A program made the position numbers and the translations under genes. Source: a virus. Taken from it: a stretch of DNA of 64,000 nt. The notes under the pieces are model-generated. The model was not told the origin of the DNA. It did no database searches and saw only the letters and a list, made by a program, of their open reading frames with translations. Shown here piece by piece: positions 1-64,000 of the stretch (its first letter is position 1; each line of letters begins with the position of its first letter). Where the stretch lies: IMG/VR virus record IMGVR_UViG_3300033145_003080, positions 85,038 through 149,037 of that record. One strand, given 5' to 3'.

Positions 1-1
1 A

Positions 2-946
2 AATTTGCATGAAAAATCTGTTGATCTTGCTAAGTACCAAAAGGCGAAAAGAGAAGCTATATATTATGGTACTTTTGGATTTGAGATGGAAGAGCGAGCT
101 GTATCAGCCGGTCAAATGCGTACGGGTGGCCCCAGAACTGAAATGGTTGAAACGGGGGCAACGCGTCGTAGAAAAAAGAAAATAGCAAATATTCTTGGAC
201 CAGGATTTGGGCTTGGAACCACGCGACAACAGGAAGAGGCGGCAGCAGAAATAGATCGTCTAATTGCAACGATGGATAAGCCGAAACTTACTAAACTTGC
301 CCCTTGGGTATCTGAGATAGAAGGCGCCAGGCCTGAATATTTCGGCTCACCATTGTGGGAAAATAGAAAGATGAAAGAAAGGGAGGCCAGGGCAAAATAC
401 GTTGAGGCTGAGGCCCTTGATATCAGAACTGGTCAGGCTAATAAGTTTATGGACCATTTGAGGTACAATCTCTTAGCTCAACCTACTTCCAAACAACAGA
501 CGCAGATAAAAAATATTATTACCGGAAAGATTAGACCAACCGATCTTGGAGCGGGTATAGTTAGTCTTCTCGAAACGGGGGCTGGTGTTACAAAGGCGAC
601 TATAGAAGAGGAGATTGCGGCAGGTACTATTGGTACTTATTTAAGAAAAAGCGAACCTGTTATGTCGAAGCAGGAGGTTAGTGAAATTGAGAAAGCAAGA
701 GTACACTTTGTTAACGCTGAGGCTGCAAAAACCAGGGCTGACAATGTAGTAGATAGAACTATTATTGGAAGAAAAGGTAAAGAAAAGATAGCAACAAAAA
801 AGGGCCTTGAGTATTTAGTAGCAAAAGAAAAATATGAAGAGCTAACACAGGTGATGTCATACCCACAATCAACTCGAGACCCAGGATCATATACCAGTGT
901 GCAACCTCCAATATTGAATTATTGGAATAATAAATGGACACTTTAA
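2..946 (+). CDS. C-terminal part of a large virion-region protein (possibly tape-measure-like), truncated by the window edge
   Basis: Frame is open from the window start; helical, charged, Ala/Glu/Lys-rich; lies directly upstream of tail/hub-like genes. Function is inferred from position only. Confidence 0.35.
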   Translation, partial: NLHEKSVDLAKYQKAKREAIYYGTFGFEMEERAVSAGQMRTGGPRTEMVETGATRRRKKKIANILGPGFGLGTTRQQEEAAAEIDRLIATMDKPKLTKLAPWVSEIEGARPEYFGSPLWENRKMKEREARAKYVEAEALDIRTGQANKFMDHLRYNLLAQPTSKQQTQIKNIITGKIRPTDLGAGIVSLLETGAGVTKATIEEEIAAGTIGTYLRKSEPVMSKQEVSEIEKARVHFVNAEAAKTRADNVVDRTIIGRKGKEKIATKKGLEYLVAKEKYEELTQVMSYPQSTRDPGSYTSVQPPILNYWNNKWTL

Positions 947-958
947 CAAGGTTGTTCT

Positions 959-1831
959 ATGCCATTTCGTTTGCCAAATGAATTTTTAAGCTCACCGGAT
1001 GATAATAAAATACGCCCATACACTGTTGGTACAACAGAGCATGCAGGAACCGTTGCAACAATAGTCCTTTATACAACAGCGCAGGGTTTTTTGTCGGATG
1101 ATGCTCTCAAGACGAATGACTATCTTACTGATTTATCAATGAGCATTTCCGAATTAGAAGCTGGTTCAATTAGTGGAGACGAGCAGGCTCCTCCTTCAAT
1201 ACCAGGCGGCAAGATTGCTTTAATTTCTCTTGATGGCAAGCAGCCGAATAATTATTATGGTGTATTTAATAATTTTTCATTGATAAATGTTCAAGAAGCT
1301 CATGGTGAAATAGTCAAGTTGCATCAAAATTTCTCAAATGGGTGGAATGCATTTTTCTTTGGAGAAAAGCCTGCGATATACAACTTTTCTGGAATGTTCC
1401 TTGATACTCGAGAATATCCATATTACCAGGAATTCATGGTTGCGTATAATAAATATCTTCGTGGCAGAAGATGTATTGAAAACAATATGCAATTAAAAAT
1501 AATGTATGACGGCAAACTCGTAGATGGCTACATGCTCAATATCAGCACCAGTACAACTGGAGATTTGGAACAGAGCAAATCATTCACATTTTCAGTTCTT
1601 GTAAGAGCATCGCGATGGATCAGGATGAATCTTATTCCAGTTTATTCTTCTCATGACAACAGATACATAAGTGTTGATGAATTTAATAGTATGAGAAATG
1701 CTGGCAGGTTGGCTGGCGATTTCTTAAGTGGATATATCGAACATATACAAGTTGACAAGAACGATCCAAGTGGAACTGTAACACCAACGGATATTGTTTC
1801 AGCACCATCGACTAATCTGAAAGATACTTAA
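959..1831 (+). CDS. Hypothetical tail/baseplate-associated protein
   Basis: 290-aa ORF whose stop overlaps the next start (TAATG); beta-rich motifs (FFFGEKPAIYNFSGMFLD, DGYMLNISTS) resemble tube-initiator-like proteins. Confidence 0.45.
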   Translation: MPFRLPNEFLSSPDDNKIRPYTVGTTEHAGTVATIVLYTTAQGFLSDDALKTNDYLTDLSMSISELEAGSISGDEQAPPSIPGGKIALISLDGKQPNNYYGVFNNFSLINVQEAHGEIVKLHQNFSNGWNAFFFGEKPAIYNFSGMFLDTREYPYYQEFMVAYNKYLRGRRCIENNMQLKIMYDGKLVDGYMLNISTSTTGDLEQSKSFTFSVLVRASRWIRMNLIPVYSSHDNRYISVDEFNSMRNAGRLAGDFLSGYIEHIQVDKNDPSGTVTPTDIVSAPSTNLKDT

Positions 1832-4785
1832 TGGCTGAAAAGAAAGGTTTTAGTTATTCATTTAAGATGTATATGGAGGGAATTGCCGTTCCTTTCAAGG
1901 GTGCTACTATTGTCTGTACTCCTAATGGTCAGGAGGCGAATATAAATGTATATTCTAATAAGCAACTTCTTGACATTAAGCCAAAAACCGCCGTACAAAT
2001 ATTCTATCGTGAATGGTCTACTCGAGAGAAAAGGCCTGCATGGAGATTGGCGTTTGATGGATTCTTTTCGTGCTTCTATAAAGTAGATCAAGCAACTGAA
2101 GGGCGTGGATTGGGAATGGTATGTCGTGACTTTCGAATGGATATTCGAAGGGCGCCCGCTGCAATAGCCTGGGAAGCGGCTGATGCTTTAACCACTCGCA
2201 ATTTTTATAATTCGATGGGGATATTTCAGACATTTGTCATAAAAGGAAAAACGCAAAAACAAGGTACTGATATCAGGGTATTTGACAATACAGGACTAGC
2301 ACCTTTGTCCTATACTCTTGGCCTTATTGCCGGCAGCGCAGGATACAGCCGCACATCAAACAAGATGAAAGGGACGAAGAAGAGTACGAACACTATTGCT
2401 GATGAGGGGAGCTTCGATCAACAGATTGGTAAAATACAAAAAGATGAGAAAGCAAATAAGACACAGCAGGATGGTGAAGATGCTTATTCTGCTGAGTTTG
2501 CCAGTGCAACACCATCAGATAATGGGGTGGCAAATTGCGGATTCTATCTGGATGCATTAATTAGGGGTATGTGGCTAGAAGCTGTCGGTGGTACGGCAGT
2601 AGGAACATTCCTTAATAAGCGTATACGGCTTGATAAACGTTTTCTTGTACCGGTAAATAAAGCGGGATATAACTTTTGGAGCAAACAGAGTGGAAGTGTG
2701 CATATTGGTTCTCACCTGATGGGCAATTCACGTTTCTCGAGTCTCGAGGCGGCCATAATGAGATTGGCCGGCGCATTTTCTACTCGAGTGTATTCATGCA
2801 GCACGCCATCATTAATACCAATAGGCAACAAGGCTGATGGAAAACCGTATGATGCAGTTGAGTATGTTATGGATTCAAAGGTAAGGAAGTTTCTCGTAGA
2901 CAGGGCATCTGCCGAATTCGGTGGTAAATATATATTAAATGAATCAATGCTTTTGCCTCCACTCGAGTTTACAGCCCCACCGAATTGTAATCTTCTTTTT
3001 CCACCAATGTATGACAGGGTTGAATGGCAATATGATATTGATGCCGATGTTACTCGAGGGTATTTTGATCAAGTCCACATGCTTTCGTCGCCAGGTGGAA
3101 ACGCCCTTGCATCACCCAGCGTACAGGTTCCGAACGCTTTGTTTAATTTGATGAATAGTGATGGTGATCGGGCAAAAGATATGACAAAATCGAAAGGTAC
3201 CGTTGACGGTACTGATCCGTCTAACAAGAAAGTTGCCAATGCTACAAAAGCTAATGTGACAGAGAATAAAAAGAAAAAACAAAATGCAGCCAGTAAATCA
3301 GTTAAGACAAAAGGGACAGATAGATATGGAAGAATAAAACCGCCACTTACACTTGAGGAAAGGTATAAAGGAATTAATGTCATATTTGGTAGCGTGTCTC
3401 ATGAACTGGCAATGAATGATGCAATCAATGTTGTTAAGGATAGGCAGGCGAATAAGAAGGCCAGGGACAAACTTGATAGTGAGATAGCAAAACTGGAAGA
3501 TGTTAGAGATAAAGCGTTAGGAGCTCTTGAAATATCACCTGAAAACACAGGGTTTGCTGCTGAAAAAGCAGATGCTGTAAGAAATAAAATTAAAGAAAAA
3601 CGTGCTGCCAGAGATAAGCTTAAAGGTCATAGGGGTATAAATAATAAAACTAAAAATGCCCTAAAACATCATGCGCTTTTAAAGTTTCTGAACAGAAAGT
3701 ATGCAGGGCGAGTTGTGACGGTTGATATGGCTTTTAATCCATATATCATGTGTGGTTTCCCCGGGGTAGTAATAGCTGACGACATGGGGTATGGCGAAGA
3801 GTCGATGAAGACTATTCTTGGAATGGTGCAGCAGGTAAAACATACTTTATATATTACACCACAAAGTGCAGAGGCGAATACATCTATTGTTATGAATAAT
3901 GCTCGGTTCGAAGACGAGCCAACTGATATGAACGAACATGGCTCTCCGATGTACATGAAAGCAACTGTTCCGTCAGATGCTGAGATAGACATTGATACAC
4001 TCGAGTACAAAAACAACTACTTTATCCCTGAGCCGAAAGCTCCGGTCAAACGTATTCTTAATTCGGATTATTATGATTTGAATGATGAGAGCCAGCTACA
4101 TAGTGAATATGTATACGCAAAAGATTTACTTAGCTTAACAGCACAGGATATTGCTAATGGAGAACGTAATCAAATTTATATTGACGAAGGGTATGAGCCA
4201 ACACGAATAGCAAAGTTCTATCGTGATGTGTTTGGCCATAAAAAGCAGCATTTTATGATAGGAAGCGCTGTTGACCCGAATAATGAAACAGAACGAATAA
4301 ATTTTATGCATGACACGGTCCATGAAGCCTTACAGTATTTACGTGATTCAAAACCTGAGTTGCTTCAGAATTATGAGGATTGTCTTGATTTTATAAAAAG
4401 AAATGTTTGTTCTGCCGATGCTTTCTATCAGGGAATATTAGGTTTATCTATTAGTGATAAGGTTGCTGATGATGAGGGCAATCAAATATATGAGTATGTG
4501 AACTATCCGGCTTTGGGAGATGAGCTTGGAACTGAGATTCTTTTTAATGACCACATAATTCACAATCGGTATTATGGTGTAACGACCACTGATTGGGATA
4601 GTGGAAATTTGGATGGTTTGAAGCAGAAAAATGGTGGTACGATGTATGAACCAGGTCAATTCAGCAGCATCCGTGAGCACATGCCGGTTACTGCCTTTAT
4701 TCAAGAGCGCAGAGACGCTGTTGAGATATATGTGTCTAAAGTTCTGCAGCGGGTAAGTGGAACACAGTATGCACCGGTTTATTAG
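1831..4785 (+). CDS. Baseplate hub-like protein (gp27/gpD-like fold) with large insertions
   Basis: N-terminal KMYMEGIAVPF...LAFDGFFS...GMVCRD and C-terminal GRVVTVDMAFNPYIMCGFPGVVI...GMVQQVKHTL are typical of hub proteins; tail-module context. Confidence 0.55.
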   Translation: MAEKKGFSYSFKMYMEGIAVPFKGATIVCTPNGQEANINVYSNKQLLDIKPKTAVQIFYREWSTREKRPAWRLAFDGFFSCFYKVDQATEGRGLGMVCRDFRMDIRRAPAAIAWEAADALTTRNFYNSMGIFQTFVIKGKTQKQGTDIRVFDNTGLAPLSYTLGLIAGSAGYSRTSNKMKGTKKSTNTIADEGSFDQQIGKIQKDEKANKTQQDGEDAYSAEFASATPSDNGVANCGFYLDALIRGMWLEAVGGTAVGTFLNKRIRLDKRFLVPVNKAGYNFWSKQSGSVHIGSHLMGNSRFSSLEAAIMRLAGAFSTRVYSCSTPSLIPIGNKADGKPYDAVEYVMDSKVRKFLVDRASAEFGGKYILNESMLLPPLEFTAPPNCNLLFPPMYDRVEWQYDIDADVTRGYFDQVHMLSSPGGNALASPSVQVPNALFNLMNSDGDRAKDMTKSKGTVDGTDPSNKKVANATKANVTENKKKKQNAASKSVKTKGTDRYGRIKPPLTLEERYKGINVIFGSVSHELAMNDAINVVKDRQANKKARDKLDSEIAKLEDVRDKALGALEISPENTGFAAEKADAVRNKIKEKRAARDKLKGHRGINNKTKNALKHHALLKFLNRKYAGRVVTVDMAFNPYIMCGFPGVVIADDMGYGEESMKTILGMVQQVKHTLYITPQSAEANTSIVMNNARFEDEPTDMNEHGSPMYMKATVPSDAEIDIDTLEYKNNYFIPEPKAPVKRILNSDYYDLNDESQLHSEYVYAKDLLSLTAQDIANGERNQIYIDEGYEPTRIAKFYRDVFGHKKQHFMIGSAVDPNNETERINFMHDTVHEALQYLRDSKPELLQNYEDCLDFIKRNVCSADAFYQGILGLSISDKVADDEGNQIYEYVNYPALGDELGTEILFNDHIIHNRYYGVTTTDWDSGNLDGLKQKNGGTMYEPGQFSSIREHMPVTAFIQERRDAVEIYVSKVLQRVSGTQYAPVY

Positions 4786-4793
4786 GAAATAAC

Positions 4794-5486
4794 ATGCCAA
4801 CCGACCAAGAGAACATACTGCAATGGCAGAGGACGAAAGATCCGCGGTTGTTTGCTGATCTTATTATTCGTTATCAGCCTGTGGTTAATAAGGTTGTTGG
4901 GCAATACCGCACTGTCGGCGTTTCCCCTGCCACGTTGCGTGCAGAGGCGACTACCCAACTCATTAAATCCTTCAAGTCTTATGATCCGAAGCATGGTACC
5001 CAGCCGACTACGCACGTATGGAATAATTTGAAAAAGGTACAGCGTGTAGCATCTGAATCTCTTATGTCAGGCCATATCCCTGAGAATAGAGCATTAAAGC
5101 GATCTACTTTTACCATTGTCAAAGATAATCTCGAGGATCGCCTCGGTCGGGAGCCGAGTACTTCTGAAATTGCTGATGAGATAGGATGGAATAAAAAAGA
5201 AGTTGCTCGTATGGAGCATGAACTTGGAGGGGAAGCAACTGCATCGAAAGCTTCTTTTGATTTTTATGGCAATGCGATAACTAAAGAACATCCTGATAAA
5301 GCGCTTGCTGATTATATGTATTATGAATTGGCTGGTCCGGACAAAGTTATTTTTGAACACACTTTTGGCTATGGTGGAAAGCGGATATTGAATAACAAAG
5401 AAATTGCGGGAAAGCTTCATAAAAATGAAATGTGGGTACATCGAGCGAAGAAGCGATTGTCGCAGAAAATTCAATCATATAGATAA
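4794..5486 (+). CDS. Phage sigma-70-family RNA polymerase sigma factor (group 3-like, FliA/SigB-type architecture)
   Basis: Region 2 (LIIRYQPVVNKVV...LIKSFKSYDPKHG...THVWNNLK), region 3 (LEDRLGREPSTSEIADEIGW) and region 4 HTH (NNKEIAGKLHKNEMWVHRAKKR); AGGA RBS. Confidence 0.88.
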   Translation: MPTDQENILQWQRTKDPRLFADLIIRYQPVVNKVVGQYRTVGVSPATLRAEATTQLIKSFKSYDPKHGTQPTTHVWNNLKKVQRVASESLMSGHIPENRALKRSTFTIVKDNLEDRLGREPSTSEIADEIGWNKKEVARMEHELGGEATASKASFDFYGNAITKEHPDKALADYMYYELAGPDKVIFEHTFGYGGKRILNNKEIAGKLHKNEMWVHRAKKRLSQKIQSYR

Positions 5487-5495
5487 GGAGAAAAT

Positions 5496-6038
5496 ATGTT
5501 AGCGCCTGAAGTTTTAAAATCATTCAGTAACCATGTAGACATGGATAAGGTTGCGTACGGTGTGCAGAGTTATTATGCACATAAGGGTGGTGAGGTTGGG
5601 TCTTATGCGTCTCAAACCTATCCAGGGAAAGGGTTTAAGAAGAATGTTGAGATGGGAGTTGACAGGTATGGTAGGAGTGTTTATGACAGGTGGTCACCAT
5701 ACAGCAAAGGGTCTTCTGATTATAATACTGCTGTAGAAAATTTAAAAGGGTCAAAGTATGGCAGGCGCTCTTTGCGGCGTGCTGGGGTTATTAAAAGAGA
5801 ACCACTTTCAGGCGGATATGCAAAACCTGCCATTGCTGGTGCGGCTGTTGGTGGCACGGTTGGAGCGGTCGCTGGAGCCCACGGTGCTCTCCGTGCTGCA
5901 CATCGTATATATAGAAAAACAGGCGTTCTTCCGATGCGAGCCGCAGGAAGAGTCGCTAGAAGGGTTGGTGTTGGCGGTGCCGTGCTTGGTGCTGGCATTG
6001 GACTGGCATCGAGATTTATAAGTAACAGAACTGCATAA
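5496..6038 (+). CDS. Small basic protein with glycine-zipper hydrophobic segments and a KxA-type leader
   Basis: AAGGAG RBS; AIAGAAVGGTVGAVAG and VGVGGAVLGAGIGLA segments; N-terminus SFSNHVDMDKVA. Confidence 0.7.
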   Translation: MLAPEVLKSFSNHVDMDKVAYGVQSYYAHKGGEVGSYASQTYPGKGFKKNVEMGVDRYGRSVYDRWSPYSKGSSDYNTAVENLKGSKYGRRSLRRAGVIKREPLSGGYAKPAIAGAAVGGTVGAVAGAHGALRAAHRIYRKTGVLPMRAAGRVARRVGVGGAVLGAGIGLASRFISNRTA

Positions 6039-6048
6039 AGGATATTAA

Positions 6049-6117
6049 ATGCCTCCTCCAAAACAGGTACATCGGGCAAAGAAACGGTTGTCATAGAAGA
6101 TTCAAACTTATCGATAG
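6049..6117 (+). repeat. Chimeric duplicated gene fragments: start of the 8234 gene (MPPPKQ) fused to a diverged copy of the sigma-factor 3' end
   Basis: 6049-6066 ATGCCTCCTCCAAAACAG vs 8234-8251 ATGCCTCCCCCAAAACAA; 6067-6117 encodes VHRAKKRLS*KIQTYR* vs sigma 5436-5486 VHRAKKRLSQKIQSYR*. Confidence 0.93.
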
Positions 6118-6124
6118 GGTTGAT

Positions 6125-8221
6125 ATGCATATTGCAGATATATACAACACGGCGTTTGTAGATGAGCTTATGAAAGTGGCGAAATTTAAGGGAACGTTGT
6201 TGCCACATCAAGTTGAAGCGCTTGAGAAGTTCAACAAAGAAGACGCTATTCTTCTTTTGCATCATTTGGGATCTGGTAAAACAATAACATCAATTGCCGG
6301 CACTGAAGATGGAGGTTCTGTTGATGTGGTTGTCCCAGCTTCTCTCAGAGAAAATTATAAAAAGGAATTGGCTAAATTTACAACACCCGGCGGTACAAAA
6401 AGAAATGTTATTTCTTATAATAAATATGTAAAAGAAGGACCGACGCCGGGAGCTAAAGCTGCTGTGTTTGATGAGCCTCAAAGGATTGGTAGGCATGGCA
6501 CATTAACATCCCAAACTGTAGTTGGTTCTGCGCTATTGTACCCAAAAAGGATGCTTTTAACAGGAACTCCAGCGACAAATTATCCTTATGAACTTGCTCC
6601 TATTATAAGGACATTAACGCCTGAAGCAAAAAACATACCACTTGATCCAATTGCGTTTAAAAGTAAATTTCTCGGAGAAAAAAAGATTCGATTGTCACCA
6701 CTTAAATATTTAATGGGGATGAAGCCTGGTGTTGAATTTTATCCGCGTAATGTTGAGGAGATCAAAGGCGCCATTAAGGGGAAGGTTCATTATTACAAAC
6801 CTGATGAGGAGGGTTACCCAGAGCGTATTGATGAGGTTAAAAGTGTAGAAGCGTCCCCAGAACAGGTAAAGTATTATAAATATGTTACCAAGCGAGCCAA
6901 TCCGGTTGTTGCTTTAAAAGTGCGCATGAACATGCCTTTGTCTAAAAAGGAATCAAAGGAGTTAAACGCATTCATGACTGCCGCGAGACAAGTCTCAAAT
7001 ACAACAAAGCCATATGGTGGTAAAGAGCAATTGTCTCCAAAGTTAAAGACTGTTATTGACGATTTTGAGGAAAGTGTTAATAAAAATAAAAAACACAAAG
7101 GTATTATATATTCTAATTATCTTGGGGCAGGTGTCGATATTATTGCTGAAGAAATGGAAAAGCGTGGCATTCCTTACACACGTTTTACTGGAAAATTAAA
7201 TGATAAACAAAAAAAAGAATCTGTTGATAAATACAACAAAGGCGAAGTAAAGGCAATACTTGTAAGTGGGGCAGGGTCTGAAGGGCTTGATTTAAAAAAT
7301 ACTCGTTCTATACAAATAATTGAGCCACACTGGAATCAATCGAGAATAGAACAGGTTGTCGGAAGGGGTATTAGGTACAAGTCGCATGAGGGACTTCCTA
7401 AGTCTGAAAGAAAAGTTGATGTAATAAAATACCAAACAACGATTCCAAAAAAAATTATGCAAAAGATTTTTAAGAAAAAATCTGATACATCGGCAGATCA
7501 ATATCTTGAAACTTTAAGTAAAGACAAACAGAGGCTTTTAGACAAATTCCTTGATATTTTTAAAGAAGAAGGAGTGCAGAAATCGGCTTTCGACATGATG
7601 TGTGAAAAAAAATACCAAGCAGTTTTTAAAGATGAGCTTGAAAAAATAGCTGCTGTTAATCCTGAAAATTATTTATATCATTATTTTTCTCCAAAAAGCA
7701 TTAATAAAATGGTTAGTTCCGGCGGAATAGTGGCAACCCCAAGAAAAGCTTTTGGTGGTAAGAAAGTAACTGGTATTAGTACTACTAGAGACCCAAAGGC
7801 CACATTTTTTAAATCTCTTCCCACAAAAGGTGATGTGGGTTTCTTAAGGTTTAAATTATCAAAAGATATAATAAATAAAAATTATAAAATAAAACCTTTT
7901 GACGACATTGGGCTAAGAAGCATCGGAAAGTCTGAAGCTGAAGAATTAATTATTTTAAAAAAAATAAAAGGCAAGCAATCAGTTGTACCTTTTTCAAAAA
8001 TAAAATCAATTGAAGTTGCCGATCCTAGCGGGTTAAAAAATTATTTAAGAAGTGGCTCTATTGATGTAAATAAAATCCCGCAGATTGATTTTTCAAAAAT
8101 GGAAATATCAGGTGAAAATATGGAAAATATTATGGGGGCGCTTAAGCCGAAAGGGTCCTCAAAACAAAGAATTAAAAATATACGAAAAATATTTAACGTT
8201 ATGAAAAAATTAAAAAAATAA
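6125..8221 (+). CDS. SNF2/SF2 helicase-like ATPase with a C-terminal ADP-ribosyltransferase-like domain
   Basis: Q motif LLPHQ, Walker A HHLGSGKT, DEPQ, LLTGTP, SGAGSEGLDLK, QVVGRGIR. After a second KxA motif: YLYHYF...GISTTRD...EAEE, an ART-like triad (less certain than the helicase call). Confidence 0.85.
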   Translation: MHIADIYNTAFVDELMKVAKFKGTLLPHQVEALEKFNKEDAILLLHHLGSGKTITSIAGTEDGGSVDVVVPASLRENYKKELAKFTTPGGTKRNVISYNKYVKEGPTPGAKAAVFDEPQRIGRHGTLTSQTVVGSALLYPKRMLLTGTPATNYPYELAPIIRTLTPEAKNIPLDPIAFKSKFLGEKKIRLSPLKYLMGMKPGVEFYPRNVEEIKGAIKGKVHYYKPDEEGYPERIDEVKSVEASPEQVKYYKYVTKRANPVVALKVRMNMPLSKKESKELNAFMTAARQVSNTTKPYGGKEQLSPKLKTVIDDFEESVNKNKKHKGIIYSNYLGAGVDIIAEEMEKRGIPYTRFTGKLNDKQKKESVDKYNKGEVKAILVSGAGSEGLDLKNTRSIQIIEPHWNQSRIEQVVGRGIRYKSHEGLPKSERKVDVIKYQTTIPKKIMQKIFKKKSDTSADQYLETLSKDKQRLLDKFLDIFKEEGVQKSAFDMMCEKKYQAVFKDELEKIAAVNPENYLYHYFSPKSINKMVSSGGIVATPRKAFGGKKVTGISTTRDPKATFFKSLPTKGDVGFLRFKLSKDIINKNYKIKPFDDIGLRSIGKSEAEELIILKKIKGKQSVVPFSKIKSIEVADPSGLKNYLRSGSIDVNKIPQIDFSKMEISGENMENIMGALKPKGSSKQRIKNIRKIFNVMKKLKK

Positions 8222-8233
8222 TAGGAAAAACCA

Positions 8234-10300
8234 ATGCCTCCCCCAAAACAAGCATGTGAAACTATACTTAACACGCAAATGGCTGTGGTTAAGATTATTA
8301 AGCGTGTGCGTGAGATTTCTCAGAAACTTCGCACGCTACTCGAGAATAAATCTAAATTAAAATACGGCATTATTAATCTGCTGGATGTGATAGGGGCAGA
8401 GACGCTCACCGCTATTACTTCAGTAGCAGCATCGGCAGCAAAAGCTATACTTGGTGCAATGTCGGGTATGGCCAGCACGCTGCTCGAGTCAATTCTATCC
8501 AGCCTTCTTAAGATATTGCTTGCAAATCCAACTGCTATATTTTCTCTTGTTGCTATCCCCCATAGCCAGGCAATTAAAGCCGTTACTGAAGAGAGGCTTT
8601 TGCTTCAACGCGCACGAAGGAATATGCGAACTATTTTATATATTATTCTTAAATGGACACAAGGGGTAAGCGGTGCCCGGTATTATAAACAGTTAAAGGC
8701 CGCTCTTCCTTATATCCAGAAAGCAATAGCATTATCAGTTGATATCATCCATGATTTGGAAGGAGAGCCGACAAAAGATAGTGAGGTAAGGAATGCCAAA
8801 TTTAATGAGTCAAAATACATAGTAATGCAATGGAATCTCGAAATGGCAATTGATATAACAAAGCCTGATTCAATTGTTGATACTCGATTTCAAATTACAA
8901 AGAAAGTTGAACAAAACCGGAATAGACGGTATAGGCAACTTGCCGAAAAGATAGAGGATAATTATAAAAAAAGACGAAAAGAGCTTGCTCGGTGGTATAG
9001 TAAACAGATATCACAAATTGACCATGAGAGCGAAAATTTATCAACCGCATTAAAGATGGAGCGGATACGACATGAATATGCATTTAAAAGAAAGATAATA
9101 GAAACTGAGCGCAAAGAAAAGCTCCATGCGGCTGAATTACAAGCGGCTTCAGAGTCTCTTGTTGACAAAAGTGCATATTTAAATGCTATTGGTGGGATTG
9201 CCGCAGAGTTTTCGAATGATATGATAAATCTCGCTGCTAATCTGGCTGAGTTTGTTGATAATGTGAAAGATGCGTATACAACATACCGGCGTAGTCAAAA
9301 TTTGTGCAATGCTATTTATAGAATCAGAAATCTTATTACCAATCTGATTAATGAGATTGTTGATATATTACGCAGAACTTCGAATGCATCAGCATCTGCG
9401 GCGATCAAATCTCTCGAGACAGCGCAGTCGATAATGGAGGTGGTGGAAGAGGATTTTATAGATTCAACAGGAAGGTATGAAAATACCTCTGAGAAAATAA
9501 GTTCTTCTGAACTGGCCGGCGCAGTTATTTCAGGCTATGGTTTATTATCTTCAGCAGATGCGCTTCTTGACAGTACTATAACCAAAAGCCTTATCGATTT
9601 AGTAAATTCTGATGATGTACTTCAGACTGCAAACGAAGATTTTGAAGCATTTCATCAGGCTTTAACTCAGATTCCGGACTGGGATGGTCAACTAAATGTG
9701 TGGGCTGTAACCCCCACTGACAGTGCATTCAGTCCATATATACAGATGATAGCTGATTCAATATCTGTTTTGGCAAAAGTTCCTGTACTCGCCATGTCAA
9801 ACGATGAAGATGCCAGAATTGAGGTTACCAGAATATTAAAAGATATTAATAATACTTTTAGGGCTCTGTTTAATCATAATGCAATAGTAAGTAACACGCT
9901 CAATTCTTATGTGCCATATATGTCGTCTGAAGCTGGTAATTTGACGAGAATTTTGGCAAATGCAGGATTACTCGAGGAATTCGCAACTGGAATGAGTATT
10001 GCAGCAATGACTGCAGATATTGTAACATCTATAATAAAAGGTGGTCTCGATGATACTATGCCGACATATGCCAATTGCCGTTCAGCTTATCCTGAGTTGT
10101 ATGATAATGCTGACGCTGCAGAGGCTGCTGCGCTTGGTAACGCGAGCATTACTCCGGCGGAAGTAGATTTAAATTATATATCGAAAGTTGAAGATAAAGA
10201 AGTGCAGCGGCTTGGTGGTGATTCTTTTGCGAGGAACTGGGATATGAACAGTTCTCTAACAGATGATAGTTTTGCTCGACCGGGCTCTGATGAGGGATAG
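8234..10300 (+). CDS. Hypothetical helical/coiled-coil protein (virion region)
   Basis: 688-aa ORF with AGGA RBS, hydrophobic N-terminal helices and a central coiled coil; no family recognised. Confidence 0.6.
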   Translation: MPPPKQACETILNTQMAVVKIIKRVREISQKLRTLLENKSKLKYGIINLLDVIGAETLTAITSVAASAAKAILGAMSGMASTLLESILSSLLKILLANPTAIFSLVAIPHSQAIKAVTEERLLLQRARRNMRTILYIILKWTQGVSGARYYKQLKAALPYIQKAIALSVDIIHDLEGEPTKDSEVRNAKFNESKYIVMQWNLEMAIDITKPDSIVDTRFQITKKVEQNRNRRYRQLAEKIEDNYKKRRKELARWYSKQISQIDHESENLSTALKMERIRHEYAFKRKIIETERKEKLHAAELQAASESLVDKSAYLNAIGGIAAEFSNDMINLAANLAEFVDNVKDAYTTYRRSQNLCNAIYRIRNLITNLINEIVDILRRTSNASASAAIKSLETAQSIMEVVEEDFIDSTGRYENTSEKISSSELAGAVISGYGLLSSADALLDSTITKSLIDLVNSDDVLQTANEDFEAFHQALTQIPDWDGQLNVWAVTPTDSAFSPYIQMIADSISVLAKVPVLAMSNDEDARIEVTRILKDINNTFRALFNHNAIVSNTLNSYVPYMSSEAGNLTRILANAGLLEEFATGMSIAAMTADIVTSIIKGGLDDTMPTYANCRSAYPELYDNADAAEAAALGNASITPAEVDLNYISKVEDKEVQRLGGDSFARNWDMNSSLTDDSFARPGSDEG

Positions 10301-10348
10301 AAAGATTAATCGATAGCGTTATAATGTTTTAATTACTATTTTAATATT

Positions 10349-10590
10349 GTTACTGGCCACAAAACATATTTGCGGTTTGAAAACGGCATTTCAATGCAAA
10401 CAGTGACTAGCACAAGAGAAGTTCAAAATGAACAATATCTACGACGATAAACAGCTACAAGAACGGAATCAGAGTGCTCCCACAGCTCTGCCCACTTCGG
10501 GGATTGCCGATCCTGATGTGTCTTTTGATACTAAGCTGAATTGTCATGTGCGAGTGGGTAATACTGGTTATAGTACCAGGCCGAATGTCG
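10349..10590 (+). ncRNA. Putative omegaRNA scaffold of the IsrB element
   Basis: GTTACTG (10349) can pair with CAGTGAC (10401), which is followed by TAGC; internal TGCTCCCACAGCTC and CATGTGCGAGTGGG resemble conserved omegaRNA segments; lies immediately 5' of the PLMP-like motif. Ends are approximate. Confidence 0.6.
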
Positions 10591-11615
10591 GTAAACATAC
10601 TATATTTGTTTTAAATGTTAATGGTAAGCCATTAACCCCAACAACACCAGCAAAAGCAAGAAAGTTATTAAAAGGAGGTAAAGCAAAAAAATACTGGAGT
10701 AAGTTTAACACATTTGGTATTCAACTTGTTGATAAAACAAGAGAAGAAATACAGAAAACTGTACTTGGATATGATCCAGGTAGTAAATTTGAAGGCGTTT
10801 CTGTGGTTTGTGGTGATGAGAATAATTTGTCTGTAAAATTAAATTTACCTAATAAAACAAATATTGTTAATAAATTAAAAGAGCGCAGACAAATCAGAAG
10901 GAATAGAAGATATAGAAAATGTCGTAGAAGAAAAGCAAGGTTTTCAAATAGAAAAAGGAATGGTTTTATCGCCCCATCTCAATTAGTTATAGTGAATTCA
11001 AGATTAAAAATTTTAAAAGAATTTTGCAATATTTACCCAATATGCAATGTAGCTATGGAAAATATAAAGTTTAACCATCTAAAATATAGATGGGGTAAGA
11101 ATTTTTCAACAATGGAAATTGGCAAACAAAAAATAAGAATTTTTTTCAAAAATAGAAATATTGAAATATTTGAATATGATGGTTTTAAAACATCTAAAAT
11201 AAGAAAAAAATATGGATATAAAAAGACATTTATAAAAAGTGCAGATCATTTTACATCACATTGCTCTGATTCATTATCCCTTGCTATTGAGATAAGCTGT
11301 AAAAAAAGAATACATGAAGGATTGTTTCTTATAGTTGATGACACTTATCGTTGTGTAAAAAGGAAACTTCATGACAGACAACCATCAATAGGTGGGATAA
11401 GAGAAAAATATTCTCATGGAAATGTAAATGGTGTTAAAAAAAGTATAATTATTGGCGCAAAAAACGGCAATATAGGACAATTGTGTGGCGAAACGAATGG
11501 TCGTTTTAGATATTATGATTTGGATGGTAAACGAAAAATAACAAAAACAATATCTTGGATAAATAACCAATTTAAAACAAATACAATAAAAGAAGAACAA
11601 TTTTACGCGGCATAA
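10428..11615 (+). CDS. isrB: IsrB-type OMEGA nickase (IscB family lacking HNH)
   Basis: IFVLNVNGKPLTPTTPAKARKLL (PLMP domain), RuvC-I LGYDPGSK, Arg-rich bridge helix RRQIRRNRRYRKCRRRKARF, RuvC-II VAMEN, RuvC-III SHCSDSL; no HNH/CxxC insertion. Confidence 0.85.
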   Translation: MNNIYDDKQLQERNQSAPTALPTSGIADPDVSFDTKLNCHVRVGNTGYSTRPNVGKHTIFVLNVNGKPLTPTTPAKARKLLKGGKAKKYWSKFNTFGIQLVDKTREEIQKTVLGYDPGSKFEGVSVVCGDENNLSVKLNLPNKTNIVNKLKERRQIRRNRRYRKCRRRKARFSNRKRNGFIAPSQLVIVNSRLKILKEFCNIYPICNVAMENIKFNHLKYRWGKNFSTMEIGKQKIRIFFKNRNIEIFEYDGFKTSKIRKKYGYKKTFIKSADHFTSHCSDSLSLAIEISCKKRIHEGLFLIVDDTYRCVKRKLHDRQPSIGGIREKYSHGNVNGVKKSIIIGAKNGNIGQLCGETNGRFRYYDLDGKRKITKTISWINNQFKTNTIKEEQFYAA

Positions 11616-11640
11616 AATAATATCAATTAAATTATCAGTT

Positions 11641-12084
11641 ATGGATATTGATTTTTTCACAGACTTAAGAAGCCAGTTTAAAATTAGCATTGGTGATAAT
11701 CCTCAAGGTGTTGAGGGAAACCGTGCGCTGTTAAACCGGTTTGAGATAACATTTTTGACAAAAACAAAGATGTTTCTATTTGATGGTAAATTAATTACAG
11801 ATGATTATGCTGGTGATGCTGAAAAATATATTAATAAACCTCAAGTGCTAAACGACCCACAGAGCATAGCAGGAGGAGTTTCGGTATCTATTGACCAGAC
11901 AGTGGCGTCTATGAAAAGTGATGAGCCGCCAGGAGTTCCAAATACTGAAAAAATTGAAAGTGCAGAGCTTATTGATATAGAAATTATTGATGACATTGTT
12001 TTTGCAAAAATACAGGTACACCCTGTAGAAGTTGAACTTTATCAGGATCTTATGTTTAATTTGCCAATCATCAAAAAGGATTAG
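11641..12084 (+). CDS. Baseplate wedge protein, gp25-like
   Basis: 147 aa; GVEGNRALLNRFEITFLT...EKIESAELIDIEII...AKIQVHPV pattern; lies upstream of the baseplate J-like gene. Confidence 0.6.
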   Translation: MDIDFFTDLRSQFKISIGDNPQGVEGNRALLNRFEITFLTKTKMFLFDGKLITDDYAGDAEKYINKPQVLNDPQSIAGGVSVSIDQTVASMKSDEPPGVPNTEKIESAELIDIEIIDDIVFAKIQVHPVEVELYQDLMFNLPIIKKD

Positions 12085-12121
12085 AAATAATCATTTAATA
12101 TTTCTATATAAAATAAAAAAA

Positions 12122-13300
12122 ATGATACAGAAAAAGTCGTATAAATTTAGAATTTATCCAAATGACACTCAAAAGATTTTGTTGAATAAAACGTTTGGTT
12201 GCGTGAGATACATGTGGAACCAAATGGTGGAATCATTTAAAAAAAAAGAAAACCATAAATCGGCAACTATTTTACGCAATGAAATTGAATGGTTAAAAGA
12301 AGTGTCTGCAGCATCAATTCAACAAAAAGAAATTGATTTTAGAGAGTTTAAAAAACAATTCTTTTCTAAAAATAGAAAAAGAAATATTGGGAAACCTTCA
12401 TTTAAAAAGAAGTATCAAAAGCAGTCGTATAGACTTCCCAATCAGAAATTTGTTTTAGATCAAGGAGAATCAAAAATTAGGTTGGAGAAAATAGGTTGGA
12501 TAAAAATAATATTAGATAGAAAAATACCTAAACATATATATTATTTATCGGTTACCATTTTGAAAGATAAGGTTGGTGATTATTATGCGTCTATTCTTGT
12601 TAATGAAGAAATTAAAGAACTTCCTAAAACAAATAGGGTGGTTGGTGTTGATTTAGGAATAAAAGACCTTATTACCACCTCTGATGGATTGCAGGTAAAA
12701 ATGTTTGATGAAAGCGAGAGCCAAGCTAGGATTAAACGTTTATCTAAACATTTATCAAGGAAAGTGGTGGGGTCTTTGAGGTTTAATAAACTTAAAAATA
12801 AAATAGCAAAAACTCACAGAAAGATTGGTAGAAAGCGCAATTGGTTACATCACAATATTTCTTTATTTTTGATTAAAAATTATGATGAAATAATTTTAGA
12901 AGATTTGAATGTATCTGGGATGATGAAAAACCGCCAATTAGCAGGATTTATTCATAGACAAGGATGGTCATCTTTAGTAAACCAGATCAATTATAAATCA
13001 AGATGGTATGGTAGAAAGAGCAAAAAACTTGATCGATGGTTTCCTTCTTCTAAAACATGTTGTGAATGTGGCACTGTTAAAAAAGGTTTAAAATTGTCAG
13101 AGAGAGTCTACGAGTGTGAATGTGGTAACAAAATTAACAGAGACTTTAATGCATCTCTAAATATTAAATCCGCAGGAGTTACTACGGATCAACGGTCGTT
13201 GATGGAATGTGAGACTTTTAATCCTAAAAAGCAATCTTTAGAGTTAAAAGCAATTCCAAGTGAAATGATTAATCTAATAGAAAAGAATAAAATTCTATAA
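12122..13300 (+). CDS. tnpB: TnpB RNA-guided nuclease (IS200/IS605 OrfB), no TnpA
   Basis: KSYKFRIYPN...KTFGCVRYMWN HTH; RuvC VGVDLGIK, ILEDLNVSGM, NRDFNASLNI; Zn ribbon CCECG...CECG. Start re-called at ATG 12122, in frame with the 12032 ORF. Confidence 0.93.
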   Translation: MIQKKSYKFRIYPNDTQKILLNKTFGCVRYMWNQMVESFKKKENHKSATILRNEIEWLKEVSAASIQQKEIDFREFKKQFFSKNRKRNIGKPSFKKKYQKQSYRLPNQKFVLDQGESKIRLEKIGWIKIILDRKIPKHIYYLSVTILKDKVGDYYASILVNEEIKELPKTNRVVGVDLGIKDLITTSDGLQVKMFDESESQARIKRLSKHLSRKVVGSLRFNKLKNKIAKTHRKIGRKRNWLHHNISLFLIKNYDEIILEDLNVSGMMKNRQLAGFIHRQGWSSLVNQINYKSRWYGRKSKKLDRWFPSSKTCCECGTVKKGLKLSERVYECECGNKINRDFNASLNIKSAGVTTDQRSLMECETFNPKKQSLELKAIPSEMINLIEKNKIL

Positions 13301-13311
13301 AGGATGTAACT

Positions 13312-16300
13312 ATGTTTGATTTTTGGGCTTTTTTGAGAAAGAAATGGTCTGAATATTCGAAGTCTAGGGGCCAGAAGGGTACTATGATTGATGACCTTGC
13401 TGTAAAACCGGCCGGGCTGATCTTGGCTAATTTCTACAACGCCCTTGCTGGACAGAGAAGGGTTAATAACATCTCGCTTTGGAAAACAATGACCGATGAA
13501 GAGCTAAACTTTTTTGGGAATAAATTTTTTACTAAGAGGATAATGGGTGATTTCTCTATTGGATCGGTGCGTGTTTACTTCAATGAGAAAAAAAATATCG
13601 AACTTTCTACTATAGCCCGGTTTGTCTCAAATCGAGGTTTGCAGTACCGCCCTATTCAGCCTGGAAAGATAGCAGGTAGCTCATTTAGCAGTTCAACAGA
13701 TAGGATAGCACTTTATCATATCGACATACCAATTATTGCAGTGTCAAAAGGTGATGAGTACAACACTGATGCGAATGAAATAGTCCAACTTATTAATATC
13801 GACTTTACTTATCATTCAGCAACAAATCCTGAAGATATAATTCGCGGATCAAAATATGAGACAAATGAAGAATATTTCAATCGTCTTGTTTATACTGTGA
13901 ATGACCGCAGTATGATGAATAAGAAGAGTATGATGGTTCTTCTTCCCGAATTTTTTCCAGTTATTAATGCAATGTATATAGCAGGTGCTGGTGACCGATA
14001 TATGCAAAGAGATTTAATTGCCGGCGTTGACCTGTCCCTTCCTTATAAAGAAGCAACCTATCTTGGCAAGTTAAAAGGTGAGAATATAGTTAAACATATT
14101 GGTTTTTATGGTATATTCCCACCGAATGTAGGAAGCCTTCAGTCGAACAGGTACTGGGGGCCACATTCAGCGGTATCAGAATACCGCTATCCCCTAACTA
14201 TAGAACAATCATCATCTGCATTCAGCCCTGAACAGACAGATCCGCGGCTAAACGATCCTGCATTCCTTGGGTTTCCACTTGACCAGGAGTGTGTCGATAA
14301 TATGTATAAAGGTCTTTACTTTAACGATTATAAACGATTTATGGAAGTAAGAACTGAAGATCTGTTTAATATTGTTGATGAAGAGGTTGGGTTTACACCA
14401 GTGCTACCAGATGTAACATGGAAGTTTGGTGCGCATGGACTTATGCCGGGTAATGTTGGCAGGCTTGCTGACAATGTGCAGAATATAAATGTGGTTAGTT
14501 TTTATGACACTGAAATCAGACTTGCCGGTGGTGCGTATAATTCAATTTCTGTCGGCAAGGACATTCTCAAACGTACCGGGGTAAAATTAACCGGTTCTTT
14601 TATTTGTCCCGAACCTGCTGATGAAAATTCTCCAATACTGAATAGCAATCTGCAAATTATGATTGGTGGTATAAATGATTTAAATCTTGTTGATGGATAT
14701 ACTGGTGTCGGGTTTGGCATTAGAATGACTGATATATATGATGAAGGTGATATTGATGTGCCGAATGCAGTTATATATTTTGCCCATAATGAAAAGTATG
14801 GGACCGCCCAGGTTTATGCGACTGATTATGATATCAGTGACCATATTTCAGTTTCAGATATAGGAGCCCTTGCCGAAAAAGAATTTAGAATTCAGCCGAA
14901 TATCGAATACGAATTTGAGTTTATTATTTATGATGATTTAAGATTATCGCTTTATTTCAACAAGACAAGTGAAAAGCAACCGTCAGATCCATATGAAAAA
15001 GAGAATGAATTTCATTTCGAATTGCCTCGTAAAGTTTTGGGAATATTTTCTGACGAAAGCAGACAGGGTTTATTGTCAACGAGCAATATACGATATGGTA
15101 CAACAATGAAGGCGACACTTGACACAGAGTCTCTCGTTTCAGAGGATATATGGCGAATAAATGACTTAAAAGCTTTTGATATGAATCCATCGAAAGCAAT
15201 GGCGTTATATGCTATAAATATGGATGATATAGAAAGCCCCATATCTGTCTTTCTTCGAGCATTTGGTTCGAGTGCTATCGATAATGCCCAGGCTGATGGC
15301 TACCAGGTGTTCTTATGGGATAAGGAGGTTCAGACAATAGCCTCTGGGTCGTCAGAGCTTACTCGAGGAGGTTGGGCTGAAGCAAACGGTATATCCAACC
15401 CAGATAGTTCAAAAAGTTCTGCCCTTGGTCTTTTAAGGCATGACATACAAAACATGGATCGGTACCTGGTTGATAGTAAGTTCGGCAAAAACATTTTTAT
15501 CATGATATTAACCACAGGTGTTTCGAAAGGGTCAATACGATATAATAGAGATATTCGAGATGATGTCCATTCTTTTCTCCGTGTTGATTATATAAAAGCT
15601 GAGAGTATGAATATAGCATCTTATCACGCAAATAATAAAGCAGACATACACCTTGCAACCCTTAATAATTCGGAAGAGTATGAAGTCGTTACTACAACTC
15701 TCACCAAACAACCTAATGATACTTATTTTGAAATGAGTCTCGAGAATAAATGTAAAATGCCTGTGGTTGAGATGGTGTCTGTAACTATAGGTACCACTGT
15801 TAGTGACACTGAAACTCTTGCAGAAACTGAATATTCTATGATTGACTCAGACGTTTTATTGCTTAATTCCTCAAAAGAAAAGAAGCATATAACTTTGAAT
15901 GAATCTGATGCTGATACAATAACAGTCGAATATAGAACGTATCCGGAAATTGAACGTATTCAGGACTTTTTTGAAAGCTCTATATATCAAAAAATTTATG
16001 GCGACTTTCTCATTAAACACAAAATGCCATGCGATCTTGATTTTACAATTTTTTATACCGGAGATATCAACGATGATCAATTGATAACGGAAATAAGAAA
16101 ATATGTTGATGATAATATTGATGGGGTGTTTTCTATACGGAATTTTATCAGCTATCTCTATAATGAGGAGCTGGTTAACAATATCAAGGAACCTGTCGAG
16201 ATATCGTATACTAAATGGAACGATGAGTGGGAGCAAGAAACGGGAACCTTTACCGATAAGCTCCCAATAAGGCCAATCGGTTTTTTTAGGATTGTAAGCC

Positions 16301-16320
16301 TAAACGTGCAGAAGTTATAA
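13312..16320 (+). CDS. Baseplate J/gp6-like wedge protein with a large insertion
   Basis: GTMIDDLAVKP; IPIIAVSKGDEYN; ATNPEDIIRGSKYETNEEYFNRL are baseplate-J signatures; follows the gp25-like gene. Confidence 0.75.
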   Translation: MFDFWAFLRKKWSEYSKSRGQKGTMIDDLAVKPAGLILANFYNALAGQRRVNNISLWKTMTDEELNFFGNKFFTKRIMGDFSIGSVRVYFNEKKNIELSTIARFVSNRGLQYRPIQPGKIAGSSFSSSTDRIALYHIDIPIIAVSKGDEYNTDANEIVQLINIDFTYHSATNPEDIIRGSKYETNEEYFNRLVYTVNDRSMMNKKSMMVLLPEFFPVINAMYIAGAGDRYMQRDLIAGVDLSLPYKEATYLGKLKGENIVKHIGFYGIFPPNVGSLQSNRYWGPHSAVSEYRYPLTIEQSSSAFSPEQTDPRLNDPAFLGFPLDQECVDNMYKGLYFNDYKRFMEVRTEDLFNIVDEEVGFTPVLPDVTWKFGAHGLMPGNVGRLADNVQNINVVSFYDTEIRLAGGAYNSISVGKDILKRTGVKLTGSFICPEPADENSPILNSNLQIMIGGINDLNLVDGYTGVGFGIRMTDIYDEGDIDVPNAVIYFAHNEKYGTAQVYATDYDISDHISVSDIGALAEKEFRIQPNIEYEFEFIIYDDLRLSLYFNKTSEKQPSDPYEKENEFHFELPRKVLGIFSDESRQGLLSTSNIRYGTTMKATLDTESLVSEDIWRINDLKAFDMNPSKAMALYAINMDDIESPISVFLRAFGSSAIDNAQADGYQVFLWDKEVQTIASGSSELTRGGWAEANGISNPDSSKSSALGLLRHDIQNMDRYLVDSKFGKNIFIMILTTGVSKGSIRYNRDIRDDVHSFLRVDYIKAESMNIASYHANNKADIHLATLNNSEEYEVVTTTLTKQPNDTYFEMSLENKCKMPVVEMVSVTIGTTVSDTETLAETEYSMIDSDVLLLNSSKEKKHITLNESDADTITVEYRTYPEIERIQDFFESSIYQKIYGDFLIKHKMPCDLDFTIFYTGDINDDQLITEIRKYVDDNIDGVFSIRNFISYLYNEELVNNIKEPVEISYTKWNDEWEQETGTFTDKLPIRPIGFFRIVSLNVQKL

Positions 16321-16332
16321 ATCAGCAAGGAG

Positions 16333-19300
16333 TTGGGTATGAGTTTTATGTATAAAGATTTTGACCTGAATGATGACGAAACGCCAAAGCCATGGGCTCC
16401 GCGTGAAACGCTGGCATTGGTTGACATTATTAATACACTAGTCGGTGATACGCTTACCGGTTTAAAAGAGGCTGGTGGACACAAACACAACAAGCTGTAC
16501 AGTTCTGTCGGAGTCGCTGGGGTAGAGATTGGGGCCGCTGGCGATACTAAGATATTGAACCTTACCGTTGCTGGAGTCGTAACAAATCTTGCAACCGGTG
16601 CTCTTGAAACTGTTCAACAAATCCCTATTGGTTATGGTGGAACGAATAGTGGTACTGCGCTGAATAATGATCGGGTTATTGTTAGTTCGGGTGGAGCTAT
16701 TGTTGAGAGCGTGCAAATAACAGTTGCAGAACTTGGGTTGCTTGATGGGATGACTTCTGTAGTTCTTGGTACTGCCAATAATGATAAATTGGTAAGTCAA
16801 GGATATGTTGATGATGCGGTCGGTGGCGGATGGTGGACCCGTGATTCCGGAAATGGCTATATACACCCTACCAATGTAAACGATATCCTTGGAATAGGAA
16901 CAGTAGAACCATTTCAAAATATCGGTACGACATCAGGAGATATCGATGCGAATAAGCTTGGTGCGCATATCAAATCGGTTAATGACCAGAGTTCTATTCT
17001 TGTAATTGAAGGCTGGCAAATTCCTGGTGGCTCCGGTGATGAAGAGGCTGCTGCGATAATACTTGCTGATAACGATGGTGATGCTGATGATAAAATGATC
17101 GCATTTCAAGTTGGTGGCGGAATAGCAAAGTTCAGCTCTCTACTTGATGATCAGGCTACAGAAGATTATTTGCAAAAAAATGTGGATGATATTCTTGTGA
17201 TAGATTTGGGTACTGGGCATATTGGTATTAAAGCTCCACCAGGAGATTGGCATTCTAAGGTTCAGAATGTTATTCAGTTTGATTCCACAGTGACTGATTG
17301 TGATGCTGCAATTTATCAGATGTTTAATGAATTTGGAATGGTAAATAATATTATTTATGATGCAACTGATGATCAATGGGAATGGTTGACTACCGGTCCT
17401 TTTGCCCATAAAATCAGCATTCTTGCTTCAGGAATTAATTTGCAAGCATACCAGTCTACTCATTCTGCGGGTGATGTTGTAGCTTGGAGTGAATCAAATT
17501 ATTTCACAGTAGATACGGGGTCGAGTATTGGTACTGTGGTGAACTTCTTTCAGAAGGATTATGATTTTAGTGTACATGCTGATGGGATCATTAATGCTTT
17601 TCATGTAGATGGTGCAACAGGAAATTGGGGATGGAGGAATATTCCTAATGCAGATTGGCAAACTACAGGAACTACATATCATGTAATTCAATTTCCAGAT
17701 TATGTTTCAGGAGAAGATATTTATACAGCAGCCCAGTACCATGTTAATACGGAATATGGATTTGTACAAAATGCTTATTATTCTGAAACTGATAGTAGAT
17801 GGAATTCTACTATAGATGGGGGAGGAGGCAAATCTGTCCTCAGGCATCGTTCCCTTGCAAATTCATGGCAGTGGGAAGTAGCACTGGCACCAACGAATGC
17901 AGGTGATGAAGTTGATTGGGACAGTATAGCTAACAGAATTTATTTCTCAACTTTAAAAGGACAAGGAATAGTTTTTAATTTCAATCAGTTAGATTTTAAT
18001 TTTATTATTGCGTCAATAGCCGATTTCAATTCTTTTGTAGTAGATGGAGCATCGGGTAATATAGGAATAAGAACAGTTCCTAATAGTGATTGGATTTCTA
18101 ATTTCAGGGTCATTGAATTTGAAAAAAGTGGAGGAGCTTACGGAGGTGCATTATATGAGGCTGGCTCACAATTTGGTTTAGTTTCAAATGCTTTTTATAG
18201 TCAAGCTGATAGTAGATGGAATTATAAAACAACAGGTAACTATGCACTTCGGTTCGAAGAAAAAGCCTCAAGTGTTAATTTTGCAGCAATAATGGGAGGA
18301 ACGGCGGGGGATGAAGTTCCTTGGGTAAACGCTAATACTTTTATAGTTGATGCTGCTTTGGGTACTATTGCTAATTTTACATCTAAAGATCATAATTTTA
18401 CTGTTCGTGCTCTTGGGATATCAAAAGCTTTTTATGTAGATGGAGCAAAAGGTAATATAGGAATTCATTATGAACCTGGTGATTGGCATTCTGACTGGGT
18501 ATCGCTCTCAATAGGAGACCCCGGAGCTAATCCTTTTAAATCTAGTTTGTACCAAAGTAAAATAGGAATGGAATGTGGATTAGTTAATTATGCAGGAATA
18601 TATGATGCAACTGATGATAGATGGGAAGCAACTGTAGATGGTACCGTTCCAGGAAAAATGATTTTAGGAGCTCAGTCATGGGGATGGTATATATCTGAAG
18701 CTACAGTAGATACTGGAGATCCTATTGTCTGGGAAGAAGTTATTAGATGTCAACAAGGATTGTTTTTAAATTATGCTAACGGCGCAACTCATGAAAGATT
18801 GTCAAATGATACAAGTGGTATGAATTTATCCTTGACTCATGTAAGACATGTAGGTGGACTTTTTAGTGGCGCAGAATTAGCAGGAGTGGCAAATGATGAT
18901 ATATTTACAATTTATGGAACGAGTAGGAACGATGCTGGAACTCCTGAGGTGATACATTATGGAGAATTTACATGTAAGATTAATAGCCCTACTGATGGTG
19001 CTGAATCTGGCAGTTATGCCATATCACTTTTTGATGATGGGGCATCAGAAGAACAAATGAGACTTGAAAAAAGTGATATGTATTTATTCAATGACAGGGA
19101 TGATGCTACTGGTTATGAAATTTTTATACGCAAATCAAGAGATGGAGGTGATATATCTACTGGTAATGATGATATAGGCGCCATAATATGGGAAGGAAGG
19201 CAGAGCTCATCATGGGTTGAGTTTGCTAAAATACTTGTCGCGGATGCTCCTGCATCTTCATCGGTTATGATTATATCACTGGATAGTGTAGATATTCTGA

Positions 19301-19500
19301 GTATGTCAAGTTCAACAATTAATATTCTTCAAGAAACTCATTTTGGTGCCGGTGAAGAAATTCATATTGATGGGGGGACAGGAGATATTTTTTGCCAGCG
19401 AGACGCTATAAAGGTTGGTGAGGACGAACATAATAGTAGCGATATGTTTTTAAGGTGTGATGGAACGACTGGAAAGATTTACGGTGAAGCACCACAATAA
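16333..19500 (+). CDS. Tail fibre-like protein with four internal ~140-aa repeats
   Basis: IPIGYGGT and LVSQGYVDDAV fibre motifs; repeats of F.VDGA.GNIGI...P..DW...FG.V.NA.Y...D.RW. Confidence 0.65.
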   Translation: MGMSFMYKDFDLNDDETPKPWAPRETLALVDIINTLVGDTLTGLKEAGGHKHNKLYSSVGVAGVEIGAAGDTKILNLTVAGVVTNLATGALETVQQIPIGYGGTNSGTALNNDRVIVSSGGAIVESVQITVAELGLLDGMTSVVLGTANNDKLVSQGYVDDAVGGGWWTRDSGNGYIHPTNVNDILGIGTVEPFQNIGTTSGDIDANKLGAHIKSVNDQSSILVIEGWQIPGGSGDEEAAAIILADNDGDADDKMIAFQVGGGIAKFSSLLDDQATEDYLQKNVDDILVIDLGTGHIGIKAPPGDWHSKVQNVIQFDSTVTDCDAAIYQMFNEFGMVNNIIYDATDDQWEWLTTGPFAHKISILASGINLQAYQSTHSAGDVVAWSESNYFTVDTGSSIGTVVNFFQKDYDFSVHADGIINAFHVDGATGNWGWRNIPNADWQTTGTTYHVIQFPDYVSGEDIYTAAQYHVNTEYGFVQNAYYSETDSRWNSTIDGGGGKSVLRHRSLANSWQWEVALAPTNAGDEVDWDSIANRIYFSTLKGQGIVFNFNQLDFNFIIASIADFNSFVVDGASGNIGIRTVPNSDWISNFRVIEFEKSGGAYGGALYEAGSQFGLVSNAFYSQADSRWNYKTTGNYALRFEEKASSVNFAAIMGGTAGDEVPWVNANTFIVDAALGTIANFTSKDHNFTVRALGISKAFYVDGAKGNIGIHYEPGDWHSDWVSLSIGDPGANPFKSSLYQSKIGMECGLVNYAGIYDATDDRWEATVDGTVPGKMILGAQSWGWYISEATVDTGDPIVWEEVIRCQQGLFLNYANGATHERLSNDTSGMNLSLTHVRHVGGLFSGAELAGVANDDIFTIYGTSRNDAGTPEVIHYGEFTCKINSPTDGAESGSYAISLFDDGASEEQMRLEKSDMYLFNDRDDATGYEIFIRKSRDGGDISTGNDDIGAIIWEGRQSSSWVEFAKILVADAPASSSVMIISLDSVDILSMSSSTINILQETHFGAGEEIHIDGGTGDIFCQRDAIKVGEDEHNSSDMFLRCDGTTGKIYGEAPQ

Positions 19501-19522
19501 TTTTTAATTAACAAAAAAAAGG

Positions 19523-20059
19523 GTGGCTCATATGTTAAAGAAAAATGTAAAGAAGCTCGATATTATTGAGCTTAAAACAGCGATTAATTTCGCTATCCAG
19601 ATTGACGAGAAGGAGGAATTCGATGCCGGTTTTAAATTTGCCCTTCTGATGAATGATGAGGCTCTTCAACCGATTGTTAAAAAGGTCCATGATATAGTGA
19701 GCAAAAAATCTCAGGCGCTCGTTGACGAGTATAAGGAATTGTACCAGAAATACAAACAGAGCCAATTGAAAGAAGATGGCAAAGATGGCGAGACGGAAGA
19801 TTTAATCGTACGCTATAAGATTGTTTTCGGACTATTAACGTTTGCTGTTCCTGACTTTGCGAATGCTCCTGACATGGAAGAGGAATATAACGACGCATAT
19901 GCTGAGTTAGAAAAGGTTCATGAAAAAGTAATTAAAGAGCTTGACACCCTTGTTAATGAAGCAATGAATATAAATCTCGAAGTTGTTCATGTTGATAAGG
20001 TTTCACGGCTTGTTGGTTATTCAGTAATGAAGCGCCTTAAGCTGATGCTCAAAAGCTAA
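19523..20059 (+). CDS. Hypothetical acidic helical protein (possible fibre chaperone)
   Basis: 178-aa ORF directly after the fibre gene; resembles the next ORF in general architecture. Confidence 0.5.
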   Translation: MAHMLKKNVKKLDIIELKTAINFAIQIDEKEEFDAGFKFALLMNDEALQPIVKKVHDIVSKKSQALVDEYKELYQKYKQSQLKEDGKDGETEDLIVRYKIVFGLLTFAVPDFANAPDMEEEYNDAYAELEKVHEKVIKELDTLVNEAMNINLEVVHVDKVSRLVGYSVMKRLKLMLKS

Positions 20060-20084
20060 TATTTAATAAATAGAAGGGGGTTTA

Positions 20085-20603
20085 GTGCATACGACTAAAG
20101 CTGTACGGCTTTACAACGAGATTTGTGTTCTCCAGGGTATTAAAAAAACACTCTGGGAATTCAATCATATGATGATTGAGATCAAAAAAGTCATCAGGCC
20201 TATAATAGACAACTATAGCGAAGAACTCGAAAGGCTTCAGGAAAAGATAGCAATCCTTAGAGTTGAATACTGCAAAAAAGATGACAAAGGAAAGGCGGTT
20301 ATAGCACGCCGTTATAGCAGGGATGAAGATGGAGGGCTTATTATCACCGAAGAACAATATGTTGGCCTTGTCAGGGGTGAGCAGCCTGAATTTGATGCAA
20401 AGTTAAAAAGCTTGAACGAAGCAATAAAAAGTCTTGGAAACGCTGACGTTAAACACAACAACAAAGAGAAGTCAATTGAAGAAAGGCTTGCAGAAATTAA
20501 GCCAATAAAACGTAGTAAGGTACCAACAGATTGGAATGGGTTACGTGAAGAAATCTTTTGGGACTTTATTGAAGAAAATAGAAAAAAAGAAGCCACGAAA
20601 TAA
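20085..20603 (+). CDS. Hypothetical coiled-coil protein (DUF1617-like, possible fibre chaperone)
   Basis: GTG start after a GGGGG RBS; LRVEYCKKDDKGK...EFDAKLKSL pattern. Confidence 0.5.
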   Translation: MHTTKAVRLYNEICVLQGIKKTLWEFNHMMIEIKKVIRPIIDNYSEELERLQEKIAILRVEYCKKDDKGKAVIARRYSRDEDGGLIITEEQYVGLVRGEQPEFDAKLKSLNEAIKSLGNADVKHNNKEKSIEERLAEIKPIKRSKVPTDWNGLREEIFWDFIEENRKKEATK

Positions 20604-20622
20604 TAAAATGTAGGATAAATGC

Positions 20623-21315
20623 ATGGCCCAATTCGGAAATAATTATGACTACGGCCAATCCCCTTATTACAAGGACGAAGACGGCCCGTTTACACCGGGC
20701 GATTACTATTTCGATTTTGATCGAGTAGCAATAGGCATAGGATCGGCGAGCGATCCGTGCAATTGTGAGCAGTTCGTTAATTATTTCGATCCTGCTGACG
20801 GAACTCCGTGTAATTTAGCACCGACATTCGGTGATATATTAAACGTAAAAGGCGTAGCTAAATTAATTAGCAGAACGCACCTCATTAATATAAACAATAC
20901 CATAGAAGGATTAGTTACGATCAGACCATGGAGCTTGACTCAGCATGGTGTCTGGTTTATAGAAACTCGTGACCTTGATTCGAGTTCGATAACATTCATT
21001 AAGAATGAATCTGATAATTATATTAATAATTTGGTGGTGGAGGGTTTTGGGTTGTTACAAAACAACCCAGGCCTTGCCACCATTAAAATGACTGATATTG
21101 CATATAGTGGAGCGGGCCCGGTTATATCTATGAAAAATTGTATGATATATTGCCGGGATGGGAATGTAGACCTGGCGGCGAATGCCAATTGTGCTAGTAA
21201 ATATTATGGCTATTCTATTTGGGCCAACGAAGTTGATTTCGGTTCGGTAACTGGAAATCTTTTATATTTGGATGATGGTTCAATCAAAGCAAACCTTTTA
21301 ATTGATGCGGCATAA
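20623..21315 (+). CDS. Hypothetical virion structural protein
   Basis: 230-aa ORF with AGGA RBS in the structural operon; beta-rich. Confidence 0.55.
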   Translation: MAQFGNNYDYGQSPYYKDEDGPFTPGDYYFDFDRVAIGIGSASDPCNCEQFVNYFDPADGTPCNLAPTFGDILNVKGVAKLISRTHLININNTIEGLVTIRPWSLTQHGVWFIETRDLDSSSITFIKNESDNYINNLVVEGFGLLQNNPGLATIKMTDIAYSGAGPVISMKNCMIYCRDGNVDLAANANCASKYYGYSIWANEVDFGSVTGNLLYLDDGSIKANLLIDAA

Positions 21316-21317
21316 TT

Positions 21318-23963
21318 GTGACAATTGTAATTAATAATCTCGAAACGAATAGGCCTGCGTCTGATCTCGATAATGCCACTGTAGTAAACAGTACATTTGA
21401 GGCAGAGGCTCCAGATAATGTTCCGGAACCTTTTTATGCTACTGAATACAATAAATTCAATTTTGTATATGATGATTTTGGGTTTGTAAATCCAAGTCGT
21501 GGATCGTCATACCAATCAGCAAATGGGTATTCGACTGGAATAGGCGGCGCCTCAAGATATGGCGTAGGTGCTTTTTACTTTTTCATACCAGTGCCAAATC
21601 CTGTAGTAGCACCTCGCCAACCAGTCATTTTGTGTGAAGAGCCGGAGACGCCAAGGCGGGTATTTTGGGATTACCTTTCTACATTTTGGAACTATCTTGA
21701 TACTACTGACAGGGAGTCCTTTGAAGAATTCTGGCATGGATTATGCCAAGCTGGTAATGATTTGATTAAAAGGGCTCAGCGACTGTTCGAGGCGACTGCT
21801 CCAGAGAATGCAAGAACGTGTGTACTCGAAGATTATTATGATATTCTAATAGGACCATTGCATTCAAAGCCAATAGGCCTTGATCCATCTATAAAATCAC
21901 CAAATTATACCATCAAACCTATTGAAGTAAAACTTTTCGAACCAACTTACGATGTAAATAGTAATCCGGTGTATCGTGACATGTTCCAGATTTCGGCAAT
22001 TGATTATTACAGAGTTCGCAATGCTGGCCTCAACAATTACGTTGTTGTAAAGATAAAAAAAGAAGGCGTTTCAGACAGGTATTTTAAAGTACACAATCTT
22101 TTTTCTTCAGAAGAAAAAACAGATAGATCGGCATTTGCTGAAATTACTGAAGATATTAATTTCGAAGAAAACCCTGATGTGGGTAGAATAGGAATAAAGG
22201 CAAAAGATCATACTGAAGATGTGTCTGAATATGACGTTCTTGTTACAGCAGACGATGGGAGTGGAACCAGTGTAACATGGACTGCTGACAGCATTCATAT
22301 CAAAGTCGACAGGACTGCGGCAGAAACTATCGACCAAATACTTGTCATAGTGAATGCGGGTCCTGCTGCATGGGCTGTTGTTACGAACAGGTCTCCAAAA
22401 GGAACAACTGATTTTCCAATTACATCAGAATCGGGCACAATGCCTGATGATGCTATTAAATTTAAAGATCTTCCAAATTATATTTACAGAGAAGAGGGTG
22501 AAGGTAGATATTATCCACCAGAAGGAAAGAAATGGGAATGGTTTGAAGGATATTCATCATCCGATGGTGATGTTGGGGATTCTGCGCTTGGCGAGTGGGT
22601 TGATTCATTTTCGGCATTTAATTATATGATAGAGATTGAGGGGGATTTATCATATATAGATGAAAAGTCATTTACAATCTATTTTACTACTGGAAGAACA
22701 TATGATGTATTAAGCCATATAGACATGCTTCCATCTCTTCAGAATTTTATTGATGAGCGGTTGGGGGTACCTTTTTATGTTGACCAGGATTATCGATTTT
22801 ACAACAATACTGTAGAATTTTTTAACGATATATTTGCTAATGGGCAGGCCATCCCTGATACCTATTTATACTGTCCGGAAGCGCATGCTATTGAACATAT
22901 GCTTTTTGAAATATATGGTACAGTCGTGAATACTCCAAGATGGCAGGACTATAATTACAAAAACATATCTGGAAAAGCCGGAATTAACTCTCTTATGAAG
23001 TCATTACAAAATTCCAGCAACAGAGAAGATTATGAAAGAGCTTTGAATGTTTATTACGGCCTGCCCGTATCTCCGGAAAGGGCTGATGTTCTTGGTCTAT
23101 ATGAATCATATGGATACAAAGTAATAGGCCTTGCTGGTAATGATGTTACTTTGGAATTGCCTGAAAACGAAGAGCTTCATCCATTTATTCAGTCAGGTGG
23201 AAGGTTTCTTGTTGAAGGAAAAACAGAAATAAAAATATCAATAGTTGTTGACAGGCCAAATGGAATTATAACTCTTGAAGACGCTTCGTCAATAGGTATA
23301 AATGATATACTTTATGTTAAACTCAATAATCGATTCTTTGTTAAGAATTTTTATGCTGAAAATATTTCAACATCCACACCGGGGTATATTGATGTATATA
23401 TTCCGGAGGGGGCAGGGGCTATTCAACATGCAATCGATGTTGTGCAGACGCTTTCAGAAGGGGAGCGATATCCTGAAATACTTATATATGGAACTGAGAA
23501 GCTTGGGTGGAATTACAATGGAATATACCATGTAACCCAGGCTGATGAGGCCGGTGGGACAGTTAGGCTTACTGTTTATGAAAGAAACGATGCAGATGAT
23601 ACTGTTTACAATGATTTTATAGGAGAAACTACAGAGAGCGTGAGGGCTGGATTTGCCCATTTTTCATGGCCCACTCACAAATTTCTCTATTTATATCTTG
23701 CTACACAAAAGTACTTTAAAGCGTATCTTGATTCGCCAATCGATACCATTTATGACGCAGGGGATATTTTAAATAAGTATGAAATTGTTGCGCGGAATGT
23801 ATCAGTGGCAGATAAAACTATTTTCCCGGGCTGGGCACATTTTGATCATTTTAGAAGATACAATGGAATAAATCTTGAATCTGATATTTTAGAAATTACA
23901 TATATTGTTCCCGATGCGACTTTCGGTAAATATTTTCCGAGTGCGTGCGCGAGCCTCTTATAG
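21318..23963 (+). CDS. Baseplate wedge-like structural protein
   Basis: 881 aa; FWDYLSTFWN and YERALNVYYGLP motifs are typical of large-phage wedge (gp7/tail-I-like) proteins. Confidence 0.5.
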   Translation: MTIVINNLETNRPASDLDNATVVNSTFEAEAPDNVPEPFYATEYNKFNFVYDDFGFVNPSRGSSYQSANGYSTGIGGASRYGVGAFYFFIPVPNPVVAPRQPVILCEEPETPRRVFWDYLSTFWNYLDTTDRESFEEFWHGLCQAGNDLIKRAQRLFEATAPENARTCVLEDYYDILIGPLHSKPIGLDPSIKSPNYTIKPIEVKLFEPTYDVNSNPVYRDMFQISAIDYYRVRNAGLNNYVVVKIKKEGVSDRYFKVHNLFSSEEKTDRSAFAEITEDINFEENPDVGRIGIKAKDHTEDVSEYDVLVTADDGSGTSVTWTADSIHIKVDRTAAETIDQILVIVNAGPAAWAVVTNRSPKGTTDFPITSESGTMPDDAIKFKDLPNYIYREEGEGRYYPPEGKKWEWFEGYSSSDGDVGDSALGEWVDSFSAFNYMIEIEGDLSYIDEKSFTIYFTTGRTYDVLSHIDMLPSLQNFIDERLGVPFYVDQDYRFYNNTVEFFNDIFANGQAIPDTYLYCPEAHAIEHMLFEIYGTVVNTPRWQDYNYKNISGKAGINSLMKSLQNSSNREDYERALNVYYGLPVSPERADVLGLYESYGYKVIGLAGNDVTLELPENEELHPFIQSGGRFLVEGKTEIKISIVVDRPNGIITLEDASSIGINDILYVKLNNRFFVKNFYAENISTSTPGYIDVYIPEGAGAIQHAIDVVQTLSEGERYPEILIYGTEKLGWNYNGIYHVTQADEAGGTVRLTVYERNDADDTVYNDFIGETTESVRAGFAHFSWPTHKFLYLYLATQKYFKAYLDSPIDTIYDAGDILNKYEIVARNVSVADKTIFPGWAHFDHFRRYNGINLESDILEITYIVPDATFGKYFPSACASLL

Positions 23964-23991
23964 TATATTAAAGTTAATAAAGGATTTCAAC

Positions 23992-24393
23992 ATGCAGGTA
24001 ATATTATCAGTAAGACAAGAGCAGCTTGATGTTATTAAAACGGCTATTGAGGCTGGTTCTATGGTAATAGTATTTAAAGAAGGTGCTACTGTACTTGCTG
24101 AAATGCAATTTAAAGAATTAATAGATATTGCTGGTGATGCGAAATACGTATTTAAAGCTTTTGATGATACAACATCTTTAAAAGCGACTGTGATACAAAG
24201 CGGTAGAGTTGAAGAATTTTCAATCGATGGCGAAGAGCCACCTGGAGGCGGTCCGGTTGTTGGCATTTTAACAGGAAGTGTTGGCGCATTGAACTCCAAT
24301 TCTGATATAAGATTTAACAGAAGGGATTGGAGCGAAACCGGCGTTGTTACACTAAACAATTTGACACTTATATTATTACAAGGTCAAACGTAG
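23992..24393 (+). CDS. Hypothetical virion structural protein
   Basis: Start re-called at MQVILSV after AAGGA; GSVGALNSNSDIRFN motif is common in small phage structural proteins. Confidence 0.55.
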   Translation: MQVILSVRQEQLDVIKTAIEAGSMVIVFKEGATVLAEMQFKELIDIAGDAKYVFKAFDDTTSLKATVIQSGRVEEFSIDGEEPPGGGPVVGILTGSVGALNSNSDIRFNRRDWSETGVVTLNNLTLILLQGQT

Positions 24394-24403
24394 GGGTATT
24401 TAT

Positions 24404-26071
24404 ATGAATACTTTTGTTGTGAGAGACATTCTTGATAAGTCGATATCTGGTGATAAAATATTTGGTGGTGAGATAGATTGGGTTGATGGTCTTTATACTG
24501 ACCATTTTGCAGTTCCTCACGATGCTGGCGCCGGCGGCACCGGATCGATAGATGGGAGTGCATTTACAATAGGTATAACTGACAGGATAGCGTTGGTTGA
24601 TTCTTCTGTTGTTTTGGGTGGAAGCATTGGCGTATGGGCCAGCGATTTTAGCGGCTATGCTGCTCAATTAATTCCAACAGCAACACAATATGGAACTTTA
24701 TATCTTAATGATACAACTGGTCCAATTGTTCAATTAACAGCCAACCAATCTAATTACAGTTATCATTTACCAAAATTGATCATTGGCGCTACAACACCCA
24801 AGCAGTCTTGGTATAAATTTGAAGTTCATGGATCGTCATATCTTAATATTTTAGATTCCATAATGGCAAATTTTACAAATGCATACGCTGACAATTTTTA
24901 CTTTCTTGACCACCTTGCGTCATGGGCCCCTATTACGTATTATACTCAATTGATAGATTATCTTGCAACAAATACTCTTGCTGGTGGCATTGGTCCGCTT
25001 CTGGTTGATTCGCTTCAGGAAGCAGCTGATAATATCACAGGCTGGCAAATGTCACAGATTGCAAACATAAATGATCTAATTACAACTAGCGATTGGTACC
25101 ATCTTTCAGAGATGGATCAGCTCGTTTCCATTGGGTCTAGTGTTGTTTTTGGGACTATTGATGGTTCTGACATTACTGCGACTGGTGACATCGATGGTGG
25201 CACTGTTACAGGTGATAAGGTAATTGAGGATGGCACGGGATTAATATTAGTAAGTACAATGCATGGTGATATACACGGTCTTCATTTAGATTGGCTTTAT
25301 CCTCCCCAAACGGCAACTGCAACAAGGATAGTAGTAGAAGAAGGTACATGCTTAAATAGTTCGAAAGCTGATAGAATAACGCTGGCATCAAATATGACTA
25401 AAAGAATTGATTTGGCCTGGGCTGCTGGAACAGATAATGGCGGAATGCCGTCACCGCTTACTGTACAACCGTCAACGGATTATTGGGTATTTGTTATATG
25501 GAATGGCAGTTCGGCCGACGTCGGTTTTGATACCTCTGCAAGTGCTGCTAACTTATTATCAGATTCGGGATATACACAATACCGAACGCTTGGAAGAGTA
25601 CATACTGATACAACAAGTAAAATCGACCTGTTTGAAGATATCACTATGTATTGTTCGGCTTACAGGTCAGTTAGATCTGGATTCAAATTGAATGTAAGTA
25701 ATAGTTATGTCAGCGTCCCTTTTGATGTTTATGGCGGGGCAGAAAGACTTGGAAGAACAATACAGTGTTGGATTTCAGACGGAACTGGTAACTCAAATTC
25801 TACTGATCTTGAATATGCGTTTTACCCTAACGCCAGACCGACTTCTTTAAACACAGATTCTCCAACGGTCGCTGCTTGTAATTTTTTAAATGGAGCGGCT
25901 TCTCCATTATTATTACCAGGTGAGATACGATTAATGGCGCTTAGCGATGTGTTTGAGTGTCTAGTTTTTGATGGTTCTAGGATTCATGATGATGGATTTG
26001 TAAATGGAGCATCACTTAAGGGCATACAGCAACCAATTGCTTTTACTTTTAATATTTTTAAAGCTACATAA
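24404..26071 (+). CDS. Tail fibre/spike-like protein
   Basis: C-terminal KRIDLAWAAGTDNGG...DYWVFVI...DVGFDTSASAANLL...YTQYRTLGRVHTD is a common phage fibre domain. Confidence 0.6.
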   Translation: MNTFVVRDILDKSISGDKIFGGEIDWVDGLYTDHFAVPHDAGAGGTGSIDGSAFTIGITDRIALVDSSVVLGGSIGVWASDFSGYAAQLIPTATQYGTLYLNDTTGPIVQLTANQSNYSYHLPKLIIGATTPKQSWYKFEVHGSSYLNILDSIMANFTNAYADNFYFLDHLASWAPITYYTQLIDYLATNTLAGGIGPLLVDSLQEAADNITGWQMSQIANINDLITTSDWYHLSEMDQLVSIGSSVVFGTIDGSDITATGDIDGGTVTGDKVIEDGTGLILVSTMHGDIHGLHLDWLYPPQTATATRIVVEEGTCLNSSKADRITLASNMTKRIDLAWAAGTDNGGMPSPLTVQPSTDYWVFVIWNGSSADVGFDTSASAANLLSDSGYTQYRTLGRVHTDTTSKIDLFEDITMYCSAYRSVRSGFKLNVSNSYVSVPFDVYGGAERLGRTIQCWISDGTGNSNSTDLEYAFYPNARPTSLNTDSPTVAACNFLNGAASPLLLPGEIRLMALSDVFECLVFDGSRIHDDGFVNGASLKGIQQPIAFTFNIFKAT

Positions 26072-26080
26072 GGAGATTTT

Positions 26081-26638
26081 ATGAAACATGCTCAAGTAAT
26101 AAATCTTGATGAAGATAGCGTTATGGCCTTTATAGGTAATGACGTTATTGAAGATGGTACGCAAATACCAATACATACACTTCCGGTAACAACACTCTTG
26201 GTTGATATGAAACTGTGGGATTTAATAAGCAATGCGCCAATAGTAGTTGAAGGTCTTACAATGCTATATGATTCTGATTCTGGATATTGGCTACTTGACA
26301 TTGATGATGTAGAGGGTGTTTTGGATGATCGGCATAAGTATGTCGGCACAATTTATGCAAACACTGCTGAATCTGAGGATCTAAAATCATTTCAGATTAC
26401 TGAATTTGCTGTAGATAATGAATCTCTTGATGCAATATTGATGAGAATGTCATACGAAATAGTAATAGATGGTGGCCAGGCATGGTTTTTTTGGTACGCG
26501 GATGGTCACCATGGAGACGAGGCATACAGAAGATTTGCAGCCCCAGCGTATGAAGGGGGTGTTGGAACAACTTATGCAACTGATCCGAGCCGTGTGACTC
26601 ATAGGGGTGCTATAGAAGCATATTACGCTGGTCCATAA
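26081..26638 (+). CDS. Hypothetical structural protein
   Basis: 185-aa acidic ORF with AAGGAG RBS. Confidence 0.55.
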   Translation: MKHAQVINLDEDSVMAFIGNDVIEDGTQIPIHTLPVTTLLVDMKLWDLISNAPIVVEGLTMLYDSDSGYWLLDIDDVEGVLDDRHKYVGTIYANTAESEDLKSFQITEFAVDNESLDAILMRMSYEIVIDGGQAWFFWYADGHHGDEAYRRFAAPAYEGGVGTTYATDPSRVTHRGAIEAYYAGP

Positions 26639-26648
26639 TCAACTAATT

Positions 26649-27005
26649 ATGAACATAATAAATAAAAGCATTGATGATTTTATTGATCGAAAAACGTCCA
26701 AGATTACTTTGCTGGGCAAAGAACTGAACTGCACTTTCTCAGCGATACCGGCCAAGGATAAGTTCGACAATGATATTTTCGAAGTGGATAGAGAAATAGT
26801 AAAAGCCTACTACCCAGAGTTTAAGACATTTGCTAAACAGGTATTTGGTATTGAAAAAGATAATGGGTTTACTGATACGGAGGGCGTATTTCACCCAGGT
26901 ACTGGTGAGGACATTATTCCTTATGACTCAATGTACCTTGCTGATGAAAGACTTTATACACGAGACTATATGATCAAAAATATAATGAAACAGAGGGCTG
27001 AATAA
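26649..27005 (+). CDS. Hypothetical protein
   Basis: 118-aa ORF whose stop overlaps the start of the giant gene (TAATG). Confidence 0.55.
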   Translation: MNIINKSIDDFIDRKTSKITLLGKELNCTFSAIPAKDKFDNDIFEVDREIVKAYYPEFKTFAKQVFGIEKDNGFTDTEGVFHPGTGEDIIPYDSMYLADERLYTRDYMIKNIMKQRAE

Positions 27006-30000
27006 TGCCTTCAATAAGAAATTGGGATACTGCTAATCTTGTTATGTCAATTGCTCCAAATGCATTAAAGCTCGGTGATAACCCCGTACCATTTAATAGT
27101 GGTACGTTTCCTGTTTATCAAGGTGGGAGTGCCGGAAGTAAGATAACGGGAATCTTGACAAATATGTTAAGTGGATATGGGTATGCGGATGGAAAGATAA
27201 AATTTGATAAAGTTGATGACCGCATTGCAGAAGATAAAAACATACCTATAACAGATGCTAGTAAATTTACTGTAGAGGTCTGGTTAGATTATATCAGTGG
27301 TGGTGGGGCAGGAACATTTTACAGTGAGGGTGATGACGGAAATAATTTTATTGAATTTTTACATGGTGTTGGCAATGATAAAATTTGGATAAGATATTGC
27401 GTTGGGGGTACAATTAAAGAAGCAATTAGTACACAACGAATAAATGTACCAGGTTTATGGCACATAGCTGCCCGCAAGGACGGTGCAACACTACAACTTT
27501 TTATTAATGGCGTTGAGGTTTCTGGGTATGATGCTCAAGATACCTATAATTTAGGGAGTAAAACTTTTTTAGGTGGTGCAAATATCGGAAGTGCCAAAAG
27601 GGGAGCGGTGGCACAAAATTTTTATGGTGGTGGGATGTACCAAGTAAATATATACGACGACGCTATTTCAGATGCTCGTATCTTAGCTAACTACAATGCA
27701 GGTAAGTGGAATGATGGAATACGTGGTGTTGACAATGAAGACGATACAATAACTCTCACAGACCCAGCTAATTTAGTTCCACCGCCAGCTAGTGTAACTA
27801 AATTTAGTGATTCAAAATATGCAAAACTTCTTGGTGTCAGAGAACAAATGGTGGCAAATAATGATACATTTATACCACTTTACATAAACGAACACCATAT
27901 AAACGATGATAGTGGTTTCTTTACAAATGTAAAAAATGCCAATGGTTCTGATATAATACCAACTACTATTGAAGGTATCGAAATACCAATGGAGCTTATA
28001 TCGTTTAATAAAGCTGGTGAAACTATAACTGCCGTAATTCAAGTTCCCTCTGTTTTGGCATCAAGTAATTTTGTAATAGCTTTACAATATGGTGGTGACA
28101 CCGCGGCAAGAACCAAAGCATCTACTTTAGTATGGTCTGATTGTTATGGTGGAAGTATTGATTATGCCTTAGTTGCTCATGGAGAAGAAACAGAGGCCGA
28201 CTTAACAGATGCGAGTGGGAATTATACTGCCACTGATGCGGACATTACTTATGCTCAAAACGGAAAAATTTTAAAGGCGCCAAAAGGAAATGGTACTAAT
28301 TCTATTTCGGATTGGGGAAATGTCACAGAACTTAATTCTGTTACGAAATTTACAACAATGTTATGGGCTACGTATGAAATAGTGAACGAGCATGTCGATT
28401 TATGGGCAAAATATATCAATGGTTCTAATCAATTACGCTTTTTTTCATTTACTGATGGAAAAACTTACTTTGTTATAAAAAATGCAGGTACTTCCAGTTC
28501 GTATTATACAACATCATTAAATACAACCTTAAAAAATGTTGTGTGTGTATATGATGGAGACGGTGTATCGGATGCTGATAAAACCAAGGTGTATACAAAC
28601 GGTCTGGCGGAAACACTGACGTTTACCGGAGAAGCACAGCCAGCATCTACACCAGATTTATCAGCGACGACTTTTGCGTTGATGAACATTCCAGTTGGCT
28701 TTCCACCCGAGCCCCTAACAGCAGCCCCTGAAGGGATTTTAGATGAGTTTCGTTTGATAGCAGGAGCTCTTTCAGCTAACCAGATTTCTTTACATTATGA
28801 TAATGAATCTACTTATGAAGTAAATGGGCTTTGGGACTTTGGTCCAAAAAAGGATTTATTTGATCAGTTTATAGAGTTAAAAGCCTCAACAATCACGTTT
28901 TCAGTTGGCACAGCTGCTGCGAGCGCCGATGAATATGTGACCAAAACTATATCGGGCGCAATGCCAACGGCTGTTATCCAAAATGGCGTGCTTACCTTTT
29001 CTGTTCCACAGATAAATCCATATATTGGCGTAGGCGATAAGGTTGAGTTAGATGATGGATCCCCGTTCTATATATATCTTAATGAAAAAATAGACACCAG
29101 ACAGTGGAAGGTGCATGATGCTTTTGGGGATTTTCCGGACGATAAAACGACACCTCTGCCGGTAACTACTATTGACAAAACATTCAACGATGTTCGTGCA
29201 GCAATTAATGGTGATACGTCTGGTGCTTATGCTCTTATGGGTAATCAACACGATTTGATTTCTAAAAGAGCGATGCTTCGAATAGCATGTTATGAGATGT
29301 ATGATGATATGGGTGCGAATACACTTTCTATTTCAAATTTATGGGTTGTTGACGACAAATACAGAGTGAAAATATATACACCACGAAATATTTCCATTGA
29401 ATGCAATAAAAGTCAAAAACACATTAGGGGGAGGGCCGACCTTGGGGGTTATCGAGTAGCATCATCTTCAAATGTTATTAATATGGCTGGCAGCAGGGTA
29501 ATTATTGACGGGTTGGGCGTTGGGGATAATGGTTATAGCCCCGGATATGCAATCAGGATTGACAGTAACAACGAGCGGTGTCAGGTGATTAATAATGTGG
29601 TGTTTAAATCTACTAATGGTATCGAGGTCATTGCCACAGCTCCGGAAGAATATACAATCGCCAACAATATCGTAAGAGACTGTAGCAAAGGAATTATCCT
29701 TAACCCATCGTCAACAATAGGTGGCGCCTGTTTTGATAATGATGTCGTAAATTGCTCGATTGCCGGTATCGAATATAGCGGAAACAACCTTACTGAGATA
29801 GCCAATAATATTGTTCAGGATTGTGGAACTGATATTGAAGATAATAGCGTAGGGCTTTCTAATGTGAGTAACTGTATTACGAGTGACGCTTCATGTGCTG
29901 GTGGGGTTAATTGCCACCCAAGCACTTCCCTTAAATTTGAAGATAAGGTGAATTATGATTACCGCCCTCATATAAGCGACACAGTAGCCTACACTGGTGG

Positions 30001-33000
30001 TGCTGGTCTTGATTTATCAACAAATTCAAAATACGGGTTTGTCAAAGACATTGATGGCGAAGAGATTGATAGTACCTGGTGCATTGGCGCTTTTCATAAA
30101 ACGCCAGAAGTAACATTCAGTGTTGGTCCAGACACTGACATAAAAGTAGCAGCTAATTACTCAATTGCTGACGCAATTATGACATTCAGCGCCGCGCAGA
30201 CGCATGAACTATTAAGTGCAGGATGTGTAGTTACCGATGCTGGTACCAGTCATCTTCTTAAGCGGAAGATATCTAATACCAAATGGGAAGTAACTGATTT
30301 TGACGGAACTCCGGCTTCTGATGCTGCAGGTCCAGTTACTATAATAACCATAAAACACCATACAACAAATCTGTATGATCTGATAACTGATTCTGCAGAA
30401 GTAACTCACATCTTTAATCGATTAGGGTCAATTAATTTAGCAGCAACTGATATAAACGTTAAAGTGGCCTGTGTGGCCGGCGTTTCATCCAGGACATCTA
30501 AAGTTGATGATTATACTTGTGATAGGCATAGGCATGTTGATATATTTGCTCCAGACCTTTCAAACGCCGATTATCTCGAGTCAAATCAGAATCGAAAACA
30601 CAATGGCAAATGGGGAGAGCTTTCTTATATTTCGAGCACAACAGATTTCCCTGCAAACCAACCTCATGAAATATACGGTGACCGGGGTGGCTACGGTATA
30701 ATTTTTAATAGCGGGGCTGACTTCTGCACTGTCAAAGGGGTTCAACTCTCTTCTTCTATTGATGGCGTTTTGATCGACGGTGCTAAAAACATTATTGTTG
30801 AAGACAACATTGTAAAGGATTGTAAAGGTAATGGAATTACGGTAACCGGTAAGGAAAAGTCGAATGAAAACCTGATAGCAAAAAATATTATTTACCAGTG
30901 TGGTGGAAGTGGAATAGAAATTCAACATGGTGCAGCATTCGAAACTTATTATGAAGCAAAATTTGGAACTCCTGCTGATAATGGTTTTATCATAACATCA
31001 ATATTCGGACATTCTCATATTTTTAAAAAATATACTGTTACTGTAACTTTCGGCGTTGAAAATGAAATAGATTGGTATCCCGGGCGAATTGTTATTACTG
31101 TTGATCCTGGTTCAACTTTTGATGATATCCTGACAAGTGGAAATATATTTGGTACACCATGGGCCACATTGGCAGCTGATGGAACAAATCCGGTAAATTC
31201 ATTATCAGAAACACGAATGGAAGACGCCGTAACCTTGCTTGAGTATCATGAAGACGGTTTAGGTATTAGCCATTATATTTATAATAATACAATATCAAAA
31301 TGTCAACGCGGCATTTATATAGAAACGCTGGCTACCCAGGACTGGATGACAAATGTTGCGGTTCTTAGGAATAATGCCATTTCTGAATGTGATTTTCAGA
31401 ATTATTATTCTACTCATGTGTTTCCCATTACAATACTTGCCGAAAACAATTGGTCTGATGACCAATCAATATATAACTTTTATGGATCAGGTAATAGTGA
31501 TACTCTTATTTCTATATTTGTTAATCCTTTTGCAGAAGATTATCGTATATCATTATATGATTTAGAGAGAATGGAAGGTATAAATCTTGTTGCCGATGAA
31601 AATTTTCAGATAGAGCATGATAATGTTGGGATTAAATATGCAACATATCCTCGATGGGCTATTGGTGCAAATACATGGAAATTTCGGAAGAAATCTATTC
31701 ATTGTTCAGTTGGGGCTGAAGGTGGAAATCTTGATGAGTTTCCAAGTGGTCGAGAAATAACTATTGAAAATGGGATAGCTCAATTTAATGAGAACAATGA
31801 TATAGGTGCTGACATTGGTATTGGTGACAGAATTCAATATGATGATGGAGGTCCTGAATATTGCTATCTTGCTGAGAAAGGTGCTCAGCACAGGTGGTGT
31901 GTGGTTGATGGGAGTGGAAATCAGATAATAAGCCTTGCCACCAAAGATGTAACAGATTTTACTCGAGTGTCAAATAGTCTTGAAGACGCCTTTAATACAG
32001 ACATTACTGCCGAGTTCCCTGATATAAATAACAAAGATATTGTTTCTGATGCTGTTGATTTATGTGTATGGTGTTGCGATGATAATGATACCATAGATGA
32101 TGTCGATGAGGTTGTAATAAACGATTGGGACACAAGTCCATTTTACAGAATATATGTACAAACGCCTTGGGATATTCGAACTCAATGCATGTCGCAGCAG
32201 AGAAATACTGGTGTGTGGGATGGGTATCGTATTAGATCGACACAGGCTCCAAATGGCTTTTCGGGGATAGTCATCAATATTGTTAATACAAATCATGTTG
32301 TAATCGAAGGTCTTTCTGTAGAGCCACACAATACGTTAGGAGTCGGCATAGGTACCAACTCCAATAGAGATGGTATCATAATTAGTAAGAATGTGATCAA
32401 AAATGGTAACATCGGTATCGAAATTTTAGGAACTGAGGGACGCGGAAACCGGGTATATGGTAATATTCTTTATGATCAAATACAGACTAATATCTCAACT
32501 GATGGTGGTAGTGTAATTAACAATACTGCTGTTGGCACATCTGTTAATGGTATTTTGGTGGAGAACGCTTTAGATGAAAGTGTAAACAATATTTGTCAAG
32601 ACCAAACAGCGATATGTTTTGGTGGATTTGGAAAAATACGCGCTTGTGTAAGTAGTGATGGTTCTGCTGGAAGTGATGATGGCTGTATATCAAATGCAAC
32701 ATTAAATTTTGTTGACAAACCAGGTAAAGATTTTCATCTTCATAGAGGTGATTGGCATGCGCTTAATCGTGGTACAAAAAGAGGTTTTCTTTTCCAATTC
32801 AAACTTGACACAAGTGCATATACTGACTATTCATTTTACCGTGATATTGATAATGAGTCAATGAATAATGATGAGTGGTCTATCGGAGCGGACTCAATGA
32901 TAGACCTTGAAACTATTGACTTATATTTTTCAGCCTCTCGAGACACAACTGATTTTAAACAAGGCGCCAGCCCATATCTTGAAATACTAAATGGCATAAT

Positions 33001-36000
33001 GACATTTTCAGAATCTCAAGATCACCAAAAAATTGGCATTGGGGATAAAGTTGATTATGATATTGGCAATAAAATTTGTTATTTATATCAGAAGATTTCA
33101 GATACAATGTGGGAAGTGCGTGATAAATTTGGAATTGCCCCGCTTAATACAAGTGGTCCTGTTGATTTGAATGCAATCAATAAGGCGTTCACAGTTTCTA
33201 CTCATTATATTTTTGATGAAACTGATTCAGAAAGCATTCAGCAGTTTCTTGGTGACAGCAACAATCCATTTCTCCATTTAAGATCAGCGCGATATAGGCT
33301 GCACCTTTCAATGTATAAGCATAATGTAGACCAGGAATATACCACATTAAGATATTTCGATACTAATGAAAGCAATTATTTAAGATTATTTGCTCCAAAA
33401 GATATTAGAAATCAATGTAATGTTTCTCAGGCTCATAATGGCAGCACATATTCAGGGGCTCAAAGAATTAATATACAGGCGGATACCCATCACGCCCTCA
33501 GCATTTATGTACCTCATGTTTGGATTGATGGTATTCTTGTCAGTGGAGACAATGCTAATGACACAGACTCGATAAGGTTGTATAATTCAAGAAATTGCAA
33601 AATAGTTAATAACATGTTAATGAGTGGTCCTAATGGTATCAAGCCGATTGATATGGGACATGATGATTTTACCGGTGATCATTTTGAAGGTTCAATCAGA
33701 ACTGATATATGGCATACGAATTTTTATAGCAATTGGGAATTAAGAAATGTTCCCGGTATTGGATATGTAGCAATACCTGAATGGGCTCAGATTAGTGTTA
33801 AAGATAATTTAACAGATCCTGGGACTTTAAAGGTAGGTGATTTTGATTATGAACTCGGAATGGTATTGGGTTCTGATGATTCTGTTGGTCAAAAACTTCG
33901 TTTTATTTTAGAAGACGGTGGTGGAATAAAAGCAGAATGTAATTGGGAAAATGGAGTTCTCAGCTTTGGTGGATCAACGCTCAATTTCCCATGGAAATTC
34001 AATCGTGAATATAAAATGCGCCTTGTCCGAGGTGGCACGATAACTTCTGATGGTTTATACGAGGATGATGCTGGCGAAGACAGCACTACTTCTCTTTATT
34101 ATCTTGATAATTTTAACGAAGGGGATGGCGAAGGCACCGAGAAATGGATTAAACATCCTGGAACATACACCTCATGGTCAGGAAGCCATTGGATTGAAGT
34201 AGAAGGACCGAAGGCTCATGGGTTCAGCTATATTGATCTTTGGGTTGCATCTGAACCTCTTCCTGGTGGTACAAAGCTTGTTGGGAGAAACGCAAATAAT
34301 ATAATTGTTAACAATGTTGCTTTCGATAAAGAAGAGAATGGAATTATAACATCAAATACAGATATTCTTTATAATAATACTGTTGATGACTGTGTTGAGT
34401 ATTGTTATCATAATGAAACAACTGATGTGTTAATTAATAATATTGGGCAAAGGGGTGGAACTAATGATTTTTATAATGGTGATACTGCTGAATTCTGTAT
34501 TGCAAGCGACACATCTCTTGTGGTTACTGGCGAAAATAGAAATATAAATAGTCTCATACTCACATTTGTTGATAAGATCAGCACGCCGGAAGAGCGCGAT
34601 TATCATTTAGAACTTACTTCCGATGATAGTGCAATATGGTCTGCAAAAATGCTGACTGGAAATCCTGATTATCCGTTTGATTTTGATGGTGGTGGCGTTC
34701 CACGTCTTAGAAAATGGGATCGTGGTGCATTGGAATACCAAACCAAAAGGGTTGTTTATGCTATTGGCGATAACGGCATAGACCATCAGACAAAACCGTC
34801 AATCGGAAGTGTAACATATGTAATCGAAGAAAATGCTGGAAAAAGTTATATAACTTTTTCTACACCCCAAACCAATCAAAGCATGGGTATCGGCAGTCAA
34901 GTAGTAGATATTGGAAGTCCATTTTCAAATGGGTGTCTTATTATAGAGAAAATAGATGAGTCGAAATGGTTAGTTGCTGATTATATTGGTGACAACGTTT
35001 CAGATAAATCCGGTTCTGTTTATAGTATTTATAGAGTTTTTAATACATTGTGGAGCGCTTTAGACACTTCTGGATTTATTAGTTCTATTTATTTAAATTC
35101 TTCTTCTTTTCAGGCTGTTGGGGTTCGTGTTGAATTAATTTGTTATAATGAGGGTCGTGGCAGGTCGGTTGAACAAGCGTTGAATGTGGACTATATTGGG
35201 TGTGATAAACATCATAATTTAAGAATCAAAACTCCTTCTGATACAATTACCGAATGCAATTCTTCACAAAGACATGATGGGTTGTATGATGAGGGTTATA
35301 AATTTGAGCCGGAAATATTTGAAGATAGCATTGCTTCGATGTATTTCTTTCAGACTACATATATTGAAATAGAAGGCATTCTTCTTAATGCCGATGAGCA
35401 GTTTAAAGATGGTATCAATTTATTTGATTGTCGTGATGCATACGTCGGATACAATGTGGTAAAGGATTGTGGTGGGAATGGAATTGTACTCCAACCATCT
35501 GTTAATCCGGAAGATGTTGTATTCAACAATCTCGTATATGATTGTGTTCGTGATGGTATTGTTGTAATAGCTGAATATAGTGCATTCTTTTCGATACTAA
35601 TCAGAATAAATAATAATACGGTTGTGAATTGCAGAAGAGCTTTTTATCTTGAAAAATTTGATGAAGAGTATGGTGCGGGGTTGTCAATTGAATTAAGAAA
35701 CAATATTGCTCAAGATTCGAAGTATCAAGATTATGTATCAACTTATGAAAATCATTTTGGAAGATTCGCGTTATATAATTGTATAAGCAGCGATTTATCA
35801 TCATGGCTATTCCCCGGGACTGGGAATATAAAAAATCAATATGTAAGATTTATTGGTAGACCAAATAATTTTAATTTACACAAAGTTAGTGATGGCTTCG
35901 CTGTAGATAATGCACTTGATTTAAGTACTGATTGGCTCCTTCCCTTCTTCGATGACATTGGTGGCAGGGAAAGAGATCCGAATGAATATGACATTGGTGC

Positions 36001-36595
36001 TTTTGAAATGGTTGATATAATAGGTTCTGGTGATTTAATTACTGGACCTGTAGCAATTGATGGGGCTGGGTCAGAATCGATGGAATTCCCGATAATGACA
36101 TTATATCTTCGTGAGACGGAAGGCGACTACCTTCCTCATGTTGATCCGAGATGGCAATTCACAGATATAGAAGGTGCTGATCCAGATTATGATATAAATG
36201 CATTCCTTGCTTTACAGTCAACTGCAGACAATGTTATTATTTATGTACAGGGTGGAAAGGTGTTTCAGGGAACTTTTGAACTTCAAGACAGAAACCCGCG
36301 AGAAGTTCTTATTAAGACTTATCCGCTTGAAGCGTATCTTGGTCCTGCTTCTCATATATATGTCGGTCCTATTGTTGATGATGCCAGTGATCAGAAATTT
36401 TTGACATACGATGGCATGAAAGTATATAGTGATGATGCTGCCGCACAAGATTATCTTATTAATAATACCGCGGCAACTAAAGCACTTAAATTTATAAATT
36501 CCATTGTACAGGTAAATATGGACAGTGTAATTGATAATGTTACCGACGCAACAGTTGGTGTTACTCATTCGATAATCATATATAGAAACGGATAA
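27005..36595 (+). CDS. Giant virion adhesin/fibre: LamG - DUF2341 - LamG - five repeated beta-helix modules
   Basis: FTVEVW...WHIAARKDGATLQLFING (LamG); NANGSDII...IPMELISF...IQVPSVLASSNFVIALQYG (DUF2341); LDEFRL (second LamG); many right-handed beta-helix repeats ending DIDGE...W.IGA. Confidence 0.8.
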   Translation: MPSIRNWDTANLVMSIAPNALKLGDNPVPFNSGTFPVYQGGSAGSKITGILTNMLSGYGYADGKIKFDKVDDRIAEDKNIPITDASKFTVEVWLDYISGGGAGTFYSEGDDGNNFIEFLHGVGNDKIWIRYCVGGTIKEAISTQRINVPGLWHIAARKDGATLQLFINGVEVSGYDAQDTYNLGSKTFLGGANIGSAKRGAVAQNFYGGGMYQVNIYDDAISDARILANYNAGKWNDGIRGVDNEDDTITLTDPANLVPPPASVTKFSDSKYAKLLGVREQMVANNDTFIPLYINEHHINDDSGFFTNVKNANGSDIIPTTIEGIEIPMELISFNKAGETITAVIQVPSVLASSNFVIALQYGGDTAARTKASTLVWSDCYGGSIDYALVAHGEETEADLTDASGNYTATDADITYAQNGKILKAPKGNGTNSISDWGNVTELNSVTKFTTMLWATYEIVNEHVDLWAKYINGSNQLRFFSFTDGKTYFVIKNAGTSSSYYTTSLNTTLKNVVCVYDGDGVSDADKTKVYTNGLAETLTFTGEAQPASTPDLSATTFALMNIPVGFPPEPLTAAPEGILDEFRLIAGALSANQISLHYDNESTYEVNGLWDFGPKKDLFDQFIELKASTITFSVGTAAASADEYVTKTISGAMPTAVIQNGVLTFSVPQINPYIGVGDKVELDDGSPFYIYLNEKIDTRQWKVHDAFGDFPDDKTTPLPVTTIDKTFNDVRAAINGDTSGAYALMGNQHDLISKRAMLRIACYEMYDDMGANTLSISNLWVVDDKYRVKIYTPRNISIECNKSQKHIRGRADLGGYRVASSSNVINMAGSRVIIDGLGVGDNGYSPGYAIRIDSNNERCQVINNVVFKSTNGIEVIATAPEEYTIANNIVRDCSKGIILNPSSTIGGACFDNDVVNCSIAGIEYSGNNLTEIANNIVQDCGTDIEDNSVGLSNVSNCITSDASCAGGVNCHPSTSLKFEDKVNYDYRPHISDTVAYTGGAGLDLSTNSKYGFVKDIDGEEIDSTWCIGAFHKTPEVTFSVGPDTDIKVAANYSIADAIMTFSAAQTHELLSAGCVVTDAGTSHLLKRKISNTKWEVTDFDGTPASDAAGPVTIITIKHHTTNLYDLITDSAEVTHIFNRLGSINLAATDINVKVACVAGVSSRTSKVDDYTCDRHRHVDIFAPDLSNADYLESNQNRKHNGKWGELSYISSTTDFPANQPHEIYGDRGGYGIIFNSGADFCTVKGVQLSSSIDGVLIDGAKNIIVEDNIVKDCKGNGITVTGKEKSNENLIAKNIIYQCGGSGIEIQHGAAFETYYEAKFGTPADNGFIITSIFGHSHIFKKYTVTVTFGVENEIDWYPGRIVITVDPGSTFDDILTSGNIFGTPWATLAADGTNPVNSLSETRMEDAVTLLEYHEDGLGISHYIYNNTISKCQRGIYIETLATQDWMTNVAVLRNNAISECDFQNYYSTHVFPITILAENNWSDDQSIYNFYGSGNSDTLISIFVNPFAEDYRISLYDLERMEGINLVADENFQIEHDNVGIKYATYPRWAIGANTWKFRKKSIHCSVGAEGGNLDEFPSGREITIENGIAQFNENNDIGADIGIGDRIQYDDGGPEYCYLAEKGAQHRWCVVDGSGNQIISLATKDVTDFTRVSNSLEDAFNTDITAEFPDINNKDIVSDAVDLCVWCCDDNDTIDDVDEVVINDWDTSPFYRIYVQTPWDIRTQCMSQQRNTGVWDGYRIRSTQAPNGFSGIVINIVNTNHVVIEGLSVEPHNTLGVGIGTNSNRDGIIISKNVIKNGNIGIEILGTEGRGNRVYGNILYDQIQTNISTDGGSVINNTAVGTSVNGILVENALDESVNNICQDQTAICFGGFGKIRACVSSDGSAGSDDGCISNATLNFVDKPGKDFHLHRGDWHALNRGTKRGFLFQFKLDTSAYTDYSFYRDIDNESMNNDEWSIGADSMIDLETIDLYFSASRDTTDFKQGASPYLEILNGIMTFSESQDHQKIGIGDKVDYDIGNKICYLYQKISDTMWEVRDKFGIAPLNTSGPVDLNAINKAFTVSTHYIFDETDSESIQQFLGDSNNPFLHLRSARYRLHLSMYKHNVDQEYTTLRYFDTNESNYLRLFAPKDIRNQCNVSQAHNGSTYSGAQRINIQADTHHALSIYVPHVWIDGILVSGDNANDTDSIRLYNSRNCKIVNNMLMSGPNGIKPIDMGHDDFTGDHFEGSIRTDIWHTNFYSNWELRNVPGIGYVAIPEWAQISVKDNLTDPGTLKVGDFDYELGMVLGSDDSVGQKLRFILEDGGGIKAECNWENGVLSFGGSTLNFPWKFNREYKMRLVRGGTITSDGLYEDDAGEDSTTSLYYLDNFNEGDGEGTEKWIKHPGTYTSWSGSHWIEVEGPKAHGFSYIDLWVASEPLPGGTKLVGRNANNIIVNNVAFDKEENGIITSNTDILYNNTVDDCVEYCYHNETTDVLINNIGQRGGTNDFYNGDTAEFCIASDTSLVVTGENRNINSLILTFVDKISTPEERDYHLELTSDDSAIWSAKMLTGNPDYPFDFDGGGVPRLRKWDRGALEYQTKRVVYAIGDNGIDHQTKPSIGSVTYVIEENAGKSYITFSTPQTNQSMGIGSQVVDIGSPFSNGCLIIEKIDESKWLVADYIGDNVSDKSGSVYSIYRVFNTLWSALDTSGFISSIYLNSSSFQAVGVRVELICYNEGRGRSVEQALNVDYIGCDKHHNLRIKTPSDTITECNSSQRHDGLYDEGYKFEPEIFEDSIASMYFFQTTYIEIEGILLNADEQFKDGINLFDCRDAYVGYNVVKDCGGNGIVLQPSVNPEDVVFNNLVYDCVRDGIVVIAEYSAFFSILIRINNNTVVNCRRAFYLEKFDEEYGAGLSIELRNNIAQDSKYQDYVSTYENHFGRFALYNCISSDLSSWLFPGTGNIKNQYVRFIGRPNNFNLHKVSDGFAVDNALDLSTDWLLPFFDDIGGRERDPNEYDIGAFEMVDIIGSGDLITGPVAIDGAGSESMEFPIMTLYLRETEGDYLPHVDPRWQFTDIEGADPDYDINAFLALQSTADNVIIYVQGGKVFQGTFELQDRNPREVLIKTYPLEAYLGPASHIYVGPIVDDASDQKFLTYDGMKVYSDDAAAQDYLINNTAATKALKFINSIVQVNMDSVIDNVTDATVGVTHSIIIYRNG

Positions 36596-36610
36596 TAAAA
36601 GGGGTATATC

Positions 36611-37129
36611 ATGCCACAAAAAATATTTAGAAAATATGGAGTCTCAACAACTATTGATTTTACGCTATCGGATCCTACAGGAATAGATATTATTACTACC
36701 GCAGTGCATGTTTCTGGTGACACAAATATATCTATAGACGGTGCTGCAGAAAAGGTAACTGTAAATGGATTTATTAATGTTGACCAAGGGTATAGAATAA
36801 CTCTTGAGGCATCAGAAATGATTGGAAAAAGTATTAGAGTTCCAACAGTTGATCAAACCGCTTCTAAAATTTGGAAAGACGAAACGTTAATTATTGAAAC
36901 ATATGGGCACATAGATGCGCAACATCAAATCCCTGACCTTTTAACGTTGATTGATGGTGTGACTGTTGAGCATATCAATGAGTTGTTAATGGCAATGGTT
37001 AACGGCCAATTTGAAAAAAATGTTCCGGCGGATGGGGATATAACCTTTTTCAAACGTGACAACACAACACCATTAACAGTTATTCATGTTGATGAAGATG
37101 ATGGTATAAGAACCAGAATTTCTCCGTAA
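36611..37129 (+). CDS. Hypothetical structural protein
   Basis: 172-aa ORF with AAGGGG RBS; beta-rich N-terminus and a C-terminal ITFFKRDNTTPLTV..D.DG.RTR motif seen in phage structural proteins. Confidence 0.55.
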   Translation: MPQKIFRKYGVSTTIDFTLSDPTGIDIITTAVHVSGDTNISIDGAAEKVTVNGFINVDQGYRITLEASEMIGKSIRVPTVDQTASKIWKDETLIIETYGHIDAQHQIPDLLTLIDGVTVEHINELLMAMVNGQFEKNVPADGDITFFKRDNTTPLTVIHVDEDDGIRTRISP

Positions 37130-37145
37130 CAATAAGAGGTAATTA

Positions 37146-38048
37146 GTGGCTGATTTGCATCTTGTAAAAAACGGAAACAATGGAAATGCTATCGAGAATT
37201 CCATTGTAATTTCCTATGATAGTGGTGATTTAGATTTTGCTACTACTGATACTCCAGTAGGAGATATGGTCTATAATCTCATGACTTATAATTATGGTGT
37301 TGGCGATTTAAGTATAACAAATCCAGTATCTAATGTTATTGCATCTTTACCAAATACCGATCCACTATTTACTGAGGCTGAATTGACCGAACAATTGTTC
37401 AATATATCAGAAGTTATGGAAAAAACGTTTCTTCCATTGAAAGAGTCCCCTGTTTTAGATAAGGGTGACAACCAGTTTGCCACAGATATACCAGTTGATA
37501 TAGTGGGGAATCGTCGTATCTATATTTCAGGAATTGTTGATATCGGGCCATATGAGCTTGAAGTTCATCAGCTTCATTTTGCATCAGAGCAGATCAAATC
37601 TGTTTTTCAGGATAAGCTTCGTATCGACCATTCAGAACATCGATTTACTCCAGTTTCTACTGATGATATTTACGAAGATTTGTGGGATCAGTTTGTGACG
37701 AATGTTGAATATAGAGAAGAATTTGTCAGGGAAGCAAAAGTTATTATAAAAATGAAAACCATAGAATCTGAATTTAAGATATCTACTGATAAAAATGATA
37801 TTCCACTGGCAGAATATGAAGCTTATTATGATAAAGGAAAAAGATCTATTGTAATATCAAAGACCGATGATTTTTATGGCAATATGTTAAATAGTATTTT
37901 TGATGACGGAAGGTATGTGTTTTTCTTTAGTGAAATTAATAGCAAACTTTTTGTATATATAAATCCAACCTATAATAAAGGCAAATCTGGAAAAGGAAAT
38001 GTAGTTAACGAGGTTAGGGCCGGCGGTTTATCCATAATGAATAGATAA
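37146..38048 (+). CDS. Beta-helix tail plus choice-of-anchor-Q-like domain protein
   Basis: GTG start after GAGGT; DPLF...SPVLDKGDN...DIVGNRRI...VDIGPYE motif. Confidence 0.65.
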   Translation: MADLHLVKNGNNGNAIENSIVISYDSGDLDFATTDTPVGDMVYNLMTYNYGVGDLSITNPVSNVIASLPNTDPLFTEAELTEQLFNISEVMEKTFLPLKESPVLDKGDNQFATDIPVDIVGNRRIYISGIVDIGPYELEVHQLHFASEQIKSVFQDKLRIDHSEHRFTPVSTDDIYEDLWDQFVTNVEYREEFVREAKVIIKMKTIESEFKISTDKNDIPLAEYEAYYDKGKRSIVISKTDDFYGNMLNSIFDDGRYVFFFSEINSKLFVYINPTYNKGKSGKGNVVNEVRAGGLSIMNR

Positions 38049-38050
38049 TT

Positions 38051-41000
38051 ATGATAAGATTAATAAATTCTCAAAGATCAACATACCACCACACTGCTAT
38101 AACTGAATTTTCTGATATAAGCAGCTTGATAGTAACAGGTGTAGCAAAGGGTTATGCGTCAAATAAATACTCGTGGGTTTCTGATTTTCTTTCGAAACAT
38201 TCTGGGAATTTATCGATTAATCCCCATATTGGGCATGTTGCTTTTTATAGCGAAAGGGATATTTTTCAGCAAAGTTATGGTAATATTGAAAGGCTACATA
38301 ATCATTATCCATTTCTTAGTGATTACAATTTTTCGATTTTTCCCAAGTATTACGAAGAGCTGTCAACAAAACAATATTTTAAAGTTGGCCAAAAGTTTTC
38401 TGAATATGATATTGTTCAATATGTAAATATTTCTGAACTTTACACTTTAACTTTGCGTTCGCTAGATCCAGATTATCATTGGAATAGGGTCAATTTTAAT
38501 ATCAAGCACGAATATTATAGAGCACCTGCTTTCTATACTTCTGGTTATAAAGTTGATATGGAATATGAAGAGGAGCCGGGATATAAATACTTTGACAGAT
38601 ACATGTGGGCGCTCCCCAAATCGATTTCACCAAACAGAAGTGTATATAAAGACTATATAGTTAATGAACACGGCTTTGACATAACACTATTACCTATGTT
38701 TGCTGATTATTTTGGTGATAGCGATATACCTGACATTATAGACCCTTATACTCAGCCAAATTTAGTTAAGAGACTTTTTGATTATAAAGTTTTAGTTGAC
38801 AATCCTGAATATCATTATTTTCATAATGATACTAATAATTGGATTATAAATCATAAAAATTTAAATGCTGGGTCTAATAAGTATTATCCATATATTAATT
38901 TTGTTCAATGTTTTCTTGAAGACTGGAGTTTTATTACACCGTATTACGAATATTATTCAGCAACTCCACCATGGCCGCCACCAACACCAGTTCCTGGTTA
39001 TATACGATTCTATCCAGAAATTACACAAAATGGGGTTCTCGAACCTGGAAAAACTATTGTTGATTGGGGCAATTCAAGAAGTGGCGGTCAGCCAATAACA
39101 CGTATGGGTGTTTGTGCAATAAATCCCGGAAACCATCTTGGTCACCCTGACGACCAATCAAGAATAGTATATAATATTTGTAAACACATGACTCAATGGG
39201 ACGGAACTCGATTTGTAATTCATAAAGAAGATTTTGCAGAAAATGATGTTCTTATCGGCTTGGATTTAGACACAGAGCGAAATAGGCGCAATTCTGCAGT
39301 TGTAATGACAGAACCATATTTCACTGTGAAGCCTATTGCTAATGGCCAAGTTGCACAAATATCTTTTGTTGATTATAAAAGAGACTCGATACAGCATGAA
39401 AGTGTGGATGGTTTCCTCACTGATCCGTCGATGTATTTAAAAATAAAAGCGCCTCTTACTTTTATAAAGGAACTTGACCGGTATCTCGTACTTGAAGAAG
39501 TTAACACAGACATAATTGATACACTTATTATAAAAAATCCTCGAGATAATTATGGCATGTTTAATTCTGATCCGGCGTTTCTATATGACAATTTTGGTGA
39601 AGACAATGAGACACTTTTGTATCGCCAGGAGTTTTGTCTTGACGATCTAGTTGAGGGTAGGGTTGGCACTGGCCAGCATAGAAAGTTTTATATTTCAGCT
39701 ATTGGTCCTCGAGCAGATAAGTATAGTGATGATGAAATGAAAGTATCCGGTATGGGATTTGTCTGTAAAACTATTATTAACCAGGCTGGTGAAATTCAAT
39801 CAGGCCATAATGAATATTTGCATATATACTGTAACAATCATTGGTTTACTAACACCCCAGCCCATGCAACAGTAACGCCACCATTGCCAAATGTTGATAT
39901 TGAAATTTTAACTGATACATCTATTGTTACTCGAATACAACAGTATGAAAAATTCAGGCCTATGATCAAGCTGCCTGGTGTGAATGGTTATGTTAAAATA
40001 TTGGGAAGGAATCCACATTTTAAGATACAGCGTGTGCACGATGGTGAATATGAAGTAATATATAATGTCGAATTCCCTTTCTGCCCTGGTTCTGCTTATG
40101 AACGATTTGCGATGAATTATAATGATGAGCATCCATATTTACCAAGCCAGGTGTTTTATAAGGCTGATTATATAAATGCCGGTTCATGGGAAATGTCTGA
40201 GGTTGATTCTGATGAAAGATATGATTCAACAAACAATCGGCATGCTCCGTATGGTGATGATTCCTTTACTCGCCATGAACTTTTTCGACAGGTCGCAGTT
40301 TCTGATGCTTTTAATGATATTGGTGGATTTATTCATTATTATTATGATTACACATCTACATTAGAAAATATTGACAAGTCTGAATACCATAGCGAAGTCA
40401 TAAAATATCCCACTCACCTAATATGGGAACAGCTCGATTGGAATTTTTTAAGTCTTATTAAATCACAAATTGAAGAATTCAAAAGATACGGCACATATGA
40501 TGTAAGTGTTACTCAGACTCGTGTTGAGTTTGATATTGAACAGTATTTGCCATATTTTACAAGCGATTTAAAGTTAATTGCACTGGCTGACAATAGGCAA
40601 TGGAATTTTGATAAAGATAAATATATATCATTTATTGGAAGAGAGAATCCAGCCTATGTTTGCGAAATGGATATATCAACTTTATTTGAAGATTTTCAAT
40701 CATTCCAAATAAAAAATGGTGCAATTCCTGATGTTAAAAGATGGCTTTATGGATATTTTTCAGGATTTGCCCACATGATTGCCACATCAACAGAATCAGA
40801 AACGAGAGACGAAAGAGCTACACCTGGTTTGGATACATCGTTAACCACACAAGATGCTCAATCTAATATTATTATTGAGGTATGGGATTCTGCTTCTGAT
40901 ATTGGAAATGATAAGCTTGGAAACTGGAGACCATTATCATTAATTTCTTCTGATACCGAAAAGGTCGCTGGTGAATTAATTTTGGATAAATTATTTATTT

Positions 41001-41764
41001 TTGATGATAGTGAAACCCCGAGTGCTCCAATAACAAACGAATTCGAAGATGTATGGTCGTTTTATCTGGGCTACGCTGATATTGATTCTTTTCCATATTA
41101 TCCTCCAGAATTTGATCCAACAATAACAACAGAGCCTTCTAAATTTGATTTGATTAATGAGCAATCAAATTTAGTTTTATCCGACTTTTATGGTCTAAAA
41201 AATTATCATATTATATATACAAAATGGGCTGGACAAATTGATGGGGTTAGTGCTTTTAAGGTGTGGGTTCGATATGATGAAACACAAAGTGATTTGTTTG
41301 TAAAGGATTATACCCTTATTGATGTAACTAATATCCCTACTACCTGGGGCGTATTGTCAATACATAAACCTGAGAAATATCTAAGCAAGAATTCTAATTT
41401 TGTTTTAAAAACTAATAAACCGTCTCCGGAAAGCTTAATTGAATCAGTTACTAGATATATTGATATTAAATCTCAGGAAGGTACCGGTGGGATTCCTGAT
41501 TTCGACAGATATCTCAGTAATGAAAATAAAATCTTTTTTAGAATAAGGGTGCGTAAAAACAATGATTATCCAGTAAATTATATAGACGAAGATACCAGTG
41601 ACATACAATACCTTGGGAGTGGCATAGAAACTGGTGATGATTGGGTAAATTTTCCATGGGAAGATAGTGGTGTATTTGATGCGGCATTCGATTGGGGTAA
41701 GATTACTACGCTTGAGCGAGTGAGAAGACTTGGTCTTACTTATTTTAAATGTGCTTCCCAGTGA
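38051..41764 (+). CDS. Large hypothetical virion-region protein
   Basis: 1237-aa Tyr/Asp-rich ORF; no family recognised. Confidence 0.6.
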   Translation: MIRLINSQRSTYHHTAITEFSDISSLIVTGVAKGYASNKYSWVSDFLSKHSGNLSINPHIGHVAFYSERDIFQQSYGNIERLHNHYPFLSDYNFSIFPKYYEELSTKQYFKVGQKFSEYDIVQYVNISELYTLTLRSLDPDYHWNRVNFNIKHEYYRAPAFYTSGYKVDMEYEEEPGYKYFDRYMWALPKSISPNRSVYKDYIVNEHGFDITLLPMFADYFGDSDIPDIIDPYTQPNLVKRLFDYKVLVDNPEYHYFHNDTNNWIINHKNLNAGSNKYYPYINFVQCFLEDWSFITPYYEYYSATPPWPPPTPVPGYIRFYPEITQNGVLEPGKTIVDWGNSRSGGQPITRMGVCAINPGNHLGHPDDQSRIVYNICKHMTQWDGTRFVIHKEDFAENDVLIGLDLDTERNRRNSAVVMTEPYFTVKPIANGQVAQISFVDYKRDSIQHESVDGFLTDPSMYLKIKAPLTFIKELDRYLVLEEVNTDIIDTLIIKNPRDNYGMFNSDPAFLYDNFGEDNETLLYRQEFCLDDLVEGRVGTGQHRKFYISAIGPRADKYSDDEMKVSGMGFVCKTIINQAGEIQSGHNEYLHIYCNNHWFTNTPAHATVTPPLPNVDIEILTDTSIVTRIQQYEKFRPMIKLPGVNGYVKILGRNPHFKIQRVHDGEYEVIYNVEFPFCPGSAYERFAMNYNDEHPYLPSQVFYKADYINAGSWEMSEVDSDERYDSTNNRHAPYGDDSFTRHELFRQVAVSDAFNDIGGFIHYYYDYTSTLENIDKSEYHSEVIKYPTHLIWEQLDWNFLSLIKSQIEEFKRYGTYDVSVTQTRVEFDIEQYLPYFTSDLKLIALADNRQWNFDKDKYISFIGRENPAYVCEMDISTLFEDFQSFQIKNGAIPDVKRWLYGYFSGFAHMIATSTESETRDERATPGLDTSLTTQDAQSNIIIEVWDSASDIGNDKLGNWRPLSLISSDTEKVAGELILDKLFIFDDSETPSAPITNEFEDVWSFYLGYADIDSFPYYPPEFDPTITTEPSKFDLINEQSNLVLSDFYGLKNYHIIYTKWAGQIDGVSAFKVWVRYDETQSDLFVKDYTLIDVTNIPTTWGVLSIHKPEKYLSKNSNFVLKTNKPSPESLIESVTRYIDIKSQEGTGGIPDFDRYLSNENKIFFRIRVRKNNDYPVNYIDEDTSDIQYLGSGIETGDDWVNFPWEDSGVFDAAFDWGKITTLERVRRLGLTYFKCASQ

Positions 41765-41793
41765 TTGATTGATTACAACAAATATTGTATATT
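41765..41793 (+). promoter_or_regulatory. Sigma70-like promoter
   Basis: TTGATT-17 bp-TATATT, 19 nt upstream of ATG 41813. Confidence 0.45.
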
Positions 41794-41812
41794 GAATGTA
41801 TGGGGGTTTTTG

Positions 41813-42946
41813 ATGTCTTCTAATTTACGCTCAAAACCGATTGAGGGACATGTTACTGATAGTGCCGGTAATGTTCTGAGAAATTCTCAGATAATAATAA
41901 AACAGGCGGCGCCGTCTGGCAGTATCACGATGGGCTCTGTTATGTCTGATGATGATGGATATTTCCAGTCGAAACCATTGCCGAATGGTCTTTATGACAT
42001 TTATGAATCAGGCATAAGCATAGCAAGGATAGTACATACTGCTGACAGAAATTCTATCCAATGCTTTAAACCAGCCGTTGATAACTATGACATTTCATTA
42101 ATAGGCAATTTTGTCAGTCTTGCTGAAGCTGATAACCCAATTCTGAATAGTTTCAAATGGTTTCTTCAAATCGAACCGGAAGAACTTGACGTCTCTGTAT
42201 ATGGTAGTACTTTTCCTATTTATAATATAAACATTTCAGGCATTACTGATGTTAATAATGAGTATTATAATATGGCTCAATTCTTTAACCTCACTGTTGA
42301 TTCGAGGATAACAACCACACGATTTGATATTGAATATTTTGCGCCATTAACTGCACTTTCTAATTTTTATAAACGAATAAGGTGGGCTGGTGTCCCTGGG
42401 ATTCGTTTTAATAAAGATTCAAAACTGATTGTTCCTCTCGATTACTTTTCTATTGTGGCAAGTCTACCGAAAATTACTACTAATTATTTAATTGGTGATA
42501 GCGTAAGTATTGTAGAGGGATCTGCTGAAAAACTGGTGAATTTTTATGCCACAGGATCTAATGATTTTACAAACCACGTTAACAATATGATGATTGGTGA
42601 TGTTGTGAAATTAACTGTGAAGGGTGATAATGTCGGTGGGGATCCTATTGGTCCATTTTATCATTATGGAATCATAGTTCATGTTGATAGAGCATCACCA
42701 TTAACAGTTACGTTAGAAAAATGGTTATCATCACGATTTCTTACTGATCTTGATCTTGACGACGTTTATGACGCGTACATAGAAAAAATTGAATCGTTCG
42801 ATGGTATATTTCAGGGGATATCAGATATCAATGATGAGATAAATGAAAGATTTACTTTGGTTGAAAATATAAACGCTCAAGATTATATTCCTGAGCTTTA
42901 TAATTATAATAATCAGGGGCAGTTGGAAGAACCACCGGCCTCTTAG
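41813..42946 (+). CDS. Structural protein with an N-terminal carboxypeptidase-regulatory-like (prealbumin-fold) domain
   Basis: IEGHVTDSAGNVL...SDDDGYF...LPNGLYDI; start re-called at ATG 41813 after GGGGG. Confidence 0.6.
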   Translation: MSSNLRSKPIEGHVTDSAGNVLRNSQIIIKQAAPSGSITMGSVMSDDDGYFQSKPLPNGLYDIYESGISIARIVHTADRNSIQCFKPAVDNYDISLIGNFVSLAEADNPILNSFKWFLQIEPEELDVSVYGSTFPIYNINISGITDVNNEYYNMAQFFNLTVDSRITTTRFDIEYFAPLTALSNFYKRIRWAGVPGIRFNKDSKLIVPLDYFSIVASLPKITTNYLIGDSVSIVEGSAEKLVNFYATGSNDFTNHVNNMMIGDVVKLTVKGDNVGGDPIGPFYHYGIIVHVDRASPLTVTLEKWLSSRFLTDLDLDDVYDAYIEKIESFDGIFQGISDINDEINERFTLVENINAQDYIPELYNYNNQGQLEEPPAS

Positions 42947-42960
42947 TCTTTTAAGGAGGG

Positions 42961-43377
42961 TTGATGGACAAGGCAATTCTTGAAAACCTTACCCCGGAAC
43001 AGCGGGGTAAAATGGCCGTTGCTTATCTTATGCGAAATAAAGATGAGCGACCGGAAGAGCTCAGAAAGTTTTTTGACAAGCTCGATGTATATGAGAAATC
43101 TGCAGCGGCTACCAATGTTGCTATTAGCAGAGCAAGCGAGGCTGTAACTCAGCTTCAAACAAAATTTTATAGCCTTCTCGGTTCTATTGATACGATAACA
43201 GACCTGATTGCAGATGGGTTAGAAAATATTACTGAGGATGAAATTATGAAATGGTGTGAAAAGTATCAGCCACCTGACATGATACCGAACATACCACGAG
43301 GCGTTGATATGTCCGGGCATCCTAATATTCCCGCTGGCAATATTGATATGGCTGGAAAAACTACGCACCAACAATAG
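42961..43377 (+). CDS. Hypothetical protein
   Basis: AAGGAGG RBS; 138-aa helical ORF. Confidence 0.6.
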   Translation: MMDKAILENLTPEQRGKMAVAYLMRNKDERPEELRKFFDKLDVYEKSAAATNVAISRASEAVTQLQTKFYSLLGSIDTITDLIADGLENITEDEIMKWCEKYQPPDMIPNIPRGVDMSGHPNIPAGNIDMAGKTTHQQ

Positions 43378-43389
43378 TCGGAGTTAAAT

Positions 43390-44241
43390 ATGAAAAGGGT
43401 AAATATAAGATACGGCCTTAAACAAAGAATGAATGAAATCCTTGGAACCGACTCTGGTGTAGAGGGTGATGTTCCTGGCATAACAGCCTGGTCTGTTCAA
43501 GCTGCCATGTTAGACAATTTAAGGAGAATAGCAGCCGCTCTTACTGGAGATTCTCAAGGCCGCCCTATGAGGGGATTGTGGCTTACTAAGAACGCGGCCC
43601 TGTCGATTGCAATATCTGCCGGATACGGCTTTACCCCAACTGGTGATGTTGTTATTCTTAATACCGGTATTGTTTCAAGTATAGACGGTACTGATGGAAC
43701 GAAATATATCTATCTACGCCATAGAATGGCTGCCATTGATGGCGATACCTATGATGATGGGAAAAAAACCGGTTTTATAGGAAAGGCCGGCACTCAAGAT
43801 ATAGCCTATGATGATTTTGCTGCATCTAAAAAAGATGCTATTCAAACATTTGTCGCAGACATATTGACAATTAGCTCGACATTAATCACTGGCGATCCTG
43901 ACCTTGTGTATGTAGGAAGTGTCATTGTTGCCACCGGTGATATAACCACAGTAACCAATTCGACCGCTCGTGGCCTGGCACCAAACGATGCTTCAGGCAG
44001 GTATAGGTTGCCTGGAATACATGTTAATGGCGATTCTACATTTGAGAATCAGGTTGATTTGCTCGCAGCTGTTGTTATGCAGACAACACTTCTCATCCAT
44101 GGTAAAGCTACATTTAATGGTGGTATAGTTGCTGATGGCAGCGATGGGGTTACAGACCTTTCTGTTACTGTAAGAGACGCTGCCGGAACTGGGACTATAG
44201 ATTTGCAATTCAAAAACGGTATCTTTATAGGTATTGCATAA
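43390..44241 (+). CDS. Short fibre/baseplate-attached structural protein
   Basis: LSIAISAGYGFTPTGDVVIL attachment-like motif; C-terminal LQFKNGIFIG fibre-end motif. Confidence 0.5.
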   Translation: MKRVNIRYGLKQRMNEILGTDSGVEGDVPGITAWSVQAAMLDNLRRIAAALTGDSQGRPMRGLWLTKNAALSIAISAGYGFTPTGDVVILNTGIVSSIDGTDGTKYIYLRHRMAAIDGDTYDDGKKTGFIGKAGTQDIAYDDFAASKKDAIQTFVADILTISSTLITGDPDLVYVGSVIVATGDITTVTNSTARGLAPNDASGRYRLPGIHVNGDSTFENQVDLLAAVVMQTTLLIHGKATFNGGIVADGSDGVTDLSVTVRDAAGTGTIDLQFKNGIFIGIA

Positions 44242-44261
44242 ATTAAAAATAGGAGTGTACT

Positions 44262-44930
44262 ATGCATTTCGCATTAAGGGGCAAATACCCCATCGAAACG
44301 GAAAAGCACATAAAAACTGCGGTGGATTATTTTGATAAGCATCTCAGCAGATTCAGCCCTATGGATAGAGCTGCTGCTGCCACAAATATCGAAAAACGCG
44401 CCGAGGCTCTTAGTGCTGATATAAGCAGGGATTGGATCACAAATTATTCCCGGATGCTTAAAAGGGAAGCGGCCATATCCCCTGACTTTGATCGCAATAT
44501 TCAATTAAGAAAAGAAGCCTGTATCAAAGATAAGATTAAAGTCAATGTTGGCGGCAAAGAGATTAATGCTGTAGAATTGCTGGATAAAATCGCATCGATT
44601 AAAGAAGGTGTTCATGGTATAGCGATTGTTAAAACACTTGATGCGTTCGATAAGCTGGCGAATCTTCAGTATCGCTATGATGATGATATCGTCGACCCGG
44701 TCTTAACCGTTTTCGGAAGCTTAAGAGCTCCTGAATACGATGCTGAAAAAATTGCTGGTAACAAAACGAATTATGATCTGATTAGGATGTCAAGAAAAGA
44801 AGAAGTAATCGAAAAAGTTGCTGGAGCTTTCAGCGCTGAAGTTGCTGAGAATTTTAAAAAGCAACCGGTTAAAACTTTCAAAGCGATGACTCCGCCTGAA
44901 CAAAGTCTATTTGAAGAGGCCGTAGCATAA
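44262..44930 (+). CDS. Head-region protein with a DUF6582-like N-terminus
   Basis: KYPIETEKHIKTAVDYF...RAAAATNIEKRA motif; several (E/D)KxA motifs; AGGAG RBS. Confidence 0.55.
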   Translation: MHFALRGKYPIETEKHIKTAVDYFDKHLSRFSPMDRAAAATNIEKRAEALSADISRDWITNYSRMLKREAAISPDFDRNIQLRKEACIKDKIKVNVGGKEINAVELLDKIASIKEGVHGIAIVKTLDAFDKLANLQYRYDDDIVDPVLTVFGSLRAPEYDAEKIAGNKTNYDLIRMSRKEEVIEKVAGAFSAEVAENFKKQPVKTFKAMTPPEQSLFEEAVA

Positions 44931-44933
44931 AAA

Positions 44934-45665
44934 GTGAACAAGTTGTCTGAACAACTCAAGGATGCCTACCTCCTCGATAAACCCGAGGAGGTAAAACGCA
45001 TCCAGAAGGAGATCGAGCTAAAGAAAATTGCTCGTCAGGAACCTATTACGCCCACAAAGATAAACACCCTACTCAATGATGAGTCAGCTTCAGCAATTAA
45101 GATATATGACTTTTTGAACCGATCTTTTAGTGAGGATTGGTGGGAATGGGAGATAGAAACTCTTGAGCGCCTCTTGTGGATTAAGTATGGGACAGCCCTT
45201 GAGGATATTAACCGTGACAAAATATTTGCCATACGACACCTGTGTCGAAGCGATGGGGCGTTTTCCGATTGGTATGAATTCAACCAATTGGCTTTATCTT
45301 TTTCAGGTAGTATTGCGGATTTTGAATTTTTAAGAAGCCCATCCCCAGGAATGGTTGTTAATACTGTAAAAACAATGAATTATATAAGGCCAGACCGGGA
45401 ATCTGATTTTAGTATTGATGTTGTTAAATATATGTGTATCGTTTTATTAAATGAAGGTGTATATACTCCGCCACCTTCTCTGATATACATAATTAAAAAT
45501 AAAATGAAAGAAATGGTATCATCTCAAACATCTGAAAATTGGCTATCTATATTGAAAAGGTATAACCAATTTGTTAATAAAAAAAATATTGATATTAAAG
45601 AAGATGTCATTGACATTCAAGCAAAAAGGGTGCTTAAAGCAGAAGGTTCTGCATTAGTATATTAG
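44934..45665 (+). CDS. Hypothetical protein adjacent to the portal gene
   Basis: 243-aa ORF (DWWEWEIETL motif). Confidence 0.6.
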   Translation: MNKLSEQLKDAYLLDKPEEVKRIQKEIELKKIARQEPITPTKINTLLNDESASAIKIYDFLNRSFSEDWWEWEIETLERLLWIKYGTALEDINRDKIFAIRHLCRSDGAFSDWYEFNQLALSFSGSIADFEFLRSPSPGMVVNTVKTMNYIRPDRESDFSIDVVKYMCIVLLNEGVYTPPPSLIYIIKNKMKEMVSSQTSENWLSILKRYNQFVNKKNIDIKEDVIDIQAKRVLKAEGSALVY

Positions 45666-45699
45666 TTAATAATCGTTCTATATAAAAGGATTAAGTAAT

Positions 45700-47784
45700 A
45701 TGGCACATGAAGGAATGACAGGTCCGGGAACTCCTTCGGGGGCGAGTGGTAGTGGAAGTAATCTTAAAATTGCTTTTACTCGAGGATCTTTAAAATATGA
45801 TAGTCCATTTATGGACATGACCAGTACATTTATTCCTAAAAGTATAAAAGGGCTTCTCAAATTTATAGCTGCAAATGTTTTCAGTGATGGGTTTGTCTCC
45901 CAATGCATTACTAAACTGTCAGAATATCCAATTACCGATTTGATTTATGATGAAGAGCGTCAGTCTGAAATCAAAGATGATAAAAAAATCGATAAATGGA
46001 AAAAAATACTCGAAAAACATCTTAAAATAATCAGGTCAATGAAACAGGCTGGTATGGATTTTTATGCATATGGCAATGCTATTATATCTATAAATTACCC
46101 ATTCAAAAGATTCTTTACATGCCCAAAGTGTGATAATGAATTTGCTGCAGACTCAATCAAATGGATATTTAAAAATTACAAATTTCAAGGTGAATGTCCA
46201 AAATGCCATAGTGAAGAAAGGTTAAAAGCCCGTGATAAAAATACAAAAGAACTTGATAAATTCAATCTTATCCATTGGGATTTGATATACATAGATATTA
46301 AATACAACACTATTAGCGGTGACCATTTCTATTTTTATCGAATACCACCACAAATGGAGCTTGCCATAAAACGTGGCGACAGAGATATAATAAATACAAC
46401 CAGGTTAGAAGTTATTGATGCTGTAAAGAAAAAGAAGCCACTTAAATTGATGGCAGATAATGTATTTCATCTTAAAAGGTCTGGCCCACAATATATCATA
46501 TCTTCAGAACGTGGTTGGGGTATCCCTGCAATCATGCCTGTTATGAAAGATATCTTCCACACGAAGATACTTAAAAAAGGCAATGAGATGATAGCATTTG
46601 ATCACATTGTTCCTTTGAGGATTTTGTTTCCTGTGGGGACTGGCGATATAAGTCCCCATGCTACGGTTAACCTGTCTGGGTGGAAAACTAAAATTGAGGA
46701 TGAGATTAGAAAATGGAAAGCTGATCCGAATTATATCTCAGTTGTGCCACTTCCGTTGGGGAATGTTAATTTTAGCGGAGATTCTAAGATTTTAAGCGTT
46801 ACCCCTGAAATAAAAGCCACCGAAGATTCAATAATGACCGGTATAGGAATTATACCGGAAATTATAAGAGGTGGAGCATCATGGTCTGGAAGTAATGTTT
46901 CTCTTAGGGTTGTTGAAAACAGTTTTTTAAACCATCGTAATGACATGCATGACTATCTCGAATTTGTTGTAGATAATATATCAAGATATCTTGATATGCC
47001 AAAGATAGATGTTAGAATGTCTGATTTTAAAATGGCTGATGATTTGGCAAAAAAGAAAATGGTTGTTGAGGCGGCTATGGGCACCCCTTCAAAATCATTA
47101 ATATCAAAGTCGACTGTTATAAAAGAACTTGGTTTTGATCCAGAGCTCGAGTATGAATCAAAGCTAAAAGAACTGAAGAGAAATATTGAACTTATGATTG
47201 AAGAAATGGAGGGTGCTTCTACAGCCCATGGGGCAGCATCAGTTGTTAATGCGATGTATCAGGCTGATGCTGAAGCGGCAAACAGAGATAGGCTCGAAAC
47301 GCACGACAGAGAGTCTCAGGGCAAGAAGGAGGAGATAGACATGCAAATACATGAAGAAAATGCTACTGAGATAAAAAATGAAGTTGCAATGCTTGCTCAA
47401 AAGAAGGGTGTGGATGCTGACCAAATAGCGACTCCTACTCTTATTTTAATGTTTACGCAACGATTTGCCGTTCTTGCAACGACCAATAAAGATGAATTTA
47501 AAATGCGTATGTTAATAATGAAGAATGTCATGCCCGCACTTTATCAGGAAGTGTATAATAATCTTAAGGAATTAAATCTTATTGAAGCTGATTTACAACC
47601 AAATCTCGAAGTTACTCAAAAAATGACTCCGGGAGAAATACCTGTATATTCACAAGGCGAGATAGGGGCAGACACCCCACCATCCATATCTGAAGTGGGA
47701 GCTGAACCAAAAGGTATAAATAAAGATTACAACAAACAACTTCCTGATGCAAAACCTCCAGTTTCGCAGAATGCTCCAATTTAA
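45700..47784 (+). CDS. Probable portal protein with a Zn-ribbon insertion
   Basis: 694 aa; SQCITKLSEYPIT, DFYAYGNAIIS, VFHLK, GWGIPAIMPV, IMTGIGI..EIIRGG.SWSGSNVSLRVVEN patterns and overall layout match portal proteins; CPKC...CPKC insertion. Confidence 0.65.
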   Translation: MAHEGMTGPGTPSGASGSGSNLKIAFTRGSLKYDSPFMDMTSTFIPKSIKGLLKFIAANVFSDGFVSQCITKLSEYPITDLIYDEERQSEIKDDKKIDKWKKILEKHLKIIRSMKQAGMDFYAYGNAIISINYPFKRFFTCPKCDNEFAADSIKWIFKNYKFQGECPKCHSEERLKARDKNTKELDKFNLIHWDLIYIDIKYNTISGDHFYFYRIPPQMELAIKRGDRDIINTTRLEVIDAVKKKKPLKLMADNVFHLKRSGPQYIISSERGWGIPAIMPVMKDIFHTKILKKGNEMIAFDHIVPLRILFPVGTGDISPHATVNLSGWKTKIEDEIRKWKADPNYISVVPLPLGNVNFSGDSKILSVTPEIKATEDSIMTGIGIIPEIIRGGASWSGSNVSLRVVENSFLNHRNDMHDYLEFVVDNISRYLDMPKIDVRMSDFKMADDLAKKKMVVEAAMGTPSKSLISKSTVIKELGFDPELEYESKLKELKRNIELMIEEMEGASTAHGAASVVNAMYQADAEAANRDRLETHDRESQGKKEEIDMQIHEENATEIKNEVAMLAQKKGVDADQIATPTLILMFTQRFAVLATTNKDEFKMRMLIMKNVMPALYQEVYNNLKELNLIEADLQPNLEVTQKMTPGEIPVYSQGEIGADTPPSISEVGAEPKGINKDYNKQLPDAKPPVSQNAPI

Positions 47785-47948
47785 GGTCGCTAGGTTTGAG
47801 CCACCCTGACCCTCACCTAGAGACCCGCCTTGCCCGATCTTTATGATCGGGCTTGTGCGTGATAGCTAAAAAAAACGTTCATGAATTTTTTATGCAAGGA
47901 AACTACCGGCTTTGTGCCGGTGGATGAATTGTGCCTTTTTTTAACCGT

Positions 47949-47977
47949 TTGACATTTCAATACAATTATACTATATT
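47949..47977 (+). promoter_or_regulatory. Sigma70 consensus promoter for tnpB (probably a leaderless transcript)
   Basis: TTGACA-17 bp-TATATT, 7 nt upstream of GTG 47985. Confidence 0.75.
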
Positions 47978-47984
47978 AAATACC

Positions 47985-49097
47985 GTGAAAACAATAAGAA
48001 CCATAAAACTTAAATTTAATGGAAAGCATAAGGCCAATAATATTCTTCCAAATTGGATTAATGCTTGCAACTGGCTCTCTGAGATAGTTTTTGATTCCAA
48101 AGAAATTAATTCTAATCGACTTTCTCAAGCTTATTACAAAATTGTTCGTGAAAAATTTAAACTTCCATCACAATTGACTTGTACGCTTTTTCGTACAGTA
48201 TCAGCTACATATAAAACTCAAAAAGCTCAAAAAATGTGGAACCTTTGCATATACAAAAGGAAGTCTATCCCAATTGTTTGGAAAAGAGATTTTGCTCGAA
48301 CCAAAAAAGGTGTCACTCTTTGGGGTGATATTATTATTTTTGACGACTCAAGAGCAATTCCAGATCGCTGGAAAGACTCTAAAATATCCCTTAAAGATGG
48401 ACAGTGGTTTTTTAATCTTTCTTATGAAATTGATATTCCGGAACCAAAAATAAAAGGAACAATAATTGGAGTAGACCAGGGAATAAAAAGACTTTTTGTA
48501 GCTTCTGAATCTAATGGTGATAAACTGTTTTACAAATCTAACCACCTTAATCATAAACTTGCTAATATCAGAAATCATAGATCTAAAATACAAGCGGTTG
48601 GAACCCGTTCTTCAAAAAGACTTCTCAAAAGAATGTCTAAACACGAGGCTTCCGTAACCGAGCATGCAGTGCATGTTGCTTCTAAAAGACTTGTATTTTG
48701 GGCTAATTTTATAGGAGCAAGGAAAATTGTTTTTGAGGATTTGTCTAATATACGAAAATCTTCTTTGAGTAAAGGAAAGCAACTTCGCAGTAAAGTTAAT
48801 TGCTGGCCTTATGGCATGTTTACATATTTTGTAACATACAAAGCTGCTGCTTTTGGTATTGCTACTGAAAAAGTTTCTCCAAAGAATACTTCTCGTATGT
48901 GTCATAAGTGTGGACATATTGACAAATCCAATCGAAATGGTTTTACCTTTAAATGTCTTTCTTGCGGTTATACCGCAGATTCAGATTGGAACGCCAGTAA
49001 GAATATTGCTGGCCGATCAATGTCTATCGGGTTAAACTCAATAGACACAGGGAGTTATAAATCCCCTGAAAAACAGACTATTTTTAGCCATGTTTAA
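47985..49097 (+). CDS. tnpB: TnpB RNA-guided nuclease
   Basis: RTIKLK N-terminus; RuvC IGVDQGIK, IVFEDLSNIR, DSDWNASKNI; Zn ribbon CHKCG...CLSCG. Start re-called at GTG 47985. Confidence 0.92.
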   Translation: MKTIRTIKLKFNGKHKANNILPNWINACNWLSEIVFDSKEINSNRLSQAYYKIVREKFKLPSQLTCTLFRTVSATYKTQKAQKMWNLCIYKRKSIPIVWKRDFARTKKGVTLWGDIIIFDDSRAIPDRWKDSKISLKDGQWFFNLSYEIDIPEPKIKGTIIGVDQGIKRLFVASESNGDKLFYKSNHLNHKLANIRNHRSKIQAVGTRSSKRLLKRMSKHEASVTEHAVHVASKRLVFWANFIGARKIVFEDLSNIRKSSLSKGKQLRSKVNCWPYGMFTYFVTYKAAAFGIATEKVSPKNTSRMCHKCGHIDKSNRNGFTFKCLSCGYTADSDWNASKNIAGRSMSIGLNSIDTGSYKSPEKQTIFSHV

Positions 49098-49130
49098 AAC
49101 TACTAGCCTTGTGCTGGTGGTAACTTATAG

Positions 49131-49158
49131 CTAAAACAACGGGGCCAAACGGCCCCAT
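49131..49158 (-). terminator. Intrinsic terminator at the convergence of the two gene blocks
   Basis: GGGGCC-GTTT-GGCCCC hairpin followed by GTTGTTTT on the - strand, right after the 49159 stop. Confidence 0.7.
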
Positions 49159-49539
49159 TTAATTTTCATGATTTTCATCCATGCCTTTGACAGGTTGCCC
49201 AGGCATTTCTCCTTTTCCAGTTACATACTTCAAAAACCACTCTTCATTTTCAGGAAACTCTTTATAGGCAATATATAATTTTGCGAGTTGTTCAGCACTT
49301 TCCGTGGAATACGGATTTTTGAACATAGGTAGATTAACAAATATGAACATCGTTTTCTCTTTCATATCAATATTAATCCTGTTTCCCGATTTTGTATCAA
49401 TTTCAACATACCCCACTTTTGGGGGCTCAATGCTTGAATCATCATGAAAGCATCGTAAGATATCGATATCAGACATATCAATAAAAGACTCTACTTTCTG
49501 ACTTTGATGCATACTAATAACGCGCAACATTGCTCCCAT
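49159..49539 (-). CDS. Hypothetical protein
   Basis: 126-aa ORF with AAAGGA RBS, bounded by terminators. Confidence 0.6.
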   Translation of the reverse strand: MGAMLRVISMHQSQKVESFIDMSDIDILRCFHDDSSIEPPKVGYVEIDTKSGNRINIDMKEKTMFIFVNLPMFKNPYSTESAEQLAKLYIAYKEFPENEEWFLKYVTGKGEMPGQPVKGMDENHEN

Positions 49540-49559
49540 TAAGTTTTTAATTCCTTTCT

Positions 49560-49590
49560 AAACAGCAAACGGGGATAAAATCCCCGTCGC
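49560..49590 (-). terminator. Intrinsic terminator closing the ubiquitin-like operon
   Basis: ACGGGGAT-TTT-ATCCCCGT hairpin followed by TTGCTGTTT on the - strand. Confidence 0.7.
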
Positions 49591-49622
49591 CATTCTATCA
49601 AAAGTTAATATACAGCTTAAAG

Positions 49623-58033: not shown

Positions 58034-59815
58034 TTATAACTCTAATGCATCAGGCCCTTTCTTAAGCACTCTCGCCCATTGTTCAAGAGTGAGTGACAAG
58101 TCAACCTTTTTATCCAAAGCTTTTAGTACCACCTCATCAATGGTAAACCTTGCCATTACATCTATTACTGTTACAGATAATTTTTGACCTTCTCGGTATT
58201 GTCTCCCTTCCGCCTGGTCTCGCTTGATATATGAGTATGGATTACAAAAAAATACCTGATAGTTAGAGAACTGAATATTATACCCGTGAGCCATTTTCGA
58301 TTGATTACCAATCATAAATCTGTATTGGGGGTCTTTGAATTTTTGAACTTGTTCATATGCATCTTGCTTTAAATAACATGTAAGATATTTATCTTCACCA
58401 AAAGCTTTACCAATCGCCCTTTTTATCAAATTGATCGCATGGACATAATGACTCCATACAATCACCTTTCTGTCAGGCGGAATATTATTCAACACCTGAA
58501 TAAGCAGTCGTATTTTTGGATTCTCTTCCAAAGTGATAATGCTTTTGTCTTTGATTTCTTTTCCATCGGCAGACATAGTTGTTCTTGAATTGATATAAAA
58601 CCCAGAAGCTATCTGCTGTAATTTGGTCGTCAGAACTAAAACGTTCTTGGCGGTGAACGTTTGCTCACATGACATGTCACACTTCCCCTTTTTGTTGCAT
58701 AATTTGCACATGTCTTCAATAATCGCAACGCAATCTTTTTTCATTTGATTATAAAGATTTGCCTGTTGCGGACCCATATCGCATAAAAACTTTTCATGTA
58801 CGATAGGTGGAAGATTTAAACAATCTTCCTTTTTAAATGCCACTGATATGCTACCAATAATTTTTGAAACTATTTCTTCAGCATTCTCATTAGGAATCCA
58901 TATATGGCCGTCAGGATCAACAGAATGCATGTATTGACCACGGAACTCGCCGTATTTAGCATAGGGCACTGTGTCCGGACCAAGAAACCTGAAAGGCATG
59001 TAGAATGACATCAGATTGTTCGATGTCAATGTTGCTGTTAGTATGAATTTATATTTGCAATGTTCAAAGAATTTTACTATCTTTTTAGTTTGTGTTGAAG
59101 TTGGGCTTCCTACCCGATGCGCCTCATCAAGAACAACCATATCAAAATACCCATCAGGTATAACCTTAACCAATGAAAACATCGATTCATAATTTGCTAT
59201 ATAGATATCATAATCAACATTCTTCCCTTTTATCTTATAGGTTTTATTAATGATGTTTGATGATTGGATTCTATTTTTAAGAACCACGCCTTTAAGGTGC
59301 GGAACTTGAATCTCCATTTCTGCCAGAACATTTTTTTTCAAGTCAGACATCGTAATAACGAGTGCTTTTCTGACTTGCCCTTTTTGCATTCTCTTATCAA
59401 TAGCCCATAAATATGGACCGGTTTTACATGTTCCGGTATCGGCGATTATTGATGATACATCTGGATACGTCATCATGTTAAATAGAATCTTTTGATGCTC
59501 CATTGGGTCATATATACCTTGGTAGTCGTATTCGAATTTAATCTCACCGCCGTATTGCGATTTTATTTTAGCTATGATTTCTTTTCGTTTTTTTATATTT
59601 ACTAATATTGAATTAACCAAAAGCTGTGCACCAGGCCCCCAATCAATACCATATTTTTTAAATCGGTATATTTTTGGTCCTGATTTTAAAGGTATAATAA
59701 TTCTATTATACCCTCTCACCTTCCTGCCATTCATTATTCCCTGCAATTTTCCCAATAATACACGGTCATTGCAGCCGACGATAAATTGATTTTGACTATG
59801 GATATCTATTTGCAT
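58034..59815 (-). CDS. SNF2-family helicase
   Basis: PMEHQK, ADTGTCKT, IANYES, VLDEAH, LTAT, KLQQIASGF, HGYNIQ, QAEGRQYREGQ. Confidence 0.9.
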   Translation of the reverse strand: MQIDIHSQNQFIVGCNDRVLLGKLQGIMNGRKVRGYNRIIIPLKSGPKIYRFKKYGIDWGPGAQLLVNSILVNIKKRKEIIAKIKSQYGGEIKFEYDYQGIYDPMEHQKILFNMMTYPDVSSIIADTGTCKTGPYLWAIDKRMQKGQVRKALVITMSDLKKNVLAEMEIQVPHLKGVVLKNRIQSSNIINKTYKIKGKNVDYDIYIANYESMFSLVKVIPDGYFDMVVLDEAHRVGSPTSTQTKKIVKFFEHCKYKFILTATLTSNNLMSFYMPFRFLGPDTVPYAKYGEFRGQYMHSVDPDGHIWIPNENAEEIVSKIIGSISVAFKKEDCLNLPPIVHEKFLCDMGPQQANLYNQMKKDCVAIIEDMCKLCNKKGKCDMSCEQTFTAKNVLVLTTKLQQIASGFYINSRTTMSADGKEIKDKSIITLEENPKIRLLIQVLNNIPPDRKVIVWSHYVHAINLIKRAIGKAFGEDKYLTCYLKQDAYEQVQKFKDPQYRFMIGNQSKMAHGYNIQFSNYQVFFCNPYSYIKRDQAEGRQYREGQKLSVTVIDVMARFTIDEVVLKALDKKVDLSLTLEQWARVLKKGPDALEL

Positions 59816-59816
59816 A

Positions 59817-60311
59817 TTACACCCAGTTGAAAAATCCTGTTTTTATTTTATTATTTTCTACAATAGCAACAAATCGAAGTGTTTTATCATCACTCCATTT
59901 TTTCATATCAATAGTATACCTGAATTCTTTACCTCCACCTTTCGATTCTTCTTCTTTGAAGTTGCCTTTTGATTTAGCGTTTGCAAGCATGGTAATTATA
60001 AATGATTTCATATTTGAGGCTAGTAATAATGAGTCATGCGGATCGTTTGGCTTTATCACATCTCTATAAATAACCGACTTATCCATCGCAAGACGCTCCA
60101 ACCGTTCTGCTATTTGTTTAAAAGCGTGGTCGCTAACATCTACACCATAACTTCCATCACTTTCTTCAGAACAGAGCTCTTCTTTAATTGATTGCAAAGC
60201 CCTTTTTTTATTTGAAATATCCTTTTCCAAATTAGTTAAAGAATCAAGAACCTTTGCAAAATCTAAATATTTATTATCCATCACACTTTCCTCCGAGGCG
60301 TTTTCCCTCAA
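59817..60311 (-). CDS. Hypothetical protein (coiled coil plus a possible RelE/BECR-like domain)
   Basis: VSDHAFKQIAERL...LRFVAIVENNKIKTGF; the true start is probably MDNKYL. Confidence 0.5.
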   Translation of the reverse strand: MRENASEESVMDNKYLDFAKVLDSLTNLEKDISNKKRALQSIKEELCSEESDGSYGVDVSDHAFKQIAERLERLAMDKSVIYRDVIKPNDPHDSLLLASNMKSFIITMLANAKSKGNFKEEESKGGGKEFRYTIDMKKWSDDKTLRFVAIVENNKIKTGFFNWV

Positions 60312-61026
60312 ACACCATTATTCCATATGGGCAACCATCATTAGGCATGGTCAGGACATAATTGTAATCATTAATATCTTTGCTATTATTATTTAAAAAT
60401 TCGATAAATGAATTTACTTTTTTGGTTCTAAGCCCATTTGAAAACTTTCTAAATGAATATAAATCCTTGCCAATTGCTAATCGTTTTTGGGTCGATTTAA
60501 TCATATGCACAAATATAAAACCCAGCCCCAATATACTTTTCAACGTCCTGCCAAATGATACGCTCATACTGACAAGTTTACGTTTTAATTCTCTGTTCAA
60601 ATAGAATTGTGGTATTACAAGCTCTCCACCTTTACTAAAATAAGGAAACTGAGCCATTTCATCGTTACGCATTTTTAAATGCAAATTTGTAGTTTCTATA
60701 TTGAAATTAACAGCTTGAATTCTAAATATTTCATTTTCTTGAGGATATAACCGTTCAACATAGTAACGTATCAGTTTTCCTTTATAGTCAATCAGAAATT
60801 TAGGCAATGTCATTATAGCATATTCTTCACGGACTTTTATTTTATGATAACCTTTTGCAACAGTCATTTCATTTTTAGATGGGCGTTTTGCTATTATACT
60901 AATGGCTCCATTTTTTTCTCTATGAGCATAATAATGAAGAAATTCTATTTTATTGATCTTCATCATATTAAATATTTCTTCATCACGAATAGTAAAATTT
61001 CTTGTTAAAATGTAGGTTTCTTTCAT
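60274..61026 (-). CDS. Hypothetical basic protein
   Basis: 250-aa ORF with AAAGGT RBS. Confidence 0.55.
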   Translation of the reverse strand: MKETYILTRNFTIRDEEIFNMMKINKIEFLHYYAHREKNGAISIIAKRPSKNEMTVAKGYHKIKVREEYAIMTLPKFLIDYKGKLIRYYVERLYPQENEIFRIQAVNFNIETTNLHLKMRNDEMAQFPYFSKGGELVIPQFYLNRELKRKLVSMSVSFGRTLKSILGLGFIFVHMIKSTQKRLAIGKDLYSFRKFSNGLRTKKVNSFIEFLNNNSKDINDYNYVLTMPNDGCPYGIMVFEGKRLGGKCDG

Positions 61027-61056
61027 ATGCTACCTTTAGAATTGTTGAAGCGCCTT

Positions 61057-61182
61057 TTAAAAGACGCTCCAACTAAATTGTTTGAATATTTTGCGTAACA
61101 GTCTGCGAAGCAGATTAAAAACAATTTTTTCGACAATTGAATTAATCATTCTAAATAATATTAATAAAAATGAAAAACGCAT
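61057..61182 (-). CDS. Unannotated 41-aa hydrophobic/cationic amphipathic peptide
   Basis: Manual translation MRFSFLLILFRMINSIVEKIVFNLLRRLLRKIFKQFSWSVF*, preceded by AAAGGAGGAG; fills an otherwise empty 210-bp gap. Confidence 0.55.
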   Translation of the reverse strand: MRFSFLLILFRMINSIVEKIVFNLLRRLLRKIFKQFSWSVF

Positions 61183-61235
61183 AACTCCTCCTTTGAAACA
61201 TCATGTCTCGGGGGAGAGCAATCAGCTTCAAAAGA

Positions 61236-63311
61236 TTATGCGTTTAAAAATCCTTTATCCTTTGCCTCTTTTCTGGTAAATGCATCAAATTTAGTTTTGG
61301 TTTTTACTTTTGAGATATTATTGAGTTCATCATTGCTGAATTCAATATTGTTGTCTTCAACAAGCTCATTAAATTTTATTTCAGTAATGTTGAACTTTTT
61401 AATAATAGTTTCTATTTTAACACCTTTTTCTAGCAGTTTTTTCATAGTGGCAAGTGAAAAGAATTCTCTATTTTGTTCGGTATAGTAATCAAGATATGCA
61501 TGTTTATCGATTTTTATTTCACTTGTACATTCGTTGACAAATGTTTTGCATAATTTTGTAAACCTTGAATTTTCTGCCTTATTGGCCTCAATTCTTTTCC
61601 AGGCTGTTTCACAATCTTCCACATCCTTGATAAGGAATTGGGTTGGATCGTCAATGTTATTCATAAATTGTTTATTAAATAACGGACACTTTCCATCCTC
61701 TGCTAAATAACAAGTATGGCAATATTCATTTCTTTTCGGTTCAAACGCACCATCAGTTTTCAGTATTTCTTTTTCTATCATTTTCATAGAATCGTCAATC
61801 CATTGCTGAGCTGAATCGGCTACTGATTTTACATCAGTTATTTCGTATTCTACACACTTTCCAAATCGTACGTATTCTATACGAACTATTATTTTATTAT
61901 AACTATTTTCTGGAAGCAAATGATGTGTGAGTAATACATATATTTTCATTTGCATATCTTCCTTGAGCTGGGCAACGGTCATCATCTTTCTGGAACTTTT
62001 ATAATCAGTAATGATTACAATATTCGTTAAATAAGACAACACATCGATAATGCCTCTCATAAATGCTTTGTTCGAATAGAAATCAGATAATAAATTCCAA
62101 TCACGATCAAATGCCAATTTTTTTTCAGTGAGCATTATATCACCAGGTATTAATGAAAAATCTTTCTTTTCATAGAACCTATCCATGATGTAACCAATAT
62201 CAATAACAATATTAGCATCAGTACATTTGTTAAATGTGATAGCATTCTTGACAATTCTGTCAAAAGACACCCTATCAGGCATTGATGGTTTTTCATAACT
62301 GTTCCTATCAACAGTTTTATCGATTTCATATATCAATCCAGCAAGTCCTTTTATTCCAGAAAAATATTTATGTATTTCACCCTGATGTTTGTAAAGGTAA
62401 TATCCAAAATCACGAAATACAACATCTCTTTCTGGGATATCATTTTCTTTTGCAATAATTGGACATACTTTTTTATACAATCCAGACTTTACATCGAGGC
62501 CTTTAATGTTAGCATATACAGCAAGTTTAAGCGAAAACGTTTCACGGTAAACCCATTCCCCGCACCATTCAGCCGCTTTATGGCATATTTTTCCTGCGAC
62601 AAGATAATCGACATCAGGCTGTTTTATTTTCATAATATATTGCATATACCATTTAAATGGGCACTGATGAAAAAGATTGATTCTTGAAAAAGAATATGAT
62701 TGAGTTTCCATTAATTCTTTATCAGAGGCTGTTGGGATAATACCCATAGTTATAATTTTTTCATTCATTCGTTTCTTGGCGAACAGCGGGGCTTCTGAAT
62801 CACGAACCCTTTCTTTTTCTTCAATTTCTTTTAGTTTTATAAAAAGCTCGATGCATTTTCTAACATCATATTCGGCCCTGTGGGCGTCTTTGTCATCCCA
62901 TTTAATCCCAAGTCGTTGACATGCGGTTTTCAGCTTATTACCACCTTTATAATGATTCCTGCACATTACCAAGGTGTCTTCAGTTCTTTTTGGATTTATC
63001 TTAAGAAATTTAATATCAAAATTTATAACATTATGCCCAACAACAGTACGTGGTCCAAAAAAGTCTGCAATAATTTCGCGTATCCCATCTTTCAAATAGC
63101 TCTTCTTGTCTTTAACCATATCCCATGTAATGTTGTTTATTTTAGTCACATGTGGGGGTATAGTCCCGCTCATTGGTCTGCATAAAAACGATAAGACCTT
63201 TCCCGTTTCACCTGATAAATTAAATTCTATTGCAGTTACTTCAATAACTTCGTCGTTCTGGTGATTAAGGCCGGTTGTTTCACTATCTACACCTACATAA
63301 TCATATTGCAT
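61236..63311 (-). CDS. DnaQ-like DEDDh exonuclease fused to a Cas4/AddB-like PD-(D/E)xK nuclease
   Basis: VDSETTGL, GHNVINFDIKF, AHRAEYDV (DEDDh); YSFSRINLFHQCPFKW, RGIIDV, ITDYKS, QMKIY, CHTCYLAEDGKCP (RecB-like nuclease with 4 Cys). Start re-called at MQYDYV. Confidence 0.88.
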   Translation of the reverse strand: MQYDYVGVDSETTGLNHQNDEVIEVTAIEFNLSGETGKVLSFLCRPMSGTIPPHVTKINNITWDMVKDKKSYLKDGIREIIADFFGPRTVVGHNVINFDIKFLKINPKRTEDTLVMCRNHYKGGNKLKTACQRLGIKWDDKDAHRAEYDVRKCIELFIKLKEIEEKERVRDSEAPLFAKKRMNEKIITMGIIPTASDKELMETQSYSFSRINLFHQCPFKWYMQYIMKIKQPDVDYLVAGKICHKAAEWCGEWVYRETFSLKLAVYANIKGLDVKSGLYKKVCPIIAKENDIPERDVVFRDFGYYLYKHQGEIHKYFSGIKGLAGLIYEIDKTVDRNSYEKPSMPDRVSFDRIVKNAITFNKCTDANIVIDIGYIMDRFYEKKDFSLIPGDIMLTEKKLAFDRDWNLLSDFYSNKAFMRGIIDVLSYLTNIVIITDYKSSRKMMTVAQLKEDMQMKIYVLLTHHLLPENSYNKIIVRIEYVRFGKCVEYEITDVKSVADSAQQWIDDSMKMIEKEILKTDGAFEPKRNEYCHTCYLAEDGKCPLFNKQFMNNIDDPTQFLIKDVEDCETAWKRIEANKAENSRFTKLCKTFVNECTSEIKIDKHAYLDYYTEQNREFFSLATMKKLLEKGVKIETIIKKFNITEIKFNELVEDNNIEFSNDELNNISKVKTKTKFDAFTRKEAKDKGFLNA

Positions 63312-63777
63312 TAATTTCGTCTGCTCCTTTTTCTTCTTGAATTTCAGGCATTGTGTCAAGTATTGTTTGTAATTTTCTTATTAAAGTTATATAATATTCA
63401 GCATCTTCTATTGACGAAGAAGGGCTGTCTTTCAACAACCTTTCCACACCAGCAAGCATGGCAACATAATCCAATTTTAGTAAATTTGTATTAATAATGG
63501 TTATGTTTTTTCTAACAGAAATGCCGAATCCGGTTTCGATGGCTTTTTCTAATTCTTCAGTTCTTGATTTGTATTTTGCCTTATCTTCACTTAATTCAGT
63601 AACCAATTCAAACAATTTAGAAATTGCTAATGATTTTTGGTCGACACTTTCTGTTAGCTCCGCTACAGTGTGTATATATTGTTTTTTTAAATCTCTGTTT
63701 TGTAAATGTTGAGCAATACAATACACAATACAAATGATTATTATTGCAGTACCGATAATACTTTCAGTGATAATCAA
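63301..63777 (-). CDS. Membrane-anchored coiled-coil hypothetical protein
   Basis: N-terminal TM segment IIGTAIIIICIVYCIA followed by a coiled coil. Confidence 0.6.
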   Translation of the reverse strand: MIITESIIGTAIIIICIVYCIAQHLQNRDLKKQYIHTVAELTESVDQKSLAISKLFELVTELSEDKAKYKSRTEELEKAIETGFGISVRKNITIINTNLLKLDYVAMLAGVERLLKDSPSSSIEDAEYYITLIRKLQTILDTMPEIQEEKGADEINAI

Positions 63778-63847
63778 TTAAAACCTGGTTTAGAAAACTT
63801 GGAAAAGCTTGCAAATTACCCAAATTTTCAAGGAAGCCTTTTTCTTC

Positions 63848-64000
63848 CTAAAAAAAATAAATTAAACCATTAAACCTTTGTAATAATTTGGTTTTATTAT
63901 AGGACACGCAAAAATTATTATCCCATTTAGTTCTCAAAGCAATAGCGCTTTTTTTCAGACTTCTTATCGAACCTATCACAACACCTCTCGTCCTATGAAT
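63848..64000 (-). CDS. C-terminal end of a gene entering from outside the window, possibly IscB-family
   Basis: Manual translation IHRTRGVVIGSIRSLKKSAIALRTKWDNNFCVSYNKTKLLQRFNGLIYFF* resembles IscB C-terminal (TAM-interacting) tails. Confidence 0.4.
   Translation of the reverse strand: MHRTRGVVIGSIRSLKKSAIALRTKWDNNFCVSYNKTKLLQRFNGLIYFF

Follow-up and report, generated by a model that had tools for sequence, protein, structure and literature searches.

The window analysed here is a stretch of 64,000 nucleotides from a virus record (IMGVR_UViG_3300033145_003080, positions 85,038 to 149,037). It contains, in order and all on the + strand, a sigma-70-like factor gene (4794..5486), a first cargo gene (cargo1, 5496..6038), a short scar, an SNF2 ORF (6125..8221) and a conserved core gene that we call gene X (8234..10300). 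Sigma and gene X are the left and right borders of an accessory-gene slot. The sigma assignment relies on phrog_351 (RNA polymerase sigma factor) and on a marginal match to PF04539 (Sigma70_r3, 26.4 bits for a cut-off of 25.3), sigma-70 regions 2 and 4 being undetected by Pfam in this gene. Sigma is present in all 45+ related loci. Matches of its protein in cultured phages are distant (24 to 28% identity), and the 5.5 kb of DNA around the slot has none in these phages. Gene X encodes 688 amino acids, with 30 to 75% amino acid identity among relatives; it belongs to no Pfam or PHROG family, and Atlas was uninformative (scores of about 0.8). Upstream of sigma lies another core gene, p984 (1831..4785, + strand), found in all relatives at 34 to 79% amino acid identity. 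It is without Pfam or PHROG match, and an Atlas lead points to a GpP-like baseplate hub (score 0.95). A second variable slot, of which p984 forms the left border, is empty here, since only 8 nt separate this gene from sigma. The sigma/gene X slot is surrounded by baseplate-like genes, not head genes.

The cargo1 protein (180 amino acids) starts with a variant of the leader peptide described below and ends with a Gly/Ala-rich tail. Its residues 1 to 106 are homologous to a 106-amino-acid gene in two relatives, L011 and L012 (44% identity, E 2e-28), where this gene sits upstream of sigma, and its 5' end, including the ribosome-binding site (RBS), matches the beginnings of the cassettes that follow p984 in L001, L006 and L013. 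For cargo1 homologues, a search of a 5.8-billion-protein database returned the query alone, and an alignment-based scan of viral contigs gave none. The Gly-rich tail has a weak, low-complexity likeness to the small slot protein of L009, L042 and L001 (E 0.002 to 0.01, obtained with a tiny database and composition correction off), which was left unused.

The next ORF begins with an SNF2-type helicase module carrying an N-terminal leader (6125..7594, + strand; phrog_62), in which the SNF2 ATPase (PF00176, 30 bits) and helicase C (PF00271, 56 bits) domains both score above their cut-offs; it is 87% identical in amino acids to the SNF2 protein of L056 and 82% to that of L001. Judging from the alignments, the ORF is a fusion, made at an internal leader, of this helicase to an ART-like module. 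The second module (7595..8221, + strand), which continues the same frame, comprises an internal leader (7604-7657) and an ART-superfamily-like domain. DNA similarity with L001 stops at 7581, 7598-7653 aligns with the beginning of the L009 slot ORF, the leader HMM has a match at residue 527 of the SNF2 frame, and L056 and L001 carry unrelated extensions past the same point. The earlier note had described this cargo as SNF2/ART; Pfam confirms the first half of the label, and the second is plausible on fold and motifs. Foldseek places ART-fold proteins alone on top, with Tpt1, DarT and the cholera/pertussis toxin A fold (E about 1e-2, TM 0.3 to 0.4, for an AF2 model of pLDDT 63), and L-Y-H, I-S-T-T and S-E-x-E-E are conserved in 6 sequences, the module having only 6 homologues and no Pfam or PDB sequence match. 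GC content differs by module: 48% for cargo1, 37% for SNF2 and 30% for the ART-like module, versus 40 to 43% for core genes. Most cargo proteins find nothing in Pfam or PHROGs.

The sigma/gene X boundary was proposed to be a variable slot, and this proved correct among the 27 relatives in which both boundaries are visible. In 13-14 of them the slot is empty, sigma abutting gene X (in L002 by a TAATG stop/start overlap), and the others hold 159 to 4467 nt of varied cargo. The comparison shows insertion, deletion or replacement of whole genes at the same site between close relatives. Relatives with a single cargo, which had been predicted, exist in two forms: L056 to L059, from four sequencing runs, read sigma, TAG, 7 nt, SNF2, gene X, and L009 and L042 have one small protein between sigma and gene X. 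Living relatives therefore display empty, single-cargo and stacked states of the slot. Neither expected parent has an exact counterpart among the relatives: the layout sigma-SNF2-gene X is that of L056 to L059, but with a sigma end other than the predicted one, and sigma-cargo1-gene X is absent, the sole cargo1 homologues being upstream of sigma.

Between cargo1 and the SNF2 ORF sits a 69-base leftover made of two recognizable fragments. Bases 6067-6117 (+ strand) align without gaps to the native sigma 3' end (5436-5486, + strand, the last 16 codons and TAA), with 40/51 identities; this sigma' relic has 16 codons, one of them an in-frame TAG, and a terminal TAG. A match of this quality anywhere in the window has a binomial expectation of about 1.7e-7. 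Bases 6049-6066 match the start of gene X (8234-8251) at 16/18 positions and are in frame with the sigma copy. Flanking sequences to the left and right of both blocks lack similarity by sequence alignment. The relic, the gene X start and their in-frame fusion had been described before from the letters of the window, and our alignments reproduce them base for base.

The gene X piece reaches upstream into the RBS region, so that the relic as a whole (6035..6066, + strand) contains the RBS region and the first 17-18 coding nt. Over 6035-6065 its identity with the gene X 5' regions of L006 and L042 is about 90% (30-32 nt), and these match it better than does the window's own gene X; for L006, 6048-6065 is identical at 18/18 positions. 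The gene X head stops at 6065/6066 and the sigma' tail begins at 6066/6067, base 6066 (G) being assignable to either side. With a microhomology of 0-2 nt and no flanking similarity, the joint has the near-absence of homology that characterizes non-homologous (illegitimate) recombination.

Two sigma ends could also have arisen by tandem duplication within the same genome, followed by drift of the non-coding copy. In keeping with this, S>T and the TAG are the only peptide differences between the relic and the window's own sigma tail, and at the DNA level this tail is the best match to the relic (40/51), followed by that of L013 (38/51). However, of the 11 differences, 8 are synonymous (from sigma to relic: CGA>CGG, GCG>GCA, AAG>AAA, CGA>CGG, TCG>TCA, AAA>AAG, AGA>CGA, and the stop TAA>TAG), the remaining ones being TCA>ACT (S>T, 2 nt) and CAG>TAG. 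At least 8 synonymous differences out of 11 are expected with P=0.0003 under unconstrained drift. If sigma remained constrained and the relic alone drifted after duplication, they occur in 0.46% of simulations (P=0.0046). This excess leads us to reject the same-genome duplicate and to conclude that the two sigma ends diverged while functional, each in a different phage. The attached gene X head, nearer to the 5' regions of other lineages than to the resident one, further argues against a local duplication, which we consider extremely improbable. The codon pattern thus supports the proposal that selection shaped the second sigma end in another, related phage. The two sides of the joint would come from different lineages, as suggested by the synonymous-biased divergence of sigma' together with the resemblance of the gene X head to L006 and L042. 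Since the relic peptide is nearest to the window's own sigma, the donor would be a near relative, the divergence signal spanning only 51 nt. A relative whose sigma ends in KIQTYR had also been predicted; there is none among the relatives.

We consider it likely that 6035-6117 is a real recombination scar, left when two versions of a single accessory-gene slot were stacked. One gene X allele would have contributed its RBS and first 17-18 nt, and a sigma allele of another, related phage its last 51-52 nt, so that a left version [sigma - cargo1 - gene X] was stacked with a right version [sigma' - SNF2... - gene X]. The product would have retained both cargoes and a single intact copy each of sigma and gene X. 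The join itself would be non-homologous, made either in a single step or within a bigger duplication later trimmed by deletion.

Might the joint instead have been made by an assembler, or by a chimeric read, from a cargo1 strain and an SNF2 strain that co-occurred? The record comes from a metagenome assembly, is 80% complete and is flagged with inverted terminal repeats, and exact look-ups (cargo1 protein, 30-nt junction pattern) found no second, independent assembly of the exact joint. Yet the joint shares at most 2 nt, which leaves no repeat or k-mer for a graph assembler to cross. The terminal repeat is just 114-217 nt long and far from the slot, with no other large repeats near, and the two fragments sit precisely at slot borders, with an in-frame fusion between them. 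Moreover, the same type of scar recurs in independent assemblies of another lineage, and an artefact is in our view very unlikely.

Two relatives, L033 and L056, bear independent scars of the same kind, which indicates that the process recurs. In L033, an 18-codon copy of the sigma tail follows a 72-amino-acid insert, again with mostly synonymous differences; it begins with ATG and ends in a stop that overlaps the ATG of the next gene. L056 contains a sigma pseudogene with an internal deletion and, after it, the small protein normally found 3' of sigma, an arrangement exactly reproduced in L057 and L059. Its duplicate sigma is a decaying full-length copy of which head and tail pieces are left.

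This last case bears on a variant of the stacking scenario, in which larger pieces, such as a complete second sigma or a long part of gene X as in L056, were stacked and then reduced by deletion, or in which a mini-circle [sigma tail - cargo1 - gene X head] was excised from one phage and inserted in another through sigma-tail homology, in a PeSL-like manner. Several observations are compatible with it: the decaying duplicate of L056, the leader-only stubs that attest to frequent deletions in cassette arrays, and the mini-circles formed between nearby repeats in T4-type phages (PMC2839356). In addition, the starts of the relic tails in the window and in L033 are no more than two codons apart, a hint of a preferred edge. 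Against this, the final structure is the same as that of a single crossover, and neither circle junctions nor intermediates were observed; we regard this course of events as possible but rather unlikely. The crossover had been placed near CAG|GTAC. The joint seen there need not be the primary crossover: because the stacked array of L056 retains a whole duplicate sigma decaying by deletion, this joint may mark the edge of a deletion that came later.

Another question is why the relic persisted. The last bases of the sigma' relic probably serve as RBS for SNF2, the terminal TAG of the relic being separated from the ATG by 7 nt exactly as in L056, and the tail may have survived for this reason. 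A stronger version would have the whole scar kept by selection as an expression device, an upstream ORF and RBS coupling SNF2 translation to the upstream start. The scar does contain an RBS and an ATG, and its in-frame fusion yields a 15-codon mini-ORF (6049..6096, + strand: gene X start codon, sigma' codons, TAG). The L033 tail copy, with its ATG and overlapping stop, is organized in a comparable way, and in both L056 and the relic the bases around the sigma stop are the only SD-like element before SNF2. The phage also has a CUA tRNA, and readthrough of TAG would extend the mini-ORF to a TGA at 6121-6123, 1 nt short of the SNF2 ATG. On the other hand, the in-frame TAG ends the mini-ORF 28 nt short of SNF2, 19/140 long ORFs use TAG as their normal stop, and the element is conserved in no relative and forms no RNA structure. 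We find selection for such a device unlikely. Global recoding of TAG, which would silence the CAG>TAG change, was also considered and discarded: p984 and gene X are among the long ORFs that end in TAG, and long ORFs are intact under table 11.

Taken as an event, the scar is a clean and unsurprising example of phages stacking accessory genes. In the Hendrix-type model, random illegitimate joins in tailed-phage genomes are filtered by selection to gene borders. The present joint has the features of such mosaics, namely near-zero homology, position at a gene border, modules of different ancestry and leftover fragments. It differs in that both fragments are identifiable, in frame and with a codon-level signature of prior selection, and in that two alleles of one slot were stacked instead of one being exchanged for the other. 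The individual events behind such mosaics can seldom be read; in this case, 69 bases preserve both parental borders, and the codon record shows that the second once belonged to a working gene in another phage. The slot is therefore a concrete model for the build-up of accessory, probably anti-host, genes.

The earlier note saw in the scar how this phage accumulates cargo; stacking is one route of cargo gain and not the sole one. L001 and L012 have the same gene order, a small protein then SNF2, without a scar, and other histories are therefore possible. Most cargo exchange in these relatives appears to occur at shared leader-coding sequences. The leader HMM has 75 matches, every one on the gene strand and mostly 2-8 residues after the Met; the consensus is about 16 residues long, with invariant F, E and K. 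The leader is also found internally and at C-termini, as a module junction. Cassette borders show no promoter-like or terminator-like site on the + strand, and their folds are no better than those of shuffled sequences.

Hyperplastic regions of T4-type phages undergo PeSL-mediated modular shuffling, with mini-circles (PMC2839356, PMC4122927). As in these regions, variable non-essential genes lie here between core genes, repeated short boundaries mediate insertion, deletion and replacement, and close relatives differ by whole cassettes. Unlike them, the slot has no promoter and stem-loop boundaries; its repeated boundary is the leader-peptide coding sequence, and the genes are tightly packed with stop/start overlaps.

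The slot would be part of a wider array of cassettes marked by the leader, which probably addresses proteins to the virion. In relatives, leader-tagged genes adjoin a head-maturation-protease gene away from the slot (in G001, domain phrog_18299, 3.6e-8). The window's own record is without such a module, which is consistent with its 80% completeness. A literature search for the motif gave irrelevant matches only. Tentatively, and with somewhat less than even confidence, we propose that the leader is a virion-loading or processing tag of an undescribed family of large phages encoding a multisubunit RNA polymerase of their own. On this view, the arrays to the left and right of sigma would amount to an arsenal of injected effectors (SNF2 helicase, ART-like enzyme, LigD-type end-processing enzyme and ligase, HExxH protease, many small Gly-zipper proteins), and recombination inside the leader-coding sequence would exchange, fuse and split them. 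If so, one peptide-coding segment would be both protein address and recombination site. If virion-delivered, the proteins of the tagged arrays would be a large, almost wholly uncharacterized pool of candidate injected effectors from a family of uncultured phages.

In T4, a capsid targeting sequence (CTS) marks the internal proteins IPI-III and Alt (PMC3012670). The leader resembles it as a short conserved N-terminal peptide on unrelated, fast-evolving proteins, whose cargo includes an ART-like domain (compare Alt), and some tagged genes lie beside the head-maturation-protease gene in relatives. The two sequences are unrelated, however, which makes this an analogy only; the leader is also internal and C-terminal, and the slot lies among baseplate-like genes. 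Searches run without a positive control did not find the T4 gp21 and gp23 families in the phage, nor PF03420 (gp21-type prohead protease) in G000-G003. By description, the arrangement of variable genes beside tail/baseplate genes, with an N-terminal address peptide, would also recall PVC-type extracellular contractile injection systems, whose payloads carry N-terminal packaging signals, except that the leader-bearing genes belong to a phage and not to a tailocin-like particle.

The spacer between cargo1 (ORF 5496-6038) and the SNF2 ORF (6125-8221) contains a relic (6035-6117) in which a 5' fragment of gene X (8234-10300), the right border of the slot, is joined to a diverged 3' end of the sigma-70-like gene (sigma, 4794-5486), its left border. 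As the earlier note had described, 6067-6117 aligns without gaps to the last 16 sigma codons and stop (5436-5486), with 40 of 51 positions identical; the chance expectation of such a match in a window-sized sequence is about 1.7e-7. Eight of the 11 differences are synonymous (TAA>TAG included), the others forming one two-base S>T codon and one CAG>TAG. Directly upstream and in frame, 6049-6066 copies gene X codons 1-6, agreeing with 8234-8251 at 16 of 18 positions, and alignment of the pieces revealed no similarity to the left or right of the two blocks. The gene X fragment also takes in the RBS region ahead of the start codon: 6035-6065 shares about 90% identity with the 5' region of gene X in two related loci, L006 (18/18 over 6048-6065) and L042, and is nearer to these than to the resident gene X. 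Base 6066 is assignable to either parent, so that microhomology at the joint is at most 2 nt. A gene for a CUA-anticodon tRNA is present in the phage (genome C1:57824-57897, minus strand), and TAG readthrough (6094-6096, 6115-6123) would carry the relic mini-ORF to a TGA that lies 1 nt ahead of the SNF2 start. Still, 19 of 140 long ORFs use TAG as their ordinary stop.

The scar had been interpreted as two alleles of a variable slot, sigma-cargo1-gene X and sigma'-SNF2-gene X, stacked by an illegitimate crossover, the second sigma end having evolved under selection in another phage. In simulations, at least eight synonymous differences out of 11 were obtained with P=0.0003 under unconstrained change, and with P=0.0046 if the copy had arisen by duplication within the same genome, sigma being constrained and the relic drifting. 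The signal of selection in another phage is clear, although it rests on 51 nt. We consider the interpretation largely right as to the origin in two alleles and the variable slot; the exact crossover point and both parents are unproven.

DNA and sigma protein searches found no close cultured relative of the window's virus (149 kb record, estimated 80% complete), and the slot was compared with six IMG/VR contigs, 40 metagenome contigs and four Logan contigs having the same sigma gene (57-89% identity). The order p984 (core gene, 1831-4785) - sigma - gene X is kept in all relatives carrying this sigma gene. Among 27 distinct loci with both borders visible, 13-14 have sigma within 25 nt of gene X (in L002, stop and start overlap as TAATG), and the occupied ones contain varied inserts of 159-4467 nt: a small protein with a Gly tail (L009, L042), the same protein plus SNF2 (L001, L012), SNF2 alone (L056-L059), or LigD-type phosphoesterase-like and ATP-dependent ligase-like genes, read from motifs (L003:10926-12470; L004:10681-11388, 11806-12960). 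The predicted single-cargo relatives are represented by L056-L059, from four sequencing runs, where sigma ends in TAG and is followed by a 7-nt spacer, the SNF2 start and then gene X; this TAG, 7 nt, ATG geometry matches that of the relic. Two other predictions found no match. None of about 40 sigma tails ends like the relic, the best DNA match being the window's own tail (40/51), followed by L013 (38/51), and no sigma-cargo1-gene X relative was found. Homologues of cargo1 (44% over residues 1-106) occur only in L011 and L012, immediately 5' of sigma, further searches of a protein database and viral contigs yielding none elsewhere.

As to a possible assembly artefact, no second assembly of the joint was found in the collections searched. 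Arguing against one, the joint offers an assembler no repeat to cross, the two fragments are in frame and coincide exactly with the slot borders, and the record's terminal inverted repeat is only 114-217 nt long and distant. The same kind of scar is also reproduced elsewhere. A scan of all loci for displaced border fragments uncovered two more. In L033, sigma is followed by a 72-aa gene and then by a duplicated sigma tail of 18 codons (L033:1881-1937), in which seven differences are synonymous and one is S>Y; this copy begins with ATG and whose stop overlaps the ATG of the next gene; its 5' edge and that of the window relic are within two codons of each other. The p984/sigma slot of L056 contains an internally deleted, frameshifted sigma pseudogene and two leader-only stubs (pseudogene and stubs at L056:3550-3780 and 4353-4520). 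In the pseudogene, 29 head codons run out of frame into about 55 tail codons, and after it come the small protein normally 3' of sigma and the stubs. This pseudogene is identical in assemblies from other runs (L057, L059). With two further scars, one exact in independent assemblies, duplication of border-gene fragments during slot-allele stacking is genuine and has recurred in this phage family. The duplicates decay by deletion, so that the present window joint may be a deletion edge instead of the original crossover.

One leader peptide opens many slot ORFs, including the majority of the cargo ORFs to either side of sigma. Its consensus spans about 16 residues, with F, E and K invariant. Across the loci (L001-L056 and the window), a leader HMM found 75 copies, every one on the gene strand and none opposite, mostly 2-8 residues after a Met. 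Three complete relatives have 8-14 copies in each genome, without exception on the strand of the structural genes; two lie directly upstream of a head-maturation-protease-domain protein in the terminase block, and others adjoin a fused beta/beta' RNA polymerase gene. The sigma/gene X slot itself sits among baseplate-like genes. The T4 capsid targeting sequence, carried by diverse internal proteins (PMC3012670), offers an analogy: the leader could be a tag by which virion proteins are addressed or processed, a reading to which we give somewhat less than an even chance. The T4 gp21 and gp23 families were not detected, in a search run without a positive control. A short [E/D]-K-T-A-S motif resembling the leader end was seen by eye in two proteins downstream of the protease-domain gene (L060:1338-2864; L065:6653-8209) and might reflect a common processing site.

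The scar agrees with the classical model of phage mosaicism, in which selection retains non-homologous joins at gene borders. The slot is also like the T4-type hyperplastic regions shuffled at PeSL cassettes, possible circle intermediates included (PMC2839356), but promoters or terminators, sought at the cassette borders, are lacking here, and the repeated border is leader-coding sequence. The scar is a clear-cut case of a familiar process, in a novel version of a cassette system.

In the three cargo modules (window 5496-8221), GC content is 48% (cargo1), 37% (SNF2 core) and 30% (ART-like module), a sharp departure from the 40-43% of the flanking core genes. Cargo1 has a leader variant, and its 5' end and RBS match relatives' cassette starts after p984. 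The 698-aa SNF2 ORF carries one leader at its N-terminus (6137-6190) and a second at residue ~505 (7604-7657); DNA similarity to the L001 SNF2 ends at 7581, and 7598-7653 corresponds to the beginning of the L009 slot gene. L056 and L001 have a leader-like motif after the SNF2 core, with unrelated extensions beyond it. The ORF is therefore an in-frame fusion of SNF2 with a second module. This second module, for which there are only six homologues, shows the conserved motifs L-Y-H, I-S-T-T and S-E-x-E-E, and its predicted model (pLDDT 63) retrieves ART-fold proteins only (Tpt1, DarT, toxin A subunits), with weak scores, which makes the earlier ART label plausible, yet unproven. Elsewhere, homologues of this SNF2 carry fused ligase or LigD_N domains (proteins P0015, P0073, P0089); with the LigD- and ligase-like slot genes, end-processing and ligation enzymes thus recur as SNF2 partners.

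A second variable slot lies between p984 and sigma; it has no insert in the window and reaches 4.4 kb in L004. Its commonest occupant in close relatives is a leader-bearing HExxH protein of 254-256 aa without Pfam family, possibly a metalloprotease (L001:8564-9325; L012:6703-7464; L013:604-1365; L056:4521-5291). Downstream, an RRXRR/HNH-type gene (window 10428-11615, Pfam E 1.5e-41) and a transposase-like gene (12032-13300, phrog_506, E 7e-101) split the gene X - 147-aa - 1002-aa order, unbroken in L056, and look like two more mobile insertions in the window's phage. Another transposase-like gene is found at 47931-49097.
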